From: a virus | Lineage: Duplodnaviria; Caudoviricetes | DNA: 56,889 nucleotides | Reading direction: 5' to 3' (one strand) | Virus record (IMG/VR): IMGVR_UViG_3300005805_000108 | Coordinates: 1-56,889 of that record | Shown here: piece after piece, positions 1 through 56,889 of the stretch | Layout: every line of letters starts with the position of its first letter | Position numbering within the stretch: position 1 is the first letter of the stretch | Notes under the pieces: generated by a model | Told to the model about the DNA's origin: nothing | The model's database searches: none | The model's input: the letters and a program-made list of their open reading frames with translations, nothing else | Translations under genes and position numbers: made by a program

Positions 1-28
1 GCAACATATTTTATACTAAAATACAAAA

Positions 29-577
29 CTACTTAATACCTATAGTCATAAATCTTGCAAAGCCCCATGTAGGATATTCAAACTGTAATTTTCCGGCAAA
101 TTTTATCTCACTTAAGGGATATAAGGCTTTAAATTCTTCTAAAGTATTAGTATTAATGTGATGATCATGATGCAGCATATTATTGCCCTGCAAAACTAAT
201 CTTTTCCCTTTAGGTATACGTTCAAACCATTCATTAGAGTCAAAGTGTTCGGTACTAGTATTAATTATAAGATCTGCATGTGAACTATCAATGTTATTGC
301 AATCTTTGGTAAATGCTTTAAACTTCCAATTTTGCCACACCCAATTTTCATTTAGTGCATCTGCAATTTCCTGACAGGCTGGATCTATATCATAGCTTTC
401 TATTTTTTGGACTTTGAAATTGCCTCTGGTTAATAGTAAAAAACTCGCCATACCATACCAACCACCATAAATGTGAGTGAGGGCGCTATACCATCCAGTT
501 TGCTCGAGTTTTTCACATAACCATAATTTACTAGATATTTGTCCGCTGCTAAAACTATCCCTATTTAAAGTAATCAT
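29..577 (-). CDS. Class I SAM-dependent methyltransferase-like protein
   Basis: Gly-rich motif I (IYGGWYG), acidic motif II (SYDID) and downstream IINTSTEH strand, as in Rossmann-fold MTases. Confidence 0.7.
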   Translation of the reverse strand: MITLNRDSFSSGQISSKLWLCEKLEQTGWYSALTHIYGGWYGMASFLLLTRGNFKVQKIESYDIDPACQEIADALNENWVWQNWKFKAFTKDCNNIDSSHADLIINTSTEHFDSNEWFERIPKGKRLVLQGNNMLHHDHHINTNTLEEFKALYPLSEIKFAGKLQFEYPTWGFARFMTIGIK

Positions 578-2421
578 TATATATTGTAACCTTTATTTTT
601 TATATATTCATCTAGCCATTGCCAAGTATAACTTAATTCTAAATCAGCTAAATTTCCATCGACTGTGTCGTAATACGAATGTGCATCTTCTGCTCCTAAA
701 ATTGACCAAGCAGCGTAATCCCCTTCTGCTTTAGTACTCCATAATTTTAATCTATAGGAATTTTCTACCGTAGGATTTACAGATTGATAGTGTTTAAGTT
801 TGACGACTTCTCTAAAAGCGGTTCTCCAAGTTGTTTTAGGATCTTGATTAAAATAAGCAGTGCCACTTAAAATAGGCACAACTTCATGTGGCTTACTCAT
901 TGTAAAATCTAAACCTGGTTTATCTGTAGCTAATACAAGATTTTTGTTATAAGCAATCATACCCATATGGCCATATTCTAAGGTATTCACAGGATTATGT
1001 GCATGAAAAATATAGTGTTTAGGTTGTTGAAAAAAATCAGGCATCCAAGTCCAATCAAAGTTTTGATTTACTTTTAATTTCGCAGGGACACAATAAAACC
1101 ATGGAGTTTTCACCCGAGTTGCAGCATGTTTTATAGCTGCAGTTCTACTATTAATACCTCTCACCCATATAACATTATTATTAACAGAATTTTCTAACCA
1201 TTTATAATATTGTTGTTCATTGGGTTCACCATTACTAATATATACAATATCCAACTGTGAAAGACCTTTATCGCCGAAATAATCATAACCAATTAGATTT
1301 TTCCTTATATAAGGATAATCATAAAATTGAAACCGTAAATACATCTTAATATCTTTAGGAACTAATGTGATAGCACCCGAGCGACTCAGCCGTTCTATCA
1401 CACGATCCTTTTGGCTCCATAAGCAAGGTAAATCTATCTTAGGTAGACTATCTTTTTGATTAGTAAATATAGTATAGGGAAAATTAAAATTATATTGTTT
1501 TACTATATCTATTAGATTATCATTATCATTATAATAGCAAACTGGTGTACTAAATCGTTCTACTGATTGATCTCTACAATAGTTTATAACCTTGAACCAA
1601 TCTAATAGTTCTAGGTCATACATTTGCTTATTAAACGATTCTATATTGATATAAAAAGTATCCCCTCTATAATCGACTGCATTCTTTCCATAAAACACAT
1701 GTATCATATGATTTTGAAACAAATCGGGATGCCAAGTAAAATCAAAATCACTATAATCACATATACTACTAATTACCCAGATTGTCTTAGAAGTTGCCAA
1801 ATTTACTGCTCTTTTCAATACATTAAGATGACTATCTACATATCTAATAGATTTAATGTTGGGCCATTTTGTTTTTAATTTTTCTAATTGGTGATTACTT
1901 CCATCATTCATAAAATCTATATAAAAAATTTCAGTGCTAGTTGTTGTTGCTTTCTGATCATTTACAGATTTGAAACCTGCAGAGCCTTTGTAAACTGGCC
2001 CACCTGTTGTTTGCCAATTTGTACCAAAATGATGTTCATAATCTATCTCTGAATGGTCAGGATGCCAACTGAAATCAAAAAGAGTTGTATCTATATTATC
2101 TGGTATTATCCAGTTATCTTTGTTTTCTTTACGCGGCACTATAGGGAAAGCATGAAATTTATATTCTAAATGCTTGGCGAATTGTTTACTAGCGAAATAC
2201 GTTAATCCGTTTCTTTGCCATTGACTAGGAAAAACGTGAACATATTTGTCATCGTAAGGCATACAGCGCCACTCGAAATTAAAATTAGAATAATCATTGT
2301 CACCATGCAATAACCAAAAAAATCTAGTTCGAGATAGATCGGCGGCCTCCTGAATGTTATCGACTGAACGCTCAAAGGCAAAAAGATTTGGGGGTTTGCC
2401 TATATAAAAAACATCAAACAT
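577..2421 (-). CDS. Multi-module glycosyltransferase-like (GT-A-like) protein
   Basis: Four internal repeats of an F-[DN]-[FW]-x-W-x-[PC] motif; C-terminal module resembles ORF 10310-11206 (LDIVYISNGEP...WRTAFREVVKL vs LDCIFLTYDEP...WRAGFREGVKM). Confidence 0.55.
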   Translation of the reverse strand: MFDVFYIGKPPNLFAFERSVDNIQEAADLSRTRFFWLLHGDNDYSNFNFEWRCMPYDDKYVHVFPSQWQRNGLTYFASKQFAKHLEYKFHAFPIVPRKENKDNWIIPDNIDTTLFDFSWHPDHSEIDYEHHFGTNWQTTGGPVYKGSAGFKSVNDQKATTTSTEIFYIDFMNDGSNHQLEKLKTKWPNIKSIRYVDSHLNVLKRAVNLATSKTIWVISSICDYSDFDFTWHPDLFQNHMIHVFYGKNAVDYRGDTFYINIESFNKQMYDLELLDWFKVINYCRDQSVERFSTPVCYYNDNDNLIDIVKQYNFNFPYTIFTNQKDSLPKIDLPCLWSQKDRVIERLSRSGAITLVPKDIKMYLRFQFYDYPYIRKNLIGYDYFGDKGLSQLDIVYISNGEPNEQQYYKWLENSVNNNVIWVRGINSRTAAIKHAATRVKTPWFYCVPAKLKVNQNFDWTWMPDFFQQPKHYIFHAHNPVNTLEYGHMGMIAYNKNLVLATDKPGLDFTMSKPHEVVPILSGTAYFNQDPKTTWRTAFREVVKLKHYQSVNPTVENSYRLKLWSTKAEGDYAAWSILGAEDAHSYYDTVDGNLADLELSYTWQWLDEYIKNKGYNI

Positions 2422-2937
2422 CTATATTTGTTCTATCTGAATTTTGCAGCGATTTAAAAAACTGATTCCGTCATCGTTACGATACTGATTTCTATAATAG
2501 ACATTTTTTATACCAGCCTGATAAATGCCTTTTGCGCATTCTAAGCAAGGACTGTGGGTCAAGAATAGACTAGCATTATCCCCAGATTCATTTGATCTCG
2601 CCAATTTCATCAATGCATTCATTTCCGCATGTAAGACTTCAGGTTTAGTTTTTAATCGATAACGTTTTGTAACTAGTCGATTATCAATCCAAAATTGTCC
2701 TTCCATTGGCCATTCGTGCCAAATTTCTTCTTTATCTAAATGTTCTATTTGATCGTAGGGCATGAATTCAATATATTCACAGTTGTTATCCCATCCCGCC
2801 GGTGTGCCGTTATATCCTAAACTTATAATTCTATCATCTTTTACTACAATTGCACCTACCTTAAGTCTAACTGCTGAACTCATCTCAGCAGTATGCTCAG
2901 CAACTTTCATATAAAATTCAATAAATTTTTTTTTCAT
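2422..2937 (-). CDS. cd: dCMP deaminase
   Basis: KVGAIVV, GYNG, HAEMNA and SPCLEC zinc-binding deaminase motifs. Confidence 0.93.
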   Translation of the reverse strand: MKKKFIEFYMKVAEHTAEMSSAVRLKVGAIVVKDDRIISLGYNGTPAGWDNNCEYIEFMPYDQIEHLDKEEIWHEWPMEGQFWIDNRLVTKRYRLKTKPEVLHAEMNALMKLARSNESGDNASLFLTHSPCLECAKGIYQAGIKNVYYRNQYRNDDGISFLNRCKIQIEQI

Positions 2938-2945
2938 GTAATAAC

Positions 2946-4166
2946 TTATTGTGTATCTACATTAAGAAATGATGCTTTTTTATCGCCTAATTCGCCGAAA
3001 TCTAATCCATTAAACTCCATACCACAGCATTGACCGCATTTAGCTGGGCGCATAGACTTATTCCCATCAGTAGCCCATGTGTCAGGAATCCATTGCTGAA
3101 AAATATCTAAATTAATTATGTCAAGAATATTGTTTTTGTGCATATTAAGCTTGTCTAGTCCACCTTGCAGTTCTATCAATTTGACATAATTTTCATCTCT
3201 AAATTTTCCATTAGTATTCATAAAGGGTTCAGAACCTAAGAAACAACAGGGTGCAACATGACCGCCTGCGCTGATAAAAAGTTCGTTATAATTTTGCGAC
3301 TCTCTTCCATTCTGTATTGCTCTACATCCGATTGTTAAGTTGGTGAGATCTATAGTTTTATATTCACCATTTACAAAACGTCTATCTAAATTTTTAACTC
3401 CGACAATATTTCGAAAATCATTTATTGTAATTGCCTGATATTTATTTTTTTGAAAGTAAGTAGCATCCTCGAAGCTATGCTTAAACTTAGTTTCATTGGG
3501 CTGTTTTAAATCATATAGATATTTTCCTTTCCAAAATACCTTATGTTTACCTTGGCCATTTTCATATGAATGCCATCTTGTAGTTCTTTTTACATTAAAA
3601 TTTGTAAAGCCTAAAGTCTTTGCTAACTCTCGAGCTTGCTCGACTTGATGTTCGTTATGTTCAAATACAATGTAATCCCAATGAGCTATACCGCCAGCGT
3701 CGATGTAAGCTCGGACATTTTCCATTATTTTTTTCCAGTTTGTATTTCTTCTATAAAGATGATTAGTGTCTTCTAATCCATCTAAACTAAATGTACAGTA
3801 ATTTCCGCCATTTTGTTCTTTTCGCATTTGACTGCCTAACTTATACCACCAATCGGGGGTTCGTAGACTGCCATTAGTGTTCATTGCAAGACCTATACCA
3901 GGACTCACTTGTCTTACATAGGCGTAAATATTGGCAAAATCTTTACAAGCACAGGGATCACCAAAATTACCGCAGGCTAAAATTTTTCTTAGGTTGCCAA
4001 GAAATGGCTCAGTCCATGCTGAAATAAAACTGTCTAGTGTCCACTCCGCATTTTCCAATGTTGGAATTTCAAATCCAAGATTTGAATATCGTGGACACAT
4101 AGGACAGGCACTATTACATTTATCGGTAGGTTCCCAATGTACTTGAGATATAGAGCCAGGCCACAT
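2946..4166 (-). CDS. Radical SAM protein with C-terminal SPASM/twitch-like Cys cluster
   Basis: CNSACPMC (CxxxCxxC), GNFGDP, TNG, FSLDG; C-terminal C...G.VAPCC...CGQCC. Confidence 0.9.
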   Translation of the reverse strand: MWPGSISQVHWEPTDKCNSACPMCPRYSNLGFEIPTLENAEWTLDSFISAWTEPFLGNLRKILACGNFGDPCACKDFANIYAYVRQVSPGIGLAMNTNGSLRTPDWWYKLGSQMRKEQNGGNYCTFSLDGLEDTNHLYRRNTNWKKIMENVRAYIDAGGIAHWDYIVFEHNEHQVEQARELAKTLGFTNFNVKRTTRWHSYENGQGKHKVFWKGKYLYDLKQPNETKFKHSFEDATYFQKNKYQAITINDFRNIVGVKNLDRRFVNGEYKTIDLTNLTIGCRAIQNGRESQNYNELFISAGGHVAPCCFLGSEPFMNTNGKFRDENYVKLIELQGGLDKLNMHKNNILDIINLDIFQQWIPDTWATDGNKSMRPAKCGQCCGMEFNGLDFGELGDKKASFLNVDTQ

Positions 4167-4190
4167 TTAATATTCCTTTGATTTGTTTCA

Positions 4191-4215
4191 ATAAATATCG
4201 ATATCAATATTTATA
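4191..4215. promoter_or_regulatory. Palindromic pair of T4-type late promoter boxes serving divergent genes
   Basis: ATAAATA on + (4191-4197) and TATAAATA on - (4208-4215) within the near-perfect palindrome ATAAATATCGATATCAATATTTAT. Confidence 0.55.
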
Positions 4216-4239
4216 TACTGGGTCTACAAATATAAAATA

Positions 4240-4878
4240 ATGGAATCAAAACACGCTTTATTAATCGGTTGCGGGTCTAAATGGGGAGCATCATTTACGA
4301 AACAATTAGCTGATCAAAATTATTCTATAGATCTAATTACAGGGTCTGACTTAACTTATCATAACGTGAACAATATCAGAATAAATTGGCTTACTCTTAC
4401 ACCATCAATTATTGAATCTCTACTTGATCCCAATAAAAAGTACGATTTAATATTTTTTAATCAGAACTCGGGCGGTTCCCCAAACGAGCATTTCTTAAAA
4501 AGTGGCAATAAATTAGATATAAATTCATGGAATCATAATATTTGGCTTAATTGTCAGCTACCTTATATTGTTGTTCAACATCTTACGAAAAGTATTTCTC
4601 ATACTACTAAAATTGGGTGGATGTTAACGGGTTTGATAGTAGGGAAAGAAAAAAACTTTTTTAAGTATGCAGGTTATGCCTCTGCAAAATCAACAAATCT
4701 TCATATTATGCGAGGGTTCAGTGAATTTCATCATGGAATTTTTTTTGCCATAAATCCAATTTGGTTTCCAATTGAAAATTATACAGAGGATGCAAAACAG
4801 ATTCATAAAATAATAGAAAATATATCAGCTGCAGATAATGGAAAAACTTTTAGAAAAGATGGAGTAGAATGGATATAA
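4240..4878 (+). CDS. Short-chain dehydrogenase/reductase-like protein
   Basis: N-terminal ALLIGCGSKWG Rossmann motif, DLIFFN strand, YASAK (YxxxK). Confidence 0.7.
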   Translation: MESKHALLIGCGSKWGASFTKQLADQNYSIDLITGSDLTYHNVNNIRINWLTLTPSIIESLLDPNKKYDLIFFNQNSGGSPNEHFLKSGNKLDINSWNHNIWLNCQLPYIVVQHLTKSISHTTKIGWMLTGLIVGKEKNFFKYAGYASAKSTNLHIMRGFSEFHHGIFFAINPIWFPIENYTEDAKQIHKIIENISAADNGKTFRKDGVEWI

Positions 4879-4926
4879 TAATATCTTTGACAAGGAATTA
4901 TGAATTAATGTCAGAATCGGCCTTTT

Positions 4927-5523
4927 TTAAATAGCACAATCAACTAGAATAATTCTTCTATTTTCATAACAATAGGGTACAGAATGCCAGGTCAATTCTG
5001 TATTGGCCCAAAAAGTTCCTGTAAATTTTTTTGTATTAGCAATATGAAATACTTCTTTATCATCAATGATTTTACCTTGATCAAGCCATGGTAACTCTCT
5101 TTTTGCAAAATGGGTAGAAATATTATTATCCTGTACATTGATAATTCCTGACACTATTGCCCATCTATTATCCAAGTGCCATGGCATACTAAAACCAGGT
5201 TTACATAATTTTTTACTTAATCTTATTTGTTTTAACAAATTTTCTCTTTTTCCGATACTGCCTTCAAAAAAAGGAAATCTAAGGTATTCTATATCTAATA
5301 TTTTATTAACTATTTCGATTACGCATTTTTTTAAAATTTTGTTTCCAATTTCAATGAAATTAGGATCTGCACTAAAATTAATTCGATTAGTCGAAACATA
5401 TAGATTACCATAATTAATATCGTGAGCACCATACTCAAATGTAGGCAAAAAATCTATACCAGTTAATTCTTCGAATTCTACATCTATTATGGCAGGGTTG
5501 TCAGATACTATTGTTAATTTCAT
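4927..5523 (-). CDS. 2OG-Fe(II) oxygenase superfamily protein
   Basis: PWHLD (HxD), distal WHSV and RRIIL arginine, matching the facial triad plus 2OG-binding Arg. Confidence 0.75.
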   Translation of the reverse strand: MKLTIVSDNPAIIDVEFEELTGIDFLPTFEYGAHDINYGNLYVSTNRINFSADPNFIEIGNKILKKCVIEIVNKILDIEYLRFPFFEGSIGKRENLLKQIRLSKKLCKPGFSMPWHLDNRWAIVSGIINVQDNNISTHFAKRELPWLDQGKIIDDKEVFHIANTKKFTGTFWANTELTWHSVPYCYENRRIILVDCAI

Positions 5524-5535
5524 ATATAAAAATAT

Positions 5536-6738
5536 TTACCATAATTCTATATTAAACTTATTAGCTAAGTCTTTCATATAAGGTAAAACATAAAACAAAT
5601 TTTGTTTTCTGTATAGATCTAATTGTTTAGTATATGTAAAAAATCTCACTACATCCTGATAATCGATACTTTTAGATTTTTCATAGGCACTTTCATAATT
5701 TTGCATTAAGTTTTGCCATGCATGAATCTTAGGATCGAGTTTTTGTTTTAGTAAATCAAGTTGCTTTTCAAGCACCATAGTGGGTGTTAATTCAAGATAG
5801 TTATTTCCTGTTACTGTAATAAACCAATAACCATATTGTACACCTATGTGTTGAAATCTAGTAATTAATGGCAGCATATTTTCAGCATTTAAATTTTGAT
5901 TTACAACAGATATTCCTAATTTAAGATTAGAGTATTGATTTTTATAGTCTATTGCTAACTTCATATTTTCATAGACTTTTTGAAAATTCCCAGGCCATCT
6001 TATATATTCGTAAACTGCATCAGTACCGTCTATACTTGCATTAACTTCAACTTTTTTAAATTTAGTCCAATATGCAAAAAACTTTTTAATATCTATATGC
6101 ATATTTGTATTATATTTTATATGAATTTGCCCTGCTCTATTTTGATCGATCAAAGTTCGTAATATTTTTTCATGAAACTCGTTAATTAAAGGCTCACCAC
6201 CTATAAAATATATATAGTTTAAGTTAGTGCATTTTGCAATTAAATCTAATATCTTTTTTTCTTCATTCTCACCAAAATCAATTAATCCTTTTTTACCTGA
6301 TGGATCATTGAAGATTCCTATATCTATTAAGTTTTTAGCCAATAAACTACTACTATACTTGTTGCACATTCTACAAGCTAAATTACATTTGTTACCCAAT
6401 GTAATATCTAAATATTCAATATCGTTAAAATCAATATGTTGATTTTTATAATATTCCACGTCTTTTACTCTATGCAAATTATTTAAAAGTTCTCTGTAAC
6501 TTGTCATTCCCTGATCTTCTAAATCCCAACACCTTTTGCATAGTTCTGACCTATCATCATTTATGAAATCCTGTCTTAATTTTTTAATATTTTCATGATT
6601 TATTATTTCATCAACTGATATATTTGTAATTTTTTTTCCAAAACCAGAATTGTATGCATTACAACAAGGTCTTAATTGACCTGTGGCAGAAAAACTTATA
6701 CTGTTAAATGGCAATACACAAAAATTTTTTAGAGTCAT
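5536..6738 (-). CDS. Radical SAM protein with N-terminal twitch-like Cys domain
   Basis: N-terminal FCVLPF...RPCC...CKRCW; CNLACRMC; GGEP; ASIDG; YEYIRWP. Confidence 0.9.
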   Translation of the reverse strand: MTLKNFCVLPFNSISFSATGQLRPCCNAYNSGFGKKITNISVDEIINHENIKKLRQDFINDDRSELCKRCWDLEDQGMTSYRELLNNLHRVKDVEYYKNQHIDFNDIEYLDITLGNKCNLACRMCNKYSSSLLAKNLIDIGIFNDPSGKKGLIDFGENEEKKILDLIAKCTNLNYIYFIGGEPLINEFHEKILRTLIDQNRAGQIHIKYNTNMHIDIKKFFAYWTKFKKVEVNASIDGTDAVYEYIRWPGNFQKVYENMKLAIDYKNQYSNLKLGISVVNQNLNAENMLPLITRFQHIGVQYGYWFITVTGNNYLELTPTMVLEKQLDLLKQKLDPKIHAWQNLMQNYESAYEKSKSIDYQDVVRFFTYTKQLDLYRKQNLFYVLPYMKDLANKFNIELW

Positions 6739-6746
6739 ATTTAAGG

Positions 6747-8099
6747 TTATTTGTTATAGATATCTTTACATAAATTATAAAAATCTCTGTATTCAGGAAA
6801 AGTCTGTAATAGATCGGTGCCTAATCTGCGATCATTTTCAGTAAAAAAAGAGTAAAAATCTCTTCTTCCCTGCATAATTTTTTCTTCGCTAATAGTATGT
6901 TCTTTCATATAATTAGTAAGACGTTTAAATTTTTCGTATTCTATACTGGTAAACCAATTCATATTTTCTTGAATAAAATTTAACGTTTTGTCCATATAGG
7001 GAATAAAGTCCGGGGTTAAGATTTTTATCATCCAGTGCGGTGGCTCTTTAAGATATGGAGTATCAAAAGATATTGCATGCTGACCTTTTAATTGACGCAA
7101 TTCAATTACTTTTTCTAATAGTTTTTGAAAATTAGTGACACAAAGTACATTAAATGTACACATAAGATTAACGGTTGCACCAGAGTCTATTACTGCTTTG
7201 ACATTTCTTTCCCAATGTTCGCAATTTAAACCTGTACGCATATATTCAGCTTGAGGGCCCCAGCTATCTATGCTAGTATAAAAATTAAATTGTTTAATTT
7301 TTTTAGTGGCTAATAAGTTGGAAACTCTTTCTAATAGTCGATCTACTTTAGCAAAACTTACTCCAAGATTACTATTAAGAGTAATTTGTAATTCCGGTGC
7401 AGGTTCATTTTCTAGTAGATCAAAAAACTGCATCGCTGCAGGATTCATTAAAGGTTCACCCCCTGTAATTCTTAGAGTATGAAGATCTTTTCTTAGCTCT
7501 GGCCACCATCGCCAAAACGCTTCGATATAAGGATTATTATCTTTAGGTCCATAATAACTACCTCTATCTAAAAATTCTATTCCGTATTGATTATAAGTTA
7601 AATCATAATTGCCATGCTTTTTAATTTCTTCTACCCATTGAGTGCTAGCTTGCGGGCAACAATAACCACATCTAAAATTACAACTATTACCAAAGCTAAC
7701 TTCTAAGTATTTTGGGTTAATATTTTGATCCCATGGTAACTTAGCTATTTTGTCAATTAAAGGCACACTATAGTTGCTACTACTATGAAACATACGATCA
7801 CTAAAATGTTCCCCTGGTAAATCTTCTATATTCCAACAATAATAGCATTCGTCGGGTCTTTGCCCTTCAAGCATTTTTTTCCGTTGTTCTTTTTTCCATG
7901 AGGTATTATGTAACGCCGCTGGATCTTTTTCTATTTCATCCAATTCTATATGATGTGGTCTAGGATGATAACAACTATGATTATCTCCTGTGTGAAGATA
8001 TAGAGTTTGATGCAACCATTTCATTGTACAGAAACTTGGACTTACACGATTTAACTTGTCCCTAACTACTTTAACATAGGTAATATGATTTTCATTCAT
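6747..8099 (-). CDS. Radical SAM protein with N-terminal twitch-like domain
   Basis: CTMKW...SCYHP...CYYCW; CNFRCGYC; TGGEP; SIDSWG. Confidence 0.9.
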   Translation of the reverse strand: MNENHITYVKVVRDKLNRVSPSFCTMKWLHQTLYLHTGDNHSCYHPRPHHIELDEIEKDPAALHNTSWKKEQRKKMLEGQRPDECYYCWNIEDLPGEHFSDRMFHSSSNYSVPLIDKIAKLPWDQNINPKYLEVSFGNSCNFRCGYCCPQASTQWVEEIKKHGNYDLTYNQYGIEFLDRGSYYGPKDNNPYIEAFWRWWPELRKDLHTLRITGGEPLMNPAAMQFFDLLENEPAPELQITLNSNLGVSFAKVDRLLERVSNLLATKKIKQFNFYTSIDSWGPQAEYMRTGLNCEHWERNVKAVIDSGATVNLMCTFNVLCVTNFQKLLEKVIELRQLKGQHAISFDTPYLKEPPHWMIKILTPDFIPYMDKTLNFIQENMNWFTSIEYEKFKRLTNYMKEHTISEEKIMQGRRDFYSFFTENDRRLGTDLLQTFPEYRDFYNLCKDIYNK

Positions 8100-9487
8100 A
8101 ATGATTCACTAAAATATTTGCATTGTCTAAAAAATTCTTCCATTTCAGGAAAAGTTTGTAGAAAATTTGTGTTACGTCTGCGATCGTGTTCAGAAAAAAA
8201 TCGATAGAAATTTGCTTTTTGTTTTTTAACATATTCATCGCTCAGAGTTTTTCCTTGACGCATCCAATCTATTAGTCTATCTAATCTTTGCAACTCATAA
8301 TCTTTAAATCCCTTATAAGGATTTTCGGGAGTTTCTATATGTTTAAGCATAAAAGCCCATGCATGTTCTAGATTATCTTCATAGCTTTCTGGTAATAATT
8401 GAATACTTTGCCATTCTGGTTTATATAGTATAGGAGTATCAAACCATACCCGTTGATAAGTTTTACTATAAATCTGTCTAAGGCCATGAATAGCATTTAT
8501 AAGCGATTGAAACCCTGTTACATTTAAATTATTCATTGTTATTATAAATGTTAAACTGCTTCTATTAGGAACTTCTGCTAAAAATCTATTTACATTATTC
8601 CATAACCTTTCAAAATTTAATCCATGTCTTATATATTCAGCCTGATTAAATGTTGAGTCTAAACTAACATATTGCATAAAATGTTCTAATTTTTTATTAT
8701 CTTGATCGCATAGCCGTTTAAGATAATCTAAATACTTTTCAAATATTTTATCTTCTACACTAAAATTACTAGTAACATTTAAATGTAAATGTTCACTAGG
8801 GTGCTCTAGAACATAATCAAATACACGATAGGTGTTGGGATCCATTAAGGGTTCACCGCCTGTCATTCTAAAATGATCTAAATTTGGGTATAACTCTGGC
8901 CACCATCTCCAGAAAGCATCCACATAAGGATTATGCTCACGCGATGGAATAGGTCTTCTAGTACCAGTAAAATGATCAGGGCTGTTATGAGGTGGATTAG
9001 TAGGATAAGCCCCCATTCTTTGAATTTCATCGTGCCATGTCGAACTAAATTGTGGACTACAATAACTACATTTAAGATTACAAGCATGATTAAAATTAAC
9101 TTCCACGTAACTAGGTATGACATCTTCATTTCCTGTACTATTTTTTATTTTGGTAAAATGCCTAGCAGCCCAGGGCTCACCACTTCTATAGTGCCTATCA
9201 CTAAGTTGATCATTGTTTTCTATGTTCCAACAATATTGACATTCCCCAGGACGTTCATTTTTTAACATAATTTTACGTTGTATTTTTTTATGTTCAGTAT
9301 TATGCAGGGCACTGGGATTGTCAATAAGCTTATCTACTTCTATTCGATGTAAAGGCGGATGATAGCAACTATTATTCAATCCTGTGGGTAAGTGTAAACT
9401 TACCTGTTGCCATTTTGCTAAACATAAAGCAGGGCCTAATTCAGCACGCATCTGTTCTGCTGCACTCATAAAGACACTTTTAGTCAT
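8096..9487 (-). CDS. Radical SAM protein, paralog of 6747-8099
   Basis: CLAKW...SCYHP...CQYCW; CNLKCSYC; TGGEP; C-terminal FY.FF.E.DRR...FPE shared with neighbour. Confidence 0.9.
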   Translation of the reverse strand: MTKSVFMSAAEQMRAELGPALCLAKWQQVSLHLPTGLNNSCYHPPLHRIEVDKLIDNPSALHNTEHKKIQRKIMLKNERPGECQYCWNIENNDQLSDRHYRSGEPWAARHFTKIKNSTGNEDVIPSYVEVNFNHACNLKCSYCSPQFSSTWHDEIQRMGAYPTNPPHNSPDHFTGTRRPIPSREHNPYVDAFWRWWPELYPNLDHFRMTGGEPLMDPNTYRVFDYVLEHPSEHLHLNVTSNFSVEDKIFEKYLDYLKRLCDQDNKKLEHFMQYVSLDSTFNQAEYIRHGLNFERLWNNVNRFLAEVPNRSSLTFIITMNNLNVTGFQSLINAIHGLRQIYSKTYQRVWFDTPILYKPEWQSIQLLPESYEDNLEHAWAFMLKHIETPENPYKGFKDYELQRLDRLIDWMRQGKTLSDEYVKKQKANFYRFFSEHDRRRNTNFLQTFPEMEEFFRQCKYFSESL

Positions 9488-10313
9488 CGCTAATCATGTC
9501 CTCTATAATACCGTGCATATCGTACTTTGGTATGTATCCTAGTGCTCGTAATTTATCATTTTTTAACCACATACTATGTACCTGAACTGTTTGATGAAAT
9601 TTAGGAACAGCTATAGGTATAATTTTTCCGGGATTGTTAATTAAACTATAAGCATAATTGATAATTTCTTTAAAGAGATAAGGAATACCATTGCTAATAT
9701 TATAAATTTCATTTAGATTACCTTTTTCTAAAATTAAATTAATAGCAACAGCTACATCATTATTATGTATATAATCTCTATATAAATTACCATTATCATA
9801 AAGATTTACATTACGTCCCGCTTTAAGTTCATTGATCATAAATTGAAGAGCATTTTTTTGTGCGCTGGCATTGTTATCTCCACGTCCTGCTACATTGGCT
9901 AATCGCAATATTCTATAGGAAATATTAAATGTTTCACAAAAACTAATTAATAGTTGTTCTGCACAACGCTTGGTAATACTATAAAAACCTTTAGGATTAC
10001 AGTATGTATCTTCGGCCGCAGGCACATTAGTATCGCCATACACGAACCAACTACTGATAAAATTAAATGTAATATCAGTATTTTTTAATTGTTCTAAAAC
10101 TTTCATTAGTAGTATTAAATTTGTTTCTATATCAATATAAGAGTCAGTTTTTACATTATAATTAGATACAGTTGAAATAAAATATACAATATGTTTACAA
10201 GCATGATTGATAGAGTAATCGTCACGCCGGTTAATAATACAATTAGCAGTATTTTTAACATAATTTCTACCCACAAACCCCGAACCACCAAATACTTGAA
10301 TATAATCTTTCAT
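9480..10313 (-). CDS. NAD-dependent nucleotide-sugar epimerase/dehydratase
   Basis: GGSGFVG, FISSWFVYG, YSITK (YxxxK), RLANV.G and RDYIH motifs of extended SDRs. Confidence 0.9.
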   Translation of the reverse strand: MKDYIQVFGGSGFVGRNYVKNTANCIINRRDDYSINHACKHIVYFISTVSNYNVKTDSYIDIETNLILLMKVLEQLKNTDITFNFISSWFVYGDTNVPAAEDTYCNPKGFYSITKRCAEQLLISFCETFNISYRILRLANVAGRGDNNASAQKNALQFMINELKAGRNVNLYDNGNLYRDYIHNNDVAVAINLILEKGNLNEIYNISNGIPYLFKEIINYAYSLINNPGKIIPIAVPKFHQTVQVHSMWLKNDKLRALGYIPKYDMHGIIEDMISDD

Positions 10314-11206
10314 TCTAATACTGTGGATCCTCGATTTGTATAATTTTTATTAAAATGATATTTAAAAAATTTACTTTGATCTGCAGTCATATCTACTATA
10401 GGTAAAGATAATCTGGTTCGTAGTGTTTGACCGAGATTTTCGCAGGCCTTTTCATCATCTTGTTTAAATGATTGCCAAAGTCCATGAAGCTCATCAAAAT
10501 CCTGTACCTTTGTGTAATCCCAACCGCGTAACATAGTTAAATATGTACCCAATCTTGCACCATATATTGCCCATTTACCGTTTTCAACGTCTGTCCCTAC
10601 ACTTTGCCAAATACATAGATGATCATAGTTGCGTTTATGTATTCTCGATTCGAATTCTTCCAGGGTTGGTTTTTGTCCCCTATCTAAACACATTTTTACT
10701 CCTTCTCTGAAACCCGCACGCCAAGCTTGAAATGGAGTTGCATTTGGATAGGTAGTACTATAACAATCATGCATAGCTTTATAATTAGGGTCAAAACAAA
10801 ATTCTACTAGTGTTTCATCTCTACCATCACTGTTTTCGTGAGTGCGCATATTAAAAGCAAATTCTCGTGTCCAACAGCTAATTCCGCCATTGCCATACAT
10901 TAATCCATTTATATAATTACGTGCTTTCCATCTGAATACATAGTGCTTATTAATATTGTCTATTTTAAGTTGTTGATTAAAAAAGTCAGCATCGGGTATA
11001 TTATCACCATCAATTACAATAAACCTTTCTGTATCGCTGGCTTTTGCCGCCGCTTTGTGTGCTGCATCACTACCTTTTATTCCATCTACTCGTTTAGCCC
11101 ATGGAATCATATTCCTAATCTTAATCCAAAATTCTTCCTTTTTTGGTTCGTCATAGGTTAGAAATATGCAATCTAAATCTGCAATATCAATTATCTGTTC
11201 TTGCAT
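10310..11206 (-). CDS. Glycosyltransferase-like (GT-A fold) protein
   Basis: Hydrophobic strand followed by DGD (FIVIDGDN), YGNGG loop; context among sugar-modifying genes. Confidence 0.65.
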   Translation of the reverse strand: MQEQIIDIADLDCIFLTYDEPKKEEFWIKIRNMIPWAKRVDGIKGSDAAHKAAAKASDTERFIVIDGDNIPDADFFNQQLKIDNINKHYVFRWKARNYINGLMYGNGGISCWTREFAFNMRTHENSDGRDETLVEFCFDPNYKAMHDCYSTTYPNATPFQAWRAGFREGVKMCLDRGQKPTLEEFESRIHKRNYDHLCIWQSVGTDVENGKWAIYGARLGTYLTMLRGWDYTKVQDFDELHGLWQSFKQDDEKACENLGQTLRTRLSLPIVDMTADQSKFFKYHFNKNYTNRGSTVLE

Positions 11207-11540
11207 AGTTATCTATATCATTGTAGGTTTCATTTGCTTCTAATAATAACCCTGCATGGTTTTTAACAGTAACAAAACCTTGATCAGTTTTTTTCATGGG
11301 TTTGTTATATTTACGATCTATTTCAATTAATACTAATTTTTTATCTTTTATAGTATAACGAAAATAATTATCGTATTCGTTTTTATCTACTACAATATAA
11401 TCATTGCCCTCCCGGTGATTTTGCATGCTACACTCAATAATATTTCCTTGATTATCATAATAAATTCTATATTCAATGATTGGATCAGGGAGATTGTAAA
11501 TTAGTGGTTCCGCTTTCATTAATTCTTCTAGCCAAGACAT
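11187..11540 (-). CDS. Hypothetical protein
   Basis: 117-aa ORF overlapping both neighbours in the same operon. Confidence 0.7.
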   Translation of the reverse strand: MSWLEELMKAEPLIYNLPDPIIEYRIYYDNQGNIIECSMQNHREGNDYIVVDKNEYDNYFRYTIKDKKLVLIEIDRKYNKPMKKTDQGFVTVKNHAGLLLEANETYNDIDNYARTDN

Positions 11541-12369
11541 TTTCGTATTCCTTTAAGATACTATCATTTATGAAACTTTTTTCATGGTAATGTAGTGGGT
11601 AATATTGATTTACATTCGCTATTCTGATCATAGGAAGATCTAATTCAACACTAACTATTTCATGCCATGGCTGATTAGGCCATTCATTTATTGCTGGTTT
11701 CATATGAACAAAATTTATAAAATCAGCACTGGGTATGGTGCATTGTTCGATACCCAAAATTTGAGCTGCTAGTGCATACACAACATCTGTGGATACATAT
11801 TGCTGTCTACAATTTTTTAACACATTTGCATAGATATATTTCCAATTAGAAAAAATTTTTTCTGCTAATTGAAAAAAATCAAATGCAGTTTTACTGTATC
11901 TAAAATACATTAAACCATTATAAATATCTGGCAACAAATTATCATCAAAAAATTTTCTATACTGTCTACTCGACGCTTTATCACCCATATAATTCTTGCA
12001 CCCTAGACTAAGAACAACATCTCTTAGTCTGAATGTGTTAATCCAGTGTGCTATACTTCTAGTGATTAATATATCACTTTCTAATTTTATTGTTTCTTTA
12101 AACGGAGATAAATTAAATATTTGCCATTCATTTTCAAATTTATTAGAATCAGATTCTGAACAATCTTTTTCTAATTCGATTACATGATTAAAATAATTTA
12201 GATGCTTATTTTCTATTAGATTAGCGGTGAATTTATCAACAATCACTGCATAGGAATATTCTGGCATTACTAATTTAATACTCATTGCCTGTAAATAAGC
12301 TAAATCTAAATAATTTGTTTGATTTGTATTTTGAGCAATAGTTAAAAATCCTACTTGATCTAGTTTCAT
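11485..12369 (-). CDS. Glycosyltransferase-like protein (GT8-like), ExD variant
   Basis: SPFKETIKLESDIL, YNGLMYF, DVVYA, FVHMK; collinear with neighbour 12366-13172. Confidence 0.6.
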   Translation of the reverse strand: MKLDQVGFLTIAQNTNQTNYLDLAYLQAMSIKLVMPEYSYAVIVDKFTANLIENKHLNYFNHVIELEKDCSESDSNKFENEWQIFNLSPFKETIKLESDILITRSIAHWINTFRLRDVVLSLGCKNYMGDKASSRQYRKFFDDNLLPDIYNGLMYFRYSKTAFDFFQLAEKIFSNWKYIYANVLKNCRQQYVSTDVVYALAAQILGIEQCTIPSADFINFVHMKPAINEWPNQPWHEIVSVELDLPMIRIANVNQYYPLHYHEKSFINDSILKEYENVLARRINESGTTNLQSP

Positions 12370-13172
12370 TTTGTAACCGTATCAATGAATTTATTGAAAT
12401 CTTCTGATAGTAAGTAGTTCTTATCCATAATATGAATATCATGTTTAGGAAATACCCAGGCCTTTTCAGTATTTTTAATTATTATATTATTATTTTTTAG
12501 TTCCAAATTAGTGATATAATTATCAAAAGTAGTAATCGAAAAAGGAATGACATTTTTTAAATTTGCTGTATAACCATTGATAATATTATTAGCAATAGTA
12601 AATGCAAAATCATTTCTAAAATTGTTAGCTTGAATATTGTATAATTTACAATAATAACTGTAATTACGTTGTATTCTACCCACTAACTGAAATAACAGTT
12701 CTGATTTAATAGTTTTATTAAATATTACAATCGTTGCCCAAATGGTTGGTAAGCTCATTGGGCCTAGCTTTTCGCTAGTAGAATTCATATAATTATTATA
12801 ACTTAATATTTGATAATCTATGGTTGTATCTATTAATTTTGAAAGACTTTCACTTAATACTAGATAGTCGGTATCTAGCAATAATGTAGTATCAAAAGGA
12901 CTGAGAGAGTATGCCAGATATCTATTTTTGTTTTTCCAATTTGAGGATTTTATTAAACCCGATCTATAATTTGTAGTATCATTAGATAAATTAATAACCT
13001 GTTCAAAAATTTCATTTTTTACATCAATATCGGTTATTAAACAAATAGGTAAATTTAAATATTTTTTTACTAGTCTAGCAGATTTTTCTGCTATAGTAAT
13101 ATAGTCGGTTTGATCGGTATTATAGGCGATTAGTATAACACCCTTAGACTTTTCTAATTTTGGATAGTTCAT
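12366..13172 (-). CDS. Glycosyltransferase-like protein (GT8-like)
   Basis: SPFDTTLLLDTDYL (DxD), WATI, RNDFAF, HIMDK; start placed at second Met (MNYPK), track start 13193 is the alternative. Confidence 0.6.
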   Translation of the reverse strand: MNYPKLEKSKGVILIAYNTDQTDYITIAEKSARLVKKYLNLPICLITDIDVKNEIFEQVINLSNDTTNYRSGLIKSSNWKNKNRYLAYSLSPFDTTLLLDTDYLVLSESLSKLIDTTIDYQILSYNNYMNSTSEKLGPMSLPTIWATIVIFNKTIKSELLFQLVGRIQRNYSYYCKLYNIQANNFRNDFAFTIANNIINGYTANLKNVIPFSITTFDNYITNLELKNNNIIIKNTEKAWVFPKHDIHIMDKNYLLSEDFNKFIDTVTK

Positions 13173-13458
13173 TGAATTGAATATGCCATTCATTCATAAT
13201 AGAATAATAATGCTGTCTTGCTAATTCTAATAATTCTTTACGATTAATTTTAATGGGATTTTCGTATATATCTTCCAAAAATATTTCATCATCGGGCCAG
13301 GTAGCTAAAAATGCCAAAAGATCAGTGGTTATTTTAAAAAGCCCTTGGTTATATGCTATGTGGAGATCGGTTTGAATTTTTTCTCGTAATTTAATACGAT
13401 TAATTTGAAAATCTGTAGATAATTTTATTTGATTAACTATTTGTTCTAATTCTGTCAT
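13144..13458 (-). CDS. Hypothetical protein
   Basis: Start moved to MTELEQ (13458), which avoids overlap with the upstream gene and sits 5 nt after an ATATATA box. Confidence 0.7.
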   Translation of the reverse strand: MTELEQIVNQIKLSTDFQINRIKLREKIQTDLHIAYNQGLFKITTDLLAFLATWPDDEIFLEDIYENPIKINRKELLELARQHYYSIMNEWHIQFNELSKIRKV

Positions 13459-13495
13459 GCAAATATATATGCACGAACGAAGAAGATAAAAAATT

Positions 13496-14425
13496 TTAAG
13501 CAGAATCAAATGTAATAGTGCTACCGCCCCAAGAATTAGATAAGAAAGTGGTTTCTGGTAATACTAAATCGCATCGAACATTAAAAGTTAAATTAATTGC
13601 TCCGCCGTAGGCATCATCAGCAGGAGCATACACACCGCATCTGATAACAAATATATTTCCCTTACTGCCTCTGGTAGTATCCGAATTCCCTGCAAAAAAT
13701 TGTACATAGGCATGTATATTTGAGTAGGCTGCAGCCGAACTATACACTACTATGATGTTAGTTGGACTATTAAACACAAGATTATAATAGCCAAAACTAG
13801 TGTTACTTGTAGTTAAATTATTACCAGTTCCTGTTCTACCACCATTAGTTGTAGGTCCAATATTGTTAATTCCACCTATACTATTAATCACATCTCGAGC
13901 TGCTTGACTTCTTGTTGTACTTGCATTGTCAGTGGCACTAAACACTAAATTTAATCTACCGCCACTATTAAAGAAATATCTAGCTTGATCGCTGCTGCCC
14001 CATGGTATATTAATGTCTCTAAAATAATTTAAGATCGTTGTAGCACCAGCAGTGGGATTAGTCGAATCAGTGGTTCTGGTTGGAGTAGCACCTTGAGTTG
14101 CAAAAGTAAGTCTATTAGTATAGGCAGTGCTGATATTGCCACTTAGAGCACTAAGATAAGTAATAACATCACCAGTAACTGGCACTGTTAAGTTTGAATG
14201 TGACACACCTGCTTGATGTTTTCGTGTTGCATTTACTGCATTAAGTAAAGTGGCCCACTGAGGTGCAGTTATGGTTTGTCCATCTGATACGGTACTTACT
14301 GCGGTTTGCCCATACCCTGCATCTCCTGTGCCCTGTCCATAGGTTGCATTTATATTAGGGCTATTTGTAGATGAAAATCCATTATAATCAATATCTTCGA
14401 TTAAACCACCGGATGCGTATGTCAT
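13496..14425 (-). CDS. Putative virion structural / tail-fibre-associated protein
   Basis: Thr/Gly/Ser/Asn-rich beta-type composition; directly downstream of fibre genes. Confidence 0.55.
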   Translation of the reverse strand: MTYASGGLIEDIDYNGFSSTNSPNINATYGQGTGDAGYGQTAVSTVSDGQTITAPQWATLLNAVNATRKHQAGVSHSNLTVPVTGDVITYLSALSGNISTAYTNRLTFATQGATPTRTTDSTNPTAGATTILNYFRDINIPWGSSDQARYFFNSGGRLNLVFSATDNASTTRSQAARDVINSIGGINNIGPTTNGGRTGTGNNLTTSNTSFGYYNLVFNSPTNIIVVYSSAAAYSNIHAYVQFFAGNSDTTRGSKGNIFVIRCGVYAPADDAYGGAINLTFNVRCDLVLPETTFLSNSWGGSTITFDSA

Positions 14426-14438
14426 TTATTTTATTCCA

Positions 14439-15800
14439 TTAAACATTGAATTTTACGATAGCAGTTATCATACCTATACCATCATCATATTTATTTTCTA
14501 ATGCTTTACCAAATATATGTAAAGATCCAACTTCTTCTCCCACTCTACTAGCTCTTGCTATCCCATTACCAGCACTAATTAATCTATCTCCCTTTGATAC
14601 CTTTCCGATTACCCGAACTGGGACTCGTCCGCTAAGTGCCACTGGAGGAGCAATTATATTATCTGCCAAATTTGAGTTCATTAAGTAAGCAGGATTAGAA
14701 CTTATTACACCTAAAACATTGGGACTGGCATCATCATTTTCAATTGTAATTTCTTTTTCGCCGCCAATTCGTACAAGCGTGCCTGGCTCATATAGTTGAT
14801 CTGACTCAAACCTTTCTGCCAAGTCAGCATATTGTGCTTCTGTAGCAATACCAACAAAATAAGAACCAATTACATTTGCAGTAGTAGTAATATTAGAAGT
14901 AGTTGAAATATTTCCAGATACATTGCCTAATACATTACCTAATACATTCCCTAATATATTACCAAATATATTAGCTCCGGAAATATTACCTGTTACGGTA
15001 AGGTTACCGTTAATTGTAGTATTGGATAAAGTAGTTTCTATATTAGCAACAATATTATTTGCAGTTACAGTTCCTGTTGCAATTATAGATCCATTAATTA
15101 ATATATTACCACTTAAGCTGCCGCCAGTTCTTACATAATCATTTGCAGAGAAACCGCCTAAACTGTCAGCATCCGATGCTTTACCCCAAAATTTTACATT
15201 TGCGATAATGGCTTCATTAATTAAGTTTACCCCTGGTTTAATTGTAATAAAACCTGATATTGGACTAAAGGGTGTATACTCTGAATCTTTACTGTTGATA
15301 GCAAGTAAGGTAGAACCTACATAAATTTTTACTGCTATATGAGATACATTGGCTACATCAGTGATAGTATCAACTAAAATTCCGCTAGTGCCTACATTAG
15401 CAGCAAAAGCTGGGCCTACCAATACCCAAGATGATCCATTATAAACATTTAATTGTTGATTAACTGTATCCCACCAACTACTACCTGTTACTGCACCCGA
15501 AGGAGCAGAGTTAGCAGTAGTAACTGTACTGATAGTTTTAAATCCTTGACTAGTCCCGGATCCTGTATAAACTTTTAAATTTCCGGACTTATCCCACCAA
15601 AGTTGACCAGTAATCGGCGAGGTTGGAGCAGTTTCACTACTGGAATTTTCCAAAAGATGCACAAGATTATCGTTATAAATTGTTCCATACCCAACATAGT
15701 TTTTACCAATTAGTGTTAAACTACAACTAGTATCATTGATGGTCCCATCTTCTACTGTTGTAAGTAATGTGCCATCTGTTAGGGTTATAGAAAATGCCAT
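14439..15800 (-). CDS. Tail fibre-like protein with C-terminal intramolecular chaperone (peptidase G2-like) domain
   Basis: GQLWWD repeats, G-N-[IVL] beta-repeats, YADLAE motif followed by GVIS..PAYLMN...VALSGRVPV. Confidence 0.7.
   Translation of the reverse strand: MAFSITLTDGTLLTTVEDGTINDTSCSLTLIGKNYVGYGTIYNDNLVHLLENSSSETAPTSPITGQLWWDKSGNLKVYTGSGTSQGFKTISTVTTANSAPSGAVTGSSWWDTVNQQLNVYNGSSWVLVGPAFAANVGTSGILVDTITDVANVSHIAVKIYVGSTLLAINSKDSEYTPFSPISGFITIKPGVNLINEAIIANVKFWGKASDADSLGGFSANDYVRTGGSLSGNILINGSIIATGTVTANNIVANIETTLSNTTINGNLTVTGNISGANIFGNILGNVLGNVLGNVSGNISTTSNITTTANVIGSYFVGIATEAQYADLAERFESDQLYEPGTLVRIGGEKEITIENDDASPNVLGVISSNPAYLMNSNLADNIIAPPVALSGRVPVRVIGKVSKGDRLISAGNGIARASRVGEEVGSLHIFGKALENKYDDGIGMITAIVKFNV
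14919..14974. repeat. Degenerate 12-bp tandem repeat encoding GNIL/GNVL/GNVL/GNVS
   Basis: TACATT(G/A/C)CCTAA-like units repeated about 4-5 times. Confidence 0.7.
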
Positions 15801-15820
15801 TGTTATTCTTCGCTTTTAAT

Positions 15821-17281
15821 TTAACTATTTAACTTTACTATAGCTAAAACCAGACCTTCTTCATTGTTTGTTTTGTTTTCTAAGGATCTACCTATCACAT
15901 TATAGGGAGTTAGTTCTGATTTTTTTGCTGCTTTTGCCAATCCATTTCCTGCACTAACTAAACGATCGCCTTTTTTAACTGTTCCTATAACTCTTACCGG
16001 GACTCGTCCGTTTAGAGCTACTTGCGGATGTGTTTGATTAGTGCCTGCACCTGCATTCATAAGATAGGCAGCTCGTGTGCTAATTACGCCTAGTACATCT
16101 TCGCTTAGATCTTGGTTTTCTTGTGTAATTTCCTCAATACCGCCCAGTCTTACTACAGTTCCTGGTAAGTAGTAGGAATCTGCGCTAAATCTTTCTGCTA
16201 TATCAGCATATTGTGCCTCAGATGCAATTCCAACAAAGTATGACCCAATTACATTAGCAGTTGTTACAATGTTAGAAGTAGTAGAAATATTTCCAGAAAT
16301 ATTGCCTGTTACGGTGACATTTCCTGATACTATTAAATTTCCTGTACCAGTAATATTATTAGCACTAATATTACCTGACACAGTAACGTTACCTGTAACA
16401 CTGGTATTAAGTAATTCTACTCTACCATTGGCTCCATTAATATTAATAGATTCACTGGTAACTCCTGACACATTAACTCTAAATGCTAAATTTCCTAAAT
16501 TTTGTGTATTGCTTATTCTTGCATGAATTGTATTAAGATTAGCTACAAGGTTACTAGCAGTACCTACTACTACAGCCACATTACTGGTTAAAGTACTTCC
16601 AAAAACTGCAGCTATATCTTTTCTTGCATAGTTTGTGCCTGATACTCCCTGTAAATCCGAAGCATTACTTGCTGTGCCCCAAAATGCAACATTAGCCAAC
16701 GTACCAGTGGAGACTAAATTAAATCCAGGTTTAATTGTAGAAAACCCTGTAATACCAGTTTGTGGTGTATATTCTTGATCTTTACTGTAAACTCCAACTA
16801 AAGTATTATTAACCCACACATTTACTGCAACATGTTGATTTGTCAGTGTGTCTGTAATATTTCCTACCAGTACGCCCGAGGTTCCGGTATTAGCAGTAAA
16901 ATCAGGACCTATTAGTGTCCAACCAGATCCATTATATAGTTTTAATTGTGCATTACTGGTATCCCACCAAAAATGCCCCGTTTTACTATTACTGGGCGCA
17001 CCATTGGATGAAGTTATAGTTCCTAAATTCCTAAAATCCGATCCATTCCAAACTCTGATATTTCCAGAAGCGTCCCACCATAGTTGTCCATTTAAAGGTG
17101 TACTAGGGGGACTTACATTGCTAAAATTTTCTAATAGATGTACTAGATTTTCGTTAAAAAATGTCCCATATCCTGAATAATTTCTACCAATTAACGTCAT
17201 TGAACAGCTAGTATCATTGACTGTGCCATCTGCCACAGTGGTTAATAAAGTTCCATCGGTTAAAGTTATTGTATAAGCCAT
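15821..17281 (-). CDS. Tail fibre-like protein, paralog of 14439-15800
   Basis: Near-identical N-terminus (MAYTITLTDGTLLTTV.DGT.NDTSCS) and GNISTTSNI.TTANVIGSYFVGIA.EAQYAD.AERF segment. Confidence 0.7.
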   Translation of the reverse strand: MAYTITLTDGTLLTTVADGTVNDTSCSMTLIGRNYSGYGTFFNENLVHLLENFSNVSPPSTPLNGQLWWDASGNIRVWNGSDFRNLGTITSSNGAPSNSKTGHFWWDTSNAQLKLYNGSGWTLIGPDFTANTGTSGVLVGNITDTLTNQHVAVNVWVNNTLVGVYSKDQEYTPQTGITGFSTIKPGFNLVSTGTLANVAFWGTASNASDLQGVSGTNYARKDIAAVFGSTLTSNVAVVVGTASNLVANLNTIHARISNTQNLGNLAFRVNVSGVTSESININGANGRVELLNTSVTGNVTVSGNISANNITGTGNLIVSGNVTVTGNISGNISTTSNIVTTANVIGSYFVGIASEAQYADIAERFSADSYYLPGTVVRLGGIEEITQENQDLSEDVLGVISTRAAYLMNAGAGTNQTHPQVALNGRVPVRVIGTVKKGDRLVSAGNGLAKAAKKSELTPYNVIGRSLENKTNNEEGLVLAIVKLNS

Positions 17282-17308
17282 TTTTTTAATAATCCGTTTT
17301 AATATTTA

Positions 17309-17902
17309 TCATTGATTAGTACTCAAATTTGTCAAGGTTTGAATACGTATTGTATAATCAATTTGAATCAACCTATTCAATGATTTTTGTACAGGGTGGA
17401 ATATTACATGAGTCAATAATTTTCCACTCTCGCTAACTAATCCTAGTTCATCAAAAACATATGTCCCATCCATTGTTGAACTATTATCAAAAGCCTGCTG
17501 ACCCGTGGGTTCTGCGTAATCTAATAGACAACTTACAAAAACGTCTGTATAAATTAAACCAGGAGTATGTCTAATTTGAATATAGTTACGTTCAGGATCT
17601 AAATTTTGTGCACTGGTATTATCTACAATTTTTTCGTATGTCTGATTATATAATGAAGCACTTTGACCAAAAGTATTTGGGGGTAGATAGGTAATTACTC
17701 CAGTACTATCGACTGCTGTTCCACCATTACCAAATACCATATTTTGTATATATCCGATACCTTTATTTGCAAGACTTTGTGCTAAAGCTTCACTCATATT
17801 TTCATAATGAATAGCATTTTTTTTGTCAATTAAAATCTCTTTAGATTTTACATCCCATATTTTAATATGACCTTGCACCATTACATTGTTTTTGTCAAAC
17901 AT
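17309..17902 (-). CDS. Putative baseplate/tail structural protein
   Basis: FGNGG, FDELGL, HPVQKS motifs; located between wedge and fibre genes. Confidence 0.55.
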   Translation of the reverse strand: MFDKNNVMVQGHIKIWDVKSKEILIDKKNAIHYENMSEALAQSLANKGIGYIQNMVFGNGGTAVDSTGVITYLPPNTFGQSASLYNQTYEKIVDNTSAQNLDPERNYIQIRHTPGLIYTDVFVSCLLDYAEPTGQQAFDNSSTMDGTYVFDELGLVSESGKLLTHVIFHPVQKSLNRLIQIDYTIRIQTLTNLSTNQ

Positions 17903-17912
17903 AACTATCCTG

Positions 17913-18071
17913 TTAATTTGAAGTTGTTACTATGATTTCACCAGATTCTGGATCAAAAATTTTTAAAATGCCGCGAACGAAAATTCCGCCTTTTTCATCT
18001 ACCGTATCATTAGAAGGTAAGGTATCTTCTTTTTTAGCATTATCATCTTTTGTTTCTAATATATTTACCAT
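17913..18071 (-). CDS. Small 52-aa protein missing from the ORF track
   Basis: ATG 18071 to TAA 17913: MVNILETKDDNAKKEDTLPSNDTVDEKGGIFVRGILKIFDPESGEIIVTTSN; fills the gap exactly, ATAAATA box upstream, C-terminus resembles N-terminus of next gene. Confidence 0.7.
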   Translation of the reverse strand: MVNILETKDDNAKKEDTLPSNDTVDEKGGIFVRGILKIFDPESGEIIVTTSN

Positions 18072-18099
18072 ATTTTACTAGTTCTATTCTATATTTATT

Positions 18100-21000
18100 C
18101 TAATTTTGTCTTACAAAAATAGCCTCAGTGGTGTCACTGGTATACAAACCAGTATTAGAACCTATTTCAGTCCATACATTACTTCTAATATAAGTTGCAT
18201 TTCCAGCAAAAGTAATATTTGCACCACCCGCTGTGGTAATTACAGTATTGGCATTAGGAGTAAAGGTATAATTTGAACTTTTTGGCACAATCTCTGTAAA
18301 ACTAGAATCAATTACTGCAGCATTAATATAATGAATATTTGCCCCTGTACCATATGCGCCCCTTATCAATCTTGACAGTGTATTTGTTGTATCATTTTTC
18401 TCAAAGTATACAATTCTTTCACCATTAATTGTGACACTACAAATATTATTACTGCTAGAATCGGGCATGGGCAATACTCTACTATTTGCAACAATTAACG
18501 AATTTGCAGTAAGACTGAGATTAGATGCTAGTAAAGTAGTAGCATTTTCAGCTATTCTAAGGTATTGATAATTATCATTTTTATCTTTAAAAATTCTATA
18601 TTCAAAGTTATTATAGGTGTTCTGCGTCAATCTTGCAGATAGAACTGCTGCAGTAATATTACCCCCTGTAACAGTAACATTGGGAATAGTGGAATATGCA
18701 ATTCCCACATTAGTTAAGGTTACAGCAGTAATCTTACCATTTGCATCTAATGTTACATTTGCAGCAGCCGAAGACCCTGTAGTGCCAGATATCACCACCG
18801 CAACATTTGCTGCAGAATATCCCGACCCTCCATTGACAATTACTATTTCGTCAAGATAAAATCCTGTATTTGAAATCCAATTACTGTAACTAGCCTGTGC
18901 TGCATTAGTACTAAAAGTCTGTACTTTTAAATCAAGAGTATCAAAAATTCTACCAGGTACTAGTTCTTCTGGGGCATGACTGCTGTATGTACTAACATAT
19001 GTATGCCCATCTACAATAATATCTCCTGCAGCAGATCCCAATGTTGTATCTGTATATAAACTCTGTATTTTAGTATCATATAATTCATCAGGTATACTAG
19101 GAGTTCCCTCTGCATCATAGAATACTGGATCAAAAGTATTAATATCAAAATTAGCGATATCAAATCCGCCGGATTCATTATAAGCAAAACCTTCTACTGT
19201 AACGCCAGGATATTCTATACCACTTTGTAATAGACTATAATCTTTGCCAAGAGATCCAGCTTCGGCGGTATAATAACTTTGTATTCTATCATTGGCTGTA
19301 GATAAACTATTAGGAGATAATAATTTTAAATTAGCACTATCAAAAAGAGCAGTGCTAACAAAATTTCTTATTACAGTATAGGCATTGTTATTATAAGCAA
19401 CAACATTTCCTTGACTATAGCTGGTATTTGCTGTCCATTCAAGAATATTACTGCCATAAGTAACTCTATCATATTTAAGAATGGTTTTTAATTTACGTAC
19501 TAAAGTATTTGTAAGATTAGCATAAAGTATAGCACCAGAACCATTTCCGCCACTGACAGTAATGATAGGTTGAGTAACATAATTACTACCTGGGTATACA
19601 ACTTCTACTCTTGCTATAGCTCCATTACTTAAAATAGCACGTAATCTTGCATTATCATTTATAAGACTGCCACCGACAGTGATTTCTGGTGCAACAGTAT
19701 AACCGCTTCCGGGATTTTCCACTGTGACAGAATTAACAAAATATTTGTAATTGTATAACCAATCAACGTATTGGGGTTCTTTAAAGAGATCACTATCCTG
19801 TACATATTCCCCACTGGGACTTCTATAAACTTTTAATATAGGATCTAATGTACTAGGTACATCAAAATCTGCAATATATCCATTGAAATTATCTAATATA
19901 TTGTATGATTCTATAATTTCTCTAATTTTAGTTCTAAAAGGTTTAACTTCATTGATATAACTTTCATATAAATTCTGATCTGATTTACTATAAATTTTAG
20001 GTTGTTTAAGATTTTTAACTATTTGATTAACCGTGATAAAACTAGTTTTAAATACCCAATCAAGAGATTTTTGTTCGTTTAGTGCATAATTTATCAGTAC
20101 AAAAAATAAATTCACAAATTCCTGACTTAGTTGATTAATAAACAGACTATCTTGGAGTGCCTGCATAATCTTTCTTATTTCTAAACTAGGAGTTTTATCA
20201 AATCTATCTACACTAAATCTTTCATTACTAAATCCCATGAAGTTTTCTTCAAGAGCATATAAACTATCTAGAAACTTTATAGTGCCATCCTGTATACCAA
20301 TGGTAGTTACAAAAGTAGGCCAGACTTGAATAATACTCCATTTACCTTGGCCTGTGTTTAATATTTTAACTATATCTTCACTTTTCAACGTTAGTTTGCC
20401 TAAGTCTGCTATAGTTTGTACTGTATAGGTCGGTTTGATACTAGTGTTGAATCCCTCGGCATACCAATCTATGTATTGCCAATATTCAGCAGTATCGTAG
20501 GTTTGAACTTTAGTTAATTTCCAAGAATTATCTGCCTGCTTGGTATATATAGTCCATAATCCACCTGCATTAACATCACTATCTACTAAAATTTTGTATC
20601 CAGTGGGCAGTATAGGAGCATTTACATAGGTTAATTCTTCATAGGTTGATACAGTATCATCATATGCGCCAGAACCTGCTACAGGAATAGGATCGGATGA
20701 CTCAAGAATGGTTAAATCAAACCCTTGACTCATAACATATTTTAAAAATACCGTATTCACGTATTTTACTAATTGTTTCATAGCAGTGTCTTGATTTACG
20801 AAGACACTTTGTCTTGGTCTAAATTCTATTCCATAACTTGATTGAGGAGGCAAATATGGATCAGGAACTTGATTTCCATTACTGTCTAATCTACTAAGAC
20901 TATCGATTATTTTCCTATATATGTTACTAGGTATTTGATCGAAGGAATCTGCTGCTGCCGAAATTAATTGATATTCATTGTGAATCTTAATTGAATCTGG

Positions 21001-24000
21001 TTTATTGGAATATTCTATATGTAATACCCTATCATTTGCTGATAGATCTTCATTTAGATTATATACTGCTACACTGTCGTCTCTTAATGCAGCAAAATAT
21101 TTTATACCACTAGATTTTGGATCTCTGATATAGTTTGCAATCGTTAATGTAGGTAATGTGCGGCCTTTTAAATTAGCTAGGACATTTCGTTTATTTTTAA
21201 CCCAATAATAAAATTTCACTACTGGGGTGTTGGTTCCTGTATCAACATAACTGACTGTGACAAATGCTGAATTATCTGTATACTTAGGTTCACCATCTCC
21301 ACCATTTACTACATATTGACTAGGGGGATACAAACTTTCAGTCCATTCATAAACATCTATACTACTTCCAGGAAAGATATTTGCCCAATTAGAGTTTCTA
21401 TATGATATAGAATCTTGTTCGTAGTCAAGATATCTAACTGCATTAAGATCCCACCATACTTGCCCTACTTGCTCCTCTGTCCAATGAAATTTTGTATCCA
21501 ATGAAATAAGGTCGCTCGATCCATTATTGTAAATTGCAGGATCATAATCAGTTTTATATGTTATATCCTGTTCTGCTACCCCTAGGATCTTTCCTTTAGC
21601 AGGATCGATATAGTCGAGATTTACCATGATACTATTAGATTTTTTACTGTATACATAGGCTTTTATGATACTGTCTAAATCTACTTTAGCAGTTTCATTT
21701 CGAATAGTATCCCAACCTAATAGACCTGTATCATTAATAAACTTATAAATTTTTCCTGTTTTATTTCCCTCACTACTATCAAACTCTGCACCAATGTAAG
21801 CAAAAGTATTAGTAATCAAAGCGGATGAACCAAATTTTGCTCCAGGTAATAATACACTGGATGCTTGATTGCTAGTAGGAACAAATTGCTGTACCAAGGC
21901 CATTTTTCCTGGTGCTGTTATTGTGTTTGCACTGTTATTCAAATATGTAAACAGCCATGATGAACCGGCACCTATTACATAATCAATAAAGGATGTTGAC
22001 CCTGCATCAAATGTAGTTTCCCTTTCCTTAGATTCATTACTGATATAAAGATTTAATTGTTTTTGTGTTAACCCTGAGGGCAACGTATAGGAATTTAACC
22101 AGGCAAATTTATCAAAGGTTAGCGAATTATAAGTATTAGCTTCTTTACTGGATACTATTAAAAGATTAGAATTTTTACCTACATTAACTTGCTGGCCAAA
22201 GAATATAAAAGGATCGTTCCCGGGTGAAGTTATTGTTTGAGTCTTCGGAAATACGTTAAGTCCCAGATCACTTAGTGCTGTTCCTAAACCTGGCAAGATT
22301 CTAAGTTTGTCAGCGTTTAACACACTGTCAGACACAATTTTTAAATATCCCGATGCATTAGCTGCAGTTACTCCGGGAATATTAGCACTATTGATATTTG
22401 TGATTACACTGCTTAGATTGCTACCAGTAAATGTAACTACAAAATCATTTATTCTTATACTATCACTGATAGTTACATTTGGATCGAGTTTAGAGCCCGT
22501 AATGGTACCATATATCCGTCCTTGATTTTGATAACTATTAACGATACCGCTATAAGTGGCATTATTTATTGGACTATTCTGATAAGGCGCACCTACATAT
22601 AAACTACAACTGGTATTACAAATATCAACGCTATAACCAAATTTTGCACTTCTCTGGGGACTATCTGGAAATATAGTAGTAATTGGCCTAAATGCATTTG
22701 TTTCTATTGCAACCACACTGCCGGTGTTAGGCGCAGTAGTAAATTGTATTGTAGTACTGCTAGTTAATGTATAATTAGATGCTATTGAATCATTAATATA
22801 AATTTTGCTGATATTGCTAATTATATCCTGAGTAGTGAAAGTAGTTTGTATACCATTGGCAATAAATCTTTCAATTGATCTATCATATACTGTTACCTTT
22901 CCGTTGTTAGGATATACAGTATTAGCTGATGTGTAATCGTATTCAGGACTGCCTATTACTAATTGTGCCCCATCGACGGTTGAGGCAACACTATGACCAA
23001 ACTTAATGTTTGCGTTAGGTGATGATATTATATTTGCAAGTGTAAACCCAGGGTATTCACTAACTGCAATCAATCCTGCAGCAGGAGCAGAAGTGAATGT
23101 AATTACATTACCCGATAAGGTATAATCCTTATAAGGAACCAAATACCTTGTAACATTAGCAACAAATAAACTTTCAATCGAATATGGCGTAAAATTAATT
23201 GTAAAATTGGAAGTACTACCATCTGCATTAAATGTGTCAACTTGTGAAACTATATTACTGTTAAACTGATAAGCATAAACTTTATCAGCTTCAGGTGCTC
23301 CTACATACAGCCATTGATCATCTTTGCTTAAACTTAGACTATGACCAAAATTACCGTCAGTGATATTTGTAGACAATATTTGCTCTAGTGTAATCCCACC
23401 AAGGAAATCTTTTTTGTAGACAAAAACATATCCTCTGCCGTTATCACTGAGACTGGCACCAGCAACCATATAGACATTTCCACTTGACAGTGACGAACCC
23501 ATACCAATGGTATCAGATGTAGGACTACCAAGAGTTAAGTTTTCTTTCTGACTTGCATCCGGATTAACAATAAAAGTAATTACAGCGCCTTCCCCGTTTT
23601 CATAACCCGGTGCACCAACTGCCAGTAATGTTTCATCAGCCGATAAACTAATTGCTGAACCAACTGTCCAGTTTGGCCTATAGAATACTAAAGACAAAGC
23701 AAGATTACTGATAAAAGGTTCCGATTTTTCGTAGACTGCCCATTTATCTGCAATATCTTTGTTTACCCAAACTTTTTGTCCGGGTTTCCAATCAATATCG
23801 AGATTTACTAAATCTGCTGCACGATCAATTTTTACTGATTGCAATTTGTAGATACTAGCACTGATGTCAACAGTCGAAAATGTTCTTTCACTATCGATAA
23901 TAGAATTTACTGCAATAAATTCTTTCAGTCCAGTAACTTGTGTAATTCGGTAAAGACCATTGTAAGTCTGTCTATCTTGTAAGTCATTTATTATTATTAC

Positions 24001-27000
24001 TGAATCGTCGACATTTAAAAAGTGCGGCAAATCAGTGGTAAACAAATAGCTATTATCAAATTCTTTTGTTACAGCTATTACTTTTGTATTATCAATGAGT
24101 TTACTTAATCTGTAGACATTCCATGTTCTATTATAATCAATTGCAGTCCAAATTAATGAACCTGTACCCAAATTATTATAATTACCTGTTAGTTCGACAG
24201 GATTAGATAAATCATAAACTGTATAGTCTACATCCTCTATATTGACATACCCTGCAGTTTGTATATCATCTGTGTAAACACTATTATTAGTTCTATTAAG
24301 AAATATTGGTGGTGTCCATGGAATATCTGCAGTTTTATAAATTTGATCAGCAACACTTGATAGACTATTGTAACTTACAGAATTATTAGTATAGGCTGTA
24401 ATACTAGAAGGATTGCTTAGTAAATAATCCTCATTGAGATTTATTTCAACAAATTGATTTGTTTGAAGACCGCCATAAGATCCTACTCTAAAAGCCCATT
24501 CTTCAGTGGTTACAACATCTTTTTCTTCGCCTGACAGATTTATATTCTGAATAGTTTTAACTACACTGTTAGTGCCTTTTTGTTTAATAAAGCCTTGATA
24601 TAGTTTTACCTGGCTGGTGTCATCTAAACCTACATTATCTAAATAGGTTCTATTTCTATACCCTATTAGGCCTAGACTGAATAAATCAAATTGACTTTCT
24701 AAATTAATATTATTAATATCATAGAAATTTTCAAATTGTTTAGCATTTAAGGCAAAATTACGTAGTAGTCCCTCACGAATAACATCTTTATTGACCGGCA
24801 ACCATTTAGTAAAATCAAATTTTGTAGATCCTTCTATATTTGTAGATGCAGTATAATAAAAGTTTTTATAACTTACTAAATCTCCACGCAAATAATCTGT
24901 GTTTGTTCTCCATACTTCTATCTGATTATTACTATAAACAAATCCATTTGGTGATAAAGTGCCATTCCAATCTGCAGTTTTTACACCTACTAATTTTAGT
25001 CTAAATTGTCTTGCACCGGATGATGGTTCGTATATAACATCGTTAAACTGTGTTAAATTATTGAATATTATTAAATGTTCGTATTGTGATAGACTAATGT
25101 CCACTAATCCTATTAAGTCACCGTTTTTATTATTAAGATTTAAGAAATAGTCGGTGTCTAATCTCGTTACAGAATAAGCATCTGTATCCAAGGTTAAAAA
25201 ATTCTGATTGACTATTCTACTTCCATAATAGTTACCCATAGTAGCATCCACTACAGCATTAGTAACTTTAAAATGTACTCGATCCGCGATAGGACTTAAA
25301 ACAATGGTACTTCCAATACCCCATCCCTGTTGAATCCAAAATAATAATTCTTTAAGACTTAATTTCCAATTACGTATTTCAGAAATATTTTCATCAAAGT
25401 AAGAAAATATAAAACCTTGTGATTCTAAAAATTGTTGATAACCAGCTAATACACTGGCCATCTGTTGTAGGGTTTGTAATTCAGTTCCGTAATTAATTGC
25501 ATATTTAATATCTAAGAACTCAGTATACCATTTAGCAGTAGAACCCAAAATAGTGACCTGCTCATACTCGCCTTCTGTATTAGGATTAAAGAAAGTAAAA
25601 TATGGATTTTTAGTGTCGTAGCCACTTAATTTGAATCCGTTTGCAGTTTTTTCAATTATAATAGCACTGTATCTTGGATTAGCAATGGGGCCCGATTTGT
25701 GTAATGCAATATCAAAATCTGAATCAGGTATTATAATACTATCATTGATACTGTTAGGACTAAATTGCTCTGCTAGCACTTTGATATATTCTTTACTAGT
25801 AAAGCCAGCTGCTCTATAACCTAACTGCACATTAAAATTATGTACATAGTCTAGTAAAGGCTGTTTATTGATGATACCTAAACTTGTATTAAATTCCGAA
25901 ATCCAATTTAAATATCCCGATGCACGTGATATTGTTCCATCACTGGCAATATATCCATTTAGCTGGATATCATCGCTTTGAATTCTAAAATTAGTATCGC
26001 TAATTAGATATTGATCTAATACTGTATCATATTTGTATTTGTTATTATTGATACCAAAACTGAAATATTTGGCAGGATTCACCAGTGCCAAGGCAATCTG
26101 TAATGCAAAAGCAAACTCACTGCTGTTTCTCCATGCAAGTTCACTGGGGCCTAGTTGACCTATACTCCAATTAGCATTAAAATTATTATTATTATAATCA
26201 ACTGTCAACAATCCTAAGGGAGGTTTGAGATTACCATTCTGATCAGTGGGAATGATAGCACTTAGTCCAGGTCTGGCAAATTTTTCGTTTAAACCTTGAT
26301 TTGCTCCTTGAGCAATATAGCCTCGTTCAAGGTCATTCCATAATATTTGATTGCCGGAGGTATATGGTGCAGGCCCATAATAATCATCCCACCAGCTGGG
26401 TTTGATTGAAAAACCTAACATTTCCCATGGGCGTAAATGGGGACTATCGGTGTCATAAAAATATCTAAATATTGCACGCCAAGATCCCTGTAATTTAATA
26501 CCTCCAAGCGTAGCAGCACTAGTAAAATAATTATAAGTAAAAGGATTACCTACATCATAAGTTGTATTGCTGACATAATTAATATTATTGTAGCCTACCC
26601 ATTGCAAATAATAGCGACCTAATATACTATTAAAGTTGTTAAGACTAATACCAGTATCTCTAAAATTACCGGGTACAACATCATATATATTAATTAGCTT
26701 TTCATCGTATTGTACCTTGATATTATTAAAAATACGTTTTTCAAGTTCTAATATTAGTTGATCACGAAAGTCGTTAAACGCAGGAGTAATACTACCATCA
26801 TGTCCTCTGATCATTACTACTGGATCTAGATAGGTATTGTCAGTGTAAATTGCCGGCACAAATTTTGGATAAAGTCCCAGCTTAGTGGGTGTCTCTGGTA
26901 CATAACAACCATCGGTATCATAGTACTCAACAATTTTTATAATATCGTTAACAGAAACAGTCAGGGAATCTGAAAGCACAATGGCTGGTAATGTAGTTGA

Positions 27001-30000
27001 GAAAGTATAATCCTGTCCAACTATTAATTGTGTATCATTTAAATACACCAATATTGCTGTGTTGCCAGGCGTATCCAAGGAAAAGATACTAGTAATTTCA
27101 TATACTTTTTGTAAGATATCTAAAATTTCATACTGAATAACATTTTTATTTTCCCCATAAGGTATCATATCACTATAAAACCATGGGAATGTATCATTCT
27201 TAATCTGATTTATTTGTTGAATTACCGAATCTACAATTGCAGGATAATCTAAGGTATTACCAAATTGTGTCATTCCAGCTAACGAGATAAATTTATTTTT
27301 AAATCGTGTGTATTCTTGTTGTGCTGTAAGAACACTATTAACAAAATCATATTGTGGATTATTTAAAAATAAACCCGAGTATATGACAGGAGCACTTTGT
27401 TGTAGAATACTACCTCCCTGGGCAACGATACTAATATCTCTGAGATTACTATTGCCAGGAAATGCTCCATAGAATTTTGTTGTATTTTGTGTTAAAGTTT
27501 GAACATGATTGCGTAAACTTCCTAAGGTGATCGAAGTTAATATTTCATTTTTACTGTTATAGTTTAAATTATCAGGTACTTGATAAAATCCATAATTACT
27601 TTTCTCTGTGCTATAAATTAAAATATCTATTCTGTCAGAAGTTTTAATTTTACTTTGTAAAATTCTAACTGTAATCCCTATAGTGCTGTTTGGATATATC
27701 TGGAAATCATTTACAGATAGTTGTGTATAATTCACATATACTTTTATGTTAGGAACATCAACACTGATTTCTGGGGTAATATCTGTTTGAAATGTATTGT
27801 TAATTCCGTCATAGGTATAACTTAATATTTGATATTGTTTAGTATCTTGGCTTACTTTTTGCCATACATTTAATTTTTGTTTACTATTATCTAATTTGTT
27901 TAAGACAAGGTATCCAAGATTAATTTTTTCGGTTACTGCTACACCATTACTAATGTATTCAAATTTATCATTATCAAAATAATTATAAAATTCTATATCA
28001 CCCTGATTAGCAATACTTTTATAACTTAGCGGAAATCCTAAAACAGAATCGTCTGAACTAAAATTTCCAATTTGATAATTAAATATTTTCGTACCAACAA
28101 ATTTTGTAGAATTGCTAGCAATTGGATATCGTGTTCTGTTTCCTAAACTATAACCCTGTGAATCTATAACATCAAAATATGGAAACTGATTCACTGCGGT
28201 TTTCTGTTGTCCACTCTGCCATATAGATCCATCATAGTAAAAACTTTTATTGGCATTTACTAATCCGCTGAGCACATTTACTACATTGTTTTCCTGTACC
28301 GTAACAATAGGAACCAAATGTATTATCTGTTGAGTATTAGTGGGATTAATTAATTCCACTTGGTAAACAGTTTTTCTAACAGCTAAATCGTCTGCTCGAG
28401 AAAATACTATTTTAACTCCATTAACAAGTTTAACGCCATCTATATATAAACTTACAAGACCCTCGACTTGCGACAATGGGTCACTATATGTTGTATCATA
28501 TATGTCGACGGGTGCTATACCCACAGTACCATAATCATACAATTGTAAATTAGGAATAAATTCAATGATAGGGCGTTTAGCTCTACTGGCAGCATCTAAA
28601 GAAAAAGGTGTATTATTATATAAAGATGCAGATTCAATGACTGCCTGATGAAACCATCTATTTCTTCTTGTCCAGGGATTTATGTCACGTGATGCACGAT
28701 TAATAGTAATGTAGTCGGGATCTACCAGATTAGGATCTGATTCGGGCACTAAACTGCCATAAAAATTATTGCCTATTATATAAGGATATACAGGATTACC
28801 ACTTGAGTCCTCTGTGCAAAAATAAGCAAATGTCCCATTGGGAAAATCTGGAGTAACACAATATCTACCATTCATTGAATTTAATACACCTGGAGATCCT
28901 TCGTGTTTGTAATCTTCAATGAATGCTCCAGGTAAAAATTCAAATGTTAATGTATCACCACTATTAACGGTAATATTGCTGTCTAACAAAATTTGGTTAT
29001 CACCGTATAAAAATGTCGGTGGACCAATTGCAGTTGCATTTGCACAATTTAAAATATAATAAGTATTAACCGGCAAGCCTGCACTGTTTGTAGTAATGCG
29101 CATGCCAGGATTAAGTCCGATAGTATCAGAAACACTAATTAAATTTCCTGTGCTGGATTCAGAAACAGTAACAGTTGCACCTGCAGGCCTATTTGTTAAA
29201 GATTGTATCTGATATCCACTGCTCATACGTACAATAGCACTATTAGCATCTAAAGGATTAGTATAGGCAAAAGGCCCATAAATTGGATAACCGTCGGCTG
29301 CAAATCCTATTATTTTGCTATGCCCGTCTGAGTGTGTATATCCATCTGTAAATCCCGACACATTTCCCCATGCATTTGCAGTAATAAATGTGCTGTCTTG
29401 ATAATAGTATTCGCCGCTGCTGCCAACTGCACCGCCATAACTATCCCGACCATTTAATGTTGTAGTTGGGCCGCAATAATGCCAAGTAAACCCGTCATTA
29501 TTTGTTATATAATATCGGTTACTGGGGCCATAAAGATAGATACCAGGTAAAGTTACCCCAGTGATGGCCTCTCTTGTTGCTACTGCAGCCTGTTCACCTA
29601 ATACATTTTGTCCTGCTCTAAATGGGAAAGTAATTTCTGCATTCTGATCAGTGATATAGTAAGGATTCCCACTATTAGGAAAAGTACCTTTTAGAACTGT
29701 AGTTCCATCAGGAACATCTGATGTAGATATAGTAAATTTGTATCCTTGATAGTCTAAGTTGGCTACTGCTGCAGCAGTAAAAGATTCTTCAGGATTATAG
29801 TCAGTTTTAGTAAATGTGGTTATTGTAAAATTACTGACAGGAATTAATTCTATAGATGTTCCAACACCTTCTACATAATATTCAGTATTTTGGTAGCTAG
29901 CAGGTATCACAGTTGAATCAAATTTTACTTTTAAACCATTGGTAAATATTACCCCATTGGGACTTATATAATTCTGCTTACCTAGTATATCTGCCTCTAC

Positions 30001-31227
30001 ATCAATATTATTATTATTTTGATCCACTAATCGTATACGGCCGACTGCACTAGCATCTATACCATCTTGATAGTAAAGATATTCTAAATCTGCTGTAATA
30101 ACAGGAAATTGTGTTAATATATCTAATATATTTCTATACCAAAATGTATTACCATATGTGAGACCGTATTGTACAGTGATTTTACGGTTTACCGCTACAT
30201 CAGCATAATAGGTTAAATTAATTACGAAATCAGCACCAGATGGAGTAAGGGTAATTTGCCATATTCCATAACGTTGATTAACAGGTACAGTAGTTGAACT
30301 AGCTGTCCAATTATCACCATTATTTGTGTATTGGCCAAAAATAATTAATTTTCCGTCAAGATTTACATTTTGACCATCAATACCATTATAAAGATTAACT
30401 ATATTAGATAAAAGTTGTCCTTGTAATTGGCTGTAGTAAAGTGTAGTAACAAAATCTATAGTATCCGCTGCAGGCATCTCTTGGAAAAAATTCTGTGCCG
30501 TTTTATCTGGGATAGCAAAAACCACTGTGCCTACTTCCAAGCCATTATTAAGAACTCCCAAGACCTGTCTACTAGATAAGTTAGAATTGCTAATCTGTTT
30601 GCCCGATAGTCCTGGGTCAGTCTGTATATAAAATGGATGCCCTGTCTGATTTATTTCAAATCTATATGTACCGTTACGGACAAGCACCAAATCTGGATTG
30701 TTCAGTGTGCCGTATCCGAAGATATTGTAGGTTTCAGCAGCTGAATCTCTGGTTACAGTAAAAGTTTTTTCTAATTCAGCAGTACCAGCCCCAACTGTAA
30801 CTGCGGGGGGTCCTTGTGGTAACCAATAATATTGACTGAAATTTATAAAACTATCTAAATTAATATGTGGATCATAGGTATAATATTCGCTGGCCCACAA
30901 TGTATTTTGATTATTTACTTGCCCGCCTCTATAACTAATACTCTGCAAAAGTTCTGCATAGGTTGCAGCATGTTCAACTACACCAGAAACTTCATTTTTA
31001 TATATAACACTGGGTTCAAGTTGATAATCTGCTCTTGCAGCGGTTGGTTCTTTTATATAGGTTTCAATGCCCTTAAACCCAGGACTGAATTTTCTTCCAA
31101 TATATCCATTTATTGGCTTGACATTTGGTTCAGTTACTAACTGATCCAATGTAGCATTCAAAAACTTTTTATTAGTTTCAGTTTGAAATATTGCAGGTAA
31201 AAGCAAATTAGTTTTAGTTGTGGACAT
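18100..31227 (-). CDS. Giant (4375 aa) baseplate wedge / virion structural protein with YHYH-like and beta-propeller regions
   Basis: Uninterrupted ORF directly after gp6-like gene; IIGFAADGYPIYGP...NGRYCVTPDFPNGTFAYF; FG.S...L.VGAP repeats; V.NPGSGY repeats; EVKPFRTKIRE near C-terminus. Confidence 0.75.
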   Translation of the reverse strand: MSTTKTNLLLPAIFQTETNKKFLNATLDQLVTEPNVKPINGYIGRKFSPGFKGIETYIKEPTAARADYQLEPSVIYKNEVSGVVEHAATYAELLQSISYRGGQVNNQNTLWASEYYTYDPHINLDSFINFSQYYWLPQGPPAVTVGAGTAELEKTFTVTRDSAAETYNIFGYGTLNNPDLVLVRNGTYRFEINQTGHPFYIQTDPGLSGKQISNSNLSSRQVLGVLNNGLEVGTVVFAIPDKTAQNFFQEMPAADTIDFVTTLYYSQLQGQLLSNIVNLYNGIDGQNVNLDGKLIIFGQYTNNGDNWTASSTTVPVNQRYGIWQITLTPSGADFVINLTYYADVAVNRKITVQYGLTYGNTFWYRNILDILTQFPVITADLEYLYYQDGIDASAVGRIRLVDQNNNNIDVEADILGKQNYISPNGVIFTNGLKVKFDSTVIPASYQNTEYYVEGVGTSIELIPVSNFTITTFTKTDYNPEESFTAAAVANLDYQGYKFTISTSDVPDGTTVLKGTFPNSGNPYYITDQNAEITFPFRAGQNVLGEQAAVATREAITGVTLPGIYLYGPSNRYYITNNDGFTWHYCGPTTTLNGRDSYGGAVGSSGEYYYQDSTFITANAWGNVSGFTDGYTHSDGHSKIIGFAADGYPIYGPFAYTNPLDANSAIVRMSSGYQIQSLTNRPAGATVTVSESSTGNLISVSDTIGLNPGMRITTNSAGLPVNTYYILNCANATAIGPPTFLYGDNQILLDSNITVNSGDTLTFEFLPGAFIEDYKHEGSPGVLNSMNGRYCVTPDFPNGTFAYFCTEDSSGNPVYPYIIGNNFYGSLVPESDPNLVDPDYITINRASRDINPWTRRNRWFHQAVIESASLYNNTPFSLDAASRAKRPIIEFIPNLQLYDYGTVGIAPVDIYDTTYSDPLSQVEGLVSLYIDGVKLVNGVKIVFSRADDLAVRKTVYQVELINPTNTQQIIHLVPIVTVQENNVVNVLSGLVNANKSFYYDGSIWQSGQQKTAVNQFPYFDVIDSQGYSLGNRTRYPIASNSTKFVGTKIFNYQIGNFSSDDSVLGFPLSYKSIANQGDIEFYNYFDNDKFEYISNGVAVTEKINLGYLVLNKLDNSKQKLNVWQKVSQDTKQYQILSYTYDGINNTFQTDITPEISVDVPNIKVYVNYTQLSVNDFQIYPNSTIGITVRILQSKIKTSDRIDILIYSTEKSNYGFYQVPDNLNYNSKNEILTSITLGSLRNHVQTLTQNTTKFYGAFPGNSNLRDISIVAQGGSILQQSAPVIYSGLFLNNPQYDFVNSVLTAQQEYTRFKNKFISLAGMTQFGNTLDYPAIVDSVIQQINQIKNDTFPWFYSDMIPYGENKNVIQYEILDILQKVYEITSIFSLDTPGNTAILVYLNDTQLIVGQDYTFSTTLPAIVLSDSLTVSVNDIIKIVEYYDTDGCYVPETPTKLGLYPKFVPAIYTDNTYLDPVVMIRGHDGSITPAFNDFRDQLILELEKRIFNNIKVQYDEKLINIYDVVPGNFRDTGISLNNFNSILGRYYLQWVGYNNINYVSNTTYDVGNPFTYNYFTSAATLGGIKLQGSWRAIFRYFYDTDSPHLRPWEMLGFSIKPSWWDDYYGPAPYTSGNQILWNDLERGYIAQGANQGLNEKFARPGLSAIIPTDQNGNLKPPLGLLTVDYNNNNFNANWSIGQLGPSELAWRNSSEFAFALQIALALVNPAKYFSFGINNNKYKYDTVLDQYLISDTNFRIQSDDIQLNGYIASDGTISRASGYLNWISEFNTSLGIINKQPLLDYVHNFNVQLGYRAAGFTSKEYIKVLAEQFSPNSINDSIIIPDSDFDIALHKSGPIANPRYSAIIIEKTANGFKLSGYDTKNPYFTFFNPNTEGEYEQVTILGSTAKWYTEFLDIKYAINYGTELQTLQQMASVLAGYQQFLESQGFIFSYFDENISEIRNWKLSLKELLFWIQQGWGIGSTIVLSPIADRVHFKVTNAVVDATMGNYYGSRIVNQNFLTLDTDAYSVTRLDTDYFLNLNNKNGDLIGLVDISLSQYEHLIIFNNLTQFNDVIYEPSSGARQFRLKLVGVKTADWNGTLSPNGFVYSNNQIEVWRTNTDYLRGDLVSYKNFYYTASTNIEGSTKFDFTKWLPVNKDVIREGLLRNFALNAKQFENFYDINNINLESQFDLFSLGLIGYRNRTYLDNVGLDDTSQVKLYQGFIKQKGTNSVVKTIQNINLSGEEKDVVTTEEWAFRVGSYGGLQTNQFVEINLNEDYLLSNPSSITAYTNNSVSYNSLSSVADQIYKTADIPWTPPIFLNRTNNSVYTDDIQTAGYVNIEDVDYTVYDLSNPVELTGNYNNLGTGSLIWTAIDYNRTWNVYRLSKLIDNTKVIAVTKEFDNSYLFTTDLPHFLNVDDSVIIINDLQDRQTYNGLYRITQVTGLKEFIAVNSIIDSERTFSTVDISASIYKLQSVKIDRAADLVNLDIDWKPGQKVWVNKDIADKWAVYEKSEPFISNLALSLVFYRPNWTVGSAISLSADETLLAVGAPGYENGEGAVITFIVNPDASQKENLTLGSPTSDTIGMGSSLSSGNVYMVAGASLSDNGRGYVFVYKKDFLGGITLEQILSTNITDGNFGHSLSLSKDDQWLYVGAPEADKVYAYQFNSNIVSQVDTFNADGSTSNFTINFTPYSIESLFVANVTRYLVPYKDYTLSGNVITFTSAPAAGLIAVSEYPGFTLANIISSPNANIKFGHSVASTVDGAQLVIGSPEYDYTSANTVYPNNGKVTVYDRSIERFIANGIQTTFTTQDIISNISKIYINDSIASNYTLTSSTTIQFTTAPNTGSVVAIETNAFRPITTIFPDSPQRSAKFGYSVDICNTSCSLYVGAPYQNSPINNATYSGIVNSYQNQGRIYGTITGSKLDPNVTISDSIRINDFVVTFTGSNLSSVITNINSANIPGVTAANASGYLKIVSDSVLNADKLRILPGLGTALSDLGLNVFPKTQTITSPGNDPFIFFGQQVNVGKNSNLLIVSSKEANTYNSLTFDKFAWLNSYTLPSGLTQKQLNLYISNESKERETTFDAGSTSFIDYVIGAGSSWLFTYLNNSANTITAPGKMALVQQFVPTSNQASSVLLPGAKFGSSALITNTFAYIGAEFDSSEGNKTGKIYKFINDTGLLGWDTIRNETAKVDLDSIIKAYVYSKKSNSIMVNLDYIDPAKGKILGVAEQDITYKTDYDPAIYNNGSSDLISLDTKFHWTEEQVGQVWWDLNAVRYLDYEQDSISYRNSNWANIFPGSSIDVYEWTESLYPPSQYVVNGGDGEPKYTDNSAFVTVSYVDTGTNTPVVKFYYWVKNKRNVLANLKGRTLPTLTIANYIRDPKSSGIKYFAALRDDSVAVYNLNEDLSANDRVLHIEYSNKPDSIKIHNEYQLISAAADSFDQIPSNIYRKIIDSLSRLDSNGNQVPDPYLPPQSSYGIEFRPRQSVFVNQDTAMKQLVKYVNTVFLKYVMSQGFDLTILESSDPIPVAGSGAYDDTVSTYEELTYVNAPILPTGYKILVDSDVNAGGLWTIYTKQADNSWKLTKVQTYDTAEYWQYIDWYAEGFNTSIKPTYTVQTIADLGKLTLKSEDIVKILNTGQGKWSIIQVWPTFVTTIGIQDGTIKFLDSLYALEENFMGFSNERFSVDRFDKTPSLEIRKIMQALQDSLFINQLSQEFVNLFFVLINYALNEQKSLDWVFKTSFITVNQIVKNLKQPKIYSKSDQNLYESYINEVKPFRTKIREIIESYNILDNFNGYIADFDVPSTLDPILKVYRSPSGEYVQDSDLFKEPQYVDWLYNYKYFVNSVTVENPGSGYTVAPEITVGGSLINDNARLRAILSNGAIARVEVVYPGSNYVTQPIITVSGGNGSGAILYANLTNTLVRKLKTILKYDRVTYGSNILEWTANTSYSQGNVVAYNNNAYTVIRNFVSTALFDSANLKLLSPNSLSTANDRIQSYYTAEAGSLGKDYSLLQSGIEYPGVTVEGFAYNESGGFDIANFDINTFDPVFYDAEGTPSIPDELYDTKIQSLYTDTTLGSAAGDIIVDGHTYVSTYSSHAPEELVPGRIFDTLDLKVQTFSTNAAQASYSNWISNTGFYLDEIVIVNGGSGYSAANVAVVISGTTGSSAAANVTLDANGKITAVTLTNVGIAYSTIPNVTVTGGNITAAVLSARLTQNTYNNFEYRIFKDKNDNYQYLRIAENATTLLASNLSLTANSLIVANSRVLPMPDSSSNNICSVTINGERIVYFEKNDTTNTLSRLIRGAYGTGANIHYINAAVIDSSFTEIVPKSSNYTFTPNANTVITTAGGANITFAGNATYIRSNVWTEIGSNTGLYTSDTTEAIFVRQN

Positions 31228-31236
31228 ATTAGTTTA

Positions 31237-34200
31237 TCAAATTATTATTGTATTTACCGCAGTATTTTGAAGGTTCAGTTGTGCTGCAGTAATAGAAGTA
31301 ATAACTTCTACATTGTCAACAGTAGCACAACTAATTAAGATTTCATTTGGAGCTGCAGTGATCTGTTGCAGAGATCCATAAACCTGATCATTGCTAGCAG
31401 GTACAATAATAATACTACTTACATTTGGTGCCATCCCCTGTTGTATATAAGTTGCTAGTTCAGTGAAATAGAAAGTTTCGCCAAAATCCCAATTATCAGT
31501 TGAGAAATATGAATTTATCAGTGCAATTACCTGACTACGAATTTCAGTGTCACTGATACTGATATTACTGTTTTTGATTACTTTGAATATTGCACGTAGT
31601 TCAGGGTTGGCTTTGCTACCAAATAATGGTTTAAACTTTGCTGATTCATAGATAATACTATCACTTACTGCTTTGTATTCTTCTAAGGTGCTTAGTTCTA
31701 CTTGCAATGATTGCCCCGTGGGCACTTCGGGCTCACTGACAGTACCTGTAGTATCTAATAACCATGAACGATATAATTCTTCATATGACTTTGTTAACAC
31801 ATATAAATCTATTAGATTATTTGGTGTAGGATCAATTCTTCTATTTCCAGGGGCATTATGCCTGTATTGAAAATATAGATCAGATCTTCCCACTTCAGCA
31901 AGATAATCATTTGACTCTACCAATGATCTCACATTATTAGTTTCTGTAATTACAAAAAACTTTTCATCAGTGGTAGCATAAAATATTTGTCCCACCACAT
32001 AATTATTAATTAATGGTGTAATGGCAGATTCAACAGTAAAACTGGTGTTAACTAAATCTGTATCAATTGGAGTATAGCTGATAAAACTATTATATCCATA
32101 GGTTTTTTCTAAGAATATATATTTTGTAGTAGGATTAGTTTCAGGATCTACAATATAATCAAACATATCTGGATTATCAGGAACTCCATCATCATTTTTA
32201 TCACTATAGGTAATTAAAACTTTTCCGTTATCCACATAGCCATCAGATTCTACAATTTGATCGTAAATATACCAAACATAATCTTGTTGTAAGGGCAAGG
32301 CAGTATCGGGATCACCATTTGTTTTTAAAACATTTATACTGTCATTAACTGTTAACCCAGTTGCAGGATCAAATATTTTAACTCGATTATCAAAATAAAA
32401 TTTTGTATCATTTACACTGGCAAATACATAGTTAAGACCTCTACTGACCACGGTATATATAGGCCCATTCACAGTAAATCTTAACAACCAACTACTATCA
32501 ATGTTTAATCCGGTGGTTGTACCCTGATTAATTTGACTAAAGTCTGCCGTCGAAATATTTTGTGCAGTGATAATTGCCCAATCTCTGGTGTATTGATCAT
32601 ATCTTAGACCAAATTCTGTATAGTTGCTGATTGCTTCAATTAAAGCCTTTTGTAACGTCAAACTAAAACTATTACTAAATGCAGGGATTACAGTAATTGC
32701 TTGAGCATCGGTTGGGATATTTTCGCTTAAGGTCACTGCACCATTACCATTGGTAAGGACACCTACACTGCCGCTGCCAATTAGTCTTACTATAGATACA
32801 TACAATAAGCTTTTTCCATTTGGTGGCAATTGCCCAGATTCTGGTAAAGCAACAATTTCATTTTTTGCATTGAAGTAATTTCCTGTCCCTGGACTAAAAA
32901 TTACTATACTATTTTCATTCATATATAGTTCATTGCCAGATACTGCACTGCCAATTGGCACTATATCATCGTTACTATTTGTAAAATATCCTGTAGAACT
33001 ACCAGACCCCACAGTGACTCTTTGCCAATATAAATTAGTAAGATTAATTCTATTAAAATTATCATAGTAAAAATGTAGAAGCTGTTTACTTCTAATAATA
33101 GGCAATAGTTGATTTTTAATTATTCGATTTATATCTGCAGTGGTATTCCAGGAAAAAGTTAAAGTTTTTTCTGCATTTTCTTTGTAAATAAGGCCGTCAT
33201 CAGCAAAAATATTTGTGTTAGAGTATTTTCCCGATACATCGGATATATCTAGATATCTACTAATTCCGCTGCTGGTCCTATTCACTGCTTTAATTTTACT
33301 AAGATTACTAAATTGCACATAGGGAAAAATATTATAATCTTCCCCGGTAATCATACGATTTTGTGTGTAATATTGTTGGGGAGCTTTTAGTTTTATCTCA
33401 GATAAACTTTCTCTCGACCTTGCATTGGTCACTGTATATTTTAAACTAGCAACTATGGTAAGAGTTTCAATTCTGTTATTTCTACTCAAATAGGGTATGC
33501 TGATCCCGATGTTTTGCATTTCATCGGGTGTAATACTATAGGTAAGACCTGCACTTTGTCTAAAATAACATCTAAAGGTTCCTCTAGGAATAGCTGCAAA
33601 AGTTCCATCACCAAAAATAAGATTAATTTGATCCCCAGCTTTACTAGCAATCTGATAACTAGTCTTAGGTGCATTATTATTATAGATAATATTAACCCCT
33701 ACTACACTGGGAATCTTATTCCATTCAACTGCTAGTTGCCCTACCGAACTTAATTGATATAACCATATATCAGAATTATTAATATTATTGTAGTCAATGG
33801 CAACACTGTTATTGGGAATACTTTCGGTAATTGAAAAGTCTAAGCTATTTAGGCTTCCCTGTTTAAAATAAAAGAAAAACCCCGTTCCATTACTACCATT
33901 GCCAAGATTATCATTTTGGTAGATTACATTTAATGGTTTGCCCACTGCAGGACTGGATTCATAAATGTATTGTTCATTTACACTGGTTCCGCTTATAACT
34001 TCAAAATCTAATGGACTATTTTCTACCTGAGCACTAAATTTATATACAGGTAAAGTATTTGGAGGTACATTTAAATTGTATTCTAAAGTCTTTATGCCCG
34101 CTAATACATTACTGTTTGCAGGTTTTCCTACTTGTTGATTAACAGGAAGGGCTGCATTAAGAATAGTAACAAATTGTTCGTACCAATTTGGATTTGTAGC

Positions 34201-34638
34201 ATCATTCCAATTTATAATTGCATTACTTAGGTTAATGCCATTGCTATCCACCAGAGATTCAGTTGTTTGTATACTATCGAATTTAATCAAACCACTGGCA
34301 GGTATATTACGTTTAGGTATATAGCTTACTAAACTAGCTAATTTTAATACACTGTCCCTGCGTTCAGCAGTTTCAATAAAATTTTCTCTAGCATTGAGAT
34401 CAGTTCTAAAAGCAAGGTTTTGCCCCAAAAATGCAATTAGATCTATTAGTGCAATATATTCACTGCTTTCTATAAAATCATTAAAATCTTCGGGATAGTA
34501 GAGTCTAAGATAATCTATCATTGCTTTACGCAATGTTTGAAAATCATAGCTTTGAAAATCTGCGTTTTTAAAGCTTTCGTAAATCTTGGTCCAATCTTGA
34601 TTTACTAATAAGCTATTTTGTCTTGTTGTGATAGCCAT
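31237..34638 (-). CDS. gp6: Baseplate wedge subunit, T4 gp6-like
   Basis: DFQTLR, FNDFIESSE, ENFIETAERRDSV..LA..VSY.P, LIFGDG, QNRMITGEDY motifs. Confidence 0.85.
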   Translation of the reverse strand: MAITTRQNSLLVNQDWTKIYESFKNADFQSYDFQTLRKAMIDYLRLYYPEDFNDFIESSEYIALIDLIAFLGQNLAFRTDLNARENFIETAERRDSVLKLASLVSYIPKRNIPASGLIKFDSIQTTESLVDSNGINLSNAIINWNDATNPNWYEQFVTILNAALPVNQQVGKPANSNVLAGIKTLEYNLNVPPNTLPVYKFSAQVENSPLDFEVISGTSVNEQYIYESSPAVGKPLNVIYQNDNLGNGSNGTGFFFYFKQGSLNSLDFSITESIPNNSVAIDYNNINNSDIWLYQLSSVGQLAVEWNKIPSVVGVNIIYNNNAPKTSYQIASKAGDQINLIFGDGTFAAIPRGTFRCYFRQSAGLTYSITPDEMQNIGISIPYLSRNNRIETLTIVASLKYTVTNARSRESLSEIKLKAPQQYYTQNRMITGEDYNIFPYVQFSNLSKIKAVNRTSSGISRYLDISDVSGKYSNTNIFADDGLIYKENAEKTLTFSWNTTADINRIIKNQLLPIIRSKQLLHFYYDNFNRINLTNLYWQRVTVGSGSSTGYFTNSNDDIVPIGSAVSGNELYMNENSIVIFSPGTGNYFNAKNEIVALPESGQLPPNGKSLLYVSIVRLIGSGSVGVLTNGNGAVTLSENIPTDAQAITVIPAFSNSFSLTLQKALIEAISNYTEFGLRYDQYTRDWAIITAQNISTADFSQINQGTTTGLNIDSSWLLRFTVNGPIYTVVSRGLNYVFASVNDTKFYFDNRVKIFDPATGLTVNDSINVLKTNGDPDTALPLQQDYVWYIYDQIVESDGYVDNGKVLITYSDKNDDGVPDNPDMFDYIVDPETNPTTKYIFLEKTYGYNSFISYTPIDTDLVNTSFTVESAITPLINNYVVGQIFYATTDEKFFVITETNNVRSLVESNDYLAEVGRSDLYFQYRHNAPGNRRIDPTPNNLIDLYVLTKSYEELYRSWLLDTTGTVSEPEVPTGQSLQVELSTLEEYKAVSDSIIYESAKFKPLFGSKANPELRAIFKVIKNSNISISDTEIRSQVIALINSYFSTDNWDFGETFYFTELATYIQQGMAPNVSSIIIVPASNDQVYGSLQQITAAPNEILISCATVDNVEVITSITAAQLNLQNTAVNTIII

Positions 34639-34683
34639 GAATTCACCGTTTTAGATATTTATCGGAATTTTTATATACACTGT

Positions 34684-35058
34684 TTATAGTAAATTCAGTG
34701 ATGATGTTTGATTATCAAACTGTAAATTTAAAACATCTCTTTGATTTCTATTAACATAAATTAACTGAATTTCAATTTGAACCCCTCTGTCGTAGGCAGT
34801 AACTACTACATTTTCTGCTACTACTCGAGGATCATTTGCTATAATTCTTTGTATATCTTGAATAATTAAAGTCTTAGCTTCTTCATCTAAGGGTTCAAAA
34901 ATCATATCCCAAATAATAGTGCCAAAATTTGGATTCATGAGCTTTTCGCCCTTACGTATATTAAAATGATTGATCAAATCACGTTTAACTAATTCAAAAT
35001 CAGTGATTCTGAAATTTTTTGTTTTTTCTATTGTACTAAAACCTTTGTAGATAGTCAT
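34684..35058 (-). CDS. gp25: Baseplate wedge subunit gp25-like
   Basis: IRKGEKLMNPNFG...FEP...DPRV signature. Confidence 0.9.
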   Translation of the reverse strand: MTIYKGFSTIEKTKNFRITDFELVKRDLINHFNIRKGEKLMNPNFGTIIWDMIFEPLDEEAKTLIIQDIQRIIANDPRVVAENVVVTAYDRGVQIEIQLIYVNRNQRDVLNLQFDNQTSSLNLL

Positions 35059-35072
35059 GTCTATATTTATTG

Positions 35073-37241
35073 CTAGATTTTACTTTCATTACTGCTAGAC
35101 ACTAATTCAGTCTGTGTCTGACTATACCTACCTAGATTAAAACTTTTAGATACTATGGGATCATTACCAGTCTGGTTCCAAGTTTCCACTCGAGCAAGAC
35201 CAAATTTATGTGTAGCATTGAGGTATCCTGCCACCGCTTCTTTAGACATATCATCAGTGATTAGGCCTTTTTCTTTTAATAATGAATAATTTTGATTTGT
35301 AATATCCTGTGCAGCTTTTTCTTGAGTAGTATCCGTTGAAAGAAATTCATCTAAGCTACTAGGTTTATTATCTCCGCCTATCCAATTGGACGGATTCTGT
35401 AAGTCTGATAATCCTGTGCCGGAACCTTCTTTGAGATATTGTAAACTAACTAACTGATCGCCGGTTAATCTATATTTTCCTACACCGATATTATCAAATG
35501 ATGCATAATCTCCTGTGCTTTGGCTATAGCCTAATTGTGCCAAATATGCCTGTACACTATTATTATCTAAACTACCTATTTCACTAATCGCAGCTGGCTG
35601 TTTGATAAAATTACTCAATGGTGCTTTAAGATTTTGGTCCAGGGGCTGTCTAATAGCCTCGGCAATACCTTTACTGTTGGCAGCCAGAGAATCTATATCA
35701 TTGGCCAAATTAGACAAACCACTGAAACTCACTGTTGGTGTCATACTGACAATTTTTCTAGTAATATTTGTATTTTTATAAGATCTTAGATAAGGTTCAT
35801 GTGTAGGTAATTTAAAATTAATCGATTTAACACTGAAACCTTGCTCCTGCTGCCAAAAGTTTACAAAAGGTTGATTATCCACTGAATAATTTCTTAGATT
35901 TGGTATTGCTATGCTTACTCCCTTAACATCTTTGTATTGATATTGTTTAAGATTTGTAGGGGGAGTGACACTGGGCGAAGCTCCATCACTGTTAAGATAA
36001 ATTTTATTACCTCCCAATAATAAACTTCCGCCAGATTTTAACGCCATATTTGTACTACTCATTAGGCCCAGAGAGTTGCCTTTTATCTGTAATTGCCTAC
36101 CATACAGATTAAAAATTTGACTGGCATTAATTGAAATATTAGGTGATTGCATTTTTATTTCTTTTCTTGCATTTAGATGTAATTTTTCTGCATCTAACAT
36201 AATATTTTTATCTGCATGTAACATGATACTGCCCTGTGTTCTTACAGCAATATCTGCAGCATTGTATATCAGTATGTCTCCCTCTTTAGTAAGTTCTATC
36301 CAACTTTTCCCAGATGCGGTACTGATATAGACAAAACCTTCGGTATCATTCATTATCATCTGATGCCCGGCACTGGTTCTCATTCTGACAAGATTATTTT
36401 TTCCTTCAAAATCGCCGTCATCCATTAAAAAACTGTGTCCACCTAAACGAGTAGTAACTTTGTATGGAGCTGCTTCACTATCAGTTAATTGAGCAGTTTG
36501 TATTTGTCTTTTAATCTGTAAATTTTTACTGGGATCGTTTATAGGTCGGCCTGGAGTGCTAAATCCGTATACTGCGCCAATGGCATCTCGTTGTGTGCTA
36601 CTGGTAATAGCTCCACGTTCTGAATCTGCATCTAATCCCTGATTCCAAAGTTGTAGAGTTCGTGGAATATGCAAGGGCCTTTTATTAACTTTATACCAAT
36701 CAGACTTAAAGGCATTTCTATCGGCTTCATTAAATTCCGCTGCAGGATAAGATTGATTAACATCTACTAGAATTCTAATATTTTCAGGAACACTATTGGG
36801 ATCAATGTTACTAGCAGGTAAGGCTCCTATTCCTGGTACCATGTTTCTGCTTATATTGCTGTTAATACAGGCGAACCAATATCCCGATGATTGACGTTGT
36901 CCCCCGGGAAAACAACATAATACTTCACTACCTATATCAGGAGGAATCATTGACATTCCATAAGTCTGGCTGGTAGTTTCAAAATTATTCAGTTTATTAC
37001 CTGGCTGTCCTAATGTCATACCTAAAAATGGACTGGCATAGGTCACTGGAGTCCAATTTCTAAAAGAATCTGCATCATTACCAAACCCAGGAATAAACAC
37101 GTATAATCTACCATTTCTAAATTCAGTATCTATAGCTCTAACTAGTCCAACATAGATGCCATAACTACTTTGTACAGGCAAATCACTCTTTGTAATATCT
37201 ACAAAGTTGGGTGTCTTAGTTCCGTAATAGGGTGTTGTCAT
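35073..37241 (-). CDS. Baseplate central spike (gp5/VgrG-like) with C-terminal lysozyme-like domain
   Basis: N-terminal OB-fold motifs (GRLYVFIP, PPDIGSEVLC), GHSFLMDD/RTSAGHQ beta-helix repeats, position next to gp25. Confidence 0.75.
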   Translation of the reverse strand: MTTPYYGTKTPNFVDITKSDLPVQSSYGIYVGLVRAIDTEFRNGRLYVFIPGFGNDADSFRNWTPVTYASPFLGMTLGQPGNKLNNFETTSQTYGMSMIPPDIGSEVLCCFPGGQRQSSGYWFACINSNISRNMVPGIGALPASNIDPNSVPENIRILVDVNQSYPAAEFNEADRNAFKSDWYKVNKRPLHIPRTLQLWNQGLDADSERGAITSSTQRDAIGAVYGFSTPGRPINDPSKNLQIKRQIQTAQLTDSEAAPYKVTTRLGGHSFLMDDGDFEGKNNLVRMRTSAGHQMIMNDTEGFVYISTASGKSWIELTKEGDILIYNAADIAVRTQGSIMLHADKNIMLDAEKLHLNARKEIKMQSPNISINASQIFNLYGRQLQIKGNSLGLMSSTNMALKSGGSLLLGGNKIYLNSDGASPSVTPPTNLKQYQYKDVKGVSIAIPNLRNYSVDNQPFVNFWQQEQGFSVKSINFKLPTHEPYLRSYKNTNITRKIVSMTPTVSFSGLSNLANDIDSLAANSKGIAEAIRQPLDQNLKAPLSNFIKQPAAISEIGSLDNNSVQAYLAQLGYSQSTGDYASFDNIGVGKYRLTGDQLVSLQYLKEGSGTGLSDLQNPSNWIGGDNKPSSLDEFLSTDTTQEKAAQDITNQNYSLLKEKGLITDDMSKEAVAGYLNATHKFGLARVETWNQTGNDPIVSKSFNLGRYSQTQTELVSSSNESKI

Positions 37242-37247
37242 TGTTCT

Positions 37248-40181
37248 TTAACCAAAAGGAAGATTATTTATATCGCCTAAAAATGATATATCAGTACCTA
37301 TATCAAGGTTTAAATTATTAATATCGCCCAATGCTGTGGCATCCACTTCTGTAGGTAAGTTATTGTTATACCAGCCGCCCCACGCACCTTGATCGAAATC
37401 ACTTATACTACTATAATCATTTAAATTTGTTATGGGTGCTGCGGTTGTATTTAATACTGTATCTTTGAGGTCTGCTATTTTATCGCCTAGTACCTTAATA
37501 CTGTCCCCAAAAGTCTTAGATAAATTATCACTGATTGTTTTTGTAATTGCAGTGGTGCCTAATTGCATGGCCATGCCCGATAAACTACCTAACGCAGAAG
37601 ATCCATTGGTTATCTGATTAGCAGCGGCAAGAACACTAGATGATGCATTTACTGCAGACTGCTGTGCGTTTAATGCTGCGCTGGCTTGGCCTATTAGGCT
37701 ACTAGTGGATCTTACTGGTGCATTTTGAAAACTGGCATTTCTAGAATAGTTAACGTTCTTAATGGACTGTAACAAATTTTCTGCTCTGTTACGATTTTGT
37801 GTGAGATCATTATCTAAATTTGTTAGTTGTTCTAAAGTCTGTATTGGTGCTCGAACAATGTCTAATACCTGTTCAAATTTGCCACGATAAAAAATGTTCT
37901 CAACTTCTACTACTTTATATATTCCACTATAAAGATTGTTAGTAAATGGACCTAAATTAGGAATAGCTAAACCTGTTTCGTCATCATAATCCACTGGACT
38001 ATTAATATTAACTCGTACAGTTAATTCCCCGTTATCCATCCAAAAACTACCGCCGGGAAATATTCTAGCTTGACTGCCCTTATACCAATAACTATTATAA
38101 AGCACATCATCCTGTTTTATAAAATCGGGATCGCCTATAATACGCATTCTAAGATTAATCATATCCCCACGTGAAGAAAGATTGAAAGAATCTGCTATAC
38201 TAGCGGCAATTTGTTTTTTATCCTGATTACCTGAGGTAATTCCATAATTAATTTGCCCTGCAGTAGTATAATGAGGAACAGGCATGAGTTTATCACTGAT
38301 AAAACTGTTTGTATCGCGATTAGATAAATTCGTATTAGAATTTCCATCCGTTGCTGTTACTACATAGGGATTTAATTCACTGCCTGTATCGACATAATCA
38401 GTTTGATTACGTTTTAATGGTAGACTAAAATAATATAACATATTAAAATCTATATTTAGATCTAATACATCTTTATTCTGTCCCGTAAATAGATAATTAT
38501 AGGTTTTTGCCTGACCAGTGGGTAATCCATTGGACGCCCATGGATGTTTATTTGCGTAAATTTTGTATGGTACTACATAGTAAGTAGTTTCAGTAGCATA
38601 GCTTCTTCTGAATTTATCGTATTTTGTCTTATCTACTTTTACTCTTGGTATAATTTTATACCATCCCAATGGTTTGCGTCTATCATCGGTTGATGGATTT
38701 GTTTTAATTTGTCGTATAAAGTATTCACTATTTCTAACTGCAAATTCAATTAATTTATCAATAATTGTACCTGCTGCTACTACTACAGATCCTGCTTGCC
38801 AATTAATGCTATTAGCACTTTTTCCGCCCTGTGCCAACAGTACCTTGGCCTGAGATAAAGCTTCATTGGCTGCAGCCTGTATACTGTTATTAATATCACC
38901 TTCACTCCATAACGTAGTCTCACCAATAATTTTATCAAAGACAACATTAATTGTGTCAGGATATTCTATCTGTTTATCTTTAGCTGCCTGTCTTTGCCAT
39001 TCATTATATGCTGCACAAAAACCGGTTATTTCAAAATTTTCTGTTTTCAAACTTGCAGATAGTGTAGCAATTGCAGTATCAACTGAATCATTATTAATAG
39101 GTCCACCAAGAGAATTAATATCGTATTGTCCAGTATTGAATAATTGATTCGCTCTACGTTCTTCTAACAAACTTTTTAATGATCGTTCTCGTTGTAATCT
39201 TGTCTGTACAGTTTGTTGAAATGATGAAGAAGTATTAATCGACGAATCGCCAAATAAATCCTTTACTTTTTTTGCCTTAATTTTAAATTCTGCTGGACTA
39301 ACATTATTGGCTGTGTTTAATGCTCTATGCCAATAGGGAACAAACCCTATTGTATATTCTGCACCTTTTGAAGTTATTCTACTTTTTATTTCTGTAAAAA
39401 TTACCGGAAATAATTTAGTTAATTCATTTACCTTAACAGGATTATTTTCTCCAGACACTGATTCATCTACCATGGCAAAAAAATCAATTTGCATCATGTA
39501 GGGTGTCATAAGGTATGTACCACCAGGATTTAAATCATTTGCAGTTTCTACCAAACGATTAATTAATGTAAACCCATTTGGTTCTATAATAGTCATTGAA
39601 CCTTCTACTGCATTAGTGCCTCTATATACCTTAGTAGGACTAATAACTGTGCGTATTTTTACTTCATCGAAATAAAAATCTTCCTTCCAATAAGGATGTC
39701 GTTCTCTTGCTGCCATACTACGAGAATCGCCGGTATTGATAGATGATTGAGCATTCTTTTTATAATCGAATCGTCCTCCTGAACTTATTAAGACATTTTG
39801 TGGTACATAGGCAAAAGGTTTAGATTCATCTAATGCATTCTGTCCAAGAATAACATCCAAGGTATCCATTTTAAGCATATGTAAACTTATATTATAGGTA
39901 TAAGTGGAATATTCTAATAGAGGATTAGGAGTTGGAGTATACAAAGGATCAGGAGTAAGACTAGGCGATCCCCATTCGAAGTCTCTAGATCCTACTACTA
40001 CTGTGGGTTTACCACCAGGACGAAATACAGTGGCCTCAGATTGAGGACTTTGACCAACAATATTCAACGCTGCTTGTTCGCCTGCATCGGGTGTTGGCAG
40101 GGTAATTTCTGTTCTAGTTACTGCGATGGGTCTTAGAGGATCGCCTGTAGCTTCATCTATAGTTACAGTTTTAGTAGCCAT
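37248..40181 (-). CDS. Baseplate hub protein (gp27-like)
   Basis: MTIIEPNG, IIGDPDFI, YSGIYKVVEVENIF..GKFEQ.L motifs; directly upstream of the spike gene. Confidence 0.6.
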   Translation of the reverse strand: MATKTVTIDEATGDPLRPIAVTRTEITLPTPDAGEQAALNIVGQSPQSEATVFRPGGKPTVVVGSRDFEWGSPSLTPDPLYTPTPNPLLEYSTYTYNISLHMLKMDTLDVILGQNALDESKPFAYVPQNVLISSGGRFDYKKNAQSSINTGDSRSMAARERHPYWKEDFYFDEVKIRTVISPTKVYRGTNAVEGSMTIIEPNGFTLINRLVETANDLNPGGTYLMTPYMMQIDFFAMVDESVSGENNPVKVNELTKLFPVIFTEIKSRITSKGAEYTIGFVPYWHRALNTANNVSPAEFKIKAKKVKDLFGDSSINTSSSFQQTVQTRLQRERSLKSLLEERRANQLFNTGQYDINSLGGPINNDSVDTAIATLSASLKTENFEITGFCAAYNEWQRQAAKDKQIEYPDTINVVFDKIIGETTLWSEGDINNSIQAAANEALSQAKVLLAQGGKSANSINWQAGSVVVAAGTIIDKLIEFAVRNSEYFIRQIKTNPSTDDRRKPLGWYKIIPRVKVDKTKYDKFRRSYATETTYYVVPYKIYANKHPWASNGLPTGQAKTYNYLFTGQNKDVLDLNIDFNMLYYFSLPLKRNQTDYVDTGSELNPYVVTATDGNSNTNLSNRDTNSFISDKLMPVPHYTTAGQINYGITSGNQDKKQIAASIADSFNLSSRGDMINLRMRIIGDPDFIKQDDVLYNSYWYKGSQARIFPGGSFWMDNGELTVRVNINSPVDYDDETGLAIPNLGPFTNNLYSGIYKVVEVENIFYRGKFEQVLDIVRAPIQTLEQLTNLDNDLTQNRNRAENLLQSIKNVNYSRNASFQNAPVRSTSSLIGQASAALNAQQSAVNASSSVLAAANQITNGSSALGSLSGMAMQLGTTAITKTISDNLSKTFGDSIKVLGDKIADLKDTVLNTTAAPITNLNDYSSISDFDQGAWGGWYNNNLPTEVDATALGDINNLNLDIGTDISFLGDINNLPFG

Positions 40182-40184
40182 AAA

Positions 40185-40484
40185 TTATCCTAAAAGATTT
40201 TGTAAAGTATCTTTTCTTGGTAAAAAAATAATTTTACCTATTGTCATATCAAATACCGGATCTTTAATTGCATTAGGATTTCTTGCAGCAAATACCCACC
40301 AAAGATCTGCAGTACCATAAAGATCTGCTGCTAATAAATCGGGCCTATATTGATAAGTTTTATTAATTGTTAAGGTAACATCTTCCTCTGTTGCAGGAAC
40401 AACAGGAAGATTAGCTACATCAAGATAAGTTCCAAATAATTCTGTTTTACTGTAGGGGCTATATCTACCATATTCCAAAGCCAT
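40185..40484 (-). CDS. Baseplate wedge gp53-like (LysM-like) protein
   Basis: YRPDLLAADLYG..LWWVFA.RNP motif; start moved to MALEYG just past the upstream stop. Confidence 0.8.
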   Translation of the reverse strand: MALEYGRYSPYSKTELFGTYLDVANLPVVPATEEDVTLTINKTYQYRPDLLAADLYGTADLWWVFAARNPNAIKDPVFDMTIGKIIFLPRKDTLQNLLG

Positions 40485-40485
40485 A

Positions 40486-41397
40486 TTAGATAAATCCTCC
40501 ACTTATAGCACCCGATGTTCCAACTTTGCTTAATAATTGTCCTCGTGCAAACCCCTGAAGAGTAAAATTATTAGCAATATTTTGTCTACTGTAAACAGGT
40601 TGTAGTACCACAGTAAGTTGACTGGTAGTGGGCAATCTCACAACATTTTGTGCTTGTAAATTAATTGCGTTACCTGCTTGATTATTTAAGTTTACACCCA
40701 CTGGTATTTCAATATAGTCTGAATCAGAATTCATTTGATGTGTGAATTGGGTTACAACACAGCTAACATTAGGAAAATACATAGTGCCATAGCCATTTAG
40801 GTACACCAATGGTGGTGGTGCTCCTGCAAATTGATCTTTGCCATAAAACATTTTAGTAACAGATCTAAAGAAATGAATAACTGCCAGTAAATATTGTCCC
40901 TCTTGAATATTTTGTACAGTAAAATCTCCCGATATATTAATTGATTGTACCTCACTGTTTTCATAAAAATAACTGCTATAGTTACTATGAGTAGGAGTTG
41001 CAGTACTATATTTGGCATTATGTGTGACTGTAATTTGCGGAGTATAAGGAAAAATCACTCCAGACGTCTGTCTTAAAGGTTCTAAAATTAAATTTGTTGG
41101 ATCATTATAGAATAGTTTTGCCAAGGCAGGCTGCAGACTAACTCTAACTCGCCAGTCGTCTTCTGACTTAAATACAGAAGTACTACTAGGCACAAAAAGG
41201 CTATTTAAAATAGATCCTCTCAAACTGTCAAAACTAGGTAGCGCCCCTGGATTCACCCCAGCGCTGGCTAACCTTGCGCTAGTGGGGTCGCCGACTGGGC
41301 TTATTCCGTTTTGTGGATTAGAGCTGTAACCGGTTTGTTGTGCACCATTGCTTAAATAGTTGTCTGAGCTTCTTGCCAAAGAGGTATTTAGATTCAT
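40486..41397 (-). CDS. Baseplate/tail-tube junction protein (gp48/gp54-like)
   Basis: FPYTP, F.RSVTKM, GAPPP.VYL.GYG, CVVTQF motifs; position before gp53-like gene. Confidence 0.6.
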   Translation of the reverse strand: MNLNTSLARSSDNYLSNGAQQTGYSSNPQNGISPVGDPTSARLASAGVNPGALPSFDSLRGSILNSLFVPSSTSVFKSEDDWRVRVSLQPALAKLFYNDPTNLILEPLRQTSGVIFPYTPQITVTHNAKYSTATPTHSNYSSYFYENSEVQSINISGDFTVQNIQEGQYLLAVIHFFRSVTKMFYGKDQFAGAPPPLVYLNGYGTMYFPNVSCVVTQFTHQMNSDSDYIEIPVGVNLNNQAGNAINLQAQNVVRLPTTSQLTVVLQPVYSRQNIANNFTLQGFARGQLLSKVGTSGAISGGFI

Positions 41398-41402
41398 ACA
41401 AT

Positions 41403-41410
41403 TATTTATA
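41403..41410 (-). promoter_or_regulatory. Canonical T4-type late promoter TATAAATA
   Basis: Exact TATAAATA on - strand, 5 nt before the ATG of the first gene of the baseplate operon. Confidence 0.7.
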
Positions 41411-41436
41411 TAAAAAAATCAAGGGGTTTTTTGCCT

Positions 41437-41465
41437 TTGTATTGACTTAGACTGATTAATATGCT
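41437..41465 (+). promoter_or_regulatory. Candidate sigma70-type promoter for gp55
   Basis: TTGTAT-17 nt-TATGCT; an overlapping TTGACT-17 nt-TAAAAA is an alternative. Confidence 0.45.
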
Positions 41466-41493
41466 AAAAAGTAACATAATAGGAGATTAAAAA

Positions 41494-42348
41494 ATTAAAC
41501 ACAATTACTTAAATAACAAAGATATTCTTAAAGAAATACATAAAAGTAAAAATAGCTATTGTATCTATCAAGATACCCATTCTAGCGATTATGATATAAT
41601 TTTAGACAGTGTTAAAAAAATTAATAAAAAAAATATCGCATTAGCTCGGAAAAATCGTGCTGAGAGATTGGGGAAACTTAATTTTGAGCAGGCTCAACTA
41701 CTAAGTGCTGAAAAACTAAAATTCGATCAATTTGAAATCAAACATACAAAAATTCCCATCACAGATATAGTATTTAGAATTATGACTTGGGAACATATAC
41801 CTTTTGATGAAACAAAATCCAATAAAATTGCTCAAAATGAAATAATTGATGATGAAGAGCCAGTAATAACTGAATATGATGAAATAATTGTAGGCAAAAA
41901 CATCAAAGTAAATTTTCCTCCATTTTTTCATTATAAAATAGATCAAAACAGTGAGCCATATATTGTAGGTAAAAGTCATTGGAAAGGCGATTTGGTAAAT
42001 GGTGTATTTTCTAAAGATCACGGTAAGATGACTGACAAATTAGCTATTATGTTCATGAAACTCTGTGAGCGATATGCAACTCGTAGTAATTGGCGGGGAT
42101 ATACTTATAATGATGAAATGCGTAGTCAAGCTTTACTGCAATTAAGTCAAATCGGACTACAATTCGATGAATCTAAGAGTCAAAATCCGTTTGCTTACTA
42201 TACTGCAGCGATTACTAATTCATTTACACGAGTATTAAATATCGAAAAACGCAATCAAAATTTAAGAGATGATATACTGGAAATGAATAATTTAAATCCC
42301 AGTTATACTCGACAAAATATGCACAGCGGACTACATTATGATGAATGA
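41494..42348 (+). CDS. gp55: Late-transcription sigma factor gp55-like; probable AUU start
   Basis: NWRGYTYNDEM...FDESKSQNPFAYYT motif; frame is open 58 codons upstream of the track TTG (HNYLNNKDILKEI) up to ATT, 8 nt after AGGAG. Confidence 0.85.
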   Translation: MKHNYLNNKDILKEIHKSKNSYCIYQDTHSSDYDIILDSVKKINKKNIALARKNRAERLGKLNFEQAQLLSAEKLKFDQFEIKHTKIPITDIVFRIMTWEHIPFDETKSNKIAQNEIIDDEEPVITEYDEIIVGKNIKVNFPPFFHYKIDQNSEPYIVGKSHWKGDLVNGVFSKDHGKMTDKLAIMFMKLCERYATRSNWRGYTYNDEMRSQALLQLSQIGLQFDESKSQNPFAYYTAAITNSFTRVLNIEKRNQNLRDDILEMNNLNPSYTRQNMHSGLHYDE

Positions 42349-42353
42349 TCCCA

Positions 42354-42382
42354 TTGCTTTTGCTTGATCTATAGTGTAAACT
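42354..42382 (+). promoter_or_regulatory. Candidate sigma70-type promoter for gp47-gp46
   Basis: TTGCTT-17 nt-TAAACT, ending 6 nt before the gp47 ATG. Confidence 0.5.
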
Positions 42383-42388
42383 ACAGGG

Positions 42389-43405
42389 ATGGGAAATCTA
42401 TTTAAACGTGCATTGGTATTAACCGATCTTCATTTTGGTTTAAAAAGTAATAGTCAGGTACACAATGATGACTGTGCTGCTTTCATTAAATGGGCAATAT
42501 CAGTAGCCAAGGCGCAAAACTGTGAAACCTGTTTTTGTCTAGGGGATTGGCATAATAATCGAGCCAGTATAAATATTCTTACACTAAACTATAGTTTAGA
42601 GGCATTAGAACAATTAAATGCAAACTTTACAAATGTTTACTTTATTCCTGGCAATCATGATCTTTATTATCGCGATCGCAGGGATGTTCAAAGTGTTTCC
42701 TGGGCAAAACACCTTTCAAATGTTAGGATATGCAATGATTGGTTTATTGATAGCAACGTTATCATTGCTCCTTGGCTAGTAGCAGACGATCATAAACGTA
42801 TCCCAAAAATGTCAGCCAAATACATGTTTGGTCATTTTGAACTACCACATTTTTACATGAATGCTATGGTGCAAATGCCTGATCATGGAGAAATTAAGCA
42901 TGAACATTTTCAGGGCATTGAACAGGTTTTTACTGGGCACTTTCATAAACGACAACAACGTAATAATATCACTTATATAGGTAACTGTTTTCCTCATAAC
43001 TATGCAGATGCTGGCGATGATCAACGAGGTGTAATGATATTAGAATGGGATAAACCCCCTGAATTTCATAGTTGGCCACACCAACCAACTTATCGAAATC
43101 TTAATCTCAGTGATTTACTGCATAATGCTGACAATATTCTTCGAGAAAAAATGCATGTCAGAGTAAGTTTAGATATCGATATCAGCTATGAAGAAGCAAA
43201 TTTTATTAAAGAAACATTTATCGAAAGCCATAAATTAAGAGAAATTACTCTAATGCCTTCGAAAAATCATGATCTCACACAATATGAAATTAAGGGCAAT
43301 ATAGAATTTGAAAGTGTAGATCAAATTGTAACTAATCAATTAACTGCTATTAGTTCAGAGCACTACGATAATAAACTTCTATTAGACATTTATAGGAATC
43401 TTTAA
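42389..43405 (+). CDS. gp47: Recombination endonuclease subunit gp47 (Mre11/SbcD-like)
   Basis: Metallophosphoesterase motifs DLHFG, GDW, GNHD, GHFE, GHFH. Confidence 0.93.
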   Translation: MGNLFKRALVLTDLHFGLKSNSQVHNDDCAAFIKWAISVAKAQNCETCFCLGDWHNNRASINILTLNYSLEALEQLNANFTNVYFIPGNHDLYYRDRRDVQSVSWAKHLSNVRICNDWFIDSNVIIAPWLVADDHKRIPKMSAKYMFGHFELPHFYMNAMVQMPDHGEIKHEHFQGIEQVFTGHFHKRQQRNNITYIGNCFPHNYADAGDDQRGVMILEWDKPPEFHSWPHQPTYRNLNLSDLLHNADNILREKMHVRVSLDIDISYEEANFIKETFIESHKLREITLMPSKNHDLTQYEIKGNIEFESVDQIVTNQLTAISSEHYDNKLLLDIYRNL

Positions 43406-43675
43406 TTGTTAAAACTAAAAACGCTATCAGTTAAAAATTTTATGAGTGTAGGTAATGCTACACAAGGTATAGATTTTGATCGTAATGATTTAACTCTTGT
43501 CTTAGGTGAAAACCTTGACTTAGGCGGCGATGACAACGGAAGTCGCAATGGCACAGGAAAGTGTGTTTGTATAAATACATTAGTAAAAGTAAGAAACACC
43601 ATAACTGGTGAAATTTACGAAACTACTGTAGGAGATTTATATAATGCCGCGCTGGAACAACAGTCTAGAAGATAA
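43406..43675 (+). CDS. gp46: gp46 (Rad50/SbcC-like ATPase) N-extein (52 aa) fused to split-intein N-fragment (37 aa)
   Basis: KNFMSVGN...NGTGK (Walker A, truncated) then CVCINTLV...TVGDLY intein block A starting at Cys 43562. Confidence 0.9.
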   Translation: MLKLKTLSVKNFMSVGNATQGIDFDRNDLTLVLGENLDLGGDDNGSRNGTGKCVCINTLVKVRNTITGEIYETTVGDLYNAALEQQSRR

Positions 43676-45094
43676 TTGCAAATTTGTTTTAGATAATATC
43701 ATTAAAAACATACACCCGATTATGCACCAAATAACATTATCAGATATAATTTCAGCTAATTTAGAAAATAATAAAAAAGTAATCGAACTATATATTAGAT
43801 CTAAATTAGGCATTACATCTACGTTATCCAGAAAAACAAAACAATACTGGATCTCTAGAGGGTGGAGCAACGATGAAGCATATATAAAATCGAAAGAAAA
43901 TACACAAAAAAATATCAAAAGCGTTTATAGTAGAGAATTTTGGTTAGAAAGAATTAATCCAACAACTGGAATTAATTATACAATTGACGAAGCAGATTTT
44001 GAAAGAAATAGTCGTCGTCCTATTAGAAAAGAGTATTGGATTCAGAAAGGATATACTGACCAAGAGGCAGAAACTCTAGCATTAGAATCTAAAAATAATA
44101 ATAATAAACTAGGAGCAAAATCATCATCTACTTCTATTGTTCGAAATGTTACATCGAAAAGATGCACAGAATATTATACTGTTCGAGGGTATTCTATAGA
44201 AGAGGCTAAAATTCTTGTTTCCAACGGGCAGAAATATTTTTCTAAAGAAATTTGTATTAAAAAGTACGGAGAAAAGAAAGGGTTAAAAGTTTGGCAAGAT
44301 AGACAAAATAGATGGCAAAATACATTAGCCGCTAAACCCGACGAAGAAAAGTTTAGGATTAATAGATTAAAATTGTCAAAAGGAATAACTGTTTCAAAAG
44401 CAGAAAAAATTATTTTTGAACAAATTAAAAATATATTTCCAACAGTCAAACATCAGTTTACACTGTCCGATGAATCAAATAAAAAACAATATGTTTATGA
44501 TATTAATATTGACAAAAAAATTATAGAATACAATGGCGACTTTTGGCACTCAAACCCTTCTAAATATTCTTCAGATTTTACAAATCCAAGAACAAAACTA
44601 AAAGCACTTGACAAATGGGCAATCGACGCGGCTAAAATTAAATACGCAGAATCCCAAGGATATAAAGTATTAGTAGTTTGGGAATCAGATTTTAAACTAA
44701 ACAAAGAAAAAGTTATTAAAGAATGCATACAATTTCTAACACAGTAACAAGAAAATTCATCAACAGTATAGATCTATCTAATCTAGAAATAGAAACAGAT
44801 AATGGATGGCAACCTATAAGTGCAATTCATAAAACAGTCCCTTACAATGTTTGGTATATTGAAACCATCAATGGCTTGGTTTTAGAATGCGCTGACGATC
44901 ATATTGTTTTTGACGAAAATTTTAACGAAATATTTGTTAAAAATATTAAAAAAAATATTACAAAAATCTTAACAAAGAATGGAGCAGAATTAGTTATTAG
45001 TGTAGAGAAAAAGAATAGACAAGAAAATATGTACGATGTTACAGTAGATCATCCAACACATAGATTCTACACCAATGACATAATTTCACATAAT
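43562..45094 (+). mobile_element. Split intein plus intervening free-standing endonuclease gene (fractured-gene cassette)
   Basis: IntN 43562-43672, endonuclease 43644-44747, IntC 44723-45094; removal rejoins GTGK|TT. Confidence 0.88.
43644..44747 (+). CDS. Putative homing endonuclease, Vsr-like / PD-(D/E)xK catalytic domain
   Basis: C-terminal SKAE...YVYDI...IIEYNGDFWH...GYKVLVVWESD; N-terminal [YF]W..[RK]G[YW][ST]..EA repeats; AGGAGA RBS at 43630-43635. Confidence 0.8.
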   Translation: MPRWNNSLEDNCKFVLDNIIKNIHPIMHQITLSDIISANLENNKKVIELYIRSKLGITSTLSRKTKQYWISRGWSNDEAYIKSKENTQKNIKSVYSREFWLERINPTTGINYTIDEADFERNSRRPIRKEYWIQKGYTDQEAETLALESKNNNNKLGAKSSSTSIVRNVTSKRCTEYYTVRGYSIEEAKILVSNGQKYFSKEICIKKYGEKKGLKVWQDRQNRWQNTLAAKPDEEKFRINRLKLSKGITVSKAEKIIFEQIKNIFPTVKHQFTLSDESNKKQYVYDINIDKKIIEYNGDFWHSNPSKYSSDFTNPRTKLKALDKWAIDAAKIKYAESQGYKVLVVWESDFKLNKEKVIKECIQFLTQ

Positions 45095-46711
45095 ACTACT
45101 ATTGCCAATGCACTTAGTTATGCCCTATATGGCCAGGCTCTTACTAATATTAAGCGTGATAATCTAATAAATAAAACCAATGGCAAAAACATGTTGGTAT
45201 GCTTAGATTTTGAAATTAGCGGCGAACACTACAGAATCGAACGTGGGCGAAAACCCAATGTTTTGAAATTCTATGTTAATAATCAAGAACAGGAAAGTAA
45301 AGATGATAACAGTCAGGGTGATAGCAGAGAAACTCAGCGTGATATAGAAAAACTGGTAAATCTGACACATGATATGTTCAAACATATTGTGGCACTTAAT
45401 ACCTATACCGAACCATTTTTAAGTTTGAAAGCACAGGATCAAAGAACCCTTATCGAACAACTACTAGGTATCACCCTGCTAAGTGAAAAAGCCGAGGGGC
45501 TCAAAGAACAGAATCGAATCACAAAAGAAGCTATTACCACAGAAGAATTTAGAATCAAAAGCGTAATCGACAGTAATGATCGGATACGTGAACAGATTAA
45601 AAATTTAGAAAAACGACAAACGTTATGGCAACGTAAGCGACAAGAAGACATTCAAGCGTTGCAAACAGCCTACGATAATCTTGCACAGTTAGATATCGAG
45701 CAAGAATTACAAAATCATAAAGAGCTTGCAATACATAAACAAAAATCTGAAGCAATAGTTAATCTAAGCAGTCGTGTTAAAATAGCGAAAAAAGAATATG
45801 ACAGAGAAATAGTAACTTATAATACTCTGTGTAAAGATGTAGAAAGTTTGATTAACCATGTTTGTCCTAGCTGCAATCAAAAATTTCATAGTAAAAAACA
45901 AAAAGAGACATTGGAACTTAAGATTAAACAACGAGATGAATCTAATGTTTTAGTAGAAAAGTTATTAGAAACTTATAATAATTTAATCAATGAACTCAAG
46001 CAGTTAGATACATTAGGCGAAAAACCGACAACATTTTACGAATTAGAATCTGATGCGTTCGAGCATAGAAGCAGTATGGCAAACTTACTAACAAAGATTT
46101 CTGACAAGCAGGAAGAAGCAGATCCTTATTATGAACAAATACAGGAAATGAAAACCACTGCACTATTAGAAATAAGCTATGATACTATAAATGAACTAAC
46201 AAAAATTCGAGAACATCAGGAATTTTTATTAAAATTGTTAACAAACAAAGACAGTTTTATACGTAAAAAAATTATTGATCAAAATTTAAACTACTTAAAT
46301 GCACGATTACAAACCTATCTCGAAAGAATTGGATTACCACATACAGTAAAATTTCAAAATGATCTTACTGTAAATATTGAAGAGTTAGGTAGAGAGTTAG
46401 ATTTTGATAATCTAAGTAGAGGCGAACGTAATAGATTAATTCTCAGTTTAAGTTGGGCTTTTCGGGATGTTTGGGAAAGTTTATATACTCCGATTAATCT
46501 GTTGTTTATCGATGAGGTTGTAGATAGTGGTATGGATAGTTCAGGAGTTGAAAATAGTCTAGCGATCTTGAAAAAAATGAGTAGAGAGACTCATAAAAGT
46601 GTATGGTTAGTCAGCCATAAGGATGAACTAGCGGGACGAGTAAACAATATTTTGACTGTAATAAAAGAAAATGGATTTACCAGTTATGCAACTGATACAC
46701 AGATTAATTAA
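44723..46711 (+). CDS. gp46: Split-intein C-fragment (124 aa) fused to gp46 C-extein (538 aa)
   Basis: LECADDH (block B His), MYDVTV (block F), FYTNDIISHN|T (block G, +1 Thr); then TTIANALSYALYG, zinc hook CPSC, LSRGE signature, LLFIDE Walker B, VSH. Confidence 0.92.
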   Translation: MHTISNTVTRKFINSIDLSNLEIETDNGWQPISAIHKTVPYNVWYIETINGLVLECADDHIVFDENFNEIFVKNIKKNITKILTKNGAELVISVEKKNRQENMYDVTVDHPTHRFYTNDIISHNTTIANALSYALYGQALTNIKRDNLINKTNGKNMLVCLDFEISGEHYRIERGRKPNVLKFYVNNQEQESKDDNSQGDSRETQRDIEKLVNLTHDMFKHIVALNTYTEPFLSLKAQDQRTLIEQLLGITLLSEKAEGLKEQNRITKEAITTEEFRIKSVIDSNDRIREQIKNLEKRQTLWQRKRQEDIQALQTAYDNLAQLDIEQELQNHKELAIHKQKSEAIVNLSSRVKIAKKEYDREIVTYNTLCKDVESLINHVCPSCNQKFHSKKQKETLELKIKQRDESNVLVEKLLETYNNLINELKQLDTLGEKPTTFYELESDAFEHRSSMANLLTKISDKQEEADPYYEQIQEMKTTALLEISYDTINELTKIREHQEFLLKLLTNKDSFIRKKIIDQNLNYLNARLQTYLERIGLPHTVKFQNDLTVNIEELGRELDFDNLSRGERNRLILSLSWAFRDVWESLYTPINLLFIDEVVDSGMDSSGVENSLAILKKMSRETHKSVWLVSHKDELAGRVNNILTVIKENGFTSYATDTQIN

Positions 46712-46755
46712 ACTAAAATATTTGGATTATTTCTAAGACAACTATATATACAAGT

Positions 46756-47277
46756 ATGACTAGCCCTCAAAAAGCCAAAGGTGGCAGTTTCGAACGTGAA
46801 ATTGCACGATTTCTATCTGAACAATATAATGAAAGTTTCATTAGAGCGCCAGGTAGTGGTGCCTATGTGGGCGGATCAAACAATGCAAGAAAACAGATTT
46901 TACATGATAATCAAATCAGATCATTCAAAGGCGATATTGTACCAGGACAAAGTTTTGGTAGATTAAATGCAGAATGTAAAAGTTATAAAGATTTTCCATT
47001 TCATCAACTATTTCAAGGCTCAATAAAATTGTTAGATTCATGGATCGATCAATGTATGGATGTAGCTGACGAAGGCGATTTCAGCATTTTATTCATGAAA
47101 TTCAACAGAAAAGGCACTTACACAGCAATAAAACTCAGTGACCCACACAACTTAAATTTAACCAATCATATTATATATAACTCAAAAAATCATGGCTCTT
47201 GGGCATTCATGGCACTAGACACATTTTTTCAACTTAATCACGAACAATTTCAAATTCTTTGTAATAAACAGGCATAG
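46756..47277 (+). CDS. Holliday junction resolvase-like (Hjc-type PD-(D/E)xK) nuclease
   Basis: KAKGGSFERE, R.PGSGA, GDI, ECK motifs. Confidence 0.75.
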   Translation: MTSPQKAKGGSFEREIARFLSEQYNESFIRAPGSGAYVGGSNNARKQILHDNQIRSFKGDIVPGQSFGRLNAECKSYKDFPFHQLFQGSIKLLDSWIDQCMDVADEGDFSILFMKFNRKGTYTAIKLSDPHNLNLTNHIIYNSKNHGSWAFMALDTFFQLNHEQFQILCNKQA

Positions 47278-47605
47278 TTTGGTCGAGGTAGCTCGACTCC
47301 CATTGAGGTTGCCAGGATAACTTCCTGTTGCCATCGGATCTTGGGTGCTAAAGGGTAAGGCTAACTTAAGGCTCAAAATGGTGAGGCTCTGTGAAAAAGA
47401 TACAACCTCGACTTATAGAATCTGGTCTATTTCGGATTACTAGGGTACCGTTGACATGCGAATGCTGAGTTAGGGGGTACAGGTCAACCGCCTCCGCACT
47501 GATATAATCAGTAAAACTCTTAGATAGATGGTTGCGAGACTCGGATGAACAACTATGAATTCGCCCGGCAACGGGCGAATTCTGGCTGATTGATCTGGAT
47601 GAACC
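47273..47605 (+). ncRNA. Candidate large structured non-coding RNA (family not recognised)
   Basis: 48% GC over 47281-47580 (hand count) in an AT-rich genome; many helices including an 11-bp stem with GCAA tetraloop (47557-47582) and long-range complementarities. Confidence 0.6.
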
Positions 47606-47606
47606 T

Positions 47607-47673
47607 AAGAAAAGAAAAATAGAAAAAAATATCACTGAGCGTTAGCGAAGTGATAGATGTACGTAGTACATCT
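47607..47673 (-). terminator. Possible intrinsic terminator for the gp26-gp51 transcript
   Basis: Two adjacent hairpins (47655-47673, 47630-47655) followed on the - strand by a long U-rich tract. Confidence 0.5.
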
Positions 47674-47891
47674 TAAAAGTAAGGCAATCCTGTTTTCTTA
47701 GTAAGCTCTAAATTACTTTCAATTATATCAGCAATTAGTTTTTGTTCTGCAGCAGATAATGATAGTGCTTCCGCATAACTTAATCCACCACGCATATGCC
47801 AACAAAATGTTAATAACGTTTTTTTTAAGGCCTTTGAATCTTTGTCCATACGTTCAATTTCTTGGACAATTTCCTCGTCAGTTAAACTCAA
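47673..47891 (-). CDS. Baseplate hub assembly protein, gp51-like
   Basis: CWHMRGGLSY.EA..LS..E motif; directly follows gp26-like gene; TTG start. Confidence 0.6.
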   Translation of the reverse strand: MSLTDEEIVQEIERMDKDSKALKKTLLTFCWHMRGGLSYAEALSLSAAEQKLIADIIESNLELTKKTGLPYF

Positions 47892-47896
47892 AAGCC

Positions 47897-48760
47897 TTAG
47901 ACGAAAAAATGACTGGTTTCAAATTCGATTGGCGTTACATAAGATTTATTACAATCATCATGATCACAGGTTACAGTCAATTCTTTGCTTTTTTGTTGTA
48001 AATCCGAATATTCCTGCAATTTTGCCTTAATTGCATTCCATATATCTTTATTACAGTTAGCGAAAAATTCTTTTATAAACGCAGGATTATCTACTACTTC
48101 GCTTTTATCTATTTTTACCGCAGCTACAGATGCACTGACTTGTTCTACTGTAATATTAACTAGATTATTGAATATTTTACGAAACTCCGCAACTTTTTGC
48201 TCTTCGGGCAAACTGGTATCCTGTACTACAGATAATAATTTTTGTTGTTCAAAATTTTCTATACTGGTTTGATTGAAATTTGCAAAATTATTAGGTCTAA
48301 GAAAAATTTCAAGTGTATCAAATTTCATTGATTGATCATAGTCTGGACAGACAAATCTGGTAGTGTAAATGCTAAGATCTAATGCATGTTCATTTTTACG
48401 TTTACAGTGAGGACACACATTAGTAAATTCCATATGATTTCCGTATGTCGCCTGTCTGATACTGATTAAAATAGAATCTAAATCCACTAAGGGCATTGCC
48501 CAGGCATTACGTATTGCAGGAATACAGCTTTGAATTACATCAACTGTGCCCTGGCCATTCATTACTGCATCTGGTGTTTTCAATAATAACTCATCTCTTG
48601 CTGTCATTGCAAATACTGGTAACTCACCGTTTGCAGGCATTTCTATTGAATCTTTAGGCCACCAACGCCCTTTACTGGGCAATTTAAGATATATTTGAGG
48701 CTGTCTAAAAAATTTAGAAAGCGGGTTGACATTATCTTTGTTAGTTGAATGATCAGTCAT
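47897..48760 (-). CDS. gp26: Baseplate hub subunit gp26-like
   Basis: LPSKG, MTARDELLL, DLDSILISIR..TYG, CPHC and C-terminal CDHDDC...FF motifs. Confidence 0.75.
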   Translation of the reverse strand: MTDHSTNKDNVNPLSKFFRQPQIYLKLPSKGRWWPKDSIEMPANGELPVFAMTARDELLLKTPDAVMNGQGTVDVIQSCIPAIRNAWAMPLVDLDSILISIRQATYGNHMEFTNVCPHCKRKNEHALDLSIYTTRFVCPDYDQSMKFDTLEIFLRPNNFANFNQTSIENFEQQKLLSVVQDTSLPEEQKVAEFRKIFNNLVNITVEQVSASVAAVKIDKSEVVDNPAFIKEFFANCNKDIWNAIKAKLQEYSDLQQKSKELTVTCDHDDCNKSYVTPIEFETSHFFV

Positions 48761-48770
48761 ATCTAGATCC

Positions 48771-48793
48771 GATAAATAATATTTGTACTTATC
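48771..48793. promoter_or_regulatory. Opposed late-promoter-like boxes between divergent gp26 and tape-measure-like genes
   Basis: GATAAATA on + (48771-48778) and GATAAGTA on - (48786-48793). Confidence 0.45.
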
Positions 48794-48816
48794 TTATCAT
48801 AAAGTGCTTATAAAAT

Positions 48817-50811
48817 ATGGCTGATATTTCGGTTGAAGAAATTAATAGATTGTTATCTATATTCGGAGATTTATCTGGCGCCAGCGCGGATGTTGCCAGA
48901 ACTCTAATTCAAGTTAGTCAACTGAATCAAACACAGTTAGGTACAGGGCAACAATTAATTACTGCAGAACGTCGCAAAATTGATCTAGCAAGACAGCAAG
49001 AAGAACGTGAAATAGCAATTGCCGGTGTTTTCAAAACATTATCTTCTACTATGGTTAGTACCATACAGGGATTTACCAGTGTAACCAGTCAACTATATGC
49101 ATCCACTAATGCATTCCAAAGTGCTCAAATCGGGGTCGATGGTTTTTCTAGTGTAATGAAATCCCTGTTAACAGTCTTAGAATCAGGGTCTGGTTTATTG
49201 GGATTGTTTAGTAGAGCTGTGGGGTTTGGATTATCGATATTTACAAAAGTTGCAAACAGCGGTCTAGACATTGCAGTTGGGGTAATTAAGTTTAGATTAG
49301 AAGCTGCAAAGACTATCACTGATTTATTTGTGAATCTTAATAAACAAGGTGCTATGTTTGGCGGCAATTTAAATTTACTATTAGATTCGGCGAAAGAGTC
49401 GGGTATTAATCTACAGGAATTTGGTAGATTTGTGCAATCTAGTATAGAGGCATTAAGTGGTTTTGGTGGTACAATCGCACAGTCCGCAGTAAAGGTTGGA
49501 AATTTAACAAATCGCATAGCTGAAGTAGATGAACCGTTGTTAGCCATGTATGGAAGTTTTCAATCATTAGCTGAAGCTACTGCACAATATATGAACTTGC
49601 AAAAGAGGTTGGGTCAATCAGAAATTGCAAATACTACAGATCAAGCAACTGCAGTATCTGAATACCTAAGAAATCAACGTTTGTTAACTGAATTGACAGG
49701 TAAAAACGTACAGGAACAACAACGAGAAATAGAAAGACGTAGAACTATTGCAGCATATACTGAAGCATTGCGACAGGAAGAAGATCAAACAACACGTAAT
49801 CAAATTGAATTTGTTGTAGGTTTAGCTGGTGAGTATGGGCCAAAAATGCAACAGGCTATACAAGAATTTTATCAAAATAACGGACAACTTATTAACGAAC
49901 AGAGTATTACTACTGCAACAATGAACAAACCTGTGTTTGATATGCTATCACAAATGCTGGCTGCAACAAGGCAGGCGCCCGAAGCGTTTAAATCTAGCAT
50001 GGGAAGTATCGCACAAGCTAGTAGAGACGGTATTTTAAGTATGCAAACTGTTATGAGTGAAACTGGCATGTTTATGCTTAATGCTAGTAGACGTGGTGGT
50101 GCTGTTTTAGATATTATAGGTGAAGTGGGCGGTAATGTAAGACGTGTTGATGCTGCAATCGGCAAATTACCAGACTTATTGGATAAATTTCAATTTGAAC
50201 AAGAAGGAGCTAAAGCAGGAAGTGCATTTTTTACTGGGGCAATAAGAGCACAAAATGAATTACAAAAAGAAATCGATGGCACAGTACGTAAACAGTTAGC
50301 ATCTTTGCCAGATATTGTTAGTGCTGCAATGAAATTAAATTCTGCTTTTATATCAGCACAGGAAGGAATAAGTGAAGTAGTTAATGCATTACTTGGAAAA
50401 GGCCCTGCACTGGCTGATGCTTTAGAAAAATTTAAAGATCAATTACAACAAGCATTTGAAGGTTTGATCGGTGGTAGAAAACAAAATACTCCAGGCGAAC
50501 CTCCGCCCAATATACCAACTCCGGGGGCTGGTTTACCAGGTCCTGTTTTAGCGAGCGCTCGAACTGGTATTTCTGCAGATAATATTTTTGCTTTGGTAGC
50601 ATCTTTGGCTCAGAATAGACCAGAATTAACTACGGTTCAACCTGTGGCTGCGACTGCACCCGTAGCTGCAACCACAGTTTCTGTTCCTGCAATGAATTTA
50701 GATCCCTTATTGGCCGCATTACAAGAACAAACTACATTAAATACAGAGATTAGAGATCAACTTCGAGATAGTAATGATATTCAAAGACGTATATATCAGG
50801 CAACAGTATAA
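48817..50811 (+). CDS. Probable tail tape-measure protein
   Basis: 664 aa, Ala/Gln/Gly-rich predicted helical sequence with hydrophobic stretch; next to hub assembly genes. Confidence 0.55.
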   Translation: MADISVEEINRLLSIFGDLSGASADVARTLIQVSQLNQTQLGTGQQLITAERRKIDLARQQEEREIAIAGVFKTLSSTMVSTIQGFTSVTSQLYASTNAFQSAQIGVDGFSSVMKSLLTVLESGSGLLGLFSRAVGFGLSIFTKVANSGLDIAVGVIKFRLEAAKTITDLFVNLNKQGAMFGGNLNLLLDSAKESGINLQEFGRFVQSSIEALSGFGGTIAQSAVKVGNLTNRIAEVDEPLLAMYGSFQSLAEATAQYMNLQKRLGQSEIANTTDQATAVSEYLRNQRLLTELTGKNVQEQQREIERRRTIAAYTEALRQEEDQTTRNQIEFVVGLAGEYGPKMQQAIQEFYQNNGQLINEQSITTATMNKPVFDMLSQMLAATRQAPEAFKSSMGSIAQASRDGILSMQTVMSETGMFMLNASRRGGAVLDIIGEVGGNVRRVDAAIGKLPDLLDKFQFEQEGAKAGSAFFTGAIRAQNELQKEIDGTVRKQLASLPDIVSAAMKLNSAFISAQEGISEVVNALLGKGPALADALEKFKDQLQQAFEGLIGGRKQNTPGEPPPNIPTPGAGLPGPVLASARTGISADNIFALVASLAQNRPELTTVQPVAATAPVAATTVSVPAMNLDPLLAALQEQTTLNTEIRDQLRDSNDIQRRIYQATV

Positions 50812-50831
50812 AGAGGTTAAATAACAATACT

Positions 50832-52538
50832 ATGGGTTGGAAAAAATATTTTCGTACAGTTAATACCAGTGGCAACATAAGTCCTATTGGTGCAGGGCAA
50901 CCCCCTTCCATGGGATTTAAAAACTATCAAAGTAATTTGCCCGAAGTTTATATAGGGCATCCAAATCGTATTGAACGTTATAATCAATACGAACAAATGG
51001 ATATGGACAGCGAAATTAATGCAGCCTTAGATATTTTAGCTGAATTCAGTACACAATTAAACAAAGAAAATGGCACACCATTTAAGTTTTATTGGAAGGA
51101 AAAACCCACAGAAAACGAAGTTAAAATTATTAAAGAGACACTAAATCAATGGATTAATTTAAATGAATTAGATAAACGTATGTTTAAAATCTTTAGAAAC
51201 TGTATCAAGTATGGTGATCAAGTATTTCTAAGGGATCCAGAAACATTTAAATTATTTTGGGTTGAAATGAGTAAGGTTACAAAAATTATTGTCAATGAAG
51301 CAGAAGGTAAAAAACCTGAGCAATATATTGTAAAAGATCTGGCTCCAAATTTTGAAAATCTTACAGCAACTACTATAAATGCCACTGATATCAGTGTAAA
51401 TCATCCCCAAGTAGGTGGTCCCAGTGGTGCATATATACAGCCTAAAACGCCTTATAGTGGGGGATCTAGATTCAGCCATGCTCAAAATGAAAATACTATA
51501 AATGCAGAACACGTAGTACATCTTAGTTTAACAGAAGGTTTAGATTTTAGTTGGCCATTTGGAAACAGTGTATTAGAAAACGTATTTAAAGTTTTTAAAC
51601 AAAAAGAATTGTTGGAAGATGCAATCTTAATTTACCGTGTGCAACGTGCACCTGAACGTAGAATGTTCAAGATTGATGTAGGTAATATGCCTAGTCATAT
51701 GGCTATGGCCTTCGTAGAACGAGTAAAAAATGAAATAAGTCAACGCCGTATACCAACTCAAACTGGCGGTGGCCAGAATATGATGGATGCAACTTATAAT
51801 CCTTTAAGCACCAATGAAGATTATTTTTTCCCTGTAACCGCAGAGGGAAGGGGTAGCAGCGTAGAAATATTACAGGGCGGACAAAATCTAGGCGAAATTA
51901 CAGATTTACATTTCTTTACTAACAAACTGTTCAGGGGATTACGTATACCTGCTAGTTATTTGCCAACTGGTATGGACACCGGAGTCGACGGAAATAATTG
52001 GAATGACGGTAAAGTAGGGACTAGTCTTATTCAAGAATGGCGTTTTAATCAGTATTGTATGAGATTACAAAAAAGTATTATTCAAAAAATGGATCAAGAA
52101 TTTAAGATGTTTATGCGTTGGAGAGGCATTAATATCGACGGTGGGATTTTTGAATTGCAGTTTAATGATCCACAAAACTTTGCCAGTTATCGTCAAGCTG
52201 AATTAGACACAACACGTATTAATGCATTTGGCTCAATTGAACAGGTTCCATACTTAAGTAAGAGATTCTTATTGAAACGCTTCCTAGGACTATCTGAAGA
52301 GGAAATGACCGAAAATGAAGAAATGTGGCGTGAAGAACAGGGTGACGTAAAAGAAGCACCAGCACCAGAATCTGGATTACGCAGTGTAGGTATCACCCCC
52401 GGATCAATAGGTACAGACATGGGTCAATTAGGGGCTGTACCAGGAATTGATCAACAAGCCGCACCTATTGATCAGTCTGTAGCGGGCGGATCTCCTGGTG
52501 CTGCTGTTCCAACAGGTGCGGTTCCACCCCCTCTATAA
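50832..52538 (+). CDS. gp20: Portal protein gp20-like
   Basis: LLEDAILIYRVQRAPERRMFKIDVGNMP, EDYFFP, L.GGQNLG, LRIP.S motifs. Confidence 0.95.
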   Translation: MGWKKYFRTVNTSGNISPIGAGQPPSMGFKNYQSNLPEVYIGHPNRIERYNQYEQMDMDSEINAALDILAEFSTQLNKENGTPFKFYWKEKPTENEVKIIKETLNQWINLNELDKRMFKIFRNCIKYGDQVFLRDPETFKLFWVEMSKVTKIIVNEAEGKKPEQYIVKDLAPNFENLTATTINATDISVNHPQVGGPSGAYIQPKTPYSGGSRFSHAQNENTINAEHVVHLSLTEGLDFSWPFGNSVLENVFKVFKQKELLEDAILIYRVQRAPERRMFKIDVGNMPSHMAMAFVERVKNEISQRRIPTQTGGGQNMMDATYNPLSTNEDYFFPVTAEGRGSSVEILQGGQNLGEITDLHFFTNKLFRGLRIPASYLPTGMDTGVDGNNWNDGKVGTSLIQEWRFNQYCMRLQKSIIQKMDQEFKMFMRWRGINIDGGIFELQFNDPQNFASYRQAELDTTRINAFGSIEQVPYLSKRFLLKRFLGLSEEEMTENEEMWREEQGDVKEAPAPESGLRSVGITPGSIGTDMGQLGAVPGIDQQAAPIDQSVAGGSPGAAVPTGAVPPPL

Positions 52539-52549
52539 TAAATAATATT

Positions 52550-52777
52550 ATGAACTTATTTGAAATTTTTCAGCCTGAGGCACATGGTTATGAATCAAAA
52601 AAAGATGATCATTCTGTGGCTCAGCCTAAGCAAACTAGACGTTCTAAACTTACATTAAAACGTTTAAGTAAATTGCGTATGGTTAATGACGTAAGAAAAT
52701 TAGAGCATGAAAAATATTTAGAAAAAGTCAGTAAACAATACAAATTACCAACACAAACCTCAGGTTTGTCGTTGTAA
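52550..52777 (+). CDS. Small basic protein in head module (possible prohead core component)
   Basis: 75 aa between portal and acidic core gene; late box 5 nt upstream. Confidence 0.6.
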   Translation: MNLFEIFQPEAHGYESKKDDHSVAQPKQTRRSKLTLKRLSKLRMVNDVRKLEHEKYLEKVSKQYKLPTQTSGLSL

Positions 52778-52880
52778 CTTATCAAAAAACCTTCAAAATC
52801 ATAGCTTAAAACGCCTTTTTTTAATAACTGTAGTAAATAATTACAGAGTTACCTTTATATTTTAAAAAGGATTAAGTGAT

Positions 52881-53828
52881 ATGTCTAAGTATGAGAAGCT
52901 TATAGAATACATCATTAATGATGAAGAAGACAAAGCTCGTCAACTATTTCACGAAATAGTTGTTGAGAAAAGTCGTGAAATTTATGAGTCATTAATGGAC
53001 GAGGATGAGATGTATGAAATGGGACATGGCCATGTAGGTGGTGATCCTGTTGAAAGTTTAGTCGACGAAGTTACTGGCGACGAAGAAGGGATGCAAGAAG
53101 CAGCCGATGACAGCATGGACATGGACATGGATATGGAAATGGATGCTGAACTAGATGACACCAATGGTGATCTAGATAGTATGGATGCCGAAATGGACAG
53201 TGACGATGGTATGGGCGATGACATTCAGGATCGCGTAATGGATCTAGAAGATGCTCTTGATGAATTAAAAGCAGAATTTGATGCATTAATGGCAGATGAT
53301 GACAGCGATGACATGGATGACATGGATGATGCTGCAGATGAAGAAGATGTAGAAGATTCTGAAGAAGATGATCAAGAAGAAGCTCTACAAGAAGCTCGTG
53401 CTAAAAAAGACGATAAGAAAAAGAAACTTATGGATGCAGATAAAAAGCACATGAGTGAAGCTGCTCGTCTACGTGAATACACCGAAAAGTTAGGTGATGT
53501 ATACAAACAAGATCCTGCTAAAGGTGAAGGTCATGAGGTAGGTAAAGGTGGAAGTGTTAGTGTAGATAAAAAATCCGTTGTAGCAGGTAAAAATGATATG
53601 GGCGGATCTACTGCTAACATAGCTAAAGGCGGATCAGAGCAAGATCCTGACAACAAGCCAATCCCTGAGCCTAAGAATGAGTATGCAAAAGGCAAAACAG
53701 ATGTAAAACATGCCAATGAGTGGAAAAACAAAGTTGGTGGTAACACCGGTAGTTTTAAACAAAAAGCTCCTGCAGCCAAAACTGGTGAAGAAGGTGGTAC
53801 AAACGAACGTAGTCCATTAGCAAAATAA
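52881..53828 (+). CDS. Highly acidic prohead core/scaffold-like protein
   Basis: Asp/Glu/Met-rich centre, Lys/Gly-rich tail, AAGGA RBS; position before gp21. Confidence 0.65.
   Translation: MSKYEKLIEYIINDEEDKARQLFHEIVVEKSREIYESLMDEDEMYEMGHGHVGGDPVESLVDEVTGDEEGMQEAADDSMDMDMDMEMDAELDDTNGDLDSMDAEMDSDDGMGDDIQDRVMDLEDALDELKAEFDALMADDDSDDMDDMDDAADEEDVEDSEEDDQEEALQEARAKKDDKKKKLMDADKKHMSEAARLREYTEKLGDVYKQDPAKGEGHEVGKGGSVSVDKKSVVAGKNDMGGSTANIAKGGSEQDPDNKPIPEPKNEYAKGKTDVKHANEWKNKVGGNTGSFKQKAPAAKTGEEGGTNERSPLAK
53114..53143 (+). repeat. ATGGA(C/T/A) hexamer tandem repeat (MDMDMDMEMD)
   Basis: atggac atggac atggat atggaa atggat. Confidence 0.75.
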
Positions 53829-53838
53829 GGAAATTACT

Positions 53839-54471
53839 ATGCATATCCTCAGAGAGCATTTGAGTTTTGATAGCGCAGAGATGCGTCTTATCTCTGAGGA
53901 TACAGCCACAGGCGGAAAAAATCTCTATATGGAGGGAATCTGTCTGCAAGGTGGTGTCCTTAATGAGAATGGTAGAGTATACGAAGTCAGAGAAATTGGT
54001 AAAGCAGTTGACTTAATTAATGAAAAAATTAAGAAAGGTCAAAGTGTTTTAGGAGAAGTTGATCATCCAGACGATTTAAAAATCAATTTAGATCGTGTTT
54101 GTCATAACATTATCAGAATGTGGATGGATGGTCCCAATGGCTTTGGCAAATTAAAAATACTTCCAACGCCCATGGGTAATCTGATTAAAGCCATGCTAGA
54201 AAGCGGTGTGAAGTTAGGAGTTTCCAGTCGCGGTCAAGGTAATGTGGATCGTAACGGAAAAGTTAGTGATTTCGAAATAGTAACAGTAGATATTGTTGCA
54301 CAACCTAGTGCACCAAATGCCTATCCTACTCCTGTATATGAGGGAGTTAAAAACTCGCGTTATGGACATAGATTGTTAGAAATGTCCGATGAAGCCAGTA
54401 AGGATCCTAAGGTACAGCGTTATCTAAAAGAAGAAGTCACAAGGTTGATTAAAGAGTTAAAAATTAAATAG
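53839..54471 (+). CDS. gp21: Prohead protease gp21-like
   Basis: NENGRVY, GEVDHP, TPMG, GVSSRG.G, DIVAQPSAPNA motifs. Confidence 0.95.
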   Translation: MHILREHLSFDSAEMRLISEDTATGGKNLYMEGICLQGGVLNENGRVYEVREIGKAVDLINEKIKKGQSVLGEVDHPDDLKINLDRVCHNIIRMWMDGPNGFGKLKILPTPMGNLIKAMLESGVKLGVSSRGQGNVDRNGKVSDFEIVTVDIVAQPSAPNAYPTPVYEGVKNSRYGHRLLEMSDEASKDPKVQRYLKEEVTRLIKELKIK

Positions 54472-54482
54472 GAGAATGATCC

Positions 54483-55586
54483 ATGTTCGATGCTATCAAG
54501 CCATTAGTAGATAGTGGAATCATTAACGAAGACACTCAACAAGCTTTAACCGAAGCCTGGGAGTCAAAGTTAAATGAAGCACGTGAACAGATTCGTAGTG
54601 AAGTACGAACCGAGTTTGCAAATCGTTATGAACATGATAAGGGTATGATGGTAGAAGCCCTAGACAAAATGATCACTGAAAGTCTCCAATCTGAAATACT
54701 TGAATTTCGTCAAGAAAAACAAAATATTGCAGCAGATCGTGTACGTCAAAGTCGTCGTATGACAGAAGCTGCTGCACGTTTTGAAAAGTTTTTAGTTCAA
54801 AAATTAGCAGAAGAAGTTCGTGAACTACACGAAGATCGTAAATCTGCTCGTGGTGTAACTAATAAACTAGAGCAATTTGTAATTCAACAACTTGCAGAAG
54901 AAATTCAAGAGTTCAGTCAAGACAAAAAGGACGTTATTGCCACTAAAGTACGTTTAGTTAGTGAAGCAAGAGAAAAAATGGAAGCTTTACAGCAAAAATT
55001 TATTAAACGTTCTGCTGGTCTAGTCGAGAACACAGTAACCAAGAGTCTTAAAGGCGAGTTAACTCAACTTAAAGAAGATATTCAAGCAGCTCGTGAAAAT
55101 AATTTCGGACGTAAACTTTTCGAAGCTTTTGCTAGTGAATTTGCAATCAGTTATCTCAATGAGAATAAAGAGATTGTAAATTTACGTAAACAGCTTGAAC
55201 AAAAACATCAAGAAGTTATGGAAGCACAGAACCAAGTTGTAGAAAAAGAAACTTTAATTGAGTCACGTAACCGTGAGATCCAAATCATAAAAGAGGAGAC
55301 ACAGCGCAAGGAAACAATGAATGAGCTGTTGAAACCCCTTAACAAAGAGAAGCAGGCAGTAATGAGCCAACTTCTTGAATCAGTGCAGACCGATAGGTTA
55401 CGGTCCGCATTTGAAAAGTATCTACCTGCAGTACTTAACAATTCAGCTAATGCACAGCCTACCAAGGCTCGTCAGTCATTGACTGAAAGTCGTGTTGAAG
55501 TAACAGGAGATAAAACTGCTAAAACTATCGCTGAACCCGAATACAATAATGTAATCGATCTAAAGCGTCTAGCAGGGCTTAACTAA
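54483..55586 (+). CDS. gp22: Prohead scaffolding protein gp22-like
   Basis: Long coiled-coil, FEAF motif, position between gp21 and gp23, AGGAG RBS. Confidence 0.8.
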   Translation: MFDAIKPLVDSGIINEDTQQALTEAWESKLNEAREQIRSEVRTEFANRYEHDKGMMVEALDKMITESLQSEILEFRQEKQNIAADRVRQSRRMTEAAARFEKFLVQKLAEEVRELHEDRKSARGVTNKLEQFVIQQLAEEIQEFSQDKKDVIATKVRLVSEAREKMEALQQKFIKRSAGLVENTVTKSLKGELTQLKEDIQAARENNFGRKLFEAFASEFAISYLNENKEIVNLRKQLEQKHQEVMEAQNQVVEKETLIESRNREIQIIKEETQRKETMNELLKPLNKEKQAVMSQLLESVQTDRLRSAFEKYLPAVLNNSANAQPTKARQSLTESRVEVTGDKTAKTIAEPEYNNVIDLKRLAGLN

Positions 55587-55613
55587 AACCCTAATTAGGA
55601 GAAAGGTAAAAAA

Positions 55614-56798
55614 ATGTCACAAGTACTATTAGAGGGCCGTTGGGGCGAAACAAAAGAAGCCCTTCTAGAAGGCCTAAACGGTTCACGTAGAACCACAATG
55701 GGTGTAATCCTCGAGAACACCCGCAAGCACTTAATGGAAGCTGCTACCGCTGGATCAACATCAGCTGGTAACGTTGCTACACTTAATCGTGTAATTCTTC
55801 CAGTAATCCGTCGTGTTATGCCTACTGTTATTGCTAACGAAATCGTTGGTGTACAACCAATGACTGGTCCAGTAGCACAGATCCATACACTACGTGTTCG
55901 CTATGCTGAAACTACTAGCGTATCGGCTCCTAGCCCATTTGATACTGCTACTACTGCTGGCGACGAGGCTTTAAGTCCATTTAAGATTGCTACTGCTTAT
56001 TCAGGTAGCTTGACAACTGGGCGTGCTACTTCAACTAGTGCTTTAGAAGGTGTACCAGGTCGTAAGATTAATGTACAAATTCTAAAACAGGTTGTAGAAG
56101 CTAAAACTCGTAAACTCAGCGCACGTTGGACTTTTGAAGCTGCTCAAGATGCACAGAGCATGCACGGTCTAGATATTGAAGCTGAAATTATGGCTGCTCT
56201 TGCACAAGAAATTACAGTTGAGATCGATCAAGAAGTTCTCGGTAGCTTACGTGCTCTAGCTGCTACTGATTTTGCTTACGATCAGGCCGCTGTTTCTGGT
56301 ACTGCAACATTCGTTGGTGACGAACATGCTGCTCTTGCTGTTCTAATCAATCGTGCTGCAAACTTGATTGCTCAGCGTACACGTCGCGGTGCTGGTAATT
56401 GGGCAGTTGTTAGCCCTGCTAGCTTGACAGTACTACAGAGTGCTACTACTAGTGCTTTCGCACGTACTACAGAAGGTACGTTCGAAGCTCCTACTAACAC
56501 TAAGTTTGTTGGAACACTAAATGGCGCAATGCGTATCTACGTCGACAGCTATGCAAGTGATACACAGGCTGTTCTAGTTGGTTATAAAGGCTCAAGTGAA
56601 GCTGATGCTGCTGCATTCTATTGCCCATATATCCCGCTAATGAGCTCTGGAGTTGTACTTGATCCAAGTACCTTCGAGCCAGTAGTTGGCTTTATGACAC
56701 GTTATGGATATGTAGAACTTACAAATACTGCTTCATCGCTTGGTAATGCTGGTGATTATTTAAGCGAAATCAGTGTTGCTAATCTTAGCTTCCAATAA
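55614..56798 (+). CDS. gp23: Major capsid protein gp23-like
   Basis: RRVMP, GVQPMTGP, AKTRKL.A.WT.E.AQD, EIDQE, VGYKG, FYCPYIPL, TRYG motifs; AGGAGA RBS. Confidence 0.97.
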   Translation: MSQVLLEGRWGETKEALLEGLNGSRRTTMGVILENTRKHLMEAATAGSTSAGNVATLNRVILPVIRRVMPTVIANEIVGVQPMTGPVAQIHTLRVRYAETTSVSAPSPFDTATTAGDEALSPFKIATAYSGSLTTGRATSTSALEGVPGRKINVQILKQVVEAKTRKLSARWTFEAAQDAQSMHGLDIEAEIMAALAQEITVEIDQEVLGSLRALAATDFAYDQAAVSGTATFVGDEHAALAVLINRAANLIAQRTRRGAGNWAVVSPASLTVLQSATTSAFARTTEGTFEAPTNTKFVGTLNGAMRIYVDSYASDTQAVLVGYKGSSEADAAAFYCPYIPLMSSGVVLDPSTFEPVVGFMTRYGYVELTNTASSLGNAGDYLSEISVANLSFQ

Positions 56799-56818
56799 TT
56801 TAAACTTAGGTTTAAATG

Positions 56819-56848
56819 TAAAAACCCGCTTCGGCGGGTTTTTTTTTG
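56819..56848 (+). terminator. Rho-independent terminator after gp23
   Basis: AAAACCCGC-TTCG-GCGGGTTTT stem with cUUCGg loop followed by a T run. Confidence 0.93.
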
Positions 56849-56889
56849 ATAATTAGAAAGTTTTTATATATAATTAAATGTAGTTCAAA

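Follow-up and report, generated by a model that had tools for sequence, protein, structure and literature searches.

Gene gp46 in the stretch analysed here, referred to at its full length of 56,889 nt as the window, is broken by a mobile cassette, and a split intein most likely stitches the two encoded gp46 proteins back together. Judged by its motifs and homology, gp46 is a Rad50/SbcC-type ATPase gene that is interrupted between the lysine and threonine codons of Walker A. The anatomy of the cassette, its conservation, its presence/absence polymorphism and the fold likeness of the intein are established at the level of sequence, and the view that a functional gp46 ATPase would require protein trans-splicing is supported. 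The explanation as a whole, in which gp46 is fractured by a 1533-nt cassette, its products would be joined by trans-splicing and the cassette would spread by homing, is considered highly probable. The source of the window is an uncultured freshwater giant phage.

Anatomy of the fractured gp46 gene

The first gp46 ORF (43406-43675, + strand, 89 aa) ends its host portion with GDDNGSRNGTGK, continues as CVCINTLV...VGDLYNAALEQQSRR for 37 aa and then stops. The second ORF (44723-46711, + strand, 662 aa) opens with 124 aa carrying LECADDH, MYDVTV and IISHN, followed by TTIANAL. An earlier note on this DNA had read gp46 as split inside Walker A by a 37-aa N-part and a 124-aa C-part lying 1 kb apart, and the ORFs are as it described. 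The note was silent on the 367-aa ORF between the two halves (43644-44747), which shares 32 nt with the first ORF and 25 nt with the second (44723-44747).

Joining the exteins by script gave a product of 52 + 538 = 590 aa that aligns colinearly over the junction with two intact gp46 proteins, those of Pseudomonas phage PA5oct and an IMG/VR relative (L054). The claim that the joined exteins restore a 590-aa gp46 with P-loop, zinc hook, signature and Walker B was upheld. The C-extein is 47.5% identical to PA5oct gp46, and in 38 of the 40 cultured-phage matches listed, gp46 homology sets in at residue 125 of this second ORF. Walker A, a coiled coil, a CxxC zinc hook, the signature, Walker B, an H-loop and an adjoining gp47 gene, all features of gp46/Rad50/SbcC, were found at the locus.

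Table 1. Features of the gp46 region, in window coordinates.
Feature	Position	Strand	Remarks
gp47 / SbcD-Mre11-like nuclease subunit	42389..43405	+	Directly 5' of gp46; Pfam Metallophos 2e-07; PHROG 100 SbcD-like 4.7e-61
gp46 N-extein, 52 aa, TTG start	43406..43561	+	Ends NGTGK, first half of Walker A; PHROG 77 SbcC-like 6.4e-08
Whole mobile cassette, 1533 nt	43562..45094	+	Intein N-part, endonuclease gene and intein C-part; limits set by the intein-less allele
Intein N-part, 37 aa + stop codon	43562..43675	+	CVCINT block A, strand, helix GDLYNAALEQ
TATAAATA, T4-type late-promoter consensus	43570..43577	+	Within intein block A codons, 67 nt 5' of the endonuclease ATG
GGAG, endonuclease ribosome-binding site	43631..43634	+	9 nt before ATG, within intein-helix codons; read from sequence
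Homing endonuclease gene, free-standing, 367 aa	43644..44747	+	PHROG 22677 2.1e-20
Stretch absent from endonuclease-deleted variant, 910 nt	43765..44674	+	Joint in runs X1, X3
Intein C-part, 124 aa	44723..45094	+	Block B CADDH, block F ENMYDVTV, block G HRFYTNDIISHN
gp46 C-extein, 538 aa + stop	45095..46711	+	TTIANAL, coiled coil; PHROG 77 1.6e-81, residues 125-659
Zinc hook CPSC	45863-45874	+	Motif in C-extein
Signature LSRGE	46412-46426	+	Motif in C-extein
Walker B LLFIDE	46499-46516	+	Motif in C-extein
H-loop VSHK	46610-46621	+	Motif in C-extein

The two intein halves and their predicted assembly

The window and 21 further loci yielded 14 distinct alleles, 13 of them on metagenome contigs other than the window. 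In all 14, Cys1 directly follows the N-extein and a stop codon comes after 33-43 aa; the C-part, likewise in 14/14, begins with ATG, is 123-124 aa long and closes with SHN, followed by Thr+1. Residues C1, N5 and T6 of the N-part and its TGE motif are invariant in the alignment of all 14 alleles, and the splicing residues stay unchanged while the alleles differ by 30-40% elsewhere. The intein blocks B, F and G named in the earlier note were located in the C-part, and the block B His (H60 of the C-part) is invariant in 14/14 alleles; the usual Thr of the block B motif TxxH is instead Ala in every allele, and VidaL aligns with Ala at this position too. By its first-residue Cys and its C-terminal His-Asn with Thr+1, the element is a putative class 1 split intein.

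Median pN/pS over 91 pairs, calculated with our own Nei-Gojobori script, was 0.44 in the N-part and 0.35 in the C-part of the intein, and the two exteins gave 0.26 and 0.39; on these ratios both intein halves are under purifying selection. A large protein search found the C-part in 164 cluster representatives, mostly of 650-670 aa. The start of the C-part ORF lies within the endonuclease gene, behind only a weak AAAGAA ribosome-binding site, a point against the favoured reading; the KCIQFL tail of the endonuclease and the MHTIS head of the C-part, which meet in the 25-nt overlap region, are both conserved. The endonuclease gene is present in 12 of the 14 alleles. Because the other two, L015 and L037, stay split without it, the split intein is kept for its own sake.

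In the search for Hint families suggested in the earlier note, neither fragment had a Pfam intein or Hint match at E <= 0.1. A C-part profile run against the PDB matched VidaL (8e-9), gp41-1 (2e-6), CatC (6.9e-5), NrdJ-1 (7e-4) and PolB16 (6e-3). CatC, a consensus atypical TerL intein, matched in the same register as the C-part. Folded alone, the C-part reached a pLDDT of only 69 and TM-scores to inteins of about 0.35; its three Foldseek matches with E <= 0.001 were inteins or HINT domains, as were nearly all matches listed.

Co-folding of the two halves, which the same note had named as a check, gave a score of 0.83 against 0.02 for the best of three controls, a pass that may reflect likeness to the existing solved split-intein structures rather than binding of this pair. 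The mark applied is reached by 58 of 80 solved complexes and by 2 of 110 mismatched pairs. Contact agreement between runs was at least 75% and partner pLDDT at least 79, and in the interface the Cys1 region lies against blocks B, F and G. The models thus offer in silico support for two halves that together complete a HINT fold. The contact residues of the N-part (31-32, 34-35, 38-39 and 42) show i, i+3/4 spacing. From this spacing, the sequence GDLYNAALEQ and the CatC register, we infer that the intein is split directly after its first helix, at the S2 position.

It is proposed that translation would produce polypeptide A, the 52-aa extein with the N-part, and polypeptide B, the C-part with the 538-aa extein. 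The short N-part, comprising two strands and a helix, would dock on the C-part to form the HINT fold, an assembly step in keeping with the co-fold. Splicing would then follow the class 1 route of Cys1 thioester formation, attack by Thr+1, Asn124 cyclisation and an O-to-N shift. Its outcome would be the junction GTGK-TTIANAL, a restored P-loop and a 590-aa gp46 able to partner gp47. In co-infections, the endonuclease would cut intein-less gp46 and repair would copy the cassette into it (homing). The endonuclease is probably expressed late, from the TATAAATA box within the intein codons.

The endonuclease, allele distribution and alternative explanations

[quoted passage not shown] Among the 12 endonuclease sequences aligned, E295, G298, W301 and H302 are invariant and D299 is nearly so; the motif E..GD.WH is common to this domain and the I-Bth0305I/Vsr-like (EDxHD) family. 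Pfam matches were weak (DUF559, MTES_1575), and a sequence search of the PDB gave no match. The AlphaFold model (pLDDT 79.7) matched Vsr (1cw0) and I-Bth0305I (3r3p, 3r3p_B) in Foldseek with probability 1.00 and TM-scores by target of 0.55 and 0.70, with weak E-values of about 0.1 for the whole model. Motif and model together identify the ORF as a Vsr-like homing endonuclease, with putative cleavage of the intein-less allele.

The TATAAATA box occurs six times in the window against 16.2 copies expected, and is exact in 7 of the 14 alleles. Its ATAAATA core is present in 12/12 endonuclease-bearing alleles and in 0/2 endonuclease-less ones, and the box is a putative late promoter of the endonuclease gene. 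A predicted stem pairs the box with the endonuclease start region (MFE -23.7, z -2.96; 1 of 200 shuffles as good); only 2 of its 20 pairs show covariation, and both arms are coding.

Among 106 fetched IMG/VR loci, 66 carry the N-extein running in frame into the C-extein, as in an intact gp46, and 26 carry a split gp46, a ratio that comes, as do the tree counts, from a sample biased by fetching with intein and N-fragment queries. An intein-less allele was found in run X3 as the joint 43557->45100 (depth 10.4, side 32, 9 letters between). The joint keeps the reading frame, giving GSRNGTGK-TV-IANAL, exact at the predicted boundaries. The comparison with intact gp46 relatives that the earlier note had called for agreed: the 66 uninterrupted contigs join the same residues. 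An endonuclease-deleted allele, with the joint 43764->44675, appeared in X1 (depth 9.96) and X3 (depth 12.1), runs of two studies; it keeps both intein ORFs whole, and the letters between its joint ends are marked 'not known'. On a host-gene tree of 71 distinct C-exteins from the biased sample, intein presence needs 7 changes, and the window is nested among intein-less relatives with support 99. This patchy distribution and the coexisting intein-less allele are indirect signs of the putative cleavage by the endonuclease.

T4-type terminase, DnaB-like helicase and ClpB-like genes carry homologous cassettes with the same split at their GK^[S/T] site. Outside gp46, TerL inteins inserted at this P-loop position are the closest relatives, and the C-part of IMG/VR TerL alleles is 52-61% identical; the likening to atypical TerL split inteins in the earlier note was apt. 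A tree of the C-parts places TerL and helicase members in one clade (support 96/98) within a set of gp46 inteins whose branching is unresolved. It is conceivable, though doubtful, that the three-part cassette is a single mobile unit moving from one set of Walker A codons (GK^S/T) to another among unrelated large-phage P-loop ATPase genes. Ectopic homing would account for the multi-host pattern if P-loop-coding DNA is what the endonuclease recognises. T4-type homing depends on the gp46/47 nuclease complex for end resection; if the cassette does hop between P-loops, the gp46 element would also sit in the very complex that T4-type homing needs.

The halves could alternatively be non-covalent interaction domains only, with gp46 working as two chains without splicing, as does the fragmented NrdA of phage Aeh1. 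PMC3045599 documents such assembly where a homing endonuclease has fragmented a gene, the co-fold supports association rather than chemistry, and the block B Thr is replaced by Ala. However, Cys1, the block B His, His-Asn and Thr+1 have stayed invariant in 14/14 alleles that are 30-40% divergent elsewhere, and P-loop structure implies that an unspliced 161-residue domain between the Lys and Thr should abolish ATP binding; this alternative is judged very unlikely. Less likely again is a decaying pseudogene, broken by endonuclease insertion in a phage that lives without gp46 or uses the host enzyme. Full-length open frames in 14 distinct alleles, the 164 cluster representatives, an intact adjoining gp47 and a pN/pS well under 1 in each extein and each intein half (91 pairs) all speak against decay, while a frame change in the L029 C-extein and several in the L007 N-part and endonuclease gene would fit it, sequencing errors being equally possible.

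Removal of the 1.5 kb as RNA, by a group I or II intron that carries the endonuclease gene, would make the intein-like motifs fortuitous. Vsr-like endonucleases do occur in group I introns too, according to PMC2677866 and the abstract of PMC3239194, but an Rfam intron search of 43000-45500 at E <= 1 gave no match, the ends of the insert code for a conserved HINT domain that is subject to purifying selection, and the boundaries fall exactly at Cys1 and Asn-Thr, so that an intron is rated extremely improbable. That the window is a metagenome contig would fit a chimera of two phages or another assembly artefact, but the same architecture recurs in 26 IMG/VR loci from many samples. The stretch is present in 20 public runs from 8 studies and in no RNA run, a result that favours neither side; the region is tiled by independent contigs of four runs, each from a different study, which cover all junctions, and contigs of X1 and X2 bridge those of both halves. 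An assembly artefact is thus rejected as the origin of the layout, a reading left with next to no probability.

Relation to known split inteins and fractured genes

A fracture of gp46 that is mended by trans-splicing would make a Rad50/SbcC-type recombination ATPase one of the known hosts of natural split inteins, and would extend the use of the classic P-loop insertion site to this family. No paper on a gp46, Rad50 or SbcC split intein turned up in the literature searched. The element type is known and gp46 appears to be undescribed as its host gene, as the earlier note had supposed for an atypical split. For protein chemistry, the 14 distinct alleles and 164 cluster representatives offer natural diversity of a Cys1/Thr+1 atypical split, related to, yet distinct from, VidaL and the TerL inteins used in ligation. 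The same note's hope for a short N-part as a ligation tool holds only modestly: at 37 aa, this one lies at the long end of the 15-37 aa cited for known atypical splits in PMC13014065 and is no shorter than existing tools, so that any practical gain hinges on kinetics and orthogonality. Full, endonuclease-deleted and intein-less alleles in public runs from freshwater and estuary suggest a homing cycle in progress, and relatives in three other ATPase families make intein movement between P-loops directly testable.

The arrangement itself was already described by Dassa, London, Stoddard, Schueler-Furman and Pietrokovski in 2009 as the 'fractured gene' (PMC2677866), a likeness drawn because a Vsr-like endonuclease gene is present. 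There, as in gp46, a conserved enzyme gene is split by an intein with a free-standing Vsr-like endonuclease gene on the same strand between the halves, and the C-part ORF begins before the endonuclease gene has ended (an overlap of 6-69 bp there and 25 nt in gp46). A TATAAATA box lies before the endonuclease start in both, the hairpin found there may have its counterpart in the predicted stem of gp46, and both have endonuclease-less alleles, gp41-7 in that study and L015, L037 and the deletion joint here. That study gives 27-51 non-coding bases before the endonuclease gene, whereas in gp46 the last 32 nt of the N-part ORF already belong to this gene. With one exception, its inteins show the canonical split, with N-parts of 88-105 aa, in contrast to the atypical gp46 intein. 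The hosts named in that study are gp41, IMPDH, DnaE, NrdA, NrdJ, ligase, terminase and one unknown, so that gp46 is new; the words gp46, Rad50 and SbcC each have 0 occurrences in the text of PMC2677866.

A contiguous insert is found at the same gp46 site (GK^TT) in gene 539 of Salicola phage SCTP-2, annotated as a 'hypothetical protein'. This 331-aa insert ends THN|TT and resembles the gp41-1 intein (3.8e-7) over its N-terminal part; Pfam recognised no family in it. Unlike the intein of the window, to which it is only distantly related, it is in one piece and has Ala at position 1.

With 37 and 124 aa, only block A in the N-part and blocks B, F and G in the C-part, the gp46 intein is atypically split. 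It shares a short N-part and long C-part with the TerL inteins AceL, GOS and the consensus Cat (PDB 6dsl), whose N-parts are given as 25-37 aa in PMC13014065; GOS TerL corresponds to the 'Terminase' locus of Dassa et al., with a C-part of 122 aa (PMC2677866). The TerL inteins, AceL and GOS being compared by their descriptions, and the gp46 intein are both inserted at the Walker A GK^[S/T], in a terminase and an SMC/Rad50-type ATPase, respectively. The gp46 intein pairs Cys1 with Thr+1, whereas Ser1 with Cys+1 is reported for GOS TerL in PMC10189870. VidaL (PDB 6vgv) and PolB16 OarG (PDB 8cpn) are also naturally atypically split, although at an earlier point, immediately behind the second strand, which leaves them N-parts of 16 and 15 aa (PMC13014065). 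VidaL is the best solved relative of the C-part both by profile (8e-9) and by Foldseek, and the two have the block B form CA..H in common.

Structure and conservation of the split gp46 gene

The gene for gp46, a Rad50/SbcC-type ATPase, occupies the first and last of three same-strand ORFs downstream of gp55 (late sigma factor) and a gp47/SbcD-like gene. Exteins joined by script form a 590-aa protein, which is colinear with intact gp46 proteins across GTGK-TT and contains the zinc hook, signature, Walker B and H-loop. Because the joined exteins align with intact gp46 and carry its motifs, the split claimed in the earlier note is confirmed. Both intein-bearing ORFs were described there correctly, while the middle ORF had gone unreported; it starts 32 nt inside ORF 1 behind a GGAG box, and ends 25 nt inside ORF 3.

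Features of the split gp46 region, contig records from two public sequencing runs (X1, X2) and IMG/VR loci (L-numbers) with C-part homologues in other genes
Feature	Position or loci	Strand	Description
ORF 1	43406-43675	+	89 aa: gp46 part of 52 aa, ending in NGTGK; intein N-part of 37 aa, from CVCINT to the stop
TATAAATA	43570-43577	+	T4-type late promoter motif in the intein C-I-N-T codons, 67 nt before the endonuclease ATG
ORF 2 (endonuclease)	43644-44747	+	367 aa, different frame
ORF 3	44723-46711	+	662 aa: intein C-part of 124 aa with CADDH, ENMYDVTV and HRFYTNDIISHN; gp46 part of 538 aa, from TTIANAL
Resolvase gene	46756-47277	+	173 aa, PDDEXK_15/RusA-like, putative Holliday-junction resolvase
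X1 records	43302-43745, 43716-44725, 44696-45474		
X2 records	43253-43890, 44357-45329		
Terminase hosts	L014, L016, L017/L018, L019, L024, L025, L027		
DnaB-like helicase hosts	L020-L023		
ClpB-like host	L026		

The closest cultured gp46 is that of the jumbo Pseudomonas phage PA5oct (47.5% identity), and a megablast search of positions 43000-47000 against cultured phages gave no match. Escherichia phage EJP2 was rejected as an intein carrier: its gp46 matches ORF 3 from residue 105, yet it is an uninterrupted 714-aa protein, so the match is a chance extension. Recombination genes are clustered here, since the putative resolvase gene (Pfam, 3.1e-23; PHROG 244, 2.4e-17) directly follows gp46.

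Five parts of the region were compared by tblastn with 106 loci from two IMG/VR scans. An intact, intein-less gp46 was found in 66 of them (L043-L108), where the C-extein match begins in frame at the codon next to the N-extein match. The comparison with intact relatives that the earlier note had proposed thereby fixes both ends of the insert with single-residue precision. The same split of gp46 occurs at 26 loci (L003-L013, L015, L029-L042), and the other 14 (L014, L016-L028) hold the intein C-part in other genes or a short match only.

Of the 26 split loci, 21 were analysed together with the window and gave 14 distinct alleles. The five omitted were L007, whose reading frame changes several times, L030, which is truncated at the end of its contig, and L031-L033, which lie on the contigs of L006, L011 and L005. 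In every one of the 14 alleles, the N-part opens with Cys1 and runs for 33-43 aa to its stop, and the C-part, of 123-124 aa, starts at an ATG, ends in SHN and precedes Thr+1. Median pN/pS over 91 pairs, most of them near synonymous saturation, was 0.44 for the N-part, 0.35 for the C-part, and 0.26 and 0.39 for the exteins (own Nei-Gojobori script). Frame changes occur across the intein N-part and endonuclease ORF at L007:160-1850 (several) and in the C-extein at L029:5690-7199, after ~169-200 residues. The changes point either to decay of these copies or to errors in sequencing.

Beyond these loci, a search of a large protein collection with the C-part retrieved 164 cluster representatives, most of them 650-670 aa long, out of 290 candidates. 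Where source names were given they read 'DNA repair exonuclease SbcCD ATPase subunit' and once 'hypothetical protein'; none of the 164 bears an intein name.

The intein halves and the endonuclease gene

Pfam, searched with both fragments, recognised no intein family and returned only weak AAA_23 and chance coiled-coil matches. As a single query, the C-part gave weak matches to the inteins NrdJ-1, VidaL and gp41-1. The profile built from 14 C-parts matched VidaL (8e-9), gp41-1 (2e-6), CatC, the consensus atypical TerL intein (6.9e-5), NrdJ-1 (7e-4) and PolB16 (6e-3). The AlphaFold model of the C-part alone was mediocre (pLDDT 69). All three of its Foldseek matches at E <= 0.001 were inteins or other HINT domains, as were nearly all matches listed, with TM-scores of only ~0.35. 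In block B, Ala occupies the position held by Thr in most inteins, and VidaL aligned likewise.

Co-folding, which the earlier note had also proposed, favoured the pairing. Each half was entered with a few extein residues as a 14-row alignment, and over three runs the pair reached a score of 0.83, whereas the highest of three controls was 0.02. The mark attained by the pair is also attained by 58 of 80 solved complexes and by 2 of 110 mismatched pairs. The runs had at least 75% of contacts in common and a partner pLDDT of at least 79, and in the interface the region of Cys1 faces blocks B, F and G. Since solved split inteins exist, the result is to be read as likeness and not as proof of binding. 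Rfam gave no intron match at E <= 1 in 43000-45500. Protein splicing of the gp46 halves is a prediction, and a very likely one.

The endonuclease matched PHROG 22677 (2.1e-20) and, weakly, DUF559 and MTES_1575; E..G.WH and WE are invariant in 12 homologues. A sequence search of the PDB found nothing relevant, and only the fold search, with an AlphaFold model of pLDDT 79.7, retrieved Vsr (1cw0; TM by target 0.55) and the I-Bth0305I catalytic domain (3r3p; TM by target 0.70), both at probability 1.00 and an E-value of only ~0.1. One allele (L006:2919-4022) reads GNFWH in place of the otherwise conserved GDFWH, and its endonuclease may be inactivated within an otherwise intact cassette.

The late promoter motif TATAAATA inside the N-part is a candidate control element of the endonuclease gene. 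Both strands of the window together hold six copies, against an expectation of 16.2 +/- 3.8, and none of 100 shuffles contained fewer than six. Such scarcity would be expected of a motif that works as a late promoter in this gp55-encoding phage and is avoided elsewhere. The exact motif occurs in 7 of 14 alleles, and its ATAAATA core in all 12 alleles that carry the endonuclease and in neither of the 2 that lack it. In the predicted RNA fold of 43562-43666 (-23.7 kcal/mol, z -2.96, 1 of 200 shuffles as good), the box pairs with the start of the endonuclease and the bases immediately ahead of it; covariation in the stem is weak (2 of 20 pairs), and both of its arms are coding. Synonymous divergence (pS) from the window is 0.25-0.63 in the N-part (43562-43672), compared with mostly 0.62-1.0 in the exteins and C-part. 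The same stretch also holds the ribosome-binding site and start of the endonuclease, together with the promoter-like box and the stem predicted above, and its low divergence is consistent with a double use of the DNA.

Population variants, relatives and possible mobility

Positions 43300-45200 recur near-identically in 20 runs of eight studies (lake, freshwater, estuary, drinking water), and none of the 24 runs listed for this region is recorded as RNA. Contigs of four runs from four studies, compared with 43200-46800, tile this stretch and bridge the junctions of both halves. An intein-less allele in public run X3 joins 43557 to 45100, with nine other letters between (side 32; depth 10.4); depth ratios in this comparison are contig means. 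Translated by script, this joint reads uninterruptedly GSRNGTGK-TV-IANAL, exactly at the expected exit of the intein. In runs X1 and X3, of two studies, 43764 is joined to 44675, so that 910 nt of the endonuclease ORF are missing while both intein ORFs stay intact. Similarly, L015 and L037 are split without an endonuclease gene: the stop is followed by a short spacer, which contains a ribosome-binding site, and then by an ATG. The split intein therefore persists without its endonuclease. Joints 43343->44087, 44104->44938/44939 and 45414->46451 were set aside, their sides of 21-25 letters being below the stated reliability.

C-part homologues of 43-61% identity also head the downstream fragments of T4-type terminases (Terminase_6N/6C), DnaB-like helicases (DnaB_C) and one ClpB-like ATPase (AAA_2 with ClpB_D2-small). 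Their upstream fragments end in GK, followed by Cys and a short N-part, and a Vsr-like ORF usually lies between the halves. In these three ATPase families of uncultured phages the insertion site is GK^[S/T] of Walker A. Among cultured phages the C-part had 320 matches; the functional annotations, in the 30 of 320 listed, were all terminase large subunit. The L017 terminase is split without an endonuclease gene. In the terminase C-fragment of L017 and L018 a second, weaker C-part match (32%) lies ~150 residues on, after ...RGMS|CVTGDT (L017:4775-5065, L018:868-1158), and suggests a second intein in this terminase.

In the cultured jumbo phage SCTP-2 of Salicola, gene 539 (L109:2352-5117), a 921-aa 'hypothetical protein' adjoining a gp47 homologue, is a gp46. 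At the same GK^TT site it differs in having a contiguous 331-aa insert, with Ala as first residue and THN|TT at its end. The N-terminal part of this insert matched the gp41-1 intein at 3.8e-7, and Pfam did not recognise it.

On a FastTree tree of 71 distinct C-exteins, a biased sample of 14 with and 57 without the intein, its presence needs seven changes, at least six of them forced by well-supported branches, and the window groups with intein-less relatives (support 99). This distribution agrees with a mobile element, and may also have arisen by repeated loss. In the C-part tree, a clade of TerL and helicase inteins (support 96/98) lies inside a set of gp46 inteins without resolved branching, and the gp46 inteins are left neither as one clade nor as several. 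Co-phylogeny of endonuclease and intein drew on 15 catalytic domains with long branches; 8 of 12 forks stayed open, and the motif filter kept only three of eight non-gp46 endonuclease ORFs. No second copy of the intein or endonuclease was found in the 56.9-kb record, an estimated ~16% of the genome.

Comparison with known fractured genes

In the main-text literature searched, no split intein is described in gp46, Rad50 or SbcC. The arrangement in the window is that of the fractured genes of Dassa et al. 2009 (PMC2677866). In the text of that paper, gp46, Rad50 and SbcC have 0 occurrences, and the only intein with an atypical split is that of a terminase, whose C-part has 122 aa. The same text reports the Vsr-like family in half of the fractured genes, and the window endonuclease, judged from its modelled fold, would belong to it. 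It likewise describes late-promoter boxes paired with hairpins and, citing work on phage Aeh1, states that this pairing holds back endonuclease translation; gp41-7 is there a similar split intein kept without an endonuclease. Known atypical splits (AceL TerL, GOS TerL, VidaL and PolB16) have N-parts of 15-37 aa, according to PMC13014065 and PMC10189870, and Kelley 2016 refers to insertion at GK^T as the 'classic' site in P-loops. The split-intein gp46 with its homing endonuclease is real, conserved and widespread; the element is of a known kind, and gp46 appears to be a new host gene for it.

What the first reader, a model, noticed from the sequence alone, without database searches (positions are those of the whole stretch)
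47273..47605. Candidate large, pseudoknotted non-coding RNA between resolvase and gp51 genes
Seen: the longest intergenic gap in the window is 48% GC (47281-47580) and full of complementarity. Hairpins: GTCGAG/CTCGAC (47282-47297), CAGGA/TCCTG (47313-47327), GAGG/CCTC (47383-47409), ACTGAT/ATCAGT (47498-47512), and a perfect 11-bp GAATTCGCCCG-GCAA-CGGGCGAATTC (47557-47582). Long-range pairs: CATAGTT/AACTATG (47273-79 with 47551-57), CCATTGAG with CTC..AATGG (47300-07 with 47372-81), TCTATTT/AGATAGA (47426-32 with 47522-28), GTTGAC/GTCAAC (47450-55 with 47483-88). CTAACTT/GAGTTAG (47361-67 with 47467-73) would cross these as a pseudoknot. GGATGAAC occurs twice, flanking the GCAA hairpin. GNRA loops read on the + strand. 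I see no tRNA, tmRNA, RNase P or group I/II intron signature. Inference: an unclassified, ribozyme-sized RNA, or a primer-RNA/origin element.
Basis: partly seen in the sequence, partly recalled or inferred. Interest (0 to 1): 0.82.

Follow-up and report, generated by a model that had tools for sequence, protein, structure and literature searches.

The report
New large pseudoknotted jumbo-phage RNA
The gap holds a gene for a roughly 400-base, highly folded non-coding RNA that is conserved in hundreds of uncultured freshwater giant phages, matches no described RNA family, and carries two short identical sequence elements that always change together, which no known RNA mechanism readily explains.

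Summary
Window 47270-47605 (+) is conserved on the same strand in 207 distinct sequences defined by profile match. These come from viral, metagenome and three MAG contigs. Rfam 15 gives no hit even at E<=10, and ARAGORN finds nothing.

Covariation is strong. On an alignment fitted to the model, 97.1% of cells pair against 75.3% in shuffles, and 39 of 44 pairs show compensatory changes. Three others are not supported.

The unit extends 3' through an A-rich linker to two conserved hairpins (47631-47673). Variant 5' and middle domains occur at the same locus.

The most unusual feature is the pair of 7-nt elements flanking the GCAA hairpin (47543-49 and 47597-603). They are identical in 192 of 207 members, with more than 20 matched variants. 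No complementary partner was found in cis, or in trans in two partial genomes.

Function is unknown. My best guess (about 0.35) is a trans-acting RNA that presents one recognition element in two alternative registers. Expression is untested. The link to the resolvase gene is not general (14 of 111).

The parts
47270..47605 (+). Conserved structured core of the RNA (type A). The 5' end overlaps the resolvase stop codon (47275-77). True transcript ends are unknown.
   Evidence: Covariance model R1 matches 47270-47609 at 279 bits. There are 207 distinct members defined by profile match.
47282..47297 (+). P1 hairpin (GTCGAG / CTCGAC).
   Evidence: Read. The stem sequence differs among members but stays complementary when I read the alignments. 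The MAFFT columns are poorly aligned here (62.6% paired).
47299..47345 (+). P2 (47299-302 with 47342-45), enclosing the P3 hairpin (47307-17 with 47323-35).
   Evidence: P2 pairs in 100% of cells, and all 4 pairs show changes on both sides. On A4 it pairs in 98.8% of cells.
47347..47350 (+). 5' strand of long-range helix P4. It pairs with 47583-86 in module M2. It is also complementary to 47529-32 in module M1, giving an alternative helix P4'.
   Evidence: P4 pairs in 90.1% of cells and 93.1%. Both alternative partners passed the 85% pairing filter, with 2-3 pair types per position.
47359..47373 (+). P5 hairpin with a conserved 9-nt loop, TAACTTAAG (47362-70).
   Evidence: 91.2% of cells paired, and 2 of 3 pairs compensatory. 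Loop conservation is seen.
47383..47409 (+). P6 two-part hairpin (47383-86/47406-09 and 47390-93/47401-04) with nearly invariant internal sequence.
   Evidence: 100% and 96.5% of cells paired. 99.7% and 100% paired on A4.
47411..47446 (+). P7 hairpin (47411-14/47443-46 and 47419-24/47433-38). Its loop, 47426-32, forms pseudoknot PK2.
   Evidence: 96.2% and 95.0% of cells paired. All 7 inner pairs are compensatory.
47450..47495 (+). H-type pseudoknot. PK1 (47450-55 with 47483-88) is interleaved with P9 (47473-78 with 47490-95). This is the most conserved block of the family.
   Evidence: PK1 and P9 each pair in 100% of cells. A pattern drawn from this block hit 116 of 120 viral loci that also match the profile.
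47467..47519 (+). PK4 (probable): 47467-70 (GAGT) pairs with 47516-19 (ACTC).
   Evidence: Matched partners beat mismatched ones in 45 of 72 sequences. Compensatory variants are read in the divergent subtype. Support on type A is weak.
47498..47512 (+). P10 variable hairpin, which carries large insertions in some members.
   Evidence: 99.6% of cells paired, and all 3 modelled pairs are compensatory.
47522..47528 (+). 3' strand of pseudoknot PK2. It pairs with the P7 loop at 47426-32.
   Evidence: Matched -9.2 against mismatched -6.0 kcal/mol, better in 68 of 76. Mean helix length is 8.3 bp against 5.8 bp, with 49 distinct helix sequences.
47529..47553 (+). Module M1. It consists of TGGT (the counterpart of UGAC in most members), a spacer, the prefix ACTC (47539-42), and element X(A) GGATGAA (47543-49). 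X(A) is displayed in the loop of a short hairpin, P12 (47531-34 with 47550-53).
   Evidence: Repeat listings. P12 matched -4.18 against -2.80 kcal/mol, better in 50 of 71. A second test was weak.
47557..47582 (+). P11, a perfect 11-bp hairpin with a GCAA loop, lying between the two modules.
   Evidence: 89.4% of cells paired and 96.9%, with 6 of 7 modelled pairs compensatory. On the + strand no T-run follows, so it is not a terminator there.
47583..47603 (+). Module M2. It consists of TGGC (the 3' strand of P4), a spacer, the prefix ATCT (47593-96), and element X(B) GGATGAA (47597-603).
   Evidence: X(B) equals X(A) in 192 of 207 members. The X columns covary only with each other.
47606..47630 (+). 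A-rich linker of variable length. Some members have an extra small hairpin here.
47631..47654 (+). H1 hairpin: a 6-bp variable stem, tandem G-A/A-G, a 2-bp GC step, and a 4-nt loop.
   Evidence: The core motif lies downstream in 80 of 85 members, with 75 distinct sequences; the folds printed show one architecture. The window holds a single exact match. H1 is also present in type C.
47655..47673 (+). H2 hairpin (8 bp), directly abutting H1. It ends at the stop codon of the convergent 72-aa ORF and is the probable 3' end or terminator region.
   Evidence: for folds with many different stems. for the ORF end at 47673.

Best explanation
**What it is (near-certain, about 0.97).** This is a single-copy gene for a large non-coding RNA of uncultured freshwater T4-like jumbo phages. 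It is read on the + strand. It lies at the end of the gp47/gp46 (SbcD/SbcC-like) recombination operon and is convergent with a baseplate gene. The core is about 335 nt. The whole unit, with linker and two terminal hairpins, is about 400 nt (47270-47673).

The RNA folds into a compact core of at least 11 helices and two firm pseudoknots (PK1/P9 and PK2), with a probable third (PK4). The joining segments are almost invariant. Such a fold is built for a tertiary structure, whether an RNP scaffold or a ribozyme, and not for simple antisense action.

**How it most likely works (inferred, about 0.35).** The core carries a repeat-hairpin-repeat cassette. Two homologous modules, M1 and M2, each hold a UGAC-type tetramer and, about 10 nt later, an identical single-stranded 7-mer (X). 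One 4-nt strand of the core (47347-50) can pair with the tetramer of either module.

The RNA could therefore sit in two registers, each placing the same 7-mer at the same spot. I propose that X is a recognition element read by one external reader with strict base specificity. On this reading the two copies are presented in turn or together, which is why they must stay identical.

**Shown:** conservation, strand, structure, the identity and joint change of the two X copies, and the absence of a complementary partner nearby.

For: **Conservation**
- The profile matches 61 of 80 loci fetched through the resolvase gene. Every match is on the gene's strand and just downstream of it.
- It matches 116 of 120 viral loci found by a DNA pattern alone.
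- In all there are 207 distinct members defined by profile match.
- The RNA is single-copy in 4 of 4 large records, including a complete 346,856-bp genome.

**Structure**
- RNAalifold predicts 43 pairs, 26 of them compensatory.
- My hand-drawn structure with pseudoknots has 66 of 88 pairs with changes on both sides. None of 500 shuffles reached any measure.
- On the model-fitted alignment 97.1% of cells pair, against 75.3% in shuffles and at most 45.6% when the partner is slid. 39 of 44 pairs are compensatory.
- G-U pairs occur on the + strand only, for example 69 G-U and 20 A-U at one P9 pair.

**Not coding:**

**Not a known family:**

**The X elements**
- X(A) and X(B) are identical 7-mers in 192 of 207 members. 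They differ at one position in 11, and at two or three in 4, mostly where my parser failed.
- There are more than 20 distinct matched variants.
- Paired comparisons on supported branches: position 1 went the same way in about 20 of 21 pairs and never the opposite way. Position 5 did so in 12 of 12, and position 7 in about 10 of 10.
- Mutual information between the two copies is 0.70-0.98 bits. No other column within -240 to +320 nt exceeds 0.27.

**Both tetramers** are complementary to 47347-50 across the family.
Against: - No transcript evidence exists. No RNA run was on offer, so expression and transcript ends are unknown.
- No reader was found. There is no complementary site in cis. There is none in the window. 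None covaries between two related partial genomes that differ in X.
- An external nucleic-acid partner would have to change as often as X does, which is hard to picture.
- The tree counts were made on rows pre-filtered to at most 1 mismatch, and on a tree that recombination may distort. The figure of 77-79 switches is therefore an upper-end estimate. The safer statement is more than 20 matched variants, including 9 of the 12 combinations at three variable positions (a tenth read by eye in type B).
- Identity could be kept by a copying process instead of by selection.
- Helix P12 and the alternative P4' rest on short helices with weak statistics.
- In rare variants such as L182 the tetramers changed in both modules while the core strand did not.
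- The divergent subtype B has both modules, but I did not find its P4 5' strand.
Confidence: 0.4

Rival explanations
1. Identity by copying, not by function. The RNA is a cis-acting 3' element of the recombination-gene operon, serving 3'-end formation, protection from exonucleases, or termination between convergent genes. The two X copies are loosely constrained spacers, kept alike by templated misalignment of the replication machinery across the P11 hairpin.
For: - The RNA starts at the stop codon of the upstream gene, and the consensus scan found no promoter-like site directly upstream.
- It ends in two conserved hairpins at a convergent gene junction.
- No partner for X was found anywhere.
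- In some lineages the likeness extends into the prefix (L177, L166), as a conversion tract would.
- The site is a hotspot for free-standing endonuclease genes: SegE-type GIY-YIG in L172 and PDDEXK here. That implies frequent local recombination.
Against: - A 335-nt core with two or three pseudoknots and near-invariant junctions is far more than 3'-end protection needs.
- The spacers and prefixes of the two modules stay different (CTC against TCT), although they lie within 10 nt of X. Conversion should blur them.
- X is not free. 171 of 194 sequences carry G, A and T at positions 2-4, and A at position 6 is near-invariant.
- Conversion between 7-nt repeats has no known efficient mechanism (my own knowledge).
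Confidence: 0.2
2. Take-off and landing. The cassette makes a machine that is carrying a base-paired strand leave one X, skip the hairpin, and re-pair at the other X. Known examples are the ribosome hop of T4 gene 60 and the template jump of DRT2-type reverse-transcriptase RNAs. Identity is then required, and no covarying partner is needed, because the partner is the tRNA or the nascent strand.
For: - It explains three facts together: identity, the lack of a partner, and free switching of X.
- The geometry fits. The repeats flank a stable hairpin, with a repeat-to-repeat distance of 44-76 nt and a mode of 55.
- In about 88% of members, positions 4-6 of X read as a TGA or TAA triplet after a sense triplet (derived from the counts).
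- The lineage is T4-like.
Against: - No ORF leads into X(A). A 6-codon mini-frame from the module's ATG is in frame in only part of the family, and is out of frame where the spacer is 1 nt longer.
- The landing copy is followed by the same stop triplet, so a hop would achieve nothing.
- Likeness extends over 7 nt, not 3.
- The unit length shows no multiple-of-3 preference (54, 99 and 56 for remainders 0, 1 and 2).
- No RVT_1 reverse transcriptase was found in 4 of 4 RNA-bearing records, including the complete genome.
Confidence: 0.12
3. A DNA-level or RNA/DNA element. This could be a replication origin with a structured primer RNA, in which the two X copies act as iteron-like protein sites or primer re-alignment sites. 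It could instead be a recombination or homing hotspot.
For: - The direct repeats lie about five helical turns apart.
- The element sits next to recombination genes and free-standing endonuclease genes.
Against: - G-U pairs and compensatory changes on one strand point to selection on RNA.
- GC skew and gene orientation switch near 41.5 kb, not here.
- In the complete genome the RNA is internal and single-copy.
- A protein reader would have to change specificity many times.
Confidence: 0.1
4. A self-processing ribozyme that cuts at both X sites and releases or circularises the P11 cassette.
For: The size and complexity are typical of ribozymes. There are two identical candidate sites, and the alternative docking P4/P4' could bring each into one active site.
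Against: - No internal guide covaries with X.
- No resemblance to any ribozyme family in Rfam.
- No biochemical data.
Confidence: 0.08
5. A very divergent member of a known class (tmRNA, RNase P RNA, group I intron, GOLLD or ROOL) that the models miss.
For: Huge phages are reported to encode tmRNAs (recalled, no call). The RNA is rich in pseudoknots. Like GOLLD as I recall it, it is lake-derived, with a conserved 3' half and a variable 5' half.
Against: - Zero Rfam matches at E<=10 on 701 nt.
- ARAGORN finds nothing.
- The 5' and 3' ends do not pair into an acceptor stem.
- There are no flanking exons.
Confidence: 0.03

Closest known systems
GOLLD, ROOL and OLE: large ornate bacterial and phage non-coding RNAs of unknown function
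   Same: It is a large, multi-helix, pseudoknotted RNA found by comparative genomics. It is phage-borne and comes from lake metagenomes. The conserved 3' half is joined to variable 5' architecture (types A and B). No function is known. For PMC12286853 I saw only the listing and the start of the abstract. That text says these RNAs form homo-oligomers.
   Different: There is no sequence or structure match to their Rfam models. At about 335-400 nt it is roughly half their size. Its hosts are T4-like jumbo phages. The co-changing identical repeats are not a described feature of those RNAs, to my knowledge.
Translational bypass (hop) cassette of phage T4 gene 60
   Same: It occurs in a T4-like phage. 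Two matched short sequences flank a stable hairpin, with a gap of about 50 nt. In most members a stop triplet directly follows the first three bases of the element. The features of gene 60 are recalled, not taken from a call.
   Different: No long ORF runs into it. The second copy is also followed by the stop triplet. Identity spans 7 nt. The cassette is embedded in a conserved 280-nt pseudoknotted core that gene 60 does not have.
Template-jump non-coding RNAs of defence reverse transcriptases (DRT2 type) and telomerase RNA templates
   Same: A structured RNA with pseudoknots or stems in which short identical motifs bracket a stem-bounded segment. There, identity lets a nascent strand re-align (recalled).
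   Different: No reverse transcriptase gene is present in 4 of 4 records, including a complete genome. The unit length is not a multiple of 3. It is phage-encoded, not a host defence locus.
tmRNA
   Same: Pseudoknot-rich, 300-400 nt. tmRNAs are known to be carried by some huge phages (recalled).
   Different: ARAGORN finds none, and no tmRNA model in Rfam matches. There is no tRNA-like pairing of the ends.
Candidate structured RNAs of IMG/VR (Fremin et al. 2023, PMC10690425)
   Same: Same data source and the same kind of discovery. That paper mentions candidates near resolvase and RusA genes (passages read).
   Different: Their candidates are 29-151 nt, lie upstream of genes, and are read as cis-regulatory. 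A 335-nt unit downstream of the gene is not described in the passages I saw.

Membership tests
Any Rfam 15 family (4227 models, including tmRNA, RNase P, group I/II introns, GOLLD, ROOL, OLE, HEARO, riboswitches and ribozymes) | Score at or above the curated gathering threshold of the family's covariance model | tested here: not met
   0 matches in the whole window at gathering score. 0 matches at E<=10 in 47100-47800 on both strands.
tRNA / tmRNA | Cloverleaf or tRNA-like domain with an acceptor stem; for tmRNA, a tag reading frame as well | tested here: not met
   ARAGORN finds 0 genes in the window.
Cis-regulatory leader or riboswitch | Lies upstream of, and on the same strand as, the gene it controls | tested here: not met
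   The next genes downstream are on the opposite strand (47673-47891 and 47897-48760). A convergent baseplate gene lies downstream in 52 of 124 members with enough flank held.
Intrinsic terminator (for the GCAA hairpin P11) | GC-rich hairpin followed by a T-run on the transcribed strand | tested here: not met
   On the + strand no T-run follows, and the conserved RNA continues. The scan calls P11 only on the - strand.
T4 gene-60-type ribosomal bypass | Matched take-off and landing codons around a gap of about 50 nt that holds a hairpin | tested here: met
   Identical 7-mers in 192 of 207 members. Spacing is 44-76 nt with a mode of 55.
T4 gene-60-type ribosomal bypass | A long ORF that enters the take-off site and resumes after the landing site | tested here: not met
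   Stops occur in all frames. There is only a 6-codon frame, and it is not kept across the family. The landing copy is followed by the same stop triplet.
Reverse-transcriptase-associated template RNA (DRT2-like, retron, telomerase-like) | A reverse transcriptase encoded with or near the RNA | tested here: not met
   PF00078 is found in 0 of 4 RNA-bearing records, one of them 100% complete. The control genomes did match.
Large ornate homo-oligomeric RNAs (GOLLD/ROOL/OLE kind) | Forms defined RNA-only multimers | not testable with these tools
   Needs native gels or cryo-EM. In most members the M2 prefix plus X1-4 is a self-complementary 8-mer (read). That is only a hint.
Protein-coding gene | A conserved open reading frame | tested here: not met
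   The median longest stop-free run is 43 codons (+ strand) and 60 codons (- strand) in 85 members. Only 10 of 85 reach 80 codons or more on the - strand.

The most novel reading that the evidence does not exclude
This is a new class of phage RNA machine. A conserved multi-pseudoknot core uses two identity-matched sites around a hairpin to carry out a programmed jump, exchange or excision. The partner would be a nascent strand, a tRNA, or the RNA's own other register, and not a fixed complementary sequence. It would be an RNA-level counterpart of the T4 gene 60 hop, and would explain why the two 7-mers change together without any covarying partner.
Probability: 0.15. Interest if true: 0.95.

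Novelty: categorically new. Interest (0 to 1): 0.86.

Why it matters
Large non-coding RNAs with complex folds are rare, and historically most have turned out to be ribozymes or the cores of important RNPs. This one is abundant in freshwater viral metagenomes. It is single-copy in jumbo phage genomes, and it is absent from Rfam and from the papers I could search.

It also presents a clean evolutionary puzzle. Two 7-nt elements, 44-76 nt apart, stay identical through more than 20 variants, and nothing complementary changes with them. Ordinary RNA covariation means complementarity. Covariation by identity points to an unknown reader, a two-register switch, a jump mechanism, or an unusually efficient local copying process. 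Any of these would be new for phage RNA biology.

The family gives a ready alignment for R-scape, structure probing and cryo-EM. It also gives a simple genetic test: change one copy, the other, or both.

Tried and rejected
**Known families.** Rfam at gathering score and at E<=10 gave nothing, and ARAGORN found nothing. blastn of the region against 50,697 phage records found no match. Covariance model R1 found no match in three cultured relatives searched whole: Salicola SCTP-2, Pseudomonas PA5oct and Sinorhizobium Phosso. The search tool itself warns that such an empty answer shows little.

**Expression.** The run search listed 20 DNA holders from 11 studies (lake, freshwater, estuary and aquatic). 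No RNA holder was listed, so expression is untested.

**Reads.** Contigs of four DNA runs were laid on 47150-47750. No joint across the P11 cassette appeared. Contigs cannot show rare variants, so this says nothing either way. The joints and loose ends that were listed come from other family members in the same samples.

**A cis partner for X.**
- Own-sequence complement scan.
- Matched against mismatched duplex energies for seven parts of the RNA, and for 130 nt downstream.
- Mutual-information scan.
- None of these found a partner.
- Hints at the 5' leader and at the H1 5' strand did not covary.

**A trans partner for X.**
- The window has no complement of the 8-mer.
- In the records holding L027 and L018, complements occur at chance level.
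- A cluster about 560 nt downstream lies in a conserved coding stretch of the convergent gene.
- In two related partial genomes that differ at X position 1, only the X sites themselves are homologous.
- These genomes are 55% and 48% complete, so a partner elsewhere is not excluded.

**Mini-ORFs in the modules.** Rejected because the frame is not conserved. That script dropped insertion columns at segment borders. I corrected for this by eye.

**Concatemer coding (Neo-like).** Rejected because the unit length is not a multiple of 3.

**Stop-codon reassignment.** Rejected because all three stop codons occur in every + strand frame.

**Origin at a skew switch.** Rejected.

**A link between X and the first bases of H2.** Suggested by L088.

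**Functional link to the resolvase.** Weakened: 14 of 111, and 15 of 113, which used a looser member list.

**Methods that failed or carry caveats.**
- The regex-based parsing caught only 50 of 85 sequences and was replaced.
- Rows were dropped as follows. One search used 194 unique rows with at most 1 mismatch between the X copies and at least 200 nt held upstream. One search used 187 rows. Searches left out loci L001-L080, which had been fetched with the resolvase as query. Some pattern loci are the same contigs fetched again.
- Supplementary files of PMC10690425 were closed. Fragments of this RNA may be listed there.

**Literature.** Four searches found no description of this RNA. I read passages of PMC10690425. 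For all other papers I saw only listings and the starts of abstracts.
Full report
**Setting.** The window is a 56.9-kb fragment of an IMG/VR virus record, about 16% complete, with GC near 0.33.

Upstream of the finding, on the + strand, lie:
- a Metallophos (SbcD/gp47-like) gene;
- two ORFs of an SbcC/gp46-like gene;
- a 173-aa PDDEXK_15 endonuclease at 46756-47277.

Downstream, on the - strand, lie a 72-aa ORF (47673-47891) and a T4_baseplate gene (47897-48760).

The nearest cultured relatives of the endonuclease are jumbo phages: Salicola SCTP-2 at 45% identity and the Pseudomonas PA5oct group at 41%. Public DNA runs that hold the stretch are from lake, freshwater, estuary and aquatic samples.

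**The observation.** The gap stands out at GC 0.48. It folds better on the + strand (z -2.37) than on the - strand (z -1.64). It holds no conserved ORF, no tRNA or tmRNA, and no Rfam match, even at E<=10.

**Conservation.**
- The endonuclease query found 538 relatives in viral contigs, of which 80 loci were kept. A single-sequence nhmmer search found the RNA just downstream, on the same strand, in 29 of them at E<1e-15. A profile raised this to 61 of 80.
- A 23-letter degenerate pattern from the most conserved block was scanned in three collections. Genome contigs of 185,579 species gave 35 stretches, of which only 3 are real: two contigs of a Haliscomenobacter MAG and one of a Flavobacterium MAG.
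- After removing duplicates there are 207 distinct members defined by profile match.
- The RNA is single-copy in four large records. One is a complete 346,856-bp genome with terminal repeats, where it lies at 195,305-195,635.
- Covariance model R1 found nothing in three cultured jumbo phages searched whole.

**Structure.**
- RNAalifold on 21 sequences predicted 43 pairs, 26 of them compensatory.
- I drew a structure by hand on the window and mapped it to a 53-sequence MAFFT alignment. It gave 66 of 88 pairs with changes on both sides. None of 500 shuffles reached any of the five measures, and the values fell sharply when partners were slid.
- Helices P2, P6, PK1 and P9 pair in 100% of cells. 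P4, P5, P7 and P11 pair in 89-97%.
- Helices in poorly aligned variable regions scored low there. I tested them without an alignment, by comparing each member's own partner with partners taken from other members. PK2 gave -9.2 against -6.0 kcal/mol, better in 68 of 76. P12 gave -4.18 against -2.80, better in 50 of 71. PK4 was better in 45 of 72. PK2 helices average 8.3 bp against 5.8 bp, with 49 distinct sequences.
- On the 89-sequence alignment fitted to model R1, which therefore leans towards that structure, 97.1% of cells pair against 75.3% in shuffles, and 39 of 44 pairs are compensatory.
- Frequent G-U pairs fix the strand as +.
- The result is a compact fold. P1, P2/P3, P5, P6 and P7 form the 5' half. 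An H-type pseudoknot (PK1/P9) follows. Its first loop pairs downstream (PK4), and the P7 loop pairs next to that (PK2). A long-range helix, P4, closes the whole central domain.
- The joining strands are nearly invariant.

**Extent.** The conserved unit does not stop at 47605. After an A-rich linker come two abutting hairpins, H1 (47631-54) and H2 (47655-73). H1 has a stem, tandem G-A/A-G, a GC step and a 4-nt loop. The H1 core motif lies downstream in 80 of 85 members, with 75 distinct sequences, and the folds printed show the same architecture. The H1 core occurs exactly once in the window. H2 ends at the stop codon of the convergent ORF.

**Family variants.** Members with lower scores fall into two further types.
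- Type B (for example L016 and L039) keeps the 3' half: PK1/P9, PK4, PK2, both modules and P11. Its 5' half is different.
- Type C (for example L056, 440-520 nt) keeps the P1-P3 start and H1/H2. Its middle is different, and it has its own repeat-hairpin-repeat.

**The unusual part.**
- Two modules flank P11. Each has a UGAC-type tetramer, a 7-8-nt spacer, a fixed prefix (ACTC in M1, ATCT in M2), and then a 7-mer, X.
- The spacers and prefixes differ between the modules and are each conserved. The tetramers and X are the same in both modules and vary between phages.
- In columns defined by position, the two copies agree almost perfectly. At position 5, both copies read G 61, A 22, C 2.
- In the enlarged set, 192 of 207 members have identical 7-mers, and 11 differ at one base.
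- More than 20 matched variants exist, including 9 of the 12 combinations at positions 1, 5 and 7 (a tenth read by eye in type B). A crossover cannot create these in both copies at once.
- On a tree built with X masked, X changes at least 77 times. Paired comparisons on supported branches never went opposite ways: position 1 about 20 of 21, position 5 12 of 12, position 7 about 10 of 10. The rows were pre-filtered and recombination is likely, so I treat 77 as an upper-end estimate.
- X covaries with nothing else within -240 to +320 nt. The mutual information is 0.70-0.98 bits between the copies, and at most 0.27 with any other column.
- No complement of X is shared by two related partial genomes that differ in X.
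- Both tetramers are complementary to the P4 5' strand. The core could therefore close on either module.

**What explains identity without a partner.** I considered five possibilities:
- One external reader with strict base specificity, seeing two copies of one site in two registers.
- A copying process across the hairpin.
- A take-off and landing event, as in T4 gene 60 or in template-jumping reverse transcriptases.
- DNA-level sites.
- Self-processing at two sites.

The data speak against:
- translation;
- a phage reverse transcriptase;
- an origin at a skew switch;
- an internal guide.

The data do not decide between the first two possibilities. I favour the first (about 0.35), because X keeps a clear composition: G, A and T at positions 2-4 in 171 of 194 sequences, and A at position 6 in 187 of 194. 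In addition, the neighbouring prefixes and spacers are not homogenised. This is inference. No transcript, reader or activity has been seen.

**Context correction.** The RNA is not tied to the resolvase. The counts below cover members found by DNA pattern alone with enough flank held.

| Neighbouring gene | Position relative to the RNA | Members |
|---|---|---|
| Resolvase | within 1.7 kb upstream | 14 of 111 |
| gp46-like C-terminus | within 3 kb upstream | 52 of 83 |
| Convergent baseplate gene | within 1.5 kb downstream | 52 of 124 |

In L172 the upstream genes are a SegE-type GIY-YIG endonuclease and a radical-SAM protein. The RNA therefore marks a variable island between the recombination operon and the baseplate genes, where free-standing endonuclease genes come and go.

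**Novelty.**
- No Rfam family matches.
- Four full-text searches found no description of the RNA.
- The IMG/VR survey of structured RNAs reports candidates of 29-151 nt. Its supplements were closed, so fragments of this RNA may be listed there.
- I rate the RNA as a new family with a feature that no known class explains.

Noticed in passing
L016, L039, L044, L034, L021 and others (for example L016:4524-4821): A sister form (type B) of the RNA at the same locus. Its 3' half is the same (PK1/P9, PK4, PK2, both modules with matched X, P11), but its 5' half is unrelated.
   Followed up: partly
L056:3586-4056 and about 15 further loci (L050, L071, L065, L059, L055 and others): A third form (type C, 440-520 nt). 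It shares the P1-P3 start and the H1/H2 end but has a different conserved middle. It has its own direct repeats (a GGCAA-type motif) flanking a 9-bp hairpin. In L055 both repeat copies carry the same unusual variant.
   Followed up: partly
window 43644-44747 and 44723-46711 (+): The SbcC/gp46-like gene appears as two overlapping ORFs in different frames. As I read it, the second begins with a stretch that looks like the C-terminal end of an intein. Pfam gave no family for either ORF, so this rests on reading and recall.
   Followed up: no
L172:1965-3334 (-): In this member the genes directly upstream of the RNA are a SegE-type GIY-YIG endonuclease (E 5e-33) and a radical-SAM protein, not the PDDEXK resolvase. 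The site is a variable island for free-standing endonuclease genes.
   Followed up: partly
L211 and L214 (two contigs, 148 kb and 183 kb, of one Haliscomenobacter MAG); L221 (Flavobacterium MAG, 6 kb): These are the only hits in 185,579 species' genomes. They are probably jumbo-phage contigs binned with their host, which would point to Bacteroidota hosts. The two contigs in one MAG each carry a different copy of the RNA.
   Followed up: no
window 47593-47600, and the same place in most members: The M2 prefix plus the first four bases of X forms a self-complementary 8-mer (with G-U in the window's variant). This could support RNA dimerisation. Rare X variants break it.
   Followed up: partly
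window 47606-47630 and homologous linkers (for example L102, L015, L073): The A-rich linker between M2 and H1 varies from about 15 to more than 60 nt. In several members it carries an extra small hairpin with a 4-nt loop.
   Followed up: no
window 47150-47750 in runs X3, X4, X6 and X7: Contigs of other family members, with different X variants, co-occur in the same samples as the window's phage. Several related phages with different X therefore share a habitat.
   Followed up: no
window 47366-47635 (-): An 89-aa ORF with a GTG start lies antisense to the RNA. Comparable open runs of 80 codons or more occur in only 10 of 85 members, so it is probably chance.
   Followed up: yes
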